From the NCBI RefSeq assembly GCF_006345805.1, contig NC_043007.1, positions 47,120,001 to 47,184,000 on the forward strand: DNA of 64,000 bases, in the 5' to 3' direction. Source of the DNA: Octopus sinensis. Taxonomy: Eukaryota. The notes below the pieces were generated by a model that was given only the letters and a program-made list of their open reading frames with translations, had not been told where the DNA came from and made no database searches. Position 1 is the first letter of the stretch. Each line of letters starts with the position of its first letter. A program made the translations under genes and the position numbers. Of this stretch, positions 1-64,000 are shown piece by piece.

Positions 1-60
1 TGTTTAATCTCATAGCTTTGTCAGTTTTCCCTTTAAGAACTACGAATATTTATGATATAT

Positions 61-780
61 TACTTGCTTCCCAACGACATGGTTCCGGGTTCAGTTCCAC
101 TGCGTGGCACCTTGAGCAAGTGTTTTCTACTACAGCCTCGGGCCGACCAAAACCTTGTGAGTGGATTTGTTAGACAGAAACTGAACGAAGCTCCTCGTAT
201 ATATATATAATTAGGATAGGTCATTATTTAAAGATTTATCAGTGGCCAGCATATTAGATACCATAATGGTTAATTTATATTAAAATTACAAGGGCATTGA
301 ATAACTACAACGCCAGTCTGCTAGAAGTAGAACCCAAATGGTCTAGGAACCACCTAGATTATTACCCCATTATCACAATTGTAAGCGAAGAAACTAGACA
401 GCGAGGATTTATAAAATGATTTGGATAGTACCATATCTATAGATTTCACGGTTTGAGTTATCATAAACACTTTCAGCTTTTAAAACGTATTCACGAATTT
501 AAAATCCAAGCGTCTATTTCAGCCATGTGATTTTTTTACTAGACTATTTGCGGTCTACTTCTAGCAGACCAGCGTTTTAATTATTCAATTCCCTTACTGT
601 CATTTATATAAATATATATATATATATATATGCTTGTGTGTGTATGTGTTTAGCAAAAGAGACCGATAGAATCAATACTAGGCTTACAAAGAATAAGTCC
701 TAGGGTCGATTGGTTCGACAAAATGCGGTGCTCGAGCATGACCGCAGTCAATGACTGAAAGCAGTAAACGAAAGAATGAA
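61..780 (+). mobile_element. tRNA-derived SINE family A copy, interrupted at its internal (TA)n by a ~390-bp insertion
   Basis: 61-210 (catggttccgggttcagttccactgcgtggcaccttgagcaag...gtgagtggattt) and ~635-780 (tagcaaaagagaccgatagaat...gcagtcaatgactgaaa) match the two halves of the copies at 2013-2378 and 34022-34425. Confidence 0.8.
290..595. mobile_element. MITE/foldback-like element with ~57-bp inverted arms
   Basis: 290-346 aagggcattgaataactacaacgccagtctgctagaagtagaacccaaatggtctag is the reverse complement of 539-595 with ~8 mismatches; no coding capacity. Confidence 0.65.
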
Positions 781-1017
781 AATACATTGATAGTGTTACT
801 TTTAATGCTATATTATACTAGAGTATATAACTATGCCTTTTTACAAGTATAGAGAATATACTTTTGAGAATTATTAAGTTGCGAGCCTAAATAGATCCAG
901 CCGCTATTTCGTATTCCATGGCTGATCTATAGAAGTAAATCAGATTTGTTATTATCCATTCCGTACTACGAATTTTGTTCCCTCATTATTTGTGCATACA
1001 ATACTTATTAGATTTAA

Positions 1018-1230
1018 GGCGGTGAGTTGATAATCCCATTAGTAGGCCGAGCAAAATGCTTTGCTATATTTCGTCTGTCGTTACATCTGAGGTCGAATTC
1101 AACCGAGGCTGACGTTACCGTTCATCCTTTCGGGATCAATGAATTAAGTACTAGTTGATCACTGAGGTTGATGTAATCGACTTACACGTTCTCCAAAATT
1201 GCTGACCTTGTGCCAAAATTTGAAAGCAAT
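1018..1230 (+). mobile_element. SINE family B copy
   Basis: Head ggcggtgagttga..., B-box-like gtcgaattc, tail cttgtgccaaaatttgaaa; homologous to 2917-3093, 53158-53351 and 55055-55237. Confidence 0.7.
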
Positions 1231-2012
1231 ATTTATTAGATTTGCTTCATGTTTATCCCAGAATTATTAAATTTAGGATGCTTTCAAAATATTTAGGTCA
1301 GCGCAATATATTTCACTCTTTATTGAATTGCAAGTAGATTCTAGTTTCGTTATGTAAATGTGTGAGAGAAGGAGAGAGGTGTGTGCGTTACTGATGTTCT
1401 TATGTGCTTAAATATTAACAAATATGGTTTGAGAACCTTTTGTGCAGCAAACTGTAATGAAAGAAATACATTATAAAGGTAAAATATATTAAAAATGTGC
1501 ATGGTATAGAAGCTTAAAATATCCCCGAGCAGATTGTAGGTATATATGAGAATGTTTGAAGGAAATAACGATAGAAAATGATGAAAGATCAATGGTGCAT
1601 CATTATTAAAACAAGTAAATATGGCTATCAGAACGCAAGATCAAATATAAAAATCGATTGATAGAGGCGAGTATCACAAATATATATTTTCTGATATCGA
1701 TCAAAAGATAAAGTTCAGTGGACCACTGTATACAATGCTAGATATATTTGGTTCATTAAATTGGTTATCGTCTTGTTCAACAATTCTTTTGATGAGCATT
1801 CATAAACTTAAGTGATGTTAGCTTTCTTGTTGAAAGTACCTACTCTGCTTCGATGATGACCTTATTTCTTTTGTATATGTGGCTTCTTCCTTGACACAGT
1901 TTTCAATTTTTATTGCTGAAGATTGGACAGAACAATAAATTTAGATTGAAGTGGTTCTTCATATTTCCTGAGGAAATCAAATAATGTTATATCTATATAT
2001 ATATATATATAA

Positions 2013-2492
<480 letters not shown>

Positions 2493-2916
2493 CTGCCTAG
2501 TTCAATTTTACTTCTCACCCTGTTTAAGGTTGTTAAAATTCACAAACCGGAGCAAAATATTGACGAAACAGTGAGGACGTGGGGTCGGGTACTTAGTGGT
2601 ATTTGTTCTGGGTCTTTGATTTGTGATTTCAAATATCACCGTGACATACTATGGTGGATAGCAATGCGATACCCGGATTAATATCATTACCAAGCAAATT
2701 GGGCGCTTTTCGCAAAGACTAATGCATTAGAAATATTCAGGCTAGGTCTTCTGTCTGAAGATATTATTCACAACCCTTCCTGCTGCAAATCCAGAGTTTA
2801 TTACAGGTGCCTATATACTGCTTTCTCTCCTTACTAAAGATATAAAGAAAATGTCGGTAAATATATCTAAAAGGTCACCGAATGAGAAATATGTGATATT
2901 AGTAAACCTATAAATA

Positions 2917-3093
2917 TATTGGTTTCAACTTTTGGCACAAGGATAGAAATATCGGGAGAGAGATAAAGTGATTACGTCGAAGGGATGAAAGGTAAGGAAG
3001 ACCTCGGTGGAACTTGAACTCAGATCGTAAAGAAGGATAAAACGCCGCTAAATATTTTTGCCGGCGTTCTAAAGATTCCACCAATTCGTTGCC
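2917..3093 (-). mobile_element. SINE family B copy (internally deleted)
   Basis: Reverse complement matches head and tail of 1018-1230. Confidence 0.65.
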
Positions 3094-3633
3094 CTAAAAC
3101 TGAGAAATATATTGAATAGCGGTAAATATTTAGGAGTACAGTGAAGTGTAATTTAGAATCATTTACTAATAATTAAGTAATAATAATTCTCCAGTGACAC
3201 AAAAATTATGATAAATGAATTACGTGAATCAAATGTAATTTAGGCATAAATTTCGTTGATAAATTACATTTCCCACGTATATTGAAGCATTTAAGGAAAA
3301 CAATGTCTAATATTCACAAAAGTACACTTTTTGTAGCATCTCCTAATGAAATGTTAGTATACTTTTTGGTACTGGCACAATGGGATAACCATTTAGTCAA
3401 TCTTATCGAACCTAATTTTCTTGTATTTACTTCACATTGTTACTTATTTTACCGAGCTCTCTTTGCTGGCATTTGACATTACAAACATAAGGCACAAAAA
3501 GTTAGCATAAGCACATACATCTATGTAATTTTCCAATCTTATCTGAGGCGTGTACATATACATCAATGTAATTGAGATTATATCTATATACATATGTGCG
3601 TGTGTGTGCACATGTGTGTGTATGTGTGTGTGC

Positions 3634-4900
3634 GTTACTCTAGACCTTGGCCCAGGTATACACAAGCCCTATCATAAGTCAAACGAGAGGCTGTCCTATA
3701 TTAACACAACCTCCTGCCATCGTGTCCTAGAACTAAATGAAGTGTGTCAGCAAGAGGATTTCGAATGCATCCTCTAGCCAAAATATATTCGCTGCCACCT
3801 ACTACAAAGAGTGACTGGCGTCTAGTGGGTTTAAGGAACGCATATCCTATATGTCATGCTCTAGCACCCGGAAAAGGAAGCACAACCGAACCGTCGTATG
3901 GTTTGCTCCACCCTTCTCACTCAGCTTCAAGACTTATATTAATAGAAAAACACTTCATACAAACACACTGAAATAGACCTTTATTCAAAAGACCCAATCT
4001 AAGTGCTTCCTTTACTTGTGCACTAAACAAAAAGTATTTTAAGTAACACCCACAAAGCACGGAAGGAGGCAGATTACTATTGCAGTGTGTACAATGACTG
4101 CTCAGTAGGGCGCCGATGTGAGGCCGAAGGAGTCATCTATGTGACTACAGTGACATCTAGAGCTAACAACCACAGTAACAACAATGTGCCATCCAACAAC
4201 AACGATGATGGCACTGGAGGCGGTGACAGTGGAAGAAAGAACAGCTCTGACGCTAACGAACCCCGTACGAACAGCACAGCCAGAGAGGATGACCAGTCCG
4301 GTAGCAAGGACATCGAGGAGGTAACCGGCGACCTCAGTGCCAACACCACAGCCAGGGAGGATTACCAGACCACTACGAGCATCAACGAGGAAGTAACAGA
4401 CACCACACCTTACTATACCAACAGCCAGCCCTATGGCCAGACACGGCCACCACGGCGATAACAACCTCAATGACAATAAACGTTCTAGCGCCGCTAGACC
4501 AATGCGCCATAATCATAGCAGACTGCGCAACACCGTCAACAACAACAATATCTCCTGATCCGGAGGCAACTAGAGTTACACCAGGAATGTGAACATAACC
4601 AGTAAATACATCGGATCGGCCAACACACCTTTCAATTGACGCTATTACAACCACCAATCATCCTTCAGGGTCCCAGAAAAACGTTTCGTTACGTCCCTGG
4701 CCAGCTATGTGTGGCGCCTTAAAGGTCAAAGGACCTCGTATCATATCAGGTGGAAGATCTCAGCATAACCGGGCGCCTGTATTAATGGGAGCAGGCGCTG
4801 CAATATGTACATCCCTGAGCGACGCACATATACACTACCTTTGCACTCCACCAGAGGTCATTGAACCCCATGTTGGGAACCACTGATATACACATATCTC
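3634..4900 (+). mobile_element. 5'-truncated, decayed Penelope-like retroelement (RT thumb, linker, GIY-YIG endonuclease)
   Basis: Across frames: VTLDLGPGIHKPYHKSNERLSYINTTSCH (PLE RT end), VVWFAPPFS (linker), CSVGRRCEAEGVIYVTTVT, KYIGSANTPF..RYYNHQSSF...SLASYVWRLK, NGSRRCN; stops and frameshifts present. Confidence 0.85.
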
Positions 4901-6722
4901 TGTATATATTTGCTTTTATTCTAATATGTATCCTGTCTTGGTGTAAGGAAGAAAATGCATAATCTACAAAGATTTTTGGAGTTGAGTTCATGTATATCAG
5001 TTGCCATAGGAAGTATATCAGAGCCCATGACTCATTTTCCCGCCTCGTTGATTGGGGAAAAATACATTTCCCCCCAATTAGGTGACCTGGCCTATGTACT
5101 ATCACTTAATTCGACAGCATTAAAGGCCGCCATTGGCTGGGAGATAGTTCTTAGTTTGATGATAGAATGAAAGATCTAATTTCAAAGGATTAGATCCAAT
5201 ATCACGTCGGATTACCCACAGAGTGTATTGAAATACACTTTGTTTAAAATACCGATTGTCACTAAAATTTAATGATATGGGGATTAATTATTAGGATCAA
5301 CTTAACACCATACTAAAACGGAAAGTTGAATAATACATTTCATAATATTCCCCAATAACCAATAAACGATTTCTCATATCACGTACTCTGTATAGAGACT
5401 GATAAAAGAATATGCGAAACATAGATGCAATAGTTAAGCATTAATCAAAATCCTTTAGATGAAGACATTTAACATTATAGTTTGATGTTCAGATTTTTAC
5501 AAATTCTGTTTCAGTCAGTAATTGGTGCCAGTAATGTATAACCAACCTCAAGACATTCCCAAAACAACGGAGGTGTCATTGATTTAATGAACTACTGTTC
5601 TATATTGAAGAGATGAGGAATTATGTACATTATTTATATCTGATGGATATTTGTCTTTATCTTGTTTGTTGTTAACACAACGTTTCGGGTGATATACCCA
5701 CCTGCCTTTATCAGGTGTCTTGGAGAAATTTCGAACCTGGGTTCTCATTCCTAAGGTATTGTTCGATGTCATTAGCCCGGACTTTTAACCACTACGCCAT
5801 ATGCCCGTGGGTAATTATGGAATGAATTTTAGGGCTTATAAATCTAATATTTTCCTATCCTTCCTTAATCCCGGTCCCCACATGCTATTCATATCTGCAA
5901 CCGGTCTTCTTAGGAGATTCTTGTGTACTAGCATATGTGCTGCTTCTTTCAATTTTCATATTTTCCAGTGATGTTCTCTGTCTATTATTTAAATTTTAGC
6001 CTACAGGAGGGGGTCTCCATCTGCACATATATGATCAGCTACACCCGATTTATCAATATCTCTTCGTGTCACAGCTTTGCGATGTTCTTCTATCCTTATT
6101 TTGAGGGGGCAGCATGTTTCACCTTTGTATGACCTACCACAGCTGCATGGGATGGAGTACACGCAGTTTTTGGTCATATTCCCTTATATTGGTGGTTTTA
6201 CACGAAACACATATTTGCGAAGTGTCGTATTACTCTTGAATACTGTCCTGATGTCATATGGGCCGCATATCTTTTGTATCTTTTCAGAGAGGCCTATCAC
6301 ACAGGATAAACACACTGTGGACAGTTTATTGGTATCATCCTCTCTTTCCTTCATAATTGGAGTGGATAGTATGCTTTCGGGTTAGTTGTTGCTTAATAGA
6401 TTGTTACTGATCATTTCTTCCTGGTGTGTATCATGATCACTACTTATATTCTTTGCTCGATATTTCTTTACAACGTATGGATGGTGGAAATTGAAGTTGA
6501 GGTATCGTCCATTGAATGTCGGCTTGCGGTATACGGATGTCCTGAATCCATACTCGGCGCGTGTTATTAATACGTCCAGGAATGCTAACTGATTGTCTTT
6601 TCCCCTTTCCATTGTGAACTGTATGGATGGTTTTATTGAGGTCACATGATCTAACAGAATATGGCGTAGTACATAAGAATGTGGACTAACCTCAAGATTC
6701 CGAGTTCGAATCCAGGGAGTTA

Positions 6723-6726
<4 letters not shown>

Positions 6727-6793
<67 letters not shown>
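6727..6793. repeat. (AAT)n microsatellite within the Penelope terminal repeat
   Basis: Direct reading. Confidence 0.95.
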
Positions 6794-6796
<3 letters not shown>

Positions 6797-6841
6797 TCCA
6801 AAAATACCTTAGGATTGAGAACTCAGGATCCAAATTTCCCC

Positions 6842-6889
6842 AAGACACCTGATGATGGCTGGAGTGTATATCAGCCGAAACGTTGTCTT
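6842..6889 (+). ncRNA. Minimal hammerhead-ribozyme-like motif in the Penelope terminal repeat
   Basis: CTGATGA (6849-6855), helix II GGCTG/CAGCC (6857-61/6872-76), GAAA (6877-80), palindromic AACGTT in place of helix III; helix I imperfect. Minimal hammerheads are established in PLE pseudo-LTRs. Confidence 0.6.
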
Positions 6890-7261
6890 AACAACAAACA
6901 AGATTAAGACAAATATCCGTCAAATGTAAATAATGTAAATAATCTATGTGAAATATTTCCATCGGTCGCAGAACATAGACAGATATGATGCCACAAGGTG
7001 AAACTATTAAATATTGGTACATTGTTATACAGTTCTTGAAATAGAGATATTTCAGTGTAGTAATATTCGTTAACAGAATAACAGAAAATCTTGTCTTTGC
7101 TCACTTAATATATTAAACATTATTTTCCCGGCGTTAAATGCCTTCTATCCCTTTCTGTTTTAAACTCCGCATCTATCACTGTCAGCTCATTCACTTCAGA
7201 TCGAAAAGAATGTAGTCTGAGGGCTCTTGCTGGTCGAAGTGTAAACGATACAATTAGTCTT

Positions 7262-7657
7262 TATTTTTCTGTTTTTACTTGTTTCAGTCATTTGACTGCG
7301 GCCATGCTGGGGCACCGCCTTTAGTCGAGCAACTCGACCCCAAGACGTATTCTTTGTAAGCCTAGTACTTAGTCTATCGGTCTCTTTTACCGAACTGATA
7401 ATTTACTGGGACGTAAACACACCCCAATCGGTTGTCAAGCGATGTTGGGGCGACAAACACAGACACACAAACATTTACACATACATATTTATATACATAT
7501 ACGGCGGGCTTCTTTCATTTTCCGTCTACCAAATCCACTCACAAGTCTTTGGTCGGCCCAAGGCTATAGAAGAAGATACTTGCCGAAGGTGCCATGCAGT
7601 ATGACTGAACTCAGGACCATGTGGTTGGTAAGCAAGCTATTTACCACACAGCCACTT
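7262..7657 (-). mobile_element. SINE family A copy, full length
   Basis: Reverse complement begins gtggctgtgtggtaaatagcttgcttaccaaccacatgg and ends cgcagtcaaatgactgaaacaag. Confidence 0.9.
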
Positions 7658-10339
7658 GTAAATAGTTAGCTTATTATTTCTATGCACAAGCCGTTGTTAC
7701 ACAAAGTGCTACTTTAGCAATGACCTTTCGGTCGATTATATTTCAAATTACGATTATCTTAACATTTATGATTATACAACTGCAACACTGTTCGATCATA
7801 ACTGGTTTGCTTTAAGATAAAGATTACAATTTGTATGAAATCACTCCTTGAATTATCTATAAATTTATTCACACACATACGCTCACACATTTATACTCAT
7901 AATATAATACTCTACGTGATACACACGTTGTATGCAATCATATTTGTATGCAAATATATACACACTTGTACATACCCTCGCACACATATACACAAATTTT
8001 TTACTTATCTAACATGATACAATTGCTTCATTCTTTGTTTCTAGATTGCAAAAGTTAATTTGATGTCTTACAATGTAAACGTCTCTTTCCTCATGCGTCA
8101 TTTTCAGTTGACTCTTTATACAACCAATAGTTTATGCTTCTGTCTATACATCGTTAGACATTCTAGTAAACAAATTCGTGTTTAGTAGTTACAATATATC
8201 TCTTCATTCGTGAAATGTGGGCTACATTGAAGAGATATTTTTGCAAGTCACATCAGTAATTAAGTTTCCTGCCGAGAAATAGAACGATGCTATAGCAGAA
8301 GATATGAAAGCAATGTGGCAACAAGGTCTGTGTGCTTATGTGTGTGTATGCGCGTGGGTGCGTGTGTGTTTGTTTCTGTATGTGCTTGAGTGTTTGTGTG
8401 TGTGTGTGAATGAGTTAGAGTATTCATGTGTATATGCATAGATGTAGCATAAGCAAATTGTTAACAAATGCATGCATGACATTTTGGTGAAGTGTCATTC
8501 ACCAAAGCCACAGATTGTGTAGTAACGAATAAGAGAATTAAACCTTTTCCTATTTACCACTCGCCAATTAGGTGACACTTGACAAAACGAAATGTAGCAG
8601 AATCGGAAATCTGGGAATAGGATGTGCTGATTATAATTTACAAGACAAACATTCCAACTATTTCCTATATTTCTACTACCGTATTGCAATAATCTTTGAG
8701 AGGCTGGATATAATTAAGTAAATTCTATAAAACATTTACTTTTTTGTAGTTTTGTTTAAATTTTATGTTTAAAATTATACTTTACTTCAAATTTAATGCT
8801 AATATTTACATTTTAAAATAGTAATTTACATAATTGTAAAATGATTTCCAAAACGTATCGCAAATACTAATTTCCATATATTATGTCAAATGACTTCTAA
8901 ATTCCTGAGTTTACACATATGTAAATTAATACTAATTGAACAACACTACTTATCAATTCTCAAAACTCTTGATAAAAATCATTCTTTATCCAGAACAGCT
9001 GGTATTAATCGGAAAACAACTGTAACATTATGACCATTCATTTCTTCTAATTCTTATCTCTCTAATGAATATAGGTCCCGCTTTATTGATTATACAATTT
9101 AATAACTAAATCATACTTAGTCATGTCATCATTATCTGTTTTAACTTTAATTAAAATTTTCTCAGCTTTTAATCATATAACATCAACCTGGAGGTGTTAC
9201 ATGACATCGGAATGTTATGTTATTTTGTATATACTTCAGCTCTATTACAGCACCCCGACTAACGTTGGTATAAGTAAAATAAACAGCACTATGATGAAAT
9301 GACCAAATTTTCATAAATGCTGTCAACAAGTCGGATGACATTCCAAACTATGTCATATAAATAAAATATTTTCCATGTTACTCTAGCGTAATTGATTAGA
9401 TGAATAATGTAACATATTGTCCCTAAAGGTTATAAAAAGCCATCTAGTTACATCGTGCTTGAAGAGGGTTAGTGACGTATACACTTTGATTGAAAATTAG
9501 CTCCAGTTAATATATCATCACCAACTTGCATAGCTTTGCTGACCTAATGATTAGCATACTTTAATCATTCTAAAATAATAACTAAGATGGATTCTCCTGC
9601 ATCACTGTGTGCGTGAATGTAAAAATATATAATTTCTTCTATTTATATTTTTTTTATTTCACTCAATAGGTTATCGCCATGTCAATCAATAAATTGTTCC
9701 ATTATTTGCTTGGCCAATCCTTCAACTGGCTCGTCGGCGTAATTTCGGCGCATTAGCGATCTGGTTGATAATATGACTTTATCAGATCTTTTGTTATACT
9801 AAAGCAAATGAGGCATCTCACCAATAACCATTTTGTCAACCCACTGCCCTATATCCAACAGTTATCATACCACAATAATTCACAATATTATCCAACTCAG
9901 AACTAACAACAAGCGTACAATATTATTTATAAAGGTTCGTTCTCACTTGATAAGTCATCCGTCATTATATCGATGCACCCTATGTATGTATGTGTGTATA
10001 CATGTGTGTGTGTTTATGTATGTACGTATGTGTGTGCATGTATATATGTATGTGCATATATATATTTGTGTGTGTGTGTGTGTATATGTATGTATACGTA
10101 TGTCATTATTCGATTTTATTTCAAGGCTTCTTGCCAATAGAGAAATAGTCGGTTTCTAAGTTGGTTCCAAAGCGCCTTCATTGGAATTTCAACAACATCA
10201 AGAGGGTAATTTTTATATGTGTGTATGTATGTATATCTGCAAATTTATGTTTTGTTTTGTGTATGTAGTCTCGTTCACATAGTTACATATCTAGACATTC
10301 TCATATGTACTTCATTTATAAGCTACTGGAAGATTCTAC

Positions 10340-10773
10340 AGATTTTTACAGTTCCAGTGATGGCTTGGATGTGTAGTCTTCGAATCAGCTTTCTTCTTTC
10401 TGGTTTTGAGATGCCTAATTACGCAAGATTAGTATTTAGGCAGTGAGTTACATATCCCAATACCCCACTGCTTACTTGTATAAACCTGAAATTGTAATTT
10501 TGAGAGAGTAGCTGCTGATCCCTCAATATTTCAGTTTCAATATATTCTTTTTCACTGTTCCTTAGCTTTATGTTAACATCCGCTGGGCAGCTGATTTCCA
10601 CAACTGTACAAAGTTTCTCGTCTCTCTCCCAAATTACTATGTCAGGACTATTACGTTTACATTTTAATGGGGCATTCACAGGGACGTTCCACCAGTACTC
10701 CTTTTCATTATGACTAGCTATGGCTCCTACCACATCATGTCTCATTGGTAGATAATACCGTGGTGTCATTTTC
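10340..10773 (-). mobile_element. R4/Dong-like non-LTR retrotransposon 3' fragment (restriction-like endonuclease)
   Basis: RHDVV...EYWWNVPV...RNSPDIVIWERDEKLCTVVEISCPADVN...EKE matches the RHD...RPD..D..E(x)K restriction-like endonuclease pattern. Confidence 0.75.
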
Positions 10774-10796
10774 GTATATATATATATATATATAAA

Positions 10797-11285
10797 TGAT
10801 CGAGTTATCCTTATGATCTCTTTGTCGAACAATCATTTAGTGAAGAGGCCATTAGGATTTGGATCGTGAATGCATCCAGAAGACCTTTGGAGTTTGTCGA
10901 GGACTGGAAATCTGTATTGGCAATGACCAAGCCATGTTGGGAACAGAGAATTAGAAAGTTGAATGTCACTGGCGTTTATTTTCCCAAAACCCTGATGACC
11001 AACAGATCCCGGCCAGATAACATGACTTTGACCGATCCTGGAATTCAAATTTCCCCGCAGAATGATCTTAGCGGGCTTGAGCATCCTTCGGATGACATTG
11101 CGCGTGGGCTTACAATACCTGTCCATCGCTTCTTCAAGAGATTCAACAGTAGGCGCATAGACACTGATGATGGTGGGGTATTGGTCCTTGGAGAGAGCGA
11201 GCCGCAGCGACACGTTCATGCAGTTCACTTGGAAGAGCTACCATCTTATTTGCAACGAAGTTTCTTCATAGCGAAGGGCATTTAT
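10797..11285 (-). mobile_element. RTE-clade LINE AP-endonuclease fragment
   Basis: SLRLALSKDQYPTIISVYAPT...IILRGNLNSRIG...WPGSVGHQGFGKIN, then WMHSRSK and VIVRQRD in other frames. Confidence 0.8.
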
Positions 11286-11289
11286 TGAA

Positions 11290-11520
11290 TTCTGTCATTG
11301 CCATCTATGATTCCCTTCCAGCAGAATGTATATCATTCTTCCTGTTCAGCTTTGAAACATCACAGGAGACTGCTGTTCGGAGTCACATTCAGTGCCTTCA
11401 GTGCGATAGAAACTGTATATCTCGTATCGGCCTTCTCAGCTGTGTCCGCTCTCAAGAGAAACAATGTGTTATAGGCGAAGGTGGGGGAGGATGAACGTCT
11501 TGGATCGACACTGTCATCAC
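11290..11520 (+). mobile_element. RTE-clade LINE extreme 3' end
   Basis: QCLQCDRNCISRIGLLSCVRSQ resembles the RTE C-terminal CxxC..SRIGLxSH motif. Confidence 0.6.
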
Positions 11521-11579
11521 CTTTAATGGACTGTCATACACAAGTAATACATACATTCATATATGTATTAAATATCTGT

Positions 11580-11683
11580 GTGTGCGTGTATATACATATG
11601 TGCATATACACGCACACATACATATCACACACACACACATATATCACACACACACACACATATATCACACACACACACACATA

Positions 11684-11777
<94 letters not shown>
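11580..11777. repeat. Compound (CA)n / ATAT(CA)n / (AT)n simple repeat
   Basis: Direct reading. Confidence 0.9.
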
Positions 11778-11778
<1 letters not shown>

Positions 11779-12334
11779 CTCTCCGTGTAAATTATAAATG
11801 AAAATACATACTGCTTTACATGGTATGCAAAATGATAGTGGATCAATGGCTTACCATGGATTAAAGTTAACACACGATATATTATGTTTCCTTAATATAT
11901 CATGTTATAAAAAGCATATCTTTCAGAAATTTCCTCAAACCAGAATACTTGATTTCTTCTAAATGTCACTCCAATAAGATGATTATTGAAGAAGCAGCAA
12001 CCTTTCCATCTTTATTGAAGTACACATGTATATTATTTAGTTTGCTCTCGATTTTGAAATTAAATCCTGAACGGATTTTGAACCAGTTGTTGTTGCTTTT
12101 GCTGTTGATTCTGCTGTTTCAGCCTTCTCTTTTCATATCTATCTTTTTCAGCTACTCGTGGATAAAACCGTCATATGTCTTGCTTCCATTAAGCTAAGGG
12201 CTGAGATATGTGCCTTACATGCCTAGTAACATTGCATTTTTTTCATTACACAAAATAGGACCCAATGCTTGTGCTAGGAATCATTCTAGGGACCCAATGT
12301 CCATACATTGCGTAGTTTTGATTTGGTTGTGAAC

Positions 12335-12400
12335 TTGTGCCACGTTCACCTATACTGCGCTAGTCGGGCCATATTTAGAATATCCTTCTTGCCGCCAATA
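12335..12400 (+). mobile_element. Tiny CR1-group RT remnant
   Basis: TYTALVGPYLEYPS resembles the LYxxLVRPHLEY motif; very short. Confidence 0.3.
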
Positions 12401-12825
12401 GAAGTAAAACAGGATCTTTGTTATTGATGTTATTGATGCTATTTTCTGCAATAGAATTTTTTATGCTTATGTATGTGTTTACCGTTGTTTGAGATGTATT
12501 TGCCAAACAAAATTGTATTTTTTGCATATAATTTTTTGTTCGTTTTTATTTTCTACATGACTTTTGCTTCTTTTTTTTATTTTTGTTCTTGTTCCAAATG
12601 TCTGAAGGCAGTAAAAGAAATTAATGTATTCAATTCGTACTTTCTCAAAAATTAAATATACTCCACGAATAAAAGTCAACCACACTATGAACAGATTTCA
12701 CCAAAAAATCATTTCAGCTTAAACAGTGATCGATAATTTATCACGCGCGATAAACGACTACTGATTTAGGTCCAAGGGTAGGTAGTCATCTGAAATTAGT
12801 CCATACCATCAAAACCATTACTTGG

Positions 12826-13470
12826 TTAGTATCTTATTTTAACGGCCCTGGAATGACGAAAGGTAAAGCTAACATCGATGTTATTCGAAATATTCACACC
12901 AAAAATATTTTTTTTAGTAACCACAAGGGTTCTAAATGGTGTAGAAAAATATAAATTAACGTTAAATTGGAGACTTCCTAATTCGCCTGTGGTTTGGCGG
13001 AGAAGTTCTACAAATAAGAGGAAAGAGCTAAACGACGTTTGAATGAAAAAGAAGGGGATATAAAACAAAACATGCACAAAATATAATGAACCACAATATT
13101 TAAGACAAGATATTTATATACATATACAAACTCCCCCACTCCTAGTTACATTGATTAGACAACACCAGCATTACAGATTATACTTCTACCTATCTCCTTT
13201 CTGTAGTGTTTAAGATTGGTGATGTCAAAATGATCCTTGAGCAGCTTGTTGCATAACGTTTTGTAATGTTTATGCGTTCGATCCCCGACGTCTTTTTTTA
13301 GGTTGTTCACAGAAATGCTAGCTGTATTACCGGCACTATTAATGATTTCCCTCAAGACTCCATCCAAATTTCAAGAGCAAGAGTTGAATCTGTAGCAGAA
13401 GTAATCGCTGAGAACATTGTAGAACTCCGGTGTAGACTTGTATGAAAGGAGACGTAAGAACTAGTCTACA
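12826..13470 (-). mobile_element. Possible Penelope-like ORF N-terminal remnant
   Basis: NNLKKDVGDRTHKHYKTLCNKLLKDHFDITNLKHYRKE loosely resembles PLE N-terminal regions; no catalytic motif seen. Confidence 0.25.
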
Positions 13471-14504
13471 AACAACTAGATATCAACTACAAAATATAAG
13501 CAGCAATATTATGGTTCCGATTTATCTGTCGACATTTCAAGCTAAGGAATTATTGAGTCGGTGTTGGGAGCGATTGTAGCTCTTGTCAGCATATATGTAT
13601 GCACTTATATGCTTTTCCTACAGCATTAAAAGCATTTTAGCTCTTATTTTCAGTAATGTATATGTTGACCCCCTTCAGTGATGTTTATATTGTTCCTTTA
13701 TGGCATTACATTGCACTTAGCTGTTAATTTTTGAATATATATTAGCGATCCCTAAATAATCCATAAATTTTTCTGGTAGATACATATATGCTGACAGGCG
13801 TACTGGCCCCGTGGAAGGATACGGAAAAAGCCGAAACTGAACGTGCTGTCGAACGAATTCTCGAGTCTTTGTTGGGGTGATTGCAGCCCCTGTTAGTGTA
13901 TATGTATAAATTATGTGCTTTCCAACAGCATTAAGAGCACTTTAGCTCTAATTTCTAGCAATGTAGGTGGCTTGAGTTCTTTAGTCACGTTCAGTAATGT
14001 TCATATATATATATTGTGTATATGTATATACACGATGTTAATTATATGGCTGATTTTAGAGTGACCAATGGTTTCGCATCCATAAAGCGCTTAGCCTTAT
14101 AAACAATTCGTCAGACTCCGATACTGCCGACATAAAACCTTTGTACAAACTGAAGATAGAAAACTGTTACGGTCAGTTAATTTGTGAAAAAAAGAATATT
14201 ATATATTGTCTGAGCGTTAAACGGGGTGGATCATCACCCATGGATTTGGTAATCTCCCTTATGGTCCTAATCGACGAAGGAGCAATATACTTTTGTTTAT
14301 AGATGAACTGACTGTAACGGTTTTCTATCTCCATTTTCAAGAGGTCATGTGTCCGCGTCTACTGAAGTCTGACGATTCGTCTATAAGATTTAGGGCTTTC
14401 CGGATGTCAAACCATTGGCCACTCTATGAATGGTCATTTAATTAACTTCCAGTAAATACATTACTACTCTAGCTTTTAGATTGTACTTCTTTATCTGATA
14501 TACA

Positions 14505-14753
<249 letters not shown>

Positions 14754-16563
14754 CACATGGTGCGCACTGTTTCTATTCCAAGTAGATTTCCCATTTCTAG
14801 AGGTAAGTGCCGGTTGCAGTTAGAATTGCAGTTCGATGGAAAGAAACTGCACTTATGATGCTGACATATTTTCACTTGGCAACTTTTATGCAATCTTTGT
14901 TGTTGTTTGTGGTGCGATTGTCTTTGCCAAACGCACCGATACAATTATTGTGCATATGAGTGCTATTTTGGATAGAAATGTCCATTTTTTTCCTTTTAAA
15001 ACCGTTTTCTGTAAAATATTCTTGTTAATTTTCTTTTCTTTTTCCGTTTGAATTTAATATCTGGCAGTTTGAAAATTTGTTAAATATAATTTTATTGAAT
15101 TTATAATCAACTTAAACTGACTTATTGCCAGGATATAAAACAAAGCCAGTAATTATGAAGAAGCTTTGCAGCAAAGAAAACGAACATAAAACAAATGTCA
15201 GATTTAATTATAGAGCATTGAACATAGAAAAATAATGCCTTTTTGACAAATAATTGCGACATTTATTCGAAATATTCCAGCGATACTGTCAACAAAGGTC
15301 AACCACACACACACACAGACACACACAAAATATCCTCAATTTTTCCTAAATATAGACATGTTATAAAATTCTTTCCTAGAGGCCATCACTGAAAACATGA
15401 GTGAGAACAATTGAAAGGAGCTTCAATCGATATTTAGAGCAAGTATATAAAGTTGGATAAGATAGAGCTTACGAAATATGTCTAGTTTCTAAAACTTTGA
15501 ACGGAACGAAGCTGAAGTGATGTAATTTATAGTGCTCCTACAATATCTCTACAATGATTAGACTGGAAATAGGTGTTATTATGAAAGACATTGTCACTTT
15601 GCTCGTTGTTAGCCATGTAGAACAGAAAAAGAGAACAGTAGAACCAATAACAACATACAGTTCGTTTTAGAAGTTACTGCGTCGAGAAAACGATAAGTAG
15701 CAACAAAGCTGTCCACTCGGAGTAAGTCAAACATCTTACGTCTCCTAGTTTTCAAAGCAAAAAGCCAGCACCCCACGATTTGAAAATCTACGACAAAGGA
15801 GATAAGGAAACACTGAGGAGGAGTTGATCAATGAACAAGTGGGGTAAATTACTAAGTCAATTAAAAAAGACTCAAAGGTAAGGGCCTCCCATCAAAGACA
15901 AATTTCAGATGAAGGATCGCGAAAAGTCTAAGCTGTATCCCAATCATATATGCTTGGTTTTTCTTTCTAGTTCATATTGCAAGCGAAAAACTGGCTGGTG
16001 ATCTAGGATTTAATCCCCGGCAGTGTGATATCATCTTAGACACGTGACTTTTATGTGGCCTCGGATCAACCCAAGGTTTGTGAGAGAAATTAAGTTAAAG
16101 AAACTGTGTCGAAGCCTGACGTGTACATCTTTACCAATCATTCTTTTATTCAACATTTTCCCAAAGTGTCGCGCAGATCTTGGCTGATAATTAGGATATG
16201 AAAGCACATGGTTGTAGAGTACCATTATTTGAACAAATATAATTTTAACCGAGATTCATTTATAATTGTTTTCGTTGTTACAATTTTATTGTATCCAGAC
16301 GATTCACATATTCTCTTCTCTCGCTCTCTCTCCCTTTCTCTCCCTCTCTCTTACGCTGTCCCCCTCTCTTTCTCTTATTCTCTTTCTTTCTACGTCTATA
16401 TACGTACGCTCGCGCGCACGCATACACATACATATGCAGGGTTGGCCACAAGTCACCTCTGAGAGTAAATCAAAACCATTTATTTATGTTTACCAACTGG
16501 ATGATTTTAATAAAATCATCTAAATAGGAAACATTATGAAGTCATTTTAGAGCAACACATTTA

Positions 16564-16630
16564 TTGTACATGTATATATATATATATATATACATATTGT
16601 ACACATACATATATATTTATATATATATGC

Positions 16631-16702
<72 letters not shown>
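16564..16702. repeat. Compound (AT)n(CA)n(AT)n microsatellite
   Basis: Direct reading. Confidence 0.9.
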
Positions 16703-16703
<1 letters not shown>

Positions 16704-17029
16704 CTATAATGGAGAAACTTGCTTATTAATTAGGTATGTAACAATTACTAAAAGTACTAAAAGAAAGCAATATTAAAAGCCTGACCGTATGGAAATATTT
16801 TGTATAAATTCATGTTCTATGAAATTTACTATAATTTCGATTTCTGAAGTTTGTTGAATTTTTTTACTCCAAATTCTCGAAAATTTAAATATTCATTGCC
16901 TTCACTGCGGAGTAGAATTTAATATTTAATGAAAAACACTATTAATTCGTTGCAGGAAACATTTTATGTTTTTATTTACCACTGAGTTTCATTCTCGCAC
17001 GCCTTTATTTTAATTAATAATAATTTAAT

Positions 17030-17318
17030 AATAGCTGTATAACTTTGATATGGGATACAATTTTAAGAATATTATCAGTTTCTGGAGTTTGTTAAATGAA
17101 TATTTTTCAGAAAATGAAAATTTTTTACTCTATTGGTATAATTTTTAAGTGATTTTGTGCTGAATGAATGCATGCTATTACACAAAATAGCTGTATAACT
17201 TTGATACGAGGCACAATTCCAATATTATCAGTTTCCGTCGTTTGGTAAAGGAATATGTTTGATAAAATGAAAATTCTTTAATATAACCGTATATATTTTT
17301 TAAATGAAGAAGTGATTT
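17030..17318. repeat. Two diverged ~156-bp tandem units, possibly Helitron-internal
   Basis: aatagctgtataactttgata...aatattatcagttt at 17030 and 17186. Confidence 0.7.
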
Positions 17319-17432
17319 GTTTTGGTATGGCTCTTTGGAACGCTATAAGCCTTACAATAATGACTATGTGATCGCTGCTATTTCTAGCATGCTATACGAT
17401 ATAGTTTTTAATGAGCTTTCATTTATATATAA

Positions 17433-17925
17433 CTAGCAGTATCGCCCGGCGTTGCTCGGGTTTGTAAGGGAAATAACTATATAAGCATTTTTAGATGCCA
17501 ATTCGGGCTTTCTTAGCCATTTTTGTTTTGGTGTCTTCAAGCCATGAAGTCGTTGTTCTAAAAGAACGCTGGTTTCCTTCACAACGCATTACGACGTTGA
17601 TTTCTTTACACTCCCTTCCCTACAGCTTCACGAGGGAGGGAAGGGAGAGAAGCAAACAGGTGCAGCTGTGAGCGTGGACGCCAACTCCGCCGCCATCAAC
17701 ACACGATGCATTTTATGCATTAAAATGGAATAAAAAATGATGTTAAATTATTTTTAAAATCGTAGACTCATCGTTGACGCGCGCTAATAGTCAGACGGGC
17801 TCGATATGAATCACGACTATAAGATACCCGAATTTGGTTAAACTGCACCGCAAAATGTGGGAGGAGTTAGGAATCTAAATCGAAGGGGACAGACACTCAC
17901 ACAACTAGAGTTTTATATATATAGA
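17433..17925 (-). mobile_element. Non-autonomous Helitron (493 bp)
   Basis: Minus strand: A|TCTATATATATAAAACT...CCCGAGCAACGCCGGG (hairpin)...CTAG|T; canonical TC/CTRR ends, AT insertion site, no TSD. Confidence 0.85.
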
Positions 17926-17929
17926 TATG

Positions 17930-18981
17930 CGACTGAAAAAGAAAAATTAGCAGCGAAGGCACAACGGCAGAGAGGAAGACAGGCAACTGAATCAGATGAA
18001 ACCAGGGCAAAGTGAATGAAACAGATGCCTGAATATTCACGGTGACGTCGAAATGATTTTGTTTCCGCTACACATGACCGACTGGTTAGGGTATCTCGAG
18101 AGGAGAATATTCTACTTCAGAATAATGGTGTCAGATCACAAATTTTTGATGCAACACTAAAGAGATCATTTCTTTGCGATCATGTGGAAGTAGTGTAGTT
18201 GACACCAGTCTAAGACTTCTTAGAGAAGGTCAGTCTTTCTTATGAAAGAGTGTTCTAATTACTTCTTGATGTAGGAAATGCTAACATAATTCAGAATCAA
18301 ACTACCCATTGACCTTCGCCTTCAAAGTGGTACTCTTTCAGATCTATGTGATTTTGTATATGCAGACCTCAAAAATAACTTCACAAATCCTGCGTGGTTT
18401 GCAAATACAGCCATTGTTACCCCAATAAATGAAGAAACACAATTTGTGAATAATTTTCTGATGACCAGGATCACTGGTGAGCTAAAAATATACAGAAGCT
18501 CAGATACAGTTGATAATGAAACTCTGTACACAATCGAATTCATCAACAAACTTACACCATCAGGGTTTCCACCACACTGAAGAAAAAAAAGATGCATAAT
18601 GTTTCTGAGAAATTTAGATGCTACTAATAGACATTGCAATGGTACACGCTATATCATTGTCAGTTTATATAACTGAGGTTGCTCCTGGTCCCTATGTAGG
18701 ATCAACTCTGCTAATGCCAAGAATACCACATGTAAATCAAGAAATGAAATTTCCATTCACTATTTCCTGTCAAGTCAGCTTCTGCCTTGACTTGCAACAA
18801 GGCACAGGGACATAATTTTGAACAAATTGGAGTATATTTTCCGATAAATTTCTTCTCACATAGTCAGATGTATGTTGCATTATCTAGATTTCGAAAGAAG
18901 GCTAATGTAAAAATAATGGCTGAGAGAAATGGAAACAGTATAATTACTGACATTTGTGTCTTCAACGAGATACTACTTTAA
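17930..18981 (+). mobile_element. Internally deleted Helitron Rep/Helicase remnant (PIF1 helicase C-terminus)
   Basis: AIVTPINEETQFVN, EFINKLTPSGFPPH, FLRNLDA...CNGTR, MPRIP, TCNKAQG, FSHSQMYVALSR (PIF1 motifs); multiple stops and frameshifts. Confidence 0.9.
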
Positions 18982-19224
18982 AGCAAAAGATAATTTTTAG
19001 TAAGTTTCAGTAAATAGAATTGACACATACATTATATGTAAATTAACATATATTTGTGTGAAATTAGAGTTGTTTTAAATTTGGGTATATTTGAAACGTA
19101 AGGAAACGACATTCCATATGAGTTCTCACAGAACCAGGCTTCTGTGTGTGTGCATCAATCCATCGATCCTTTCATCCATCTATTCACACCTATGTAAGTT
19201 CTACCAATTATTAATGAACACTAC

Positions 19225-19256
<32 letters not shown>

Positions 19257-20526
19257 ATATATATACATCTATATAAGATGGGTGGCTAATTCGCAATTTT
19301 ACAACCTATAGGCATATACAACCCTAGCCGTGGTGAGTATTAAGACGCATGAGCATCAAAATGCGAAATCATTGATGATCTGGTTATATCTTCTGCCGTA
19401 CGGAACTTGCTTCCCTTCTGAGTCACTAAGATTATGCTTGCTGAAGCAATTGTGTTATTTTCATTCTTATTGCTAGCAATACTGCTGTAAATTAATGCCC
19501 TTTGTCAATTTAGGTTGTAAAACTACGAGTTAGCTACATGTATTATTTATAATTTTCACTTTTACCGTTTCTCAGATCAGCGTATGATTTCAACGGATAT
19601 CTTATAATCTGTCACGGTGAGGTGAGCTTAACCTTAGGCGCAGTGAGAGCCACATATGAGCATTATGATAGTGCCTTCTGTGGCTATTAGATTGTTTTGA
19701 CTTTTGTTTCTAGCAATACAAGCGCTGATTAGAACCCTTTGTCACTTTAGTAATATATATATATATATATTGTAAAACTGTTATCCTTATTACTTTCAAA
19801 AATATCTGTTTATATATTATATTCTATGTTATATCTAATGTGAATAATAGAATTTATCTAATATTAATAATATTAGTAATAACTGATTATTATGTATGCT
19901 TATAAAAGCAAATATGTATGTACATTTCAATACATATATATATATAAGTATTTATGTATATTTATATATGTATGTATATGTATATCTCTATATAAGTATT
20001 TAAATGTCTGTGTATTTTTATTTATTTATAACTTAACATTATGTACTTTATAATCTTTGACGAAGCCTAGAGAAATACCCAAGAACCTCAATCTCATCTA
20101 CCTATTACTTCAGTCTACTTGAGTAATAAGGTAGAATGAAGTACTTTTACCTCTTGGCTGAAACAGGTATATGTTATTTTCCCAATTTATATTCACGTAT
20201 GTTATTTTGTAATAATTACTGGTATCATTATATATTAATATATTTTATATCTTATATGTAAAGCATAATATGTTATACATGTATGTATATTATTGTAATT
20301 GTCAGGTTAGCAAATAAATAAGTTAACATAATATAATGTCTAAAATTGATGAACCACCTATTGATCCTCCCCCATTTTCTTATTGCTATATAAATTAATG
20401 GTAAAATACCTCTTTACCTTCACCCATTTACTGCACTATGTAATGTAATTGCAATGCAATAAAAGACACTTGTGTATTAATAATTGGGTATTCTACCAGC
20501 AGTATATTGGATATATATTATCCCGT

Positions 20527-21060
20527 CAATTCGTATCGGATTCCTTCAAAGAACCATTCTGTGGCCAGTACTTTGTCGTGGTCGGCTAAGATGCCATCAA
20601 CCATACAGCCATTGTCGCCAGTTATGCTGATAATACAAAATTATCATACGCAGTAAAACACCCTGATGACATACTAGAACTGGAAAATGATCTGCATGCA
20701 ATATACAAATATGCAGATGGAAATGCAGAGTTCAATTCAAAGACGTTTCAGACACTCCACTATCGGCCCTCAAACGGACTATAATCGGGATGAATAAAAC
20801 TAGGGAGTAATGCAATTCTGGAGTCAGTTTTGCTGTGAGAACTGAAAATCCACATGAGTAATGATGCATCATTCTATGTGCATATTACCAAGATGGCCAC
20901 ATAGTTCAGGCGAGTACCTGGATGGATTCTGAGATTATTCGGAACTAAGAAAAAGAATATCATGCCTCTCGTACGGAGAACTTTCGTTATCAGTCGGCTG
21001 GAGTACTGCTCCCAGTTGTGGTCATCACAGAGCGGTAGACGGGTGGAAAATGTTAAAAAG
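20527..21060 (+). mobile_element. CR1/L2-group LINE reverse transcriptase fragment
   Basis: IVASYADNTKL (YADD-type), DLHAIYKY, GWILRLF, FVISRLEYCSQLWS. Confidence 0.8.
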
Positions 21061-22309
21061 TATCCATTTTTCTGAACGTTATGAGGCAACAAAATCGGCA
21101 GCGTATACATATGTAGTAATGCCCTTTTATATATACAAGTTTTCCATTACATGTTTATTTTATTTATTATTTGCAATGTTCTCTCTCCCCACTCTCTTTC
21201 ACATGCACACACTTACACTACAAAGTTTACAAACCTAAAGTATACACTATAAATACGTTGTAGAATAAAAAAAATTATCTACTGTCATGGAAAAAGTGTA
21301 ACTGTATAAACGCAGAATTATTGGAGTAATGAGCATTCAAAAATGCATGTATGTATAGAAATGTATGAATGAAGTCTTTAAAGTTTAAGATTCAAATCAA
21401 GGAAGTGGAATAATAATGTTTAGCAGTTCAAAACTGAGTAGTGAAATGCAGAATTAAGTCGGCTGATCGTGAGAATCAAATATTGATCGCTTCGCTAAAA
21501 ACTGGAGTTGGTATAGGTTATTTCCCTTGGGTTTTTTAAATAAAATATTAGTAATATATACTAGATAGAAGGGTCCATTAGAGGGGCCCTATTATCAATG
21601 TTTTCCGAAAATCTAAGCATATCACGAGGTTTCCAAACATGAGTTCTACTCACATGTCAAATAAAGTATAAAAGTGATATTGTCTGCAAAAATTAGTAAT
21701 TGTACACACAGAAAATCAATAATCGAACATAAGCAATTATTAAATACGTTCTGGAAGCAAAAGTTTATGTAGTGTACATGCATCAAAAAAGAGCAATAAT
21801 AAAGTTTAGCAGTTGAAATCCCTGAGTAGTGAAATGCCGAATTTGGTCCGCTGAAGCTGGAATCAAAAATGTATGTACTGTCATGGGAAACATTTATCTG
21901 GGAAAATGCAGAATTATCGGAGTCATGGGCATTTAAAGTGTACATGCATTAAGAAAGTGCAATAATAAGGTTTAACGGAATTCGGTCCGCTGATCGTGAG
22001 AACCAAATACTGATCACTTCGCTAAAAACTAACAATTGTAAGTGAAGGTGCTATCGGTTATTTCCTTTGGGTGTTTAAAAATTATTTATATGAGGTAGAT
22101 ATAAAGGACCCTTCCATGGGCCGTATTATCAACTTATTCATCGATCTAATTATGTCACGAGGTCTTCAGACATGCATTCTACTCGCGTGTCAAGTTTTAT
22201 CAAAATCAATAAAACGATATAGTAGGAGTTAGCTAACAACGCCAGAAACAAACACACACCGATAAGTAGTACAAGTATGTATATATACACGCACGCATAC
22301 ATGAAAACA

Positions 22310-22373
22310 TATATATATATATATAATATATATATATATATATTATATATATATATATATATTATATACGTAT

Positions 22374-22455
<82 letters not shown>
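22310..22455. repeat. (AT)n plus (GATA)n microsatellites
   Basis: Direct reading. Confidence 0.9.
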
Positions 22456-24007
22456 TCAGACAGGCAGATACTGATGCATACAGGTATGTACATATATATA
22501 TATATTGGCTAAACTGGCAAAATGACCATTCCTAAATACAACAATATATATATACATATATATATATAAATATTTTTCACACACATATATACACATACAC
22601 ACATATATGTGTGTGTGTGTGTGTGTGATAAATGAGCTGTTAGCGCCAAAGAGATCCACTCGTGTAAAACTTCTTGACCCAAACTTAAAGAAGAAAGTGT
22701 AATTATAAAAGTTGTTCAAGTCTCAGAAAGCAAACTTGCAAAAAACAGCTCAGGATGCTTAAAGTCACTTGATGGAGAAATTTGTCTGTGGATTTTATGT
22801 ATGTACGTATATACATGCGCACGTATATATGTATGTATGTGCGTATATACGTGCGTACGTATATATGTATGTATATTTGTATATTTGTATGTATGTTTGT
22901 ATGTATGCCCATTCCCAGTATGTAGAACATCTTTGTTATTTTAGAGAGAGAGACTCGATTGCATAGCAATGGATGTATCTGTTATATAAATTTCCATTTC
23001 GTCTGAAATTTGTTAATTTTAGCACTTGTAATCTGTATGGAAATTGCATGCCACAACGTGATAAATAACCGGTCAACGTGTCATTGGTATTTGTGAAATC
23101 ATATCTATTATTCTGTATTTTTCCGTGTGTTGATATCACGATCAGATATATGATTTACGGTTTTGTTTATTCTCTTGAGAATATAGGAATGACGTCTAAT
23201 TGTTTACGAGATTTAAGCTCTTGCTTTGCAGTGAGGTGTTGTTTCCGTTAGTCTTCTCGAAAAATATTAGCTTCCCTTTCCACAAATTGTGATGAAGTAA
23301 AATTGTCACAAACATCTTCAAAGTGTTTGCCTATAATATTTAAACTCCTTATCTTAACAGATGCTTTGTTATATACTCACAAAATGTAGTCAATTTTATC
23401 ATTTATTCTCGAAACAATATATTTTGGAAGTAAGTTCAATCACCAAACACGCTGTGTACAAATCAGTCGTGGTTGAATATACCTTAAAGGGTATGCATAC
23501 AATATGGACGAGAAGAAGCCTTCCCTTTTATAAGATAGAATTATTCAACATAAAACGGTAACTCTTATTGCGATACAAGCCTCACAAGACACGAAGACCT
23601 TTACCATTTTACTAATTTGAAGACTGGGTTTCATCCTGGGTCCTTTATTTAGATGTACTTATTGATTAGGTATTTGTCAAAAGCTACTGATGTTATTGTT
23701 GAGGTAGTGGTTTAGTTGCATCATAATTCTGCTCGAGAAAACCTACAAAACCTTATAAAACCCGAGTATATATCGCAAATATTTTCCCATGCAATACCAC
23801 TGCTTCTTCTCAAGTGGTTTTGATGGCATCGATCCACTTATTAAGGACTTTTCTTTATCTCAGACGAGGCGGCTTGTTGTTGAAAAAATAGTCCACCTTC
23901 TTCACCGGCATCCGTAACGTCAATGATGAGTTATCTGGGCGTGAAATTTTACGTGTATACATATATATGTCTACTTGTATATATATATATATATATATAT
24001 AGTACAA

Positions 24008-24010
24008 ATA

Positions 24011-24066
<56 letters not shown>

Positions 24067-24330
24067 CTATTATTCAGGTCACTACCTGGAATCAAACTCG
24101 GAATCTTGGGGTTAGCAACTAAGCCATATGCCCGTGGACAATTATGGAGTGAATTTGAGGGCTTATAAATCTAATATTTTCCTATCCTACCTTAATACTG
24201 GTTCCCATATGCTATTCATATCTGCACTCGGTCTGCTTAAGAGCTTGTTGTGTCCTATCATATGTGCTGCTTCTTTTAGTTTTCGTATTTTCCACTAGTG
24301 TTCTCTGTCTATTATTTTAACTTCATCCCA
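24008..24330 (-). mobile_element. Solo 3' fragment of the same Penelope family as 5600-6942
   Basis: (ATT)n then caggtcactacctggaatcaaactcggaatcttgg...gccatatgcccgtgg...agggcttataaatctaatattttcctatcc, homologous to 5790-6000. Confidence 0.8.
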
Positions 24331-24418
24331 CAAGGGATCTAGATTAGAAACCGGTTCTTTCTTTATTGACAAGAAATCTTGAAATAAACTGAATAATGGC
24401 ACACACATACATATATGT

Positions 24419-24710
24419 GGAGGCGCAATGGCCCAGTGGTTAGGACAGCGGACTCGCAGTTGTATGATCGCAGTTTCGATTCCCAGACCGGGCGTTGTGA
24501 GTGTTTATTGAGCAAAAACACCTAAAGCACCACGAGGCTCCGGCAGGAGGTAGTGGCGATCCCTGCTGTACTCTTTCGCCACAACTTTCTCTCACTCATT
24601 TTTCTACTGGCCTGCTCGCTTAGTCAGCGGGGTGGGGTCATTTGAAGGCTAAAACAATGCGAAGCACATTGTGACCAGCGATGTGTAGCAACATCTCATA
24701 GCCTGGTCGT
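24419..24710 (+). mobile_element. tRNA-derived SINE family C copy
   Basis: A-box tggcccagtggttagg, B-box gtttcgattccc; matches reverse complement of 52633-52935. Confidence 0.85.
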
Positions 24711-27258
24711 AAATAAGAAATAAGAAAGATACATACATACATTTGTGGGTGTATGTATACTTGCCGCTGTCCTTAAAGATCACATAGTAGCTATATTAGT
24801 TGTATTTGCTGCGTTGATTCATCCCACGCGTTAATTAATCTTGTAATGAAACAGCTGGACATAATTACATTTTACACCATCTTGACACGAGTTACCTATC
24901 CTAACAAAAATTGCCACAGGCATGCGGCAGTATATAAATGTTAAATACTAAAGAGCTTCAGTTATTAAATATTATGAATATGTTTTGTTATTTAATTTTG
25001 TAATGGAGTCTATTATTAAACCTGATATCATCAACCATCAAGACTCATAGATGAGTATATCTATAAAATACTTATGTCACATTGTAACATACAGCACATA
25101 TCAAAATATTCTTGTTTACAACAAAGTTTTGGTAGGAAGGGTGTTTGTTACCATTAACACGTCATATCATAATGGGCGATAGAAATATGGGCTGGTTGAC
25201 TGACTGGCTGGTTGGCTGGTTAGCTGATGCCTCCATTCATGTTCTACATCGTATATAGAGAAAGCTATTTCAGTCAGACGTATGAATCCCAGTACTACTT
25301 TCAAAGCACGATATTTATTTTATTTGTCTTCTAGGCGGAAGCGCTACGTTACGGAGACGTATTTTATCATAATCATAATTTTGGCTTCTCACGAATGGAA
25401 TTATTAGAATTAGTTCCATTTCTGATAATCCTAGAACCAAAACCTGCAAAACCAAAATCCACTTTATTCCTACTACTATACGTACGACATTAAATTATCA
25501 AATATATAATCTACATTATAATAAATATCAAATATATAATCTATCCTTCGATTCATCATATAACCATATGCACTTGTTTGTATGTTTCTAGTGGTGCAGT
25601 CGTTTTGTCTTTTTACGTATAACGATGTCTAATTATATACATGTTTTATATGTGTTCCATAAATTGTTTTTCAGCAATAGAAGAAAACCATCAGTATAGC
25701 ACATACCAATACCAACTCACACGAAAATAGCAGTATCTTGTGTGTGTTTCCTCCTCACATAGTCTCAGGTACGCTTTGCAAGATTTACTTTTAAGAACAA
25801 CAATCAGAACTCATTACCATAAAGTTTTACACATATTCCCAGACACCACCAAAAGCATCACTAGAACACTGAGGCACAAGTTCATGCGAACACAATAAAA
25901 TACGTTCTTTATGTATTGACCTCCAAACATAAGACGTGTTTGTTTGGGTCACCAAAAGTTTGTGAAAGCCTGTTAATTGTTTAATTCCTAAGAATCATTA
26001 ACGCATTTATCAGAAACATCGACAAAGGACAGCTGATTTAGTGAAGACGATTTCAGTCGCATTCAATCCTCGATTGATTCCTACCTCGGACAAAACGAAA
26101 TGCCTGAGCATCTAATTTAGAAAACATGAATTAACGTCGCCTTGGCATTTGATATAGTCTTCTCGGCAGAAGCTCTTAATTGAAGCTTACATTGCAAATG
26201 TATTAGTTTATCTGTCTGTCCACCATGACTTATCGTTAACCAGAGTAGCAACTGATCATTCTTCAAATAGACGCTTCAGCATAAGATTGTTAAAGACGAT
26301 TGCACACGAAAACTACATAGCTACATCTAGATTTGTTTGTGTCAATGTTTAGTGAATTGGATTATCACAATACATTTATATACATTCCTAGAACAGGATA
26401 TATTTACGTGAAACGAGGGCAGATTGACCTATACAATGGCAAACAACAAAATACATTCACTTTTCTATAGTAATCATGGATTCTGATCATAAATAATAAT
26501 TCAAAATACGTTACGGATTACATTGTTTCCGCAGTCACGACCCAGTTTACATCTTCCACTTCACTTGATAACTGTTTTACAATTGTATATATTATACATA
26601 TAATGGACTGTTTCCAATATATTGTTGGCATTAATTTTATCACCTATTAACAGATTATTCTATCTGAAATTACTCTTACCAGAATATGGAATCACTTCGT
26701 AATCTCAGATTGCTAGGAACTTTTCACATGTAAAGTACTACCTACTAATGTCTGAAGTCATTTAAATTTTTTCAATAAACAATTTATATATTCTTTGTGA
26801 GATAGGCAGAGATAAACAATAGAGTTGGTATCAATGTGTGCTGTAAACACTTCAGCATTTAGTATTTGTGCATGCTTACATCTTACTCCATGAGGAGATA
26901 TAAATTATAATGCTGAAATGCAATGCTTTTACTTAATATCTATCAAAGTATTTGTCTGAAAACCATGTTTCAATTTTTATACATGCATATTATCATATAA
27001 CATTTTGTTTAAAGACTGCCTGCTGAGTTTGGTCTATTCAAACTGATGTTCTCTTGAAAGAAAGCATGACTTTGATCCATAAAATCAACCTGGTAGAATT
27101 ACTCGAGATTCCGAATTTCCCTCAAAATAAGATGAATATATTTCACGTTCCAATCATAATATCACAATTTGGGCAACCTCAGTGTATAGCGAAAGAAATC
27201 TTACCCATTTTTAAGAATTGCGTGTGCGTCCGTATGTGTGTACATACGCACGTGTATG

Positions 27259-27311
<53 letters not shown>

Positions 27312-27754
27312 CGCAGAATAATGCTAATAATGTAGGATAATCTATCCCCAATTTTGCAGAAAATGTGTTGGCGGTCGACTATTAGACACGAACTCCGTGA
27401 TTACGCGTTGCGGTGCTCTGAACCATTAAGGTAAACCGCTCTCATCACAAATTCTTCTGCAAATTTAAGATATATAGAAATTTCGCTTTATGAGACGCTA
27501 TCATACGTTAAATTTAAATTACTTTTTATTATATATGTATATATATATATAGTAAAAAGTGACAACAAAAAATGAGACCGCGATATTAGGTAAATACAGG
27601 ATTATTTATAATATATGTATAGTTTAGGACAATCAGTAAGTTGTCATAATAGCCGCTGAGAATGCATTGTAGCTCCTAGTTTTGCTATTTGAAACTCCGA
27701 ATACTATTATGACAACTTACATATGTATATACAGTTGCGAGCAAACATATAAAC

Positions 27755-27924
27755 ACATATATACTCACACATAAACCAAAATAAAACAACATCCATTTTT
27801 TGTAAAAAACTTTTATTTCATTTTTATTTTGTTTATTTTTATTATTATGATACCTCATTATATTCATTATTTTTTATTAATCTTCATTTTTAATCTTTAT
27901 TTTTATTCTTATATCCTTTAAACA

Positions 27925-27975
<51 letters not shown>

Positions 27976-28270
27976 GCAATTAAATAAAAACAAAGATATT
28001 AACGCATGCGGGGACACACACATATACACGAGCACACACAAACAATAAACACGCTTTCATCTGCTTAGTCTGTTGGAGCATTTCAGCTGATCAAAATGTA
28101 AACTCTGAAATTTCCATTTTGCTCGGAATCTTCTATCCAGGATACTCAAAATGCAAACTTATATCATTATATATGTTTTGTAATTTGAATTGTGTGTGAA
28201 GTGAAACAATTGTAGGTAATGTTAATTAATTAATAGATCAATTTATATCCATCGAATCTCTTCATTCCCA
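27755..28270 (+). repeat. ~500-bp direct duplication, copy 1
   Basis: Collinear with 32305-32795, including the (ATT)n and acacgctttcatctgct.agtctgttgga. Confidence 0.8.
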
Positions 28271-28449
28271 AACAATTTTAATAATATTTGATGTTTTATA
28301 ATATATTTATTGAAGAAATATCTCTTCAAAATATACTATATTATACCAAGGTATTTTGGATAATGCTATCCCTATAAGAGGTTTAAATATGCTCATAGTG
28401 AATTATAAGAAAACTACGTTATTACATACATAATAAATAATAGGATTAC

Positions 28450-30975
28450 ACCGGAAAATAGAGAAGAAGCAAATGAATATATCCTTAAAGGACATACCAA
28501 TTCCGCCTAAGAAGGAGTACATAAAGATCTAGATAATAAAAACTACGGAATTCATACATAGACTCATATAGAAGCCCTTACATTTTGACGGGAAGTCGGA
28601 TAATAAAACGTCAACTAGGGGCTAGGAGACAGAACAACCGAAGGAAAATTTAAAAACTAGGAAATTCCCGCCAACTAACCGTCATCTTGGACAATTTGAA
28701 GATGAGCTATGGACTATACAAAACGATTAAGTTTCAGAAATATCCACTTAGAAGGAATTCACATTTAGGGAAACTGAAATCTGTAATCCTGGAACTCAAA
28801 AGAACAAAGTATTCATGAAATTCTTGTGAATGAAATTACAAAAGCTTTAAAGTAGTAAATAAGAATGTGTTAAGATTGATTAACTTGGAATCTAAGAAAA
28901 TAATGTCGGAATATAGATTTGATGACAGGATTGAGCCATTCATTCCTAAAAGCCATCGAATGACCTCGAAAGACCATAAAGAAAATTTCCAAACTAACCC
29001 TAAAGGTAGAATAATAATCCCCGGAAAATCTGGCATCGGTATATTAAGTAAGCATATTTTTGATAAATACATACCTATACTTAAGAAAAAGATTAAATTA
29101 TAACTTTTGTTCAACACTATTGTTAACAAATATAAATTTTAATTCTTACAAGTAAATATTCACAACTATTATTCCTCTATTAATCCTATAATACTAAATA
29201 AGGCTATCATTTTCGCTAAAAGAAATACACTAAAATATGAAAGTTGCTATAGTCATTTTAACAGAAAATCAATAATTAAGTTTGATAATAGATATTGGGT
29301 TAGAAAGGAGTCCTATAAATAATTTGACATAACCATGTGGTCCGCAGATTCTGCCTAGGTGACGGGCCTAGTAGACATATGCATTCCATATAACTTAAAC
29401 AATGAATTTCTTGAAATTATGGGATAATAGGGATAATGTGCTGCTTCTATATAAAGCCGCATCGAATATGAAACTGGAACTTTATACAAAAAATTGCATA
29501 AGTTCTTTAAAGATTATGGTCTTTCAATTTAAATTGAAAAGGAATATAACGCGGTCAATTTTTAAGATGTTAACTTTAATCTTACAACTAGTAGATATGA
29601 ACCATATCATAAGCCAAATACGAATCTCAGATATATTAATAGTCTAAATAATCACCCAAAACCAATAAAAAACATTAATTAAAAATATAGAAAAGATACT
29701 AACTTATCTTTCGTATAATGAAGACATCTATAGAAATGCTAATTTCTATAATAATGCACTTAATAAAGCAGGATATAAGCATAAAATAAAATGTTATAGA
29801 CCCAATGCATACATACTTAATGAAAATAGTGAAGATAAAATAAAGAGTAACCCTAATATAATATGAACTTAGCCGATTGAAACTACAGATAAGATAAAGA
29901 AAGAAAATATAGATAGAAAAATGAAAAATGATTATATAAACCTTATGATAAATGATCAAAGTTTTAGAAATATGAGGAATAATAAAAATAAAATTGTAAA
30001 AAATATATGCTAAATTTGATAGTAAACTCATGAAATCTGATGCTAAATATGGTAATAATAAAGACGGGAATAAAAAATGTAATAAAATAAAATTTTAAAG
30101 CATTCATAACTTATATGATAATACTTATAATCGTAAATATAATATTAATAGAAATTGTACAAATTCTGATAAATCTAATATTCATTATAATTGCCCAAAT
30201 AAAACCAATACTTTGTGGTTTATCATCTTTGTTGCAAGTCAAATCAAAGGCAACATAATCAAATCCTTTTATCCATTAATTCATAACCATTTAAACAAAG
30301 ATAACAGGTATATTAATTCTAAATCTATAAAACTTGGCCATTCCTTATCCATGAATCTTTTAGAAATTATATCCTCAATTAATAATAGAAAATTAGATGT
30401 TTTTAATAGCAATCGAAATTTAAGTAAAAATAATGTTAACAAAATTTATTGTAAGTAACCCACATTGATTCCCTTTCTAAACCATATAATATGAATAATA
30501 ATAATGTTAATGATCAAAATGAAAATAATAGAAATAATGAACGTAAGAATTGTATGTTAATAAAAAATGTGATTGTAGGATTAAAGAAAATTTTCAGCTT
30601 AATAATAATTGTAAACAACATAACCTGGTATGTAGTTGAATCTGAAACGAAATATACAATTACATAGATTCGATCGAAGCTCCATTTTAACGGAGAATAG
30701 CGAACCATGAAAGTTCTTTTAGAAATAGGCATAAAATCAACAAAACCAGTCTCAGCAAATGTATATACATCTTAAAAGGTACTGGGGAAAATAATAAGAT
30801 TAAATTGGAGGTTGTATACCCTGTCAGAGCTTATCAAATTTCGGATAGCAGGTGTCGATCAAGTACAGAAGAAATTTTTCTGATAATAAAAGACAAACAT
30901 AGATTGCTTAACTCTAGGAAAGAGAATATTTCAGCTTGTTGTCACTACAGGAAGTATATTTTTAGAAGATTTAAT
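28450..30975 (+). mobile_element. Near full-length decayed Penelope-like element (N-terminus, RT, GIY-YIG)
   Basis: ISLKDIPIPPKKEY (PLE start), KDHKENFQTNPKGRII, FDITM, YRDN (for YRDD), YEPYHKPN..YIN...NHP, KKCDCRIKEN, YNYIDSIEAPF.RRIANHESSF, LLNSRKE; many stops. Confidence 0.9.
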
Positions 30976-31271
30976 TAATAAATGAATAATAAATTACAAA
31001 ACTGAGCATTAAAAATATAGGCATAATATATAATAATTGTAATATTTAATATTTAAACGCAAATTAATTAACTTAGGATGAGTGAATATTTTAACTAGTT
31101 ACAATTAACCAAAGTATATTTTAGAAATTTAATAAAATTTAAGGAATAAGAATGAAATATAAGCATTAATGATAAAAGCATAATATAAGTATAACTTAAG
31201 AACCAAACATGGGGTAAAAATAATAAAAATATGAATAATATATAGTATGTATTATACTATGTAATACTCGT

Positions 31272-31595
31272 GAAGGCGCGTGGCTTAGTGGTTAGGGTAT
31301 TCCACTCATAATCGCAAGGTCGTGAGTTCAATTCCCGGCGACTCTTTGCGCTCTTGAGCAAGACACTTCATTTCATGTTGCTCCAGTCCATTCAGCTGGC
31401 AATAATGAATAGTACCTGTATGTCAAAGGGCCAGCCTTGTCATACTTTGTGTAATTCTAAATCTCCCTGAGAACTACGTTAAGAGAACACGTGTCTGTGA
31501 AGTTCTCAGCCTCCTGCAGGTCAATTTCAAGAGCAAGCTGTTCCGTTGATCGTATCAGCTGGAACCCTTGTCGTCAAAACCGACGGAGTGCTCCT
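31272..31595 (+). mobile_element. tRNA-derived SINE family D copy
   Basis: A-box tggcttagtggttagg, B-box gagttcaattccc, central cttgagcaagacactt...gctccagtcca; related head at ~33150-33270 and minus-strand fragment at ~62415-62510. Confidence 0.8.
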
Positions 31596-32304
31596 TTTAA
31601 TCTAATATTTAAATATCAATTTAATAATAATGTTGAGTATTGACCTTTATTTTAGATGCAAATATAAATCTACAAATAGCACCAATCTTGACGTAATACA
31701 CTCACTATATCTTTTATGAATATAACGTAAGCCTATATCCATATATGTGTTCTCTATGACACCCACTTATACATATAAAGTTATATAGAATAAAATAGGA
31801 ATCAATAACTAAATACAAATATAATTACTTTACTAATTATCCTATTGTTTCATATAAGAATTATGATTGACTTTTATGATTGAAGTTTTCATATATTAGA
31901 TATATAAGGGAATATATATGTATATTAACAAACTGATTTGACTTCATAACACATTTACTAACATACACACACACACATAAGTCAACGACTTTTAACAGCA
32001 AACGTCTATATACAAACAAACACAAATAATCATACATACACTGAAATGGGCTTGGGATATTCATACCCTAAAAATGCATATCAAGTTATAGAAATATTCG
32101 GTAACCTTTTACTAATATATATATAGAAACTTACGCACGTAGAAAGCAACATAAGCAGTAACGATGTATAAACGCGCTCACACACACTCATACATAAATT
32201 ATGTCATCCATACTTGTATTCAATAACCTTATGCCGACAAACATACGTACAAACAGATTAACTTAAGTAGCAAACATACGTAGATAAACACATTTAAACG
32301 CACG

Positions 32305-32470
32305 AACATATACTCATACATAAACCAAAATGAACCATGGACATCTATGTAAAAAAAAAACTTTTATTTCATTTTTTATTTTTATTATCAATATATTTCA
32401 TTATTTTTGTTATTTATTATTAATCATTATTTTTATCCTTTATTTTTATTCTTATATTCTTTAATTCATA

Positions 32471-32506
<36 letters not shown>

Positions 32507-32795
32507 GTATTTTGAATAAAATAAAAAATATTAGCGCCGACTTACACACACACACACGCACACATAAAATATACACGCTTTCATCTGCTAAGTCTGTTGG
32601 AATATTTCAACTAATCAAAATGTAAATTTTACAATGTCCATTTTGCTCTGAAGATCTTCCGCTCTGGATAATCAAAATGAAAACTTATATTACTATTATA
32701 TACGTTTTGTATTTTAATTTGGGTATGAAGCGAAACAATTGTAGAAAATGTAAATTAATAAATTAATTTATATACATTGAATCTCTCCATTTTCA
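32305..32795 (+). repeat. ~500-bp direct duplication, copy 2
   Basis: Collinear with 27755-28270. Confidence 0.8.
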
Positions 32796-32850
32796 TACTT
32801 ATTAACATACATGTGTGTATATATATATATATATAATAACACACACACAC

Positions 32851-32887
<37 letters not shown>

Positions 32888-34021
32888 GAAAGAAGATGAA
32901 TGAGAAAGACAGGCAGAAAGAGACGTTGAAATACATAAAATGAGTAACAGTACATTTTTTAGAATATATTAATTTTGAGATGAACGTAAAATTAACTATT
33001 AATTTATCATCGTAAGTATGAAAAAGAAAAATAGTATGGAACAACTGCAAACTATTAGCCGCACCAAAACACCAAATATTAAATTCCTTCGTTTGAAAAT
33101 GTATAGTAGAATCTTGAATGAAATTAACTATAACTATATGCCAAAACTTCGTGGAATAGCGTGGCTTAATAGTTAGGGTGCTGAACTCATGATCTTAAGG
33201 TTGTGATTTCGATTCCTGGACCGGGCGATGCGTTGTATTCTGCAGCAAAACACTTAATTTCATGTTCTCCAAACCAGCGTCTCGTCGAGGTAGGGGATTT
33301 CTACTGAAACCGAGGAAACCGGCTCTTATGAGCCTGGTATGGCTCGAAAAGGAAAATTTTTTTTATGCCAGAACTTCAACAGAGAAATCTTAAAACTTAA
33401 AATAGTCAGTGGAGATATTGTAGCAAGACAAATTACTTGGTAAACGTCGTAAATTTTTATATCTGTATATGCCTCTGATAATTCGATATTGAAACATCGG
33501 TTTGAATGCTTCATTACTGAACCAATTCCTTCGTCAGTGAGAGAAAAATTGCTGCGATGTAGAATATTATGGCAACTAAAATTAATGTGTCCTTTTACGA
33601 CTTCGCGTGCGTTATATGTAAATTTATGTTAGTTCTTTAAGTTATTTATGGGTAAGTTTCTCGAAAAGCGATTTTCGTTACAGCTTGTGTGGCATTTAGA
33701 AAAAAGAACTCGGCTAAACTATTGCTGTTGATTTAAATAGAAAACATAAAATTAATAGACGCATATTACTTAACAATCATTAAGTGTCTACATTTTAACG
33801 TTAGTTATGATGCTAACATATTTGGTAAATTACTTAACCAAATACTAATTTATTGTATCAATGTATTTTCGGTCATAAAATACAAAAGAAATTAATTTTC
33901 AAGTGATTTGCTTTTTATGTACATAATGCACAATCGATAACCCATATTTATGAAAGGACACATTTAACACATTTCAAATTAAAACAAGTTAAAGTATGTC
34001 CTTTTTATCTACATAAAGGCG

Positions 34022-34185
34022 AGGGCGTGGTTGTGTGGTAAGAAGCTTGCTTCCCAAGCACATGGTTCCTGGTTCAGTCTCACTGAGTGGTACCTCAGGC
34101 AAGTGGCTTCTGTTATAGTCTCGGGGCGACCAAAGCCTTGTGAGTAGATTTAATAGACGGAAACTGAAAAAATGCCAGTTCTATT

Positions 34186-34223
<38 letters not shown>

Positions 34224-34425
34224 TGCTTGTGTTTGTTCCCCTACCACCGATTCACATCTGGTGTTGGTGTGCTTACGTCTGCGTAACGTAGCAATTTAGC
34301 AAAAGAACTGACAGAATAAGTATACTTTGCTTTGAAAAATAAGTCCTATGGTCGATTTATTCGACTAAACCGTTCAAGGCAGTGATCCAGCATGGCCGCA
34401 GTCAATTGACCGAAGCAAGTAAGCA
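34022..34425 (+). mobile_element. SINE family A copy
   Basis: Head gcgtggttgtgtggtaagaagcttgcttccc, internal (GT)n, tail catggccgcagtcaattgac. Confidence 0.85.
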
Positions 34426-34624
34426 ATTTTCCATTTTAATCCCCATTCAATCCTTTTCTTCGCTACTCAACAATGGGAAACACAACTAGAAAAAAACTGT
34501 TCCTCCATCATAATCAAATTATGGTGTTATTTTCAAATTTATTACATATATAACATTTCATTTACCTTACTGGCAGAAAGACCGCCCAACAGCAGCTTTT
34601 CTAGTAGACGATAAATTAAATTTA

Positions 34625-36665
34625 CTCCAAAGAAAAATACGACAAGTGAAGAACAAATGGTGGACAGGTATTTCTGAAAAAATCCCCAGAACGTATATCT
34701 GTAAAGACCTGAAAACAGTATATCACTTGATCGGACAAGTGTTAGGTCCTCAGTATTCAGTTGTGATACCACTCAAGTCTAAAGACAGCTGTTTTCTCCT
34801 CAAGGATCATGAGGGTATCATGAAACGTCCGACTGAGCACTTCACTGATCTCTTTTATAATCCTTCAGTTATCGATGAAAATGTCTTCAGTAATCTGCCC
34901 GAAAAGGATACCATTTATGAAATAATGGAACATCCAACTCTAGATGAGATCAAAAATGCAATCAAAGAATTAAATACTGGGAAGGCACCAGGTATTGACG
35001 GTATTCCTGTTGAAATTTTCCTCCTTGGAGATCTACCATCTAATATCTGACAGCTGCTGATTGGGTGCTCCTATTCCCCAGGATTGGGTTGATGCCATTT
35101 TGATTTCATTCTTCAAAGGGAAAGGATCCAAATCCGAATGTGGCAATTACAGAGGTATAAGCCTGATTGAAATATTCGGCAAGGTTTTTGAAAAACTTTT
35201 ACTTTATGAGGTAGCAATACGAATATACCCATCTCTGTTATCCCGGAGAGTCAGTGTGGTTTTAAATCAAGTCGTGGCACTATGGACATGATTTTCTCTG
35301 CTCGTCAACTCCAGGAGAAATGCATCGACCATCGCAGAGCACTTTACTAGCTATTTGTCAGTTTAACTAAAGCATTAGACACTGTTAATAGGAGCGTTCT
35401 CTGGACCATTCTTAGTAATGTTGGATGTCTGCCTCAATTCGTTAACTTGTTTAAGCAACTTCATAGTGATATTAAAGCTCGTCTTAATTTCACTGGTTCA
35501 CTATCGGAGTTAAAAAAGTGCTATTGCTGCTCCAACACTTTTTGCCATATATTTTGTTGTAACTATCTTGCACGGTTTTCAAGAGTGTAGTATCGGCGTC
35601 TATATTCGCCTCAGAACCACAGGTATGGTCTTTGATGTTAAACGCTTTAATGCAAAGTCGAAGACACTTCAGGCCCTTGTTCGAGAGTTCCTTCATGCTG
35701 ATGATGTGGTTCTCGTTGCAGAGGAAGACATGCAGGCTATATTGAATCTTTTCTCTAGAGCGTATATTGATTTTGATCTTACCATCAGTCTAAAGAAAAC
35801 AAGGATCATGTTCTCTCAGCCACCAGCCCAACTCTTTGTGAAACCTAACATCTTTGTCCAGGGTACAAGGTTAGATGTGGTTGACTCGTTCATCTACCTT
35901 GGCAGCACTCTCTCTAGAGATGGATCCTTTGATTCTGAAATAAACCTGCGAATTGAAAAAGCCAACAAAGTATTTGGAAGTCTTGAAAACCGTGTGTGGT
36001 CTCATAGAGGTATCACCTTCAAAACCAAGCTTAGTATCTATGAATCTTGCATTTTAACGATCGTTCTGTACTCTTCTGAGATCTGGACGACATATGGGCC
36101 CTACATCAATGCTTTAGAAAGATTCCATCATACTTGCCTCAAGATGACACTAGACATGACATGGAAGTCTTTAACACCAGACGCCGTTGTTCTTCAGCAA
36201 GCTAACACATCCAGTATTTAAATGGTCTTCATACGCAATCAAGATGCGTTGGGTTGGGTACCGTGCAAGGATGCAGGATGACAGGTTGCCAAAGCAGTTG
36301 TTTTTCGGGGAGTTGCAGCGTGGCAAATATTCGAGACATAAACCTTCAAAAGCAAACTTCAGGCTGTTATTGTGAAGGTTGAAGGCTGGGAGCAGATGAC
36401 ACAAGGTAGATCAATTTGGAAGAGATGATCTACAATAGATGTAAAGCATTTGAAGTTAGAAGAATTAAACGATCTATCTTGAAACGAGCACTTTGAAGAC
36501 AGCACTTAGCTACAATCCCAGACATTTTTCTGCTAAAAAATGTTTGTAAGATCCGCAGTAGAGTTTACTTGTTAAGAGCAGGACTTGCTAGTCATATAAG
36601 ATCTCATGTCAGTATTTATTACTTGAAAAGAATGCCTCCTTCAGTAAAGACGTAGCAATCATCAT
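34625..36665 (+). mobile_element. 5'-truncated RTE (BovB-like) LINE, decayed RT ORF
   Basis: LNTGKAPGIDGIPVE, NYRGISL, QCGF, EFLHADD, DSFIYLGSTLS, RLPKQLFFGEL, terminal RAGLASHIRSH; several frameshifts. Confidence 0.92.
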
Positions 36666-37652
36666 ATATATATATATATACATACATACCTACATACATG
36701 CACACCTTTACATATCTGCATGCATATATGCCTTCAAACATACATAGATATATTTATACGTACTTATGTATGAGTGTAAGTATATACGCAGGCATTTATA
36801 TATTTTTTGATTTACGCAAGTGAATGAAAAGTGCAGTGTGTCCCTATTGAAAATTTAGATCTGCCAGGAGGTAATTTGTGATATAATGAATACACCTTCA
36901 GTGTTTCACACATCTTAAATCTTTGAAAAATAGGTCAGCAAATCTAGAGTGAACAAAGGTATGGTTATCTTCTTAAAGCACTGTGCATGTTTATTTGGCA
37001 AAGCAGGTGACCAGGTGAAATATGTGGAATAACGAATAGGGATTGGAATACTATTTAAAAGTAGATAATCTGGCATTAGTATTGATATTAAAGAAAATAT
37101 ACGTACGTCATTATTCTTGCTAATGGCGATATTGATAGATTTTTGAAGGTTAAACTGGAATTTACATACATCAAGATGCAATCCGGGTGAAACTGTTCCC
37201 TATCATATGAGTTGAAGTATATACCTTTGTATACCTGTATGCAACCCCAACGCATTTATAAATGTTTAGAGACATATGTGCCTCTGGGTGTGTATGTGTA
37301 TATGTGTGAGTTCCCATATTTTTATTAGACAAAGACAACCTGTGTCCTTTTGTTTACGTCCCTGTAACTCAACGGTATGAAGATGAAGGAATAAGTACCA
37401 AACTTAAAAGAAGTTCATGGATCGATTTGTTCGACTACAACTTATTTTAAACGAGTGACCGGGTGTGGGTGCGATTTGATGATTAAAAGATGTTTAGGAA
37501 TACACATGTAGAGAGGTTGACACACACATACACACACACACACACACTCACACTCATATATATATATATAACTAAAACACATATCGAAATAAAAATACAT
37601 ATACATAACTAAACACACATACCTAAATACATACATACACACACACACACAC

Positions 37653-37688
<36 letters not shown>

Positions 37689-38065
37689 CACTTGCGTCAG
37701 AAATTAATTAGCACTTCTCAAATTTCTACATTAAATAGGTTAAATCAATTAACCTATGAGCTGTTCAAAACGTCTTACGCGATGAGAAAACTTAGTATGG
37801 TGTGATTTCGGTCCTTGCGAGGCGCTACCTATATCTATTAAACAAAGGAAGATTTGTCTGCATCCGTACTCCAAGTTGTTGTTGCACTGCTATGTCAACA
37901 TCATAAGGCTGTAGACTCTCAAACTGCTCTGCAAACAAAGTTACGTCATCGTTCTGCGCAACAGTGAACTCGCAACAAAGCAATAGTTCGAGATATGACC
38001 ACTAGGTGACAGCACATACCTTGAGTGAAGAGCAAATCAAGGGTGCTAATTAATTTCTGACAGTA

Positions 38066-38066
<1 letters not shown>
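37689..38066. mobile_element. Tc1/mariner-like MITE (~380 bp) inserted in a TA run
   Basis: Perfect 19-bp inverted repeat gtcagaaattaattagcac (37696-37714) / gtgctaattaatttctgac (38043-38061), TA on both flanks. Confidence 0.7.
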
Positions 38067-38114
<48 letters not shown>

Positions 38115-38129
38115 TATATACATACATAG

Positions 38130-38203
<74 letters not shown>
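38066..38203. repeat. (AT)n microsatellites
   Basis: Direct reading. Confidence 0.95.
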
Positions 38204-40266
38204 CATTCAAGTAGGTGTCTATATGTTTTAGTATAGATTTAAGTAATATCTGGTGGAAATGAACTGAAATCTTATTATATACGGATATAAATTTATCGAA
38301 ATACACGAAAACAAATTAAGTTGCCTCTTTGCAAAGCAATGAACTACAATTGAAGGGACACTGTCACTTCTCTATCAGACACAGTCTAAGCAGTCATCAT
38401 TAAATATTAATTAATAAGCTTCCAAGGACAAAGCTCATAAATCTCCTAATCATTTTATTGATATAATGAAAACACTCTCCTACTAATAATTTATTATGGA
38501 ATATTTTTACTGAATTATTAAACAATGTTTTGGAAATCGATGCTTTTCTAATTGTTTATGAATACGGAAAAATTGTTCCTGTTTTGTAAATGAAGTCTTA
38601 TATTCTTTCATTAATTCGTTTTTTCTGTGGTTTCTAGTGATGCTTCTATTAGGAAAACGAACTGTGCTTAAACAATGTTTTCAAAATGATGTCGGATGCT
38701 TTTTAAGTGAGGAACTTTGAATTCTTATATATAACTAAAACACATATATATTATTCGCATGGATAAGGACATACTGTGCGAAGAAAGACGAGACAAATTT
38801 GTCCATAATGCAAATTTATGCACACAACCGTAGTTAAAGAACTAGAAAGAACGGAAGGCGACAGTGCTGGAGCTCCTCTTGCAACTATTTATTTGCTGAT
38901 ATTGAAACAATATTAAATTTGTCTCGATATATATTTTATCGATATTATTTATTTGTTGAATTCATTTGGGACTGGTATTAAACATGAACGCAAGTATGAA
39001 CGCCACTATATCTCGAAACATGCCTGCACATTGGAATTTCATGGAAAATAGATTAGTTGCGTATCCATCTCGCCTTACTTAGGCTGCTGTGTCTAGTAGG
39101 TCAAGCAATCGCGTAGAACGAGTGAACATGTTTAAAAAAGAAAGATGCTTTTACTGTTACTGAAGTACATTTTAGTTGTGGTATTAATGTAGAAAGTTGA
39201 ACTGACACGTTTTGAATAGATTTGGTGAGCTGTTATTGATTTAACCGTTACAGTTTCTTAAACCCCTATATCAATTTCATTTCTCTGAACAAAACTCCCG
39301 TCATAACGAGTAGTCAATTGTAACTTGCAAATATCCCTCCAATACATATACTTAAATAAAACAGAGAAACAGAAATATGAAGTCTTTCAAATCTCAGAAG
39401 AAAGTGGATATGCTCGAATTTGGAATACCAATGATTTTAGATAATTTTATAATGGTTGACCAGAAACTAAACCACGAGAGTGAAAATGCCGGCTTTGAAA
39501 TGTAAAAGAATTAAGTTTCACTAAGTAGGATAAAATGAAAACTAAAATTTCTTTTTACATACTTTTGAGCATTATCTTTATATATATAAAACTGAGAATG
39601 TGTGTGTCTGTCTGTCTGTGTGTTTCCCTAAAATTTAAGAACTACACAACCAATTTCATTCAAATTTTACACATGCCTTACATAGGGTCCGGGGAGTGTC
39701 ATCGGCAAAAAATTTAACTTTTTGCCTAGCACGAGCCCACAGCAATATCATATCTTCTCCAATACGATTCCCTAAAACTTGAGAGCTACACAACCAATTT
39801 CATTCAAATTTTACACATGCCTTACTTAGGGTCCATGTAGTTTCATGGGCAAAAAAATGTTCAACTTCTTGCCTAGAACGAGCCCATAGCAATATCATAT
39901 CTTCTCCACTATTTCAGTATTACGTGTTAAAAGTAAAACAAAAATATTTCTCTTTTTATGTCAGATGCTTTCACTTTAATAATAAAAATAATAATAAAAA
40001 TTGAATTATATATAGTAAGTAATAATTAAAATCAAACTAAAGTATAATATAATCGTAACATAACAAAAGTAAAAATAGCAATTGGTATAAAATTGCATCA
40101 ATGATTTGAACTTGAGTAAGTGGTTTCACATGAATGGGAATAAATTAAAAATAAAATTAGCGTGCAGAAATGGAATAGTCCAGATGGATAATAAAAAATT
40201 AAAGAAAAGACTATTGTCTATAAAGTATACAATGTAGAGAAAAAAGATTTGAACACATGGAGGAAA

Positions 40267-42188
40267 TCTACCCACGTGTGTTGTGAGTTATTTTGTATGT
40301 GAAAATTGGGAAAAAAAAACTGTTAAAAAATTGTCAAAAAATTGAATCGCGCGAGGCGTTTGCCGATACGTGTTTGAACCTTTTATAGAAGGTGTGTCGA
40401 CCCTCAAGTCATGGAGACTTACGCGGGGGTCGCCACAACAAAAAGTGACGAGTCTCTTAGAATAAAAGAAGTGTTCTTTAGAAAAGAACAATTGAAGGAA
40501 TACGAGAAGTTCGTCAAAAGGGAGGGTGACAGCGTGAAGCTGGTCCCGCCTGTGGAAACAATAGAAGAAAAAAATAACAAGACGATAACGTATAGAACGC
40601 AAGATAGAAACACGAGAAAACTGGTGAGAGTGACGATTGAAGAAATAGAGAAATGTCTGGGGGACATCATGAAAAAAGCGACTTTTGTAGACAGACAGAG
40701 GAAAGAAATATGGTACGGTGGAGGTGAGATGCGCAACAAAGGAAGTGGCGGCCTCATTGGCTTCCACTGTCCTGAAAGCGGAAAATTTCACCATGTGGCC
40801 GACGTATAAAGGAAGACGAGGGGTACGGGTAAGAGTCCCAAAGGTGCCCCCAAATATTAAAACAGAAATGCTGGTAACAGCCATTATTGGGGCAGCAAAA
40901 GAGGAAGTAGAAATAGGGTCAATTAAGGAGACAAACGTTGTAAATTGGAAGGGATTCGGAGTAGAGTTGTGGCTGATGGCCACAATGGAAGACATCGAAA
41001 GATTTCCCTTCCAAATAGAAATAGAAAACGAGAAAACAATTAGTGTAATAGTGGAAGGCACAAAACCGAATTGCTACCTGTGCGGTTCAAGAGGGCACAT
41101 AAAAAAGGAATGTCCGCTGTATGAATTCACAGCGGAGCAAAAAGAGACACAAAGTGGAGAGAAGGAAAACGAACACGAAGGAAAGAACAGCGAAAACAAG
41201 GAAAAGGAAATAACGGAGAAACAACAAGAGAAGGGAAGTAACAGCGCACTGAAGGAAAATGAAAACAAAGGGAAGAAGATAGTAGAAAAGGAGCAACATT
41301 CACAGGGTGCAGAAGTAGTGGAGAAGGAGCCAAGGCAGAAGCAAGAGAAAGAAAAGGAAAGTACATTAAAGGAAAGAGAAAAAGCAGGAAAAGAACAAGA
41401 GAAGGAACAGAACCAAGAGAAAGGAAAAGATGGTATGCAAAAAGGAAAAGAAACAACAGGAAAGGAACTTAAGGCACAGGGTAGAGAGACGGCAGACAAA
41501 GAGCCAAAAAGACAAGAGAAGGAAAAGAAAGAAGAGAAAGCAAAAAGAGAGAAAGAGAGAAACCGAGGGAGGAGAAAAAAGGAAGTAAGTCCTAAGAGAA
41601 AAACTAGAGAAAACGTAGGTACGAATAGAAAATTCAATACTATGGAACGTTGATCCATCACAAGCACTGTGAGGAGATGGAAGATTTAATAAGCGTAACA
41701 AACGGATATACGTGGGTCAGGATGGGCACCGAATGGAAAGAAACAGGTGCACTCGTCCACGAGAACGACGCCGAGGCGTTCATCGAGGCAGCTGGCGAGA
41801 ACGTGTTAAAACATATGAAATGCCGACTTACAAGGTGGCCTCGAACGATGGAAGTTTACTCAGATTTGGTAGACATAATGGAGTATATATAAAAGAAAAG
41901 GTATTGTGAAAACTTTAATTTGGAAATGATAAAAAGAACTTTAAATTCTGAAAAAAAAAAAAGAAATGTTGAACTTTGTAAAACTTTTTGAAATGTATGT
42001 TGAAAATGTATAAAATGTTTTATTTGGAAAATATTGTTGACGAATAAAAATAAATGACGAAATGTAACCGCTCGATTTCGGGGATCGAGTGGGCATTGCA
42101 CCACATTGTACAAACTTCATAATTCATTATTCATTTTCCCGATTGTATTGTCCCATCTATGTAGCCCCTAGTGGGTAATAATAAAACA
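40267..42188 (+). mobile_element. ORF1-only (half-L1-like) Tx1-clade retroelement E3
   Basis: 12-bp TSD acatggaggaaa (40255-66) / acatgggggaaa (42189-200); 5' UTR, one ORF1, ~300-bp 3' UTR ending taataataaaaca; no ORF2 sequence. Confidence 0.75.
40411..41892 (+). pseudogene. Gag-like ORF1 of E3 (RRM-like region, CCHC knuckle, E/K-rich linker), two frameshifts
   Basis: ORF pieces 40411-40809, 40718-41653, 41650-41892; WPTYKGRR; CYLCGSRGHIKKEC. Confidence 0.85.
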
Positions 42189-42940
42189 ACATGGGGGAAA
42201 GCACATTCGAAAAGTGTCTTGGTGCGACTATGAAAGAGGCGGTAAATTCGCCACAATAGAAGCAAGGTTAGAGTCAACGGAGCGTGCAAGGGAGTACTCG
42301 ACTCGAACTTGCAAAGTGGAAATATTTTATTTTTACCTTTATATCTGGGACGTAGGACGTCCCGGAAAAATATTTAAAATGCCCCCCCCCCCCCGAAGTA
42401 GAGGTAGGCTTGATTGTAGCCACACTTCTATACAAAAGGGAGAACAAGATACAATTGATCGAAATTACAAGAGACGGGCTAACAATTCCAGTCTGTTATA
42501 TATTTTGAGTATTGTTATCACTAGCGATATCAAGATATAACTTTGTATTTTGCATTTTATGTGTAGATGTATATATATAGATGTACATGTAGTATGTACA
42601 CATATATATACACATAAATACATGCACTAGCATTATGACCCGGCAACGACGGGTCTTTAATGCTAGTAATGTATATCGATGAACAAATAGCCATCTTATA
42701 TCCAATAACATGTGCCACAACAACGCATATGTAGACATTTCTCAGCTAATAAAACACCTTTTAAACTTACTTCACTTTTTAAAATTTGGATAAACAAGTA
42801 TATATCAGCATCAACATTTTGTTTTGATACCGATTTACTTTCGAGTATCACTTATCTGAGAGTTGCGCAGTTTAAACAATATAATGCTAAATTTACTAAA
42901 TTTTTATACATCAAGTTCGACCACATAATTTAATACAAAA

Positions 42941-43620
42941 TCTATATAATAATCTGCTTTTTCGTTCGCCTGTTATACATTAGTCAGTTAGAGAAAGTTG
43001 GAAGTGGAGTGAGAGGTGAAGTAAATGAGTGTGTGAGAGAGAGAGGGGGAAATGAGGAGTGTGAGTACAGAAAAAGGAAGTGAGGAAGAAGTAAAAGAGA
43101 CGTATAATAAGGTCAAATGTGTCACGTGGTTAGTTGAAGGGAGACGCGAAGAGCGAGAGAAAAGAGGGAGAGAGAAGTGTTAACGACGTGCTAAAGAGTG
43201 GGAAGGGAAAGGAAAAGAGAAAGAGATATGTTTAGGATACAATATTTAGCAGAGAGTGATGCTCTGGTGGAGAGGTTAAAAGCATGAAAAGGGAGATGAT
43301 TAGGAGAGGTAGTTACCGTAAGCGAGATGATTAGGAGAGGTAGTTACCGTAAGCGAGAAATAGAGAGAGAGTTAATAGAAGTGAGATGTGAAGAGGAAAA
43401 AATAAATTTTAAAGATATGAAAAGGAAATTACATGGTTAAAATGTTTCTTAAAGAGGAAGAGAGAAAGTGAAAAATTTAAAGTATTTGTAGACGGTAGCA
43501 AAATAAATATAAAAATGCAAATCATCCTTTCTTTCTTAAATAGCTTCTCTTAATCTTTTTCGTTCTGTGGAATTTCCACGAATCTCAATAGTATTATATA
43601 AAACATCTACATTATATTAG
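42941..43620 (+). mobile_element. Probable 5' part of another non-autonomous Helitron
   Basis: A|TCTATATAATAAT start, purine-rich body, exact 31-bp tandem duplication at 43293-43354; no 3' end found. Confidence 0.3.
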
Positions 43621-43635
43621 GTATCTTACGTTACA

Positions 43636-43825
43636 TCTCTCTTTTACTTGTTTCAGTCATTTGACTGTAGCCATGCTGGAGCACCGCCTTTAGTCGGGAA
43701 AATCGACCCCAGGACTTATTCTTTGTAAGCCTAGTACTTATTCTATCGGTCTCCTTTGCCGAATCGCTAAGTTACGTGGACATAAACACACCAGCATCGG
43801 TTGTCAAGCGACGTTGGGGGGACAA

Positions 43826-43860
<35 letters not shown>

Positions 43861-44046
43861 GACGGAAACTGAAAGAATCTCGTCGTGTATATATATATAT
43901 ATACATGACGGGCTTCTTTCAGTTTCCGTCTATCAAATCCTCTCAGAAGGCTTTTGTCGGCCCGAGGCTATAGTAGAAGACACTTGCCCAAGGTACCACA
44001 CAGTGGAACTGATCCTGGAACCATATGGTTGGTAAGCAACCTACTT
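43636..44046 (-). mobile_element. SINE family A copy; its 5' head is displaced to 51917-51950 by E2 and E1
   Basis: Body matches 7262-7657 up to ggttggtaagcaacctactt; the missing accacacagccactcc appears at 51932. Confidence 0.9.
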
Positions 44047-46244
44047 CTCTAAAACGGGCTTCTCTAAAACATTGTTCTTTTAAAAACAAACACAAAACGA
44101 GGTATTAAACCTCTTACAATTTTTACAACTTTTCAATTTTTGGACTTAACAGTCCATTACTAACAACAACAACAGCTCAATAGTTACATATGATGTGAAT
44201 ACAATACACAAAGCCCTTCCTCCCAGACCTGGCTTACACTTTCCTTAGGAATGCGCCAGCTCTAGATCCGGGCCCCTCAAGTCGTATCACAATTTATGAC
44301 TCGTCCTCAAAATAACTTGTGCCCGCATCTTCCGTCATCCACAACGCCTCCCTCAGAACGTAATCGAGTTTCGTGTTAGCGTCGCCCGGGACCAAGCTAT
44401 AATCCTCATTGAGCTCCTTCAGCCCAAGCGTCACGTCGCAGGTAGCCTCCACAGCTACCTGCGGAGGCCATTCGGGGTCCTGTGTGAAGGCTAAAGGTGC
44501 TCCCTTATGGTGCTTTTCCATCACCTTTTCAATCTCTCCGCCTCTATGGAAGTAGATCAATACATCATCTTTCCTCGGGGGCGGGATATTCAATTCTTTC
44601 GTTGGCGGCACAGTTCCCGCCAACGGTGTTTCTTCTTCTGTCGGTTGCACAACCCCAACCGACGTAGTTCCGGAACATTCCGGTACTATGTCACCGACTG
44701 CCGGTAATGTCCCGTTTCTCTTCCTCTTTCTCTTTTTTCCTTTTCAACTGAGGGAGGGTGCGTCTCCTCCGTGGCCGGAAGATTCGCCTTTCCCTCCTCA
44801 TCCCTAGTATCCTTTGGTGAACACCCATTGTTGCTCACCTTCCTCTTTCGGCCACTGTTTGAGGAATCTTCCGCTTCCTCGGCCGTCTTCATTTCCTCTT
44901 CTATAGGGGTCTCACTTAACTGCTCCGGGATCCTATTTTATTCCCGGGGACAGTTTTTCTTTATGTGGCCAGACTCCAAGCACCGATGACACCTAGGGGT
45001 GTGACCCTCAAGTATCACCGGGTACCTGCACCCGGCCATTTTCAAAAAATCTGGAAGAACCAGATCGGCTGATTGGGTCCAAAGGGTCAAAATTGCTTTT
45101 GACCTAACCCAAACAGCCGCAGAAAGAACTTTCACATTAAGAAGCTTAGTTCCGCTGCCAACCAGACCCCAGCGGATAGTCTCCTCTATCCACTCGGGTT
45201 TTATCCCGGGTGACAGCCCGCAGATCCAAGCTTTCGTCAATCTCTTTCCATGGTACGTGGGCAGAAATAAAATTTCCTAACCCTCCAGGGGTTTACTAGC
45301 AAATTTGCAAGCCTCTTCAGGGGTGTCAAATAGCAACCACACGGTTGCATATCTGACACCCCTGGAAATGAAGCAAATACTCTGCCAACTCTTTTTCAAT
45401 TGCCGTCTTTTCGAACAGGGCGATGGTGTCGAGTGCCTTGGAGTAGGTTCTCAACACCACCGTCCTATCTTCACGGTCTTTTAAGCACTTTTTAGGCGGT
45501 ATAATCTCCCATTCCAAAATTTTGTCATTTTTTATTGCCATGTTTTTTTTGTTTTTTTTTTAAATATATTCAAAATAAAACTTAAAAAGCGAGAAGAAAA
45601 AAGTTCAAAAGTCCAAATAAAGTTCGATAGATTTTTTGAAAAAAATAAGGAAGATACAAAAAAGAGAAAGCACAACAGAAGGGAAAAAATCAACAGAAAG
45701 TCACAATAAACAAAAAACAAAAAAGAGGAGTTAAATAAAGTTCAAAAGAAAGTCAGAAACACAGCAAAAAATCTTCTGGCCATACGGTACTCCCGGCCTA
45801 AGTTGAACCTGGAACGTCGCAACTGGAACACAACTTCCATGAAAATTGGTATAAAATTGGTATAAAATTGTTTAAACTTTGGAGGCAAAACACTCCCCTA
45901 TATAGCAGTTCTCACAATTCTTAAAGTTCTTTAATACAGTTCTCATAATTAGGTAAGAAAAATATTCACTCAATTATCGAAGACGAATACGCCCCCCCCC
46001 CCCAAAAAAAAATTCTCACAATTCAGCGAGAAAAATATATTTGCTCATGTCGGCAGAATCAGAATTCTGAATCCAGTAGGACTTCCTGCCTGTAAAAACA
46101 ATTTTCAACAAAAATTCCCACTGTACCCTGAAAACAGAATCTTACCTTACAATGGGGCTTCAACATTTTTCAATTCTAGACGGCTTCAAAAGCACGTCTT
46201 CACCGCTTCAGTGCCAAATACAACACTGACTCGCACATGCGCAG
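44047..46244 (-). mobile_element. ORF1-only (half-L1-like) Tx1-clade retroelement E2
   Basis: ~700-bp 5' UTR, ORF1 45541-44294, ~250-bp 3' UTR; aagcaacct at 44034-42 and 46245-53; no APE/RT sequence. Confidence 0.75.
44294..45541 (-). pseudogene. Gag-like ORF1 of E2 with CCHC knuckle; two stops and two frameshifts
   Basis: EDRTVVLRTY, VRYATV, ILFLPTYHGKR, LEGHTPRCHRCLESGHIKKNC, C-terminal KDDVLIYFHRGG... Confidence 0.85.
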
Positions 46245-46478
46245 AAGCAACCTGTTAGCAAGCTACTTTATTTCATGAAAGATTCGCCATTAAGGCGTTA
46301 CATAGAGGGGACATACAAATACAGACAAACACATAGGGTGTAGTAGCTTAAAACGTTGGTGATTACAATAAAATATATATAATATTTACAATATAAAGTT
46401 TTAAAAATTTGGTATTATACAGTAGGGCACGGATCCCAGCGATCTGGGTAGAACCTTTACTTCTTGATCCGGCCACAC

Positions 46479-49400
46479 TTACCTGGTGCCAGATATACCC
46501 AGCTTGCACGCTACAGACTTCCATCTTTTCGCAAACATATCTCATGACAGACACCTCTTCTCCAGCCTGATCTTACTACCGAGGTGGTAACTGAAAAAGT
46601 TAACCAACCCCTGGCCGGATACAAAGGTACATGTCACTATACCTTTCGTACGCGTCTCCCATACTGTTTCTTTCAGTATGGCTACTACGCAGGAAAAACA
46701 AGCCTTCCTTTCCCTGCTGAGGAAAGGAGGTGGCACAATCTCAATGATAGACTCCGCTGATAGCTGTACTCTTCCATTCACTGACAACAGTTGTTCGGCG
46801 AAAGCAATCAGTCCCGATAACTCCGGACACTCCACGAATGCGTGCAAGACGGTTTCCCTATCCTGCTCACATCGCGGACATGTCGGCGAGACGGCACTTC
46901 CGTGCCTTGACAGCTTGTCGCGAACAGGTAATGCCGCACGGAAATACTGCCAGGCCAGGTATTTCTGGTAATTATCCAGGTACCCCGGCCCGAACGTTCT
47001 CCGGAACAGGTTGGTCAACTGATTTTCATCGTAGCCCAGGGTGTCCCCCAAGGCGTCTTCGGACTTAACCTCCACTAACCCGCTATAGAAATCCGCGGTG
47101 GAACTCCTGTTACCGGCATTGCCCGCCCGAGAGAGTAGCTGAAGTGCCTGACGGCACTCCAATTGCCAGTCCCCCAGCCTAGGTCTCTGCTTGATCCAAT
47201 TACCAATGTCCGTTAAGGACGTTAATCGCGGAAAGTAGAACAGAACGTGCGGTGACCACACCTGTTCTCCATCCAAGTAAAGCCAGAGGTGCCTCAACCT
47301 TAACGCGACCTTTCGCATCTTCAGCCAAGGCATCCCTAGCCCACCCTTTAGCGGTTTCTGGCAGCAGACAGAGCGCTTTACAAGGGGCTTCCCTCCTTTC
47401 CACAAAAAGTGGAAAAGGATTCTCTCCAACTTGTTCAGCCACAAATCGGGGCAAGGCACCACGGTCAGGCGGTAAGTGACTACTGATGCTATGAACATCT
47501 GCACCACCTCCGCCCTCCCTAGCAGGGATAACGCCCGTCCAGACCAGGTCTGGGTTAGAGCGGTCGCCTTGCCGGCCACTTCAGTCCAATTTTTCTCTAT
47601 CTGGAGGTCTGGCCCGAACCAGACTCCGAGCAGCTTAACAGGACCTTCCGTCCAACGCCCCACGACGTTATTGGACGGCATCGGCTTGCCCCTCCAGGTG
47701 CCGAGTTGCAAACCGACCGACTTGTCTTTGTTCACCTTTGCTCCTGCCACCACCTCGTAGCTTTTGATGGCCTCTTCCACCACTGGGAGCTGGTCCTCAT
47801 CTGCCACGATGATGGAGATGTCATCCGCGTACTCCGTAGCTCCTCTTCCACACCATAGATCATGCGGTGCGCCCCCTATTGCCCCCAACTTCCGCAGCAA
47901 GGGCTGAAGAGCCAACGCATATAGAAGTGGGGACAGGGGACACCCCTGCCGAACTGAACGCTCGATCCTGAACGGCTTCGAAAGGAAGCCGTTCACCTTG
48001 ACCACAGACTCGATGTCGCTATACAAAGCAGCGATCCAGCCGCGAAAGGTCGGGCCCAGGCCAGTCCCCCCCCCCCGAGGACCGCCGCCAAGTACCGATG
48101 GTCGACCCTATCAACTGCTTTAGACTGGTCTAAATGTGCCAGTTCCCCCCCTGCGCCAGAAAGCTTCCCGACCCTCTCTAAGGAGTAGCGTATAAGGTGG
48201 AGATTGTCGTGTATCGTCCTGCCCGGGATAGCGCACGTTTGCGCTTCTCCGACAAGTTTATCCACGACCCGCGCCGACCTTTTCGCCAGCACCTTGGCCA
48301 AAATCTTTAACTCTGTGTTCAGCAGATTTATGGGCCTGAAGTTTCCTATCTCGTCCCCCTTGCTCGGGTCCTTCTTGATCAACGTCACCGCACCCCGGCT
48401 CACAGACTTGGGAATTTTCCCATTCTGCTGCCAGTTGGCGAAGACGCTAGCCAGCAGGTGCCCGAACAAGTCTGGCATACTTTTTAAAACTCATAGGGCA
48501 GACCGTCGAGACCCGGCGACTTCTCCTCGGGGCACCCGCCCAACGCCTCGATTACTTCCTCGGCTGTGATTGGCCCCTCACAGCACTCAGCCTCTCGTGC
48601 CGAGAGCCGCGGGCCACCAGACAGGAAGTCCCTAAGGGCCTCACCATGATCCAGCGTCCCGCACCTCCCGAACAACAAGGCGAAGTGCTTGTAAAGTGTC
48701 TCACACATCTCGTCCCGTTCCTTCACCGTGCATCCGTTTCCATCAACAAGAGACCTAATTGTGGCATTGTTGCCACGCTGGGTTTCTATCGTACGGGCCC
48801 ATCCGGCAACATAAATTCCCTCGCGGCCCAATGCTCGTACTTTAGCCCGAACTCTACACCCCTCATGTTTGGTTTTGAGGTGACGGTCTAAAGCCGTTCT
48901 CGCCGCCAAAATGTGAGATGCAGAGCCCAACCTCAACGCCTACTCTAACTTCTTAGCTAATTGCCCTTCTATTCTAGCCTTATCTAGTCTTAGTTGCTTA
49001 CTAAACCTAATGGACTCGAATCGAATGGCTCTTTTCAGGGCGAACCACCACCGGTTATTAATCACGGCTCCGGTTAACGACCTCTGCACTAACTCCTTAA
49101 TCCGACTGCGGTATGCCTCAAAAGTCAAAATAGACTTGTTCAGCTTCCAGTAGCCGTTTCATATCTTTAGTGTGCTACCTATGTCCAGTCTACACTTGAC
49201 CATTCTATGGTCCGTATAGGGCACCTGGACGAGCTGTGGACAACTAAAAGTAGACTTATCTCTAGTTCTTATCACTATCCTGTCTAGATAAGACTTGAAC
49301 CTTCCGTCGCCACTCATCCAGGTCCACTCTGGGACGTTCGGATGGTCAAGTCTGTAACGATCTGCCAGCTGAAACCGCTTAAGCAGGTCCACGAGACGTG

Positions 49401-49883
49401 AGGTCACTTTCCTATGGATCGAGCCAACACTATCGATGTGTACGTCAACGATAACATTAAAGTCTCCTAATACTACTAAAGTCTTCGACGTCACGAGAAA
49501 GTTCTCTAGGCTCCGATAAAAATCAGTTTGGAAGCCTCTAGCACAAGGTGCATAGAGTCCGATCAACCTGAAGGCCTTACTGCTGTATGTCAAATCAAGG
49601 ACGACCAGCCCACCTTCAGGGTCCACATAGACTGTACTTGCCTGCAGAGCCAAGTTTTTACGGATCAGTACCACTACGCCCCTCGTCCTCCGGTCTGACC
49701 GGGAGACATGATTTTCTCGTAGCTATTCAGGAGAGGCGAGAAGGTTTGTAGACTGTCCAACTTGGTCTCTGTAGCAACCATCACATGCATATCATGTGAT
49801 CTGAGATCATCGAGGAAACACCTCTGCTTCCACTTCGAACTCAGATCACGCACATTCAAACAACCAAGGCTAAGAGACGCCAT
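46479..49883 (-). pseudogene. E1 ORF2: AP endonuclease, reverse transcriptase and C-terminal CCHC, disrupted
   Basis: CLNVR, VATETK, LYAP, LGDFN, YLDRI (APE); KSPGLDGLPYEF, NFRPINLLN, VRQGCPLSPLLY, EYADD (RT); CPRC..ETVLHAFVEC. About three frameshifts and three premature stops; natural stop appears at 46479. Confidence 0.93.
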
Positions 49884-49900
49884 TACAAAAAGTGAAGGTT

Positions 49901-51316
49901 CTACTTACATTTCTTTGGAGATGTGGGGGCTGACCTCACCACACGTGGATCCGTCCCCATCTTCTCTCTCTTCGCGTAACCCGGTAAATCCACAATCTTC
50001 CATATGGCCATCTGGTTTTTGTCCTTTAGTTGCCGGTATAGGGATTCTTCTACCCTTGCACATCTGTTTTTCAAATCATGGTGTTGGATGTGCAGCATAG
50101 TCTTTTTGTGCTTTAAAATAGCGTCACTTGTATACGTGTCTGTTGTATCGTATTCCACCAACATAACATTTTTGTTTTCTTCCGGGACAGATGGGCAGGG
50201 TTTCTTTTTTGGTGTCTGTGGTGCGTTTTTTCTGTTTTGTGTGGAGGATATGGGTGGGGAAGGTCTACGGGAACGTTTCTTTCCCACTAGTGTGAATCCA
50301 CCCTCTGAAACCTCCATGGTGTTATCTGAGGGGTTGGTGGCAGTTTCTTTCGGCGCAGTGTTTTCCGTTGGTGCCGGGTCTTCCAAGAGGGTTGGGTCAT
50401 TTTGTTTATGTAGGGACTTGTGCGTGCCGGGACTGGGTTTTTCTGTGCTTTGTTTGGGGACTAGCACCTCAACAACGGGGGTAGGAGTTTTTGTGTTTGT
50501 GAGGGGTTGGTTTTCTTTTGTTATTTGAGGGGCCTGGTGTTTGCAACAACTTTTATTTTCTTCACAGTCAGCTCGAATGTGGCCCTTTTTTCCGCATTGG
50601 TAACAGGTGGGCTTACGGCCTTCCACTTGTACCCTAAGGGCCACATTCTCCCCAACGAGTATTCTCTCTGGTAGGGCCTGAATGTCCTCCTGTTTGCCTT
50701 GTATTAAAACCGTTATGTTCCACCCTAACCACATCTGTGAGGCGGAACTTGTGGTCTGTAATATGTTTATCCGGTCCGTCCTGTTAAACAACAGGCCGGC
50801 CACCACTTCTTTCGGGTCTACTGTGGGTGGGATTTCGTTAATCCTTACGCGGGATGTTCGTCGCCCCCTGTACGTTGGCAAAAGTACCACTTCCTTGGTT
50901 TTCAGGGGGCACACGGCGTGCCCGCGAGCCACCTTTTCCTCTGATAATTGAACCTCAACGGATCCGTATGCCCGTCCCCTCGAGATATACACTATACCCC
51001 TCCATATCGGGGCCAGGCATTTTTCAATGGTTTCCTTCCCGAAGTGCTTAAACCTTTTGTCTTGTGGGCAGAAGGTTTTAAACACCACGGTCCTCTTTTC
51101 CGTTTCTAGCACGGTGGAGGAGGGCGATATCACAACATCACCTCCCTCCTCCTTCATTCTTTTAAAATATCCCTGCAGCATGTCTGCAGAGATATCTATA
51201 ATTTCGGTTGATACTTCAGCAACTGCCGAAAACTTTTTTACAGCGTTGGCGCAATTGCTAACATCAACATTGCTCTCTTCAAGAGAAGATTTTCCATGTA
51301 TTATTTCAACCGACAT
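49901..51316 (-). CDS. E1 ORF1, intact gag-like nucleic-acid-binding protein (471 aa from ATG at 51316)
   Basis: Uninterrupted ORF; LLPTYRGRR; VEGRKPTCYQCGKKGHIRADC; KKRSRR and PKKK basic motifs. Confidence 0.9.
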   Translation of the reverse strand: MSVEIIHGKSSLEESNVDVSNCANAVKKFSAVAEVSTEIIDISADMLQGYFKRMKEEGGDVVISPSSTVLETEKRTVVFKTFCPQDKRFKHFGKETIEKCLAPIWRGIVYISRGRAYGSVEVQLSEEKVARGHAVCPLKTKEVVLLPTYRGRRTSRVRINEIPPTVDPKEVVAGLLFNRTDRINILQTTSSASQMWLGWNITVLIQGKQEDIQALPERILVGENVALRVQVEGRKPTCYQCGKKGHIRADCEENKSCCKHQAPQITKENQPLTNTKTPTPVVEVLVPKQSTEKPSPGTHKSLHKQNDPTLLEDPAPTENTAPKETATNPSDNTMEVSEGGFTLVGKKRSRRPSPPISSTQNRKNAPQTPKKKPCPSVPEENKNVMLVEYDTTDTYTSDAILKHKKTMLHIQHHDLKNRCARVEESLYRQLKDKNQMAIWKIVDLPGYAKREKMGTDPRVVRSAPTSPKKCK

Positions 51317-52632
51317 GGTTGAAAAGTAATTGGTTTCCCACAAAACTGGGAGACCTTTCAAAAAAAGAAATTTTCCTCTCACAAAGGACAAAAGTAATTA
51401 ATTTTTTAAATGCTCGCAGTCCTAGGTTCAAATCCCACCCCCGCTGGGGGGTGAGACGTAGCAACGAAGTCTACGACGATTTGAAATTATTTTCCACCAC
51501 AACGAAATCCCCAAAAAGGGAAACCTATATTTTTCCAAAACAGTTCAAATCTCGCCCGTGCTACGGGTGGATGTCACAATAGAGCCTACAATGGCTAAAA
51601 TTAAATTTTTCCACAATAACAATTTGCTATCCCCAAAACGGGAAGCCTATAATATTTTTTCCCTCTTAATAAGGATAACAGTTCAATTGCCACCCCCGCC
51701 GGGTGGGGGACACAACAATAAAGCCTACAACGGCTTTAACAAGTTCAACAATATTAATAATTCAACATTAATTATTTTTTTGTTGTCTTACAACAATTAC
51801 TTTTTCCCGTCACCGGGAAGAAAGCACAAAAGTTCACAAAAGTATTCAACAATAAACAGCAGAAAAATTATCCGTGTGACTCACCGCATAAAAAAACACC
51901 TCCGAATACGTCGGAGGTTAGCAAGCTACTTACCACACAGCCACTCCTACGCTTATCAACTTTTGTCCAAAAAATCTCATGAATTTAGAAGATTCTGTCC
52001 AAGGGACAAGCCAAAGAGATAAAGCACTTACTATATTTGTAATTGGGGTAATGCCTTCATACAAATATCACCGCTATGGGGACAGATACATTCACCATGG
52101 GATTTTTATGATAAAATACCTATGCATTATGACCCCCATATGTGCCAAGTATATTCAAATTTAAGACTCTATAATCCCTATTCGACTTCAACAAGCCAAA
52201 GATTTCTTGACCTATAAACCTTAAACAGAAGATCGTTATTGCTTTCAGATTTAAGTACCAATGCAATTTAGATTTATTTGATTAACTAATTTCTATAATC
52301 ATTATCAATTTGCTTAATGGACTGAACATAACCATGGAAACTTCTAGAAGAACGACATTAATTTAATAGCAATTTTTAATTTAGATTTGAGACGCGTGAC
52401 TGACTTGGCACGAAGCGGGCTTGGAAGTGTAAGCTATGTATATGAAGTAATATTAAAACAGGTTTCCTAACTTCGTATTTTCGCTCCTTTTTCTAACAAG
52501 TTCAACTCCTCTCTATCTAAATATTATTCTGGGTACATAAAAGATAAATTCAAGTTTTTGTAGTCTTGAGTATTTCAGTTAACGAAGCAATATCACGCAC
52601 ACACACACACACACATTTATATATATATGTAT

Positions 52633-52935
52633 ATCACCGTGACCGACCAGGCTATCAGATATTGCTACACATCACTGGTCACAATGCGCTTCGCATTGTT
52701 ATAGCCTTCAAATGACGTCACCCCGCTGGCTAAGCGAGCAGGCCAACAGAAGAAAGGGTGAGAGAAAGTTGTGGCGCAAAAGTACAGCAGGGATCGTCAC
52801 CATCCACTGCAGGAACCTCGTGGAGCTTTAGGTGCTTTCGCTCAATAAACACTCGCAACGCCCGGCCTGGGAATTGAAACCGCGATATTACAACCACGAG
52901 TCCGGTCCCCTAACCACTGTGCCATTGCACCCCCC
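52633..52935 (-). mobile_element. SINE family C copy
   Basis: Reverse complement matches 24419-24710. Confidence 0.85.
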
Positions 52936-52970
52936 ACACACACATACACACACACTCATACATATATACA

Positions 52971-53043
<73 letters not shown>

Positions 53044-53118
53044 TTTGATACTTTGATACTTTGATAGGTTTCGGCCATTATTGGCCCAGGCCATGTCTAA
53101 CTTAATAGCACCACCTGG

Positions 53119-53150
<32 letters not shown>

Positions 53151-53157
53151 CATAGAT

Positions 53158-53351
53158 TTAAAATTTTGGCTCAATGCCAGAAGTTTCGGACGAGGGATTA
53201 AGTCGATTATATCCATTCCAGTGTTCAACTGGTACTTATTTATCGGCCAGATGCGGAAGAAAACCAAAGTCGACCTCGACGGAATTTGAACTCAGAACGT
53301 AAAGTCGGGTGAAATGCTGCTAAGCGGTAGCGATTCTGCCAGCTCACTGCC
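53158..53351 (-). mobile_element. SINE family B copy
   Basis: Reverse complement: ggcagtgagctggcagaatcg...gagttcaaattcc...gtcgactttg. Confidence 0.8.
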
Positions 53352-53411
53352 CTCTATACTTATGAATATATTAATACACACACACACACGCACGCACGCA
53401 CACACACACGC

Positions 53412-53497
<86 letters not shown>

Positions 53498-53872
53498 CAT
53501 GTATATATGCATTCATATTTACAAGCACACGTCTGTGAATAGCCTATAAAATTATTAGCATATTGTTACTGTAGATGCAGCATGGCGGAAATTTAATGAA
53601 ATGTGCAATCAGAAGGCTTGTGTTCAATCCCATATTGTACTATTGTGGACAAGCGTCTAGTATTCTAGCTAAAGGTCACCCGACACCTTATGAGCAAAAC
53701 TGGATACAAGGAAGCTTTGTTGACGCTTGTCAAGTGTATTGTACCTGCAAGTAAATGACCTTATCACTGTTTTTTTATTCTAATTTATAGTCCCACGAAC
53801 ATTCAATGCGCACGAAGTTCATCGGATCGAGTAATTGAATACGCATCGTAGACACCGCAAGGGATCCATATA

Positions 53873-53874
53873 TA

Positions 53875-53939
<65 letters not shown>

Positions 53940-53942
53940 TAT

Positions 53943-53978
<36 letters not shown>

Positions 53979-54013
53979 CATACTTATACGATATATTTGT
54001 GTGTAAATGCATA

Positions 54014-54045
<32 letters not shown>
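53873..54045. repeat. Long interrupted (AT)n tract; more at 54310-54360
   Basis: Direct reading. Confidence 0.95.
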
Positions 54046-54050
<5 letters not shown>

Positions 54051-54307
54051 CAATTAGGAAAAAACACCTTTTATCAATTCAACAATGAAAGAATTAAATT
54101 ATACCATTTCGAAAAAATTACTTATAGAAAAATTAAATATAATATAAAACATATGTCAATCATTAAGTAATGTGCAAAATAATAAATAAAACGAATATAT
54201 TGGTAGAATAACAATATATATATAGACATATATGATACACATATGTGTATATTCATATATATATATATGCACATATATACATATACATACGCATACATAT
54301 ATATAGT

Positions 54308-54358
<51 letters not shown>

Positions 54359-55054
54359 TATACCTATATGATATATATGTATGCCTATTTATGATATATA
54401 CTTGCATACATATAATTATATGATATATATATACACACACACGTACCATTCTCTGTTTATGTATACAGACGTTATATCAGTTTAATGTTCAATTTTTCTC
54501 TTTTATGAGATACAAATGAAAGAAGCGGAAGAAAAAACATCATGAACTATTTAGTTGCTTGTGTTCCAAATTTAATCGATCGTAGAAGGATGATTAATTG
54601 TGCAGAAATTTATTGATTTTATCTTTTTTATACTAGATTCTAATATTTCTTTCTGCTCCTTTTGGTTACTCTTTAATTTTGCTGGTTTTATTTTTTACAA
54701 TCTTAATGCTTCAAACGTTTCTGTATTTTTTAGGTTAACGATATAAAATTGAAGGATAAAAATTTTAAGAGGAAAACACATCACGAAACAGAAAAAGTTG
54801 AAATCCCTTAGAGTTATAGATGAATGCAATAGATAATAGGAGAACAATTAAGATAGTAAATTTATTAAACGAAAATTAAAATTCGTTAACTAAAACGTCC
54901 TTAGAATTATAATTAGATTTCATTTGTATTTATTCGGTTGCGACAAAATTAAATAACATTTCAGAATGTAACTGTAAATCTTAGAAGCCAGTGAAATTTG
55001 GATTTGAATGAATTAAGACAACAAAAAGGATATTATTATTGTTGCTTATTTTTA

Positions 55055-55237
55055 GATGGCAAGCTCAAAGAGCCGTTATAGCGCCGGGTTAAATGGCTAG
55101 CGGCATTACGTACGTCTTTACGTTCACAATTCAAATTCTAACGAAGTTAATGCTGCCTTTAAGGATCGTTAAAATATGTACCAGTTGAACACTGGGGTCG
55201 ATCTAATAGACCCGTTCCTTGTACCAAAACATGAAAG
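55055..55237 (+). mobile_element. SINE family B copy (diverged)
   Basis: Homologous to 1018-1230; extra head fragment at ~55488-55530. Confidence 0.65.
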
Positions 55238-55569
55238 TGATATTATTACTGTTGATTGCTCTTGAGCGGCAAGATGGCAGAATCGGTTGTACGTTGGGCG
55301 AAATTATTAGCGACATTTTGTCAGGCTCAGTTGAAATTCTGCTTGGCTCGACTTTACTATTCATTGTTTCAAGGCTGATAAAACAAGTACGAATCGAACG
55401 CTGGTTCGATGCAATCGATTATCAGCGCCCTTTAAAGTTCCTGATTTGTACCTATAGTAGAAAGGATTATTATTGGTTGTTCTTAGACGGTGAGCTGGCG
55501 GAATCGTTACTTCGCCGGGGAAAATATTTAGGAATGTTGCAATATTCGGCCTTCATGACAGCAACACCA

Positions 55570-57420
55570 TCGTAATTCATTGCACTTGGGTGTCTTTCCA
55601 AATGGTTAGAGATTATTCAAAATCTTTTTCTTGGACAGGTGGTATCTGATAGGCCAAATCTGATTGCAAGTGCTTTCCAAATTAAGAAACAAGTTTATCG
55701 ACTTCATTGTCAAGGAAAAACTGAAGTGAAATGAAAGCACATACTCATAATTTTTAAATATCAAAAACCTGAATTGCCACACTTGCATGCCCCTTTTCGG
55801 TTGCTAAAATAATATAAGACCAAATGAAATTGCTGACTATGTACAAAGAGAAATTCCAGATCCATTAACAGATAAGGAACATGATTTAGTCGACGCTCAT
55901 GGTCCATATTGTAATGCAGATTCTCCATGCTGGAAAAATGGATCATACTCCAAGATATTTCGCAAAGAATACTTGCATAGTACTGTCTGTAGAGAAGATT
56001 CTTATCCTTTTTATAGATGATCAGTTGCAAAGGGAGGAGTTGGATCTCTTAAAAATGAAAAAACAACCAGCAACAAATGGACTGTACCTTATAATGAAGC
56101 TCTTAAGAGCATTAAAATGCAACTGCAACACTGAAATCGTCGCCTCAATGAGGTCGATCAAATACATGCTAAAAGGAAATGACCAAGCTGCTGTTCAAAT
56201 AAACAATGACAACGAAATTAGTCAATGTCTAATTGGACCATCCGAAGCAATTGCATTCATTTTAAGATTTTCAATTCATGAAAGAGCACCTGCATTAGTG
56301 AAACCAAGTTCATCTACCAGATACACAAAGAACATTGCTCAGAAATGATGAGAGTATGGCTGTCAATGAACGACATAAGAGAACAACATTGACAGAATTT
56401 TTTCATTGTGTATGACTGATGACTATACTGAAGTTCCCATGTATTTCATGGTGAACAGTAGTATCAACGAATGGCAAAGAATGCAGGAAAAAAGTTGAAA
56501 GCTATTTGAACGTTTTCAAAGGAGAAATATTTGGTAGTGTTTATGTTTTCACAACATAGGCAGGAGAACTGTATTTTATTGTATAAATTCGTAGATCTGA
56601 AAATGTCTTCGTTTTACGAAAATATAACGGGACGATACTTCCTAAATTTAAGAAGGCATATAAAGAAAGAGGGCTTCTGGAAGCAGACCAGATTTGGATC
56701 AATACTATGCAAGACTCACCAACAATAATGCTTCCTGAGAAAATGAAGTACATTCATCGTGATCCTCACATGGAGATTCGTCAGATCAATAAGCTCATTG
56801 GGAGACATTAAAAGGACAGCAACAGAGGAAAGATCTTCGCCTATTATGTCAACAAAAACATCATGAAGTATCACTGAAGTATGTACAAGAAAAATTGAAA
56901 TTTAAAAAAAAATAGATTTCAATTTATCTCTTCCTCATAATAATGAAGAATCACGAATTCTTTCATAAATTGAACTACGTCATGGATGAACAGCGAAATG
57001 TTGTTGCGTAAAGAACATCATTGCTTAATGAAGGGCCGTTTGTAACCATGTAGGATAGTTGGACATGAATTCCTCACTCATTTTCATTGAAACACTATGA
57101 GGAACTGGACAAATTTTTCTCACAAATACCTTATTAGTTTATGTCAGAGGTAAATGTCAAATAGTACTTTCAACAGGAATTGCAGCTACGTTGATGCCGG
57201 ATGGACGAAAGGTTCATTCCCAATTCAAGATACCAATCTTAGTTCAAGAAAATTCAGTCTGCGGCATTGATAAGAAATCCAGCTTTAGTGTCAGAGAAAC
57301 AAAACTTATCGTTTAGGATGAAATATCAATAAGAGAATGCTTTGAAGCTGTTTACCGAACACAGATTTCTGCAACAAAGATGAACCGTTTGTCAAGAGAA
57401 CAAGCGTTAATATAGTCAAT
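55570..57420 (+). mobile_element. Decayed Helitron Rep/Helicase (HUH Rep domain and PIF1 N-terminal part)
   Basis: GQVVSDRPNL, QKPELPHLH (Rep motif 2), HGPYCNADSPC, REDSYP, WTVPYN, GTGQIFL..LL, STGIAATLMPDGRKVHSQFKIP. Confidence 0.88.
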
Positions 57421-57899
57421 TCAAGCATCAAAAGACCCTCTTTATAGGGAAAATTTGAAAAATTTGAATTACATCCTTTATTTGCAGAGCCCTTCCCATG
57501 GACTCTCCAGCTTCGGCAACTGTCCTTTCTTTAGCTTTGCCATTGATCACCAGGTCGGTCTCTCTTCTTTTCGTTCCTTCAACTTTTTCCTATATGTTAT
57601 AGCAGTAGCACATTTTCATATGAAATATATGAGCAAATATCTAAATTATACTAAAACTCAAAGTTGTCTCTGCTCCTGCCCTTTGCTTAAAATGATAAGG
57701 ATTACCAATAGTCATTTCCTACTCTAAGAAAAAAAAATCAACTTGAAAATGTTGATTTGCGGCAGCGACACTTCAAGGAGTCAACGCAGCTACGGCCGTC
57801 CGTCCTTTTTTGCTTTCCTTAATAATTTATATAAGTTTTGGAGTTCCATGGATTGAAAGAAATTCTTCCTATATTTTGAGATTTTTATATTTTTCCCAG

Positions 57900-58440
57900 A
57901 AGCTACCAAAAAGGACTAGTTTGAGCCTTCCGATCCCCGAAGCCAAAAGGATCAGAGAAAGGGAGAGGTATCAACTAAAAAAAAAGGGAGCGATTAAAAC
58001 TTGAATCTAAAGGACAAAGAACTAAAGACAAATCCGACGTTTAACCGAACATTATGACCAAAAGGCTGGAAGACTAGAGCAAAATCGAATGAGACAAATT
58101 CGTTTGAATGAAAATGAAAGACAGAGTTGACTTGGATAGGAGGTCAATGAATTCGAAACCTAACCGTCGACACCACAACCATCAAGACATTGATGGATCT
58201 TCTGGAGAAATGAATCAAATATGATCCCATTGTAGAGCGTTCAAATTTCCAGGAGAACCTACCTACTTCTGCTGTATGAATGGAAAAGTCAATGTAGCAT
58301 AGTTACCTGACTTACTACCAGAAACGAGGGAATTACTTGAAGGCCTGAGAGATGTCGGGGGAAAATTTCAGAAAATATGCCAAGCAATACAGTAACATTT
58401 TCTAAATGACATCTTTTAATTGCAAAGTGAGTCGGCAACC
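57900..58440 (+). mobile_element. Helitron Rep/Helicase N-terminal fragment
   Basis: GEMNQI.SHCRAFKFPGEPTYFCCMNGKV matches the conserved Helitron N-terminal Cys region. Confidence 0.75.
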
Positions 58441-58451
58441 TGAGAATTACT

Positions 58452-60480
58452 ATCACTCGGTCATAACAAAAGTCTACATGCTTTTTGATGTTTAAATGTC
58501 TACATAACTTTCTAAAGCAAGGTTTTACGCTGATTTCAGATCTGTTATTAGTTTTTCTCCATCACGTCTAAATTTGCTATAATAAAGCTTTGTTCTCTTT
58601 CTGTATTATGGTATTAGAGAATCAGATAACAGTGATTATCTGATTTATTTTGCTCAACAAAATCGATTGCTATAAACCAATGCTGACCTAATATTAGTAG
58701 AAGTAAAATTGCAGCCAATGTAAAGTTTATTAAACAGTTGTTGGCAACTCTGATAGAAAACGCGACCTTGAAAAGCTGTGTGCATAATTGCTGTCTGATG
58801 CTTTAGTGTTATTTTCGTAGTTCCAGAGGTCAGTCTTTAGTGATATTTACTTATAAGCTTTATTTTAAATTAGTACATATAGGCGTAAGTAAGTGAACAA
58901 TCCAAACATATTTTACTACATCTGTGACATATGCTGTCACTAAGCAGAGACTGATCCCTTAAAAACATCTAGACTTCGCTTATTTTTTTATTAACTCGGT
59001 GACAATCCTTGGGCTACACACAAAGTATGTCACATTTGTGTGGAAAGGCTGAAACTCTGGAAAGCTGGTAAGAAAATAGAAATGCCCTTTGGAATACCAA
59101 TGGTGTAATGAGTACTGAGTAACCATGCTGACGATTGTTATTTCTGCATCATTAAAGTTGAAGGGTACAGTGCAAAAGATAAGCATAAGATAGTGTATTA
59201 TAGTGTTCCCTAGGTTATACGGTATATTGCACATGGTGTTCACATTTGAGTTCCTCTACCCCCAACTTGCTTTGAAGAATGTTACATGAGATAGTGATGA
59301 AGAAGACAAATGTGAAGAAGGTGATGACTACACTCCTGACAAAATCGAAAGTCCAGTTATTTACTTAGGAAGGACTCAATAATTTGCTGAAAGGTTTGAA
59401 CCTACCAAAGGATGCAGCAGCACGTCTTAGTTCTTGGATAAAAATTAAAAAGCTCTTGTTACTGGGAAACTCTTGGTATCGTAACAGGGAACACGAGGTT
59501 GTGACCACTCTTTGCTGAGTATGAATCTGGTGTACTGCTATATTGTTCCAAATCTGCTAAGTTATTTAGAGATTAAGAGCAATCACTCAGAATGGAGACT
59601 ATTCTTCAAAATGGAGTTTGAATGAAGACTGTCTTGCTACACAATAGAAATAAGTATTCATCCATTCCAGTGACACATTCTACAGGAGACATGAAAATGT
59701 AAAACAACTTCTTTAATATAAAGTATGCAGAATTCCACTGGCAAGTGTGTGGAGATTTCAAAAGCATAGGCATGCTTTTAGGCCAGTAGGGAGGTAGGCT
59801 ACACAAAAATGCCTTGGTTTGTATATGAATGGGACAGCAGAGCTAAAGAAAAGCACTGGAAGGTTAAAAACTGGCCATAAAGGAGAAGTGTGTTACCTGG
59901 ATCCAAGAACATTCTGCACAAATCCTTGACTGAACCAACAGAAGTACTACTATCACATTTGCACATCAATCTAGATTTGATGAAAGTTTGTTAATTCTCT
60001 GCCTGCAAATAGACCATGTTTGCAGTGTCTCCAAATATTCCCAAATATAACCAGGGAGAAAATTAAAGCAGTAATATTTGTTGGTCCAGATTATGAGAAA
60101 TCTATGAATGAATCTCAATAACAGACATCTCTGAACTTCAAGTGTTTTAAGAACTCTTTGAAAAACAATAGTTGTTCAAATTACAAAGGCACACTTGATA
60201 CCACGCTTCAAAACTTTAGAACGCTTGGATGCAACATGAACGCACTTTCTTCACTCACACCTCGGGGTTACTTGGCAGGAGCACGGTGAGAGATTTCACC
60301 AGGACATAAAAAATTGAGGTACCCGAAGTGAGGTTGGAATGTAAACATGATGGCAGAATACTGCTGGACCCAAAGGAAAGACTGCAAGTAACTACCAAAA
60401 CCTGGAAGGAAATCTAAGTAAAGGGAGTGTGAAAAGGAGTAAAGTTACTTTAAAGCCATGGTAAGTGCATTAAAAATGTT
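58452..60480 (+). mobile_element. Chapaev-like (CMC superfamily) DNA transposon, decayed transposase
   Basis: MPFGIPMV..NHADDCYFC, SEWRLF, VLLHNRNKYSSIPV, WQVCGDFK, EWDSRA, LHINLDLMK, EHGERFHQDI, WNVNMMAEYCW; superfamily assigned from recalled motifs; termini uncertain. Confidence 0.75.
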
Positions 60481-60499
60481 TTGTCAATGTGTAGGCGTA

Positions 60500-62100
60500 C
60501 ATACTATTGTTACGCCGCGCACTCAACTCAGGACCCTAAGACCCTGGGCCCTAAGTCGTTCTTTGCAACATCTATAGGCTCAAATTTTATGGCTCTTTGG
60601 AGGGTATGCCACCGTTTGTTGTTATTAATGGCACCATACAATGCCATCAACACTAAGTGCCTAATCTGACATGCACAGGAGCCAAAAGAGAATTATTGAG
60701 TTTCCAGTATCCGGATCCCTGTCTACGTAATTGATCTAAGTCCAGCCTACAGGTCACAAATTTGTAATCATTGTAGCTGACATGGTAAAATTGTGAACGA
60801 CTGACTAGGTTTTTGTCTATCGCCCTAATTATAATCCTGTCTAAATAAGATCTTGTTGACCCATCGCTATTAGTCCATATCCACAGCTGAGTGTCTGGGA
60901 CATCTAGTGTGTACCTATCTGCCAGTTGAAACAGACTGAGCAGATTTTTGGAGCACGGGTTTCCTATCCGTAGACGAGGCAACGTAATCTACGCGTGCAT
61001 CGCAGGTTTCATTAATGTCACCTAACATTACTATAGTGTGAGACATACCTAGAAATTTCTCTAGGCTTTGAAAAACACCAGACTGTCCTGCTCGTAGACA
61101 GGTACCAGCCTGGAGGTCTTACCACTACTGATCCTCACGTCAAGGACGACCAACCTGCCTTCTGGGTCGATAAAGATTGTTTTTGTTTCTAAATCCAAAT
61201 TTTTCATGAGTAGCAAAGTGACACCTCTCCCTCCTCCAGGTTGGCATGGAGATATAATAGTTTTCGTAGCCGTTTAGGAGTGAGGAAAAGTTTCTTTGAC
61301 TACTCAGTCTGGATTCTGTGGAAATTACAATATCCATTCTATGCGAACTGAGGTCATTAAGTATTTTTACGTGCCAGTGTACTGTTTTCTTTTTTCTTTT
61401 GTTTTTGCTGTAGGGTTAGTGGGGTTGGAATGACTCGTTAGTTTTCTGGTGATTTTCTCCTATCTTTCCTCTTGTGTTTCTTTCATCTCCTCCTTTCTTT
61501 TGCATTTTGTTAATTCCTCACAGTGAGTTTCGCTGGGTTTCGTCTCCTTTGGTGTCTTGACAGGTGGGGGTATCGTTGCTTTTTCGGAGAGAGGTTAGCA
61601 CTCGGCCCTAATGTGGCCTTTTTGGCTACACTTGTAGCAACGAGGTTTTCTCACCTCGACAATGATTCGCAGCTTGCATTTCCCCCACCTGTATGGTATC
61701 TATTATAAATTCTAAATCGTCAGGGGCTGCTTGTCCGAGCATTTCGAGCCCCTGCACCTGCCAATTTTGCAATTCTAAAGTGGCGGCTTGGAGAATAGTT
61801 ATTTTATCCTCCAAGCCCCTCATTATGGCTGCCACCAGCCAAGCAGTGTCTACCTCTGGTGGAATGTCTCCTACCATTATCTTGGAAGTCCGCCTTCCAA
61901 GATAAGTGTGTAGGAGTACTACCTCAGCTGTTTTTAGAGTCTGTATTGAAGCCTGCTTGGCCTTTCTTCCCACTTGAAGCGGACCTCCAGCGTGGCATAC
62001 TTCACTCCTCTAGTGATGTATGTCACATCGCTCCATACAGGTGAAGTCACAGTTCCACGGCCTCCGTACTTCCATTATCCAGTTTTTTGCTTTTTACAAC
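60500..62100 (-). mobile_element. Decayed Tx1-like LINE E4 (ORF1 and APE part of ORF2; RT half missing)
   Basis: LLHTYLGRR, VEVRKPRCYKCSQKGHIRAEC, then ISTESRL, SYLDRI, GSGYWKLNNSLL. Confidence 0.85.
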
Positions 62101-63249
62101 GAAAGATTTATATATCATTCACATGACCAATGAACATTAATTTTGATTAGGATTAATTATTTATCCATTATTGGTTTTCTTTTCTAGAACTGGAGATTTC
62201 AAGTAGTACTATTTAATAAATATATTTATCAGAGTATCCTGTCCGTAGCAGGAGTATTTCGTCTGTTTTCATGTTCTGAGTTCAAATGTCGCTGAGGAAG
62301 ACTTTGCCTTTAATCCTTTAAATGTTGGTGAAATACTTACCAGTTGTGTCTGTATTAGAATGCATTATTATTTGTTGCTATTCATTCTCTTGATTTTATT
62401 TTAGGGAGGATATGTCTGACCATGAGCGTTCAGTTAGTCGGTCAACAGAATTATTTGGCTCATTGAATTGCTCTGTAAGCGGCTGAGTATTCCACAGGAA
62501 CGTGTACACTATACAATTCTAAGCCAGAATTATCAATACACTCTAATACTAGGCTAGACATATAAGTTATAACCACAATCCATTCGACGAACTTCTTTAT
62601 AGTTTCCATCTACCCAACTTCACTCAGTATATGGGTGGACACGGTGCTATAGAAAATTCCACTCAGTGGAATCGAAACCGCAACCTCATGAATATGAAGT
62701 GAACTTTTTAATGATTTTGCCATTATAGGGTTCACTACTTCATTCTATAATGGCCGCGAATATAACATACATATAACGAATGCAATTCCCATTTCCGGAA
62801 TAACGAAATATTACCCAATCTGCAACAGCGTTTAGATGACTGTACTATTGATTGTGAACACTTTATGTCATAATGACATAGGTGACTGGTGAGCTGTATA
62901 CAGTAAAACATGAAAGCAAAATTTTGAGGGTCCACTAGTGGATTAGAATGTATGCTTTCAGTGAATGCGACATTCAAAAGAGATTATTTTTATTTTTGTT
63001 TTGTTTTGTTTCTTACTTATGTTCAGTAAAATCTCTGGTTGAAAATTAAAACAATGTCGTTTGATGTTGAGTCAATTATAGTTTCTAATAATACACCATT
63101 TTAGAGGCGAAAAAAACTGCTGTAATAGTTTCTCTCGGTTTAAAGATATCGGAATAAACTCTTGTATGTGTGTATTTGTATGTGTGTGTGTATGTGTGTG
63201 TATGTGTGTGTGTGTGTGTGTGTGTGCATGTGTGTGTGCGTGCGTGTGT

Positions 63250-63680
63250 GCCGGTAGTGATAGGAAGTATATTTCAAGACAACGTGATTCTGAGTTCAGT
63301 CTCACTGCGTGGCACCTTGGGCAAATGTTTTCTAATGAAGTCCCGGGCCGACCGAAGCTTTGCGAGTGGATTTGCTGGACGGGAACCGGTCCTATAAGCG
63401 TGTATGTTTGTGTGCGTATATGCGTTTGTGTATGTGTGGGTTGGTGGGTGGATGTGCTTGTGTTTCTGCATGTGTGTGCGTATGTGTTAGTCTATGATTG
63501 TGTGTCTTTGTGTTTGTCCCCCACCACCATGTGACATTGGTTTTGTTTACATCCCCTTAACTAAGGTAGTTGGCAACGGAGACGGATTGAATAAGTAGCA
63601 GGCTTTTAAGCATAATAATTACTGGCGTCAACCTTTCAAAATGGTGCACCAGCATGGCTGCAGTAAAATGACTGACACAC
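63250..63680 (+). mobile_element. SINE family A copy
   Basis: ctcactgcgtggcaccttgggcaa...gagtggattt..., internal (GT)n, tail catggctgcagtaaaatgactga. Confidence 0.8.
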
Positions 63681-63730
63681 CTGAAAGATAAATTGATAAT
63701 GCACACACACACACACGCACATACACACAC

Positions 63731-63795
<65 letters not shown>

Positions 63796-64000
63796 AGTAT
63801 ATATATATACTATCTTAAAAGCCACATTCCGTGCGGACTCTTTACCTAGCACCTGAGGAGATCTGATCGGGCCTGCAACCCAAAAGTAAAGGGCGCAATA
63901 ATAATATAGCATTTATTGGTACCATACCGACATGGTATTCCCCAACAAATATGGTATTACTTTAAAATTAGTTTAAATGAAACAGTTCACAACTGTTAGC

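What the first reader, a model, noticed from the sequence alone, without database searches (positions are those of the whole stretch)
40267..51916. ORF1-only 'half-LINE' retroelements of the Tx1 clade next to an autonomous partner
Seen: E2 (44047-46244) and E3 (40267-42188) each have a 5' UTR, one gag-like ORF1 with the PTY-G-(R/K)R and CCHC motifs of E1 ORF1, a 3' UTR and flanking duplications, but no trace of APE or RT. Their ORF1s differ strongly from E1 and from each other, including in the C-terminal domains, so they are not simple recent deletions of E1. Known: HAL1 elements are ORF1-only non-autonomous L1 derivatives described mainly in mammals. Inference: these are independent HAL1-like families of the Tx1 branch, mobilised in trans by E1-type ORF2, and possibly undescribed in this lineage.
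Basis: partly seen in the sequence, partly recalled or inferred. Interest (0 to 1): 0.85.

Follow-up and report, generated by a model that had tools for sequence, protein, structure and literature searches.

The report
ORF1-only LINE parasites in octopus
Two octopus retrotransposon families keep only the RNA-binding gene of an L1/Tx1-type LINE; they land at the same exact target sites as their full-length relatives, building head-to-tail arrays, which is a new example of a known kind of genomic parasite rather than a new kind.

Summary
The window is Octopus DNA. E3 (40267-42186, +) and E2 (46244-44047, -) are complete LINE-like units: 5' UTR, one ORF1 and a 3' UTR, bounded by 13-bp target-site duplications. 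Neither has any APE or RT sequence.

Both window copies are dead: E3 has two frameshifts, and E2 has several frameshifts plus a stop. E1 is dead too, with three frameshifts and three stops in ORF2.

Both are real families.
- E3 relatives occur at 8 further loci in O. vulgaris, in at least four subfamilies. They use three different target sites, none carries ORF2, and some have intact 466-aa ORFs. dN/dS is 0.07-0.15 at dS above 1.
- E2 relatives occur at two O. sinensis loci, again without ORF2. All three copies sit at the same nucleotide of one SINE.

New points:
- The elements are target-specific, and repeated insertion builds mixed head-to-tail arrays with one duplication at each junction.
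- E3's partner is not E1. It is a related LINE, called F here, which shares E3's last ~45 nt and its target sites. One F copy next to an E3-type unit has intact ORF1 and ORF2.
- E2 shares only the SINE target with E1, not its 3' tail.

Trans-mobilisation is inferred. ORF1-only LINEs are already known from three other clades. Verdict: new member of a known kind.

The parts
39573..40253 (+). Upstream part ('A') of a dispersed host repeat that carries the E3/F target sites.
   Evidence: The same ~690-bp sequence, with the same 5' boundary, lies upstream of E3-type arrays in L001, L002, L003, L008 and L011 on different O. vulgaris chromosomes. Homology stops at 39573.
40254..40266 (+). 5' copy of the E3 target-site duplication, CACATGGAGGAAA (target 'site 1').
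   Evidence: The same site is used in L001, L011 and L012.
40267..42186 (+). E3, an ORF1-only LINE unit. 5' UTR 40267-40410; ORF1 40411-41892 (two frameshifts, near 40700 and 41650); 3' UTR 41893-42186, ending in the conserved tail ...GATTGTATTGTCCCATCTATGTAGCCCCTAGTGGGTAATAATAAAA.
   Evidence: It is 92-94% identical to units in L002 and L008 and 71% identical to the L001 units.
42187..42200 (+). 3' copy of the E3 target-site duplication, CAACATGGGGGAAA.
   Evidence: The same sequence follows F in L011 and L012.
42201..42676 (+). Downstream host repeat. Segment R (42201-42481) contains an ORF1-like fragment at 42264-42374. The 'site 2' 13-mer ACAATTCCAGTCT lies at 42482-42494, followed by segment B to 42676.
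   Evidence: It is contiguous and 90-92% identical to the sequence after F in L011 and L012. B follows F in L002 and L003. The ORF1-like fragment gives tblastn E 2.8e-4 against F ORF1.
43640..44033 (-). 3' part of the tRNA-type SINE copy that hosts E1 and E2 (ACCAACCATATGG...).
   Evidence: Intact copies of the same SINE lie at 2022, 7617(-) and 34035. It is 80-85% identical to SINE copies in L002, L003 and L009.
44034..44046 (-). Third copy of the SINE 13-mer, AAGTAGGTTGCTT: the 3' target-site duplication of E2.
44047..46244 (-). E2, an ORF1-only LINE unit. 5' UTR 46244-45542; ORF1 45541-44294 in several frames (frameshifts, a stop after CCHC at about 44938, C-terminal domain 44650-44294); 3' UTR 44293-44047.
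   Evidence: It is 77% identical over the 5' UTR and ORF1 to L009, and 72% over ORF1 to L004. The 5' UTR is homologous to that of L004.
46245..46268 (-). Junction between E1 and E2: AAGTAGCTTGCTAAC (3' duplication of E1) followed by AGGTTGCTT (5' duplication of E2).
46269..51916 (-). E1, a full-length but dead L1/Tx1-type LINE. 5' UTR 51916-51317 with three ~120-140-bp monomers; intact ORF1 51316-49901 (471 aa); ORF2 (APE, RT, zf-RVT) 49883-46542 with three frameshifts and three in-frame stops; 3' UTR 46541-46269.
51917..51953 (-). 5' part of the host SINE (GCGTAGGAGTGGCTGTGTGGT), followed by the first copy of the 15-mer AAGTAGCTTGCTAAC at 51931-51917.

Best explanation
E2 and E3 belong to two old families of non-autonomous LINEs in Octopus that encode only ORF1. 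They descend from the same L1/Tx1-type group as E1.

Each element has its own 5' UTR and one ORF1. ORF1 consists of an N-terminal region, a predicted tandem-RRM core, a CCHC zinc knuckle, a charged linker and a C-terminal domain. A short 3' UTR follows.

Proposed mechanism:
- The element is transcribed and its ORF1 protein coats its own RNA.
- The endonuclease and reverse transcriptase are borrowed from a full-length relative.
- For E3 that relative is the F family. The handle is probably the ~45-nt 3' terminal sequence with a small hairpin that E3, its subfamilies and F all share.
- The borrowed endonuclease nicks a specific sequence. For E3 and F this is one of two sites in a dispersed host repeat, or a site beside another SINE. 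For E2 and E1 it is one position in a tRNA-type SINE.
- Target-primed reverse transcription leaves a 13-bp duplication, which recreates the target. Further insertions therefore land at the same place and build head-to-tail arrays mixing ORF1-only, internally deleted and full-length elements.

Shown: the anatomy, the copies, the duplications, the arrays, the shared tail and the purifying selection. Inferred: trans-mobilisation, recognition of the tail by the RT, and endonuclease specificity.
For: Family status of E3:
- Nine annotated Octopus proteins match its ORF1.
- Loci L001, L002, L003, L007, L008, L011 and L012 hold about 25 units of 1.75-1.9 kb. They share the same 5' and 3' ends, and none has ORF2 between ORF1 and the 3' UTR.

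Target-site duplications differ by site:
- Site 1 is CACATGGAGGAAA-like, in the window, L001, L011 and L012.
- Site 2 is ACAATTCCAGTCT, in L002, L003 and L008.
- A third site, AAATCAGAAACGT, is used in L007.
- One copy of the duplication lies at every junction.

Arrays are heterogeneous, which needs sequential insertion:
- L008 reads E3c-E3b-E3-F.
- L002 reads E3-E3-F.
- L005 reads F followed by at least three ORF1-plus-half-ORF2 deletion derivatives.
- L006 reads F-F-F.

Shared tail: the last ~45 nt are about 90% conserved among E3, E3b, E3c, F and the deleted F, while the rest of the 3' UTRs is unrelated. E1 has a diverged version whose 4-bp hairpin is kept by two compensatory pairs.

An apparently intact partner: F in L011 has ORFs of 340 and 1130 aa and lies directly 3' of an E3b unit.

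Selection:
- E3 versus E3b gives dN/dS 0.13 (N-terminus to CCHC) and 0.07 (RRM to CCHC) at dS 1.3-1.7.
- One L001 unit has an intact 466-aa ORF.
- E2 versus the L004 gene gives dN/dS 0.23 at dS 0.9.

E2 family: three copies (window, L004, L009) at 72-77% identity all start with CTGCGCATG-type sequence immediately after SINE ...GTGGTAAGTAGCTTGCTT. None has ORF2. Intact SINE copies show this is an internal SINE position.

Protein type:
- The AlphaFold model of the ORF1 core (pLDDT 77.8) matches tandem-RRM proteins.
- Pfam finds CCHC, APE, RT and zf-RVT.
- The RT's best solved relative is human L1 ORF2p, E 8e-30.

Precedent: Tx1-clade elements are target-specific. Tandem insertions sandwiching a duplication are described for Tx1-mobilised SINEU (PMC4494074).
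Against: - No experiment or polymorphism data show mobility.
- All window copies are dead.
- The homogeneous arrays (L001, L012, and the deleted-F units of L005) could have grown partly by unequal crossing-over.
- E2's 3' end does not resemble E1's, so its partner is unidentified. Only the window copy of E2 keeps a complete 3' end.
- Copy numbers come from annotated proteins and 11 sampled loci, not from a genome-wide search.
- The hairpin covariation rests on one divergent sequence.
- Part of the purifying selection could have acted in autonomous ancestors if the subfamilies lost ORF2 independently.
Confidence: 0.8

Rival explanations
1. E2 and E3 are ordinary dead LINE copies that lost ORF2 by deletion at this locus.
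For: All three window copies carry frameshifts. Internal-deletion derivatives do arise in this group, as in L005.
Against: The same ORF1-only architecture, with the same ends, recurs at 8 other E3 loci and 2 other E2 loci on different chromosomes and in two species. The 1.9-2.2-kb unit itself is bounded by target-site duplications, and some copies have intact ORFs.
Confidence: 0.03
2. The units multiply mainly at the DNA level, as satellite-like tandem repeats or segmental duplications of a host repeat that carries them, and not by retrotransposition.
For: L001 and L012 are arrays of at least 7-8 units of one subfamily at 95-97% identity. The deleted-F units in L005 have identical junctions. 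Flanks A and B are shared among loci.
Against: - Arrays mix subfamilies 71-75% identical to each other with a 5-kb LINE, in L008 and L002.
- Every junction carries the local target duplication.
- The same subfamily occurs at different targets: E3 at site 1 in the window and at site 2 in L002 and L008.
- The duplication length differs between E3 (13 bp) and F (19 bp) at one locus.
- The L001 units carry different lesions, and one is intact.
Confidence: 0.1
3. The ORF1-only units are host genes domesticated from LINE ORF1, like mammalian L1TD1, rather than mobile elements.
For: NCBI annotates several as proteins. ORF1 is under purifying selection.
Against: They are multicopy, bounded by target-site duplications, and end in the LINE 3' tail. 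They sit in repeats, and most copies are broken.
Confidence: 0.03
4. E3 plus the downstream LINE F form one composite element with two ORF1 genes.
For: F lies directly 3' of E3-type units in L002, L003, L008, L011 and L012.
Against: A target duplication and a complete LINE 3' tail separate them. E3-type units occur without F in the window and in L007. F occurs without E3 in L005 and L006.
Confidence: 0.03

Closest known systems
HAL1 (half-L1) of mammals
   Same: A non-autonomous LINE derivative with a 5' UTR, ORF1 only and a 3' UTR. It arose as separate families and is presumed to use the ORF2 protein of an autonomous relative (PMC5753468; PMC5786205).
   Different: - HAL1 belongs to the mammalian L1 clade, whose ORF1 is of the coiled-coil/RRM/CTD type without CCHC (my knowledge of L1 ORF1p).
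- It inserts dispersed with a poly(A) tail.
- The octopus elements have a tandem-RRM plus CCHC ORF1 and a specific ~45-nt 3' tail.
- They also have fixed 13-bp target sites and form head-to-tail arrays.
HeT-A / TART of Drosophila telomeres
   Same: HeT-A is a gag-only LINE (Jockey clade) that depends on the RT of a partner. Both accumulate in mixed head-to-tail arrays (PMC5786205; PMC13534243 abstract).
   Different: The Drosophila arrays are terminal and extend chromosome ends without an endonuclease target. The octopus arrays are interstitial, lie inside repeats, and carry a target-site duplication at each junction.
Ag-Sponge (CR1 clade, Anopheles)
   Same: Listed with HAL1 and HeT-A as an ORF1-present bipartite non-autonomous LINE (PMC5786205).
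   Different: It belongs to a different clade. I know of no report of target specificity or arrays for it, and I did not check this.
Target-specific Tx1-clade LINEs and their SINEU passengers
   Same: The LINEs include Tx1L in Tx1D, Keno, Kibi and Koshi, and Tx1-Mar. They insert at one sequence inside a repeat. Tandem insertions sandwiching a duplication arise by sequential insertion, and the non-autonomous partner shares the target (PMC4494074).
   Different: The known passengers are SINEs without coding capacity. Here the passengers keep a selected ORF1. The targets, a tRNA-type SINE and an unclassified octopus repeat, are new.

Membership tests
ORF1-present non-autonomous LINE (the kind that includes HAL1, HeT-A and Ag-Sponge) | The unit has LINE 5' and 3' ends and encodes ORF1 but no endonuclease or RT. 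| tested here: met
   tblastn finds ORF1 but no APE or RT in E2, E3 or any of about 25 related units. E3's 3' tail is shared with the full-length LINE F.
ORF1-present non-autonomous LINE (the kind that includes HAL1, HeT-A and Ag-Sponge) | Multiple copies with the same termini and their own target-site duplications, showing the short unit itself transposes. | tested here: met
   E3 group: three different target sites, with 13-bp duplications at each junction. E2: three copies with the same 5' end and SINE site, but a full 3' end only in the window.
ORF1-present non-autonomous LINE (the kind that includes HAL1, HeT-A and Ag-Sponge) | ORF1 is maintained by selection. | tested here: met
   Pairwise Nei-Gojobori dN/dS is 0.07-0.15 for E3 versus E3b and 0.23 for E2 versus L004. 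An intact 466-aa ORF exists in L001. These are pairwise values only, with no phylogeny.
ORF1-present non-autonomous LINE (the kind that includes HAL1, HeT-A and Ag-Sponge) | Mobilised in trans by the ORF2 protein of an autonomous LINE. | not testable with these tools
   The support is indirect. E3 and F share the tail, the targets and physical adjacency, and F in L011 has intact ORFs.
HAL1 in the strict sense (L1 clade) | Derived from a mammalian-type L1, whose ORF1 is of the coiled-coil/RRM/CTD type and which has a poly(A) tail. | tested here: not met
   ORF1 has a CCHC knuckle and a predicted tandem-RRM core. The 3' end is a specific tail ending AATAATAAAA, not a long poly(A).
Tx1 clade of non-LTR retrotransposons | The RT groups with Tx1 in a phylogeny. 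| not tested
   No reference Tx1 sequences were available. The RT's best solved relative is human L1 ORF2p, well above R2. L1-Tx1 families are reported in O. vulgaris by RepeatMasker-type classification (PMC13282606).
Tx1 clade of non-LTR retrotransposons | Architecture of an APE endonuclease, an RT and a C-terminal zinc-binding domain, preceded by an ORF1. | tested here: met
   Pfam finds Exo_endo_phos, RVT_1 and zf-RVT in E1 ORF2, and zf-CCHC in ORF1.
Tx1 clade of non-LTR retrotransposons | Insertion at a specific target sequence, often inside another repeat. | tested here: met
   All three E2-family copies, and E1, sit at the same SINE nucleotide. E3 and F sit at the same host-repeat sites in 4 and 3 loci.

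The most novel reading that the evidence does not exclude
Octopus L1/Tx1-type LINEs carry long-lived protein-coding parasites. These would be ORF1-only lineages that have persisted under selection through more than one synonymous substitution per site, copying their hosts' 3' tail and target specificity. Together with their hosts they would build interstitial head-to-tail arrays by re-using the regenerated target, an internal-chromosome counterpart of the Drosophila HeT-A/TART telomere arrays. This would be the first ORF1-only lineage in the Tx1 group and in molluscs.
Probability: 0.45. Interest if true: 0.55.

Novelty: new member of a known kind. Interest (0 to 1): 0.5.

Why it matters
ORF1-only LINEs are rare. 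A 2018 survey lists only HeT-A, HAL1 and Ag-Sponge, from three clades (PMC5786205).

These octopus families add a fourth group, and they are unusually informative for three reasons:
- Parasite and host LINE share an identifiable 45-nt tail.
- They share an exact target.
- They lie side by side, in one case next to a full-length copy with intact reading frames.

This makes three questions directly testable in a retrotransposition assay: what ORF1 contributes in cis, how a stringent LINE RT recognises its template, and how the endonuclease chooses its target.

The result also matters for octopus genome annotation. Several of these units are currently annotated as ordinary 'uncharacterized' genes, and one as 'EPM2A-interacting 1-like'. 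The arrays may also be collapsed or misclassified in repeat libraries.

Tried and rejected
- Nucleotide self-comparison of E1, E2 and E3 found nothing.
- UTR alignments gave only a short shared motif near the 3' ends. It became meaningful only once the F and E3 relatives were aligned.
- TRF missed the 1.78-kb arrays because its longest period is 500.
- I first read window 42201-42481 as the stump of a LINE that had followed E3. L011 and L012 show it is part of the host repeat. It does still contain an ORF1-like fragment.
- An exact-sequence look-up of E1 ORF1 found no record, so E1's SINE specificity rests on this one copy.
- The profile search with all ORF1 types returned only four proteins and missed the E3 hits of the first search.
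- The search of 1.84 billion representatives showed 397 related clusters at E 1e-10 or better, but gives no context or taxonomy.
- A metagenome scan with the 3'-tail 20-mer gave one unrelated chance hit.
- No tRNA or Rfam family was found in 39-53 kb.
- The HAL1 paper itself (PMC2923044) is not held.
- Rejected readings: an in-situ deletion, a domesticated gene, a composite E3+F element, and pure satellite amplification. See the rival explanations.

Full report
**What is in the window**

The region is AT-rich animal DNA. Every related sequence found comes from Octopus vulgaris or O. sinensis. Three LINE-like elements lie in 40-52 kb.

E1 (51916 to 46269, minus strand):
- Its 5' UTR contains three ~120-140-bp monomers.
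- ORF1 is intact at 471 aa and has a CCHC knuckle.
- ORF2 has APE, RT and zf-RVT domains.
- ORF2 is broken by three frameshifts and three in-frame stops when aligned to a relative. This copy is therefore dead.

E3 (40267-42186, plus strand):
- tblastn with E1 ORF1 matches at 33% identity (E 1e-23).
- ORF1 has one frameshift near 40700.
- A second frameshift near 41650 detaches a C-terminal domain that is in frame in intact relatives.

E2 (46244 to 44047, minus strand):
- tblastn with E1 ORF1 matches at 29% identity (E 5e-14).
- ORF1 has frameshifts and an in-frame stop.

tblastn with all parts of ORF2 finds no APE or RT in 38-46 kb. The three elements share no nucleotide similarity.

**E3 is a member of a real ORF1-only family**

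Nine annotated Octopus proteins of 216-380 aa match E3 ORF1. I fetched the DNA around seven of them. Every locus shows units of 1.75-1.9 kb with the same 5' end, one ORF1 and the same 3' end. None has ORF2 inside the unit.

| Locus | Content |
|---|---|
| L001 | at least 7 tandem units of a subfamily ('E3b') 71% identical to E3 |
| L002 | two E3 units (92-94% identical to the window copy), then a 5-kb full-length LINE, 'F' |
| L003 | one E3 unit, then F |
| L008 | E3c (75%), E3b, E3 (94.4%), then F |
| L007 | a single unit of a fourth subfamily |
| L011 | E3b, then F |
| L012 | at least 8 E3b units, then F |

One L001 unit has a fully open 466-aa ORF. Other units carry different lesions.

Between the E3 and E3b lineages, dN/dS is 0.13 from the N-terminus to CCHC and 0.07 from the RRM to CCHC, at dS 1.3-1.7. 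Among close E3 copies it is 0.3-0.66. The two lineages share the whole unit layout. The ORF1-only state is therefore most simply ancestral to both, and ORF1 has been kept by selection since.

**Target-site duplications and arrays**

Every unit is bounded by a direct repeat equal to the local target. Target-site duplication is abbreviated TSD below.

| Locus | TSD / target | Notes |
|---|---|---|
| Window | CACATGGAGGAAA before E3, CAACATGGGGGAAA after it | site 1 |
| L001, L011, L012 | variants of the same 13-mer | site 1; present at the array start, at each junction and after the last element |
| L002, L003, L008 | ACAATTCCAGTCT | site 2; in L002 the repeat is 13 bp for the E3 units and 19 bp for F |
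| L007 | AAATCAGAAACGT | beside a different SINE |

The E3 subfamily thus occurs at site 1 (window) and at site 2 (L002, L008).

Sites 1 and 2 lie in a dispersed host repeat of unknown class.
- Its upstream part A (window 39573-40253) recurs at five of the other loci.
- Its downstream part R+B (42201-42676) recurs at two of them, and B alone at two more.
- Homology stops at the same boundaries each time.
- R contains a short ORF1-like fragment, so the host may itself be very old LINE debris.

Arrays that mix subfamilies 71-75% identical with a 5-kb LINE cannot come from tandem duplication. They need repeated insertion into the regenerated target. This behaviour is described for Tx1-clade LINEs and their SINEU passengers (PMC4494074). 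Unequal exchange may still have expanded the homogeneous arrays.

**The partner of E3 is F, not E1**

F has ORF1, APE, RT and zf-RVT. Its ORF2 is 68% identical to E1 at the nucleotide level, and its ORF1 is about 41% identical in protein.

The last ~45 nt of F, E3, E3b, E3c and an internally deleted F read GATTGTATTGTCCCCTCTATGTT.GCCCCTTGTGGGTAATAATAAA. They are about 90% conserved, whereas the rest of the 3' UTRs is unrelated.

E1 has a diverged version of this tail. Its predicted 4-bp hairpin is kept through two compensatory changes. That covariation rests on one sequence and is weak evidence.

F uses the same target sites. In all five loci where both occur, F is the 3'-most element of the array. 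In L011, F has uninterrupted ORFs of 340 and 1130 aa and lies directly after an E3b unit.

The F family also forms arrays by itself (L006). It has produced a second kind of non-autonomous derivative that keeps an intact 450-aa ORF1 and only the 3' half of ORF2 (L005).

A shared tail and a shared target are the classical signature of a non-autonomous element that uses a stringent LINE's machinery. This is inference, not demonstration.

**E2 and E1**

On the minus strand the order is as follows:
1. The SINE 5' part.
2. AAGTAGCTTGCTAAC.
3. E1.
4. AAGTAGCTTGCTAAC followed by AGGTTGCTT.
5. E2.
6. AAGTAGGTTGCTT.
7. The SINE 3' part, beginning ACCAACC.

Intact copies of this SINE in the window read GTGGTAAGTAGCTTGCTT|ACCAACC. 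E1 and E2 therefore occupy the same 13-bp target in one SINE, with three copies of the 13-mer for two elements. This is the same logic as in the E3/F arrays.

Two further E2-family copies were found in O. sinensis.
- L004 is 72% identical over ORF1 and has an intact 281-aa ORF. Its 3' part is missing.
- L009 is 77% identical over the 5' UTR and the whole ORF1. Its 3' UTR is lost.
- Both start with CTGCGCATG-type sequence immediately after the same SINE nucleotide.
- Neither has ORF2 downstream.

Exact reuse of one position in a ~300-bp SINE by three diverged copies is not expected by chance. dN/dS between E2 and the L004 gene is 0.23 at dS 0.9.

E2 is thus also a real ORF1-only family with target specificity, but the sample is small. 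Its 3' end does not resemble E1's. E1-type ORF2 is supported as the kind of endonuclease used, but the actual partner is unknown.

**The protein**

The AlphaFold model of the E1 ORF1 core has mean pLDDT 77.8, from a shallow alignment. It shows two beta-alpha-beta-beta-alpha-beta units. Its best PDB matches are all tandem-RRM proteins: NONO, Prp24 and hnRNP A1 UP1. A CCHC knuckle follows.

A profile of this ORF1 finds 397 clusters at E 1e-10 or better among 1.84 billion representatives. This protein type is therefore diverse. Several hits end in a C-terminal domain loosely like those of E1, F and E3. The RT's closest solved relative is human L1 ORF2p, with E 8e-30.

**Comparison with what is known**

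A 2018 survey lists HeT-A (Jockey clade), HAL1 (L1) and Ag-Sponge (CR1) as the ORF1-present non-autonomous LINEs (PMC5786205). HAL1 arose several times in mammals (PMC5753468).

Tx1-clade elements are known for target specificity and for tandem insertions sandwiching a duplication. Thirteen recently active L1-Tx1 families are reported in O. vulgaris, with no mention of ORF1-only derivatives or targets (PMC13282606).

E2 and E3 work like HAL1 but are not HAL1 in the strict sense. Their ORF1 is a different type, their 3' end is a specific tail rather than poly(A), and their targets are fixed. Tx1 membership fits the architecture and the behaviour, but no RT phylogeny was run. Repbase and Dfam could not be consulted, so prior deposition cannot be excluded.

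**Verdict**

It also missed the most informative features: exact targets, the shared 3' tail and mixed head-to-tail arrays. I rate this a new member of a known kind, of moderate interest.

Noticed in passing
window 60558-62010 (minus strand): A fourth, old LINE fragment of the same group ('E4'). It has an ORF1 piece (39-47% identical to E1 and F, with a frameshift and a stop) followed by a partial APE. There is no RT, and it is truncated at both ends.
   Followed up: partly
window 51420-51740 (minus strand, E1 5' UTR): Three tandem ~120-140-bp monomers, each containing a GGG(T/C)GG..ATTTGAAC motif that looks like an antisense tRNA T-arm. They recall the promoter monomers of mouse L1. ARAGORN and Rfam find nothing.
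   Followed up: partly
window 42264-42374 (plus strand): The host repeat that carries the E3/F target sites contains a 40-aa ORF1-like fragment (..LPLYLGRRTSR.., 45% identical to F ORF1, E 2.8e-4). The host may itself be ancient LINE debris. Its class is undetermined.
   Followed up: partly
L005 8166-17353 (O. sinensis CM016867): At least three tandem 3.57-kb units of an internally deleted F element. Each keeps an intact 450-aa ORF1 (P0012) plus only the 3' half of ORF2. This is a second type of protein-coding non-autonomous derivative.
   Followed up: partly
L011 11443-16300 (O. vulgaris OX597816): A full-length F copy with uninterrupted ORF1 (340 aa) and ORF2 (1130 aa), which is a candidate active element. 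It lies directly after an E3b unit.
   Followed up: partly
L002, L003, L008, L011, L012: In all five arrays that contain both kinds, the full-length LINE F is the 3'-most member, next to the downstream host flank. This suggests that arrays grow at one fixed end, but which end is unresolved. In the window's E1-E2 pair the order is reversed.
   Followed up: no
proteins P0001-P0013 (NCBI annotation of O. vulgaris and O. sinensis): Several of these transposon ORF1s are annotated as ordinary genes, either 'uncharacterized protein LOC...' or 'EPM2A-interacting 1-like'. Others are fused into chimeric gene models spanning 10-27 kb (P0003, P0004, P0005, P0013).
   Followed up: no
window 2022-2052, 7617-7647(-), 34035-34065; 43640-44033(-): There are multiple copies of the abundant tRNA-type octopus SINE. 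Many are followed by (TA)n or (TG)n-rich tails, which dominate the low-complexity ORFs listed in this window.
   Followed up: no
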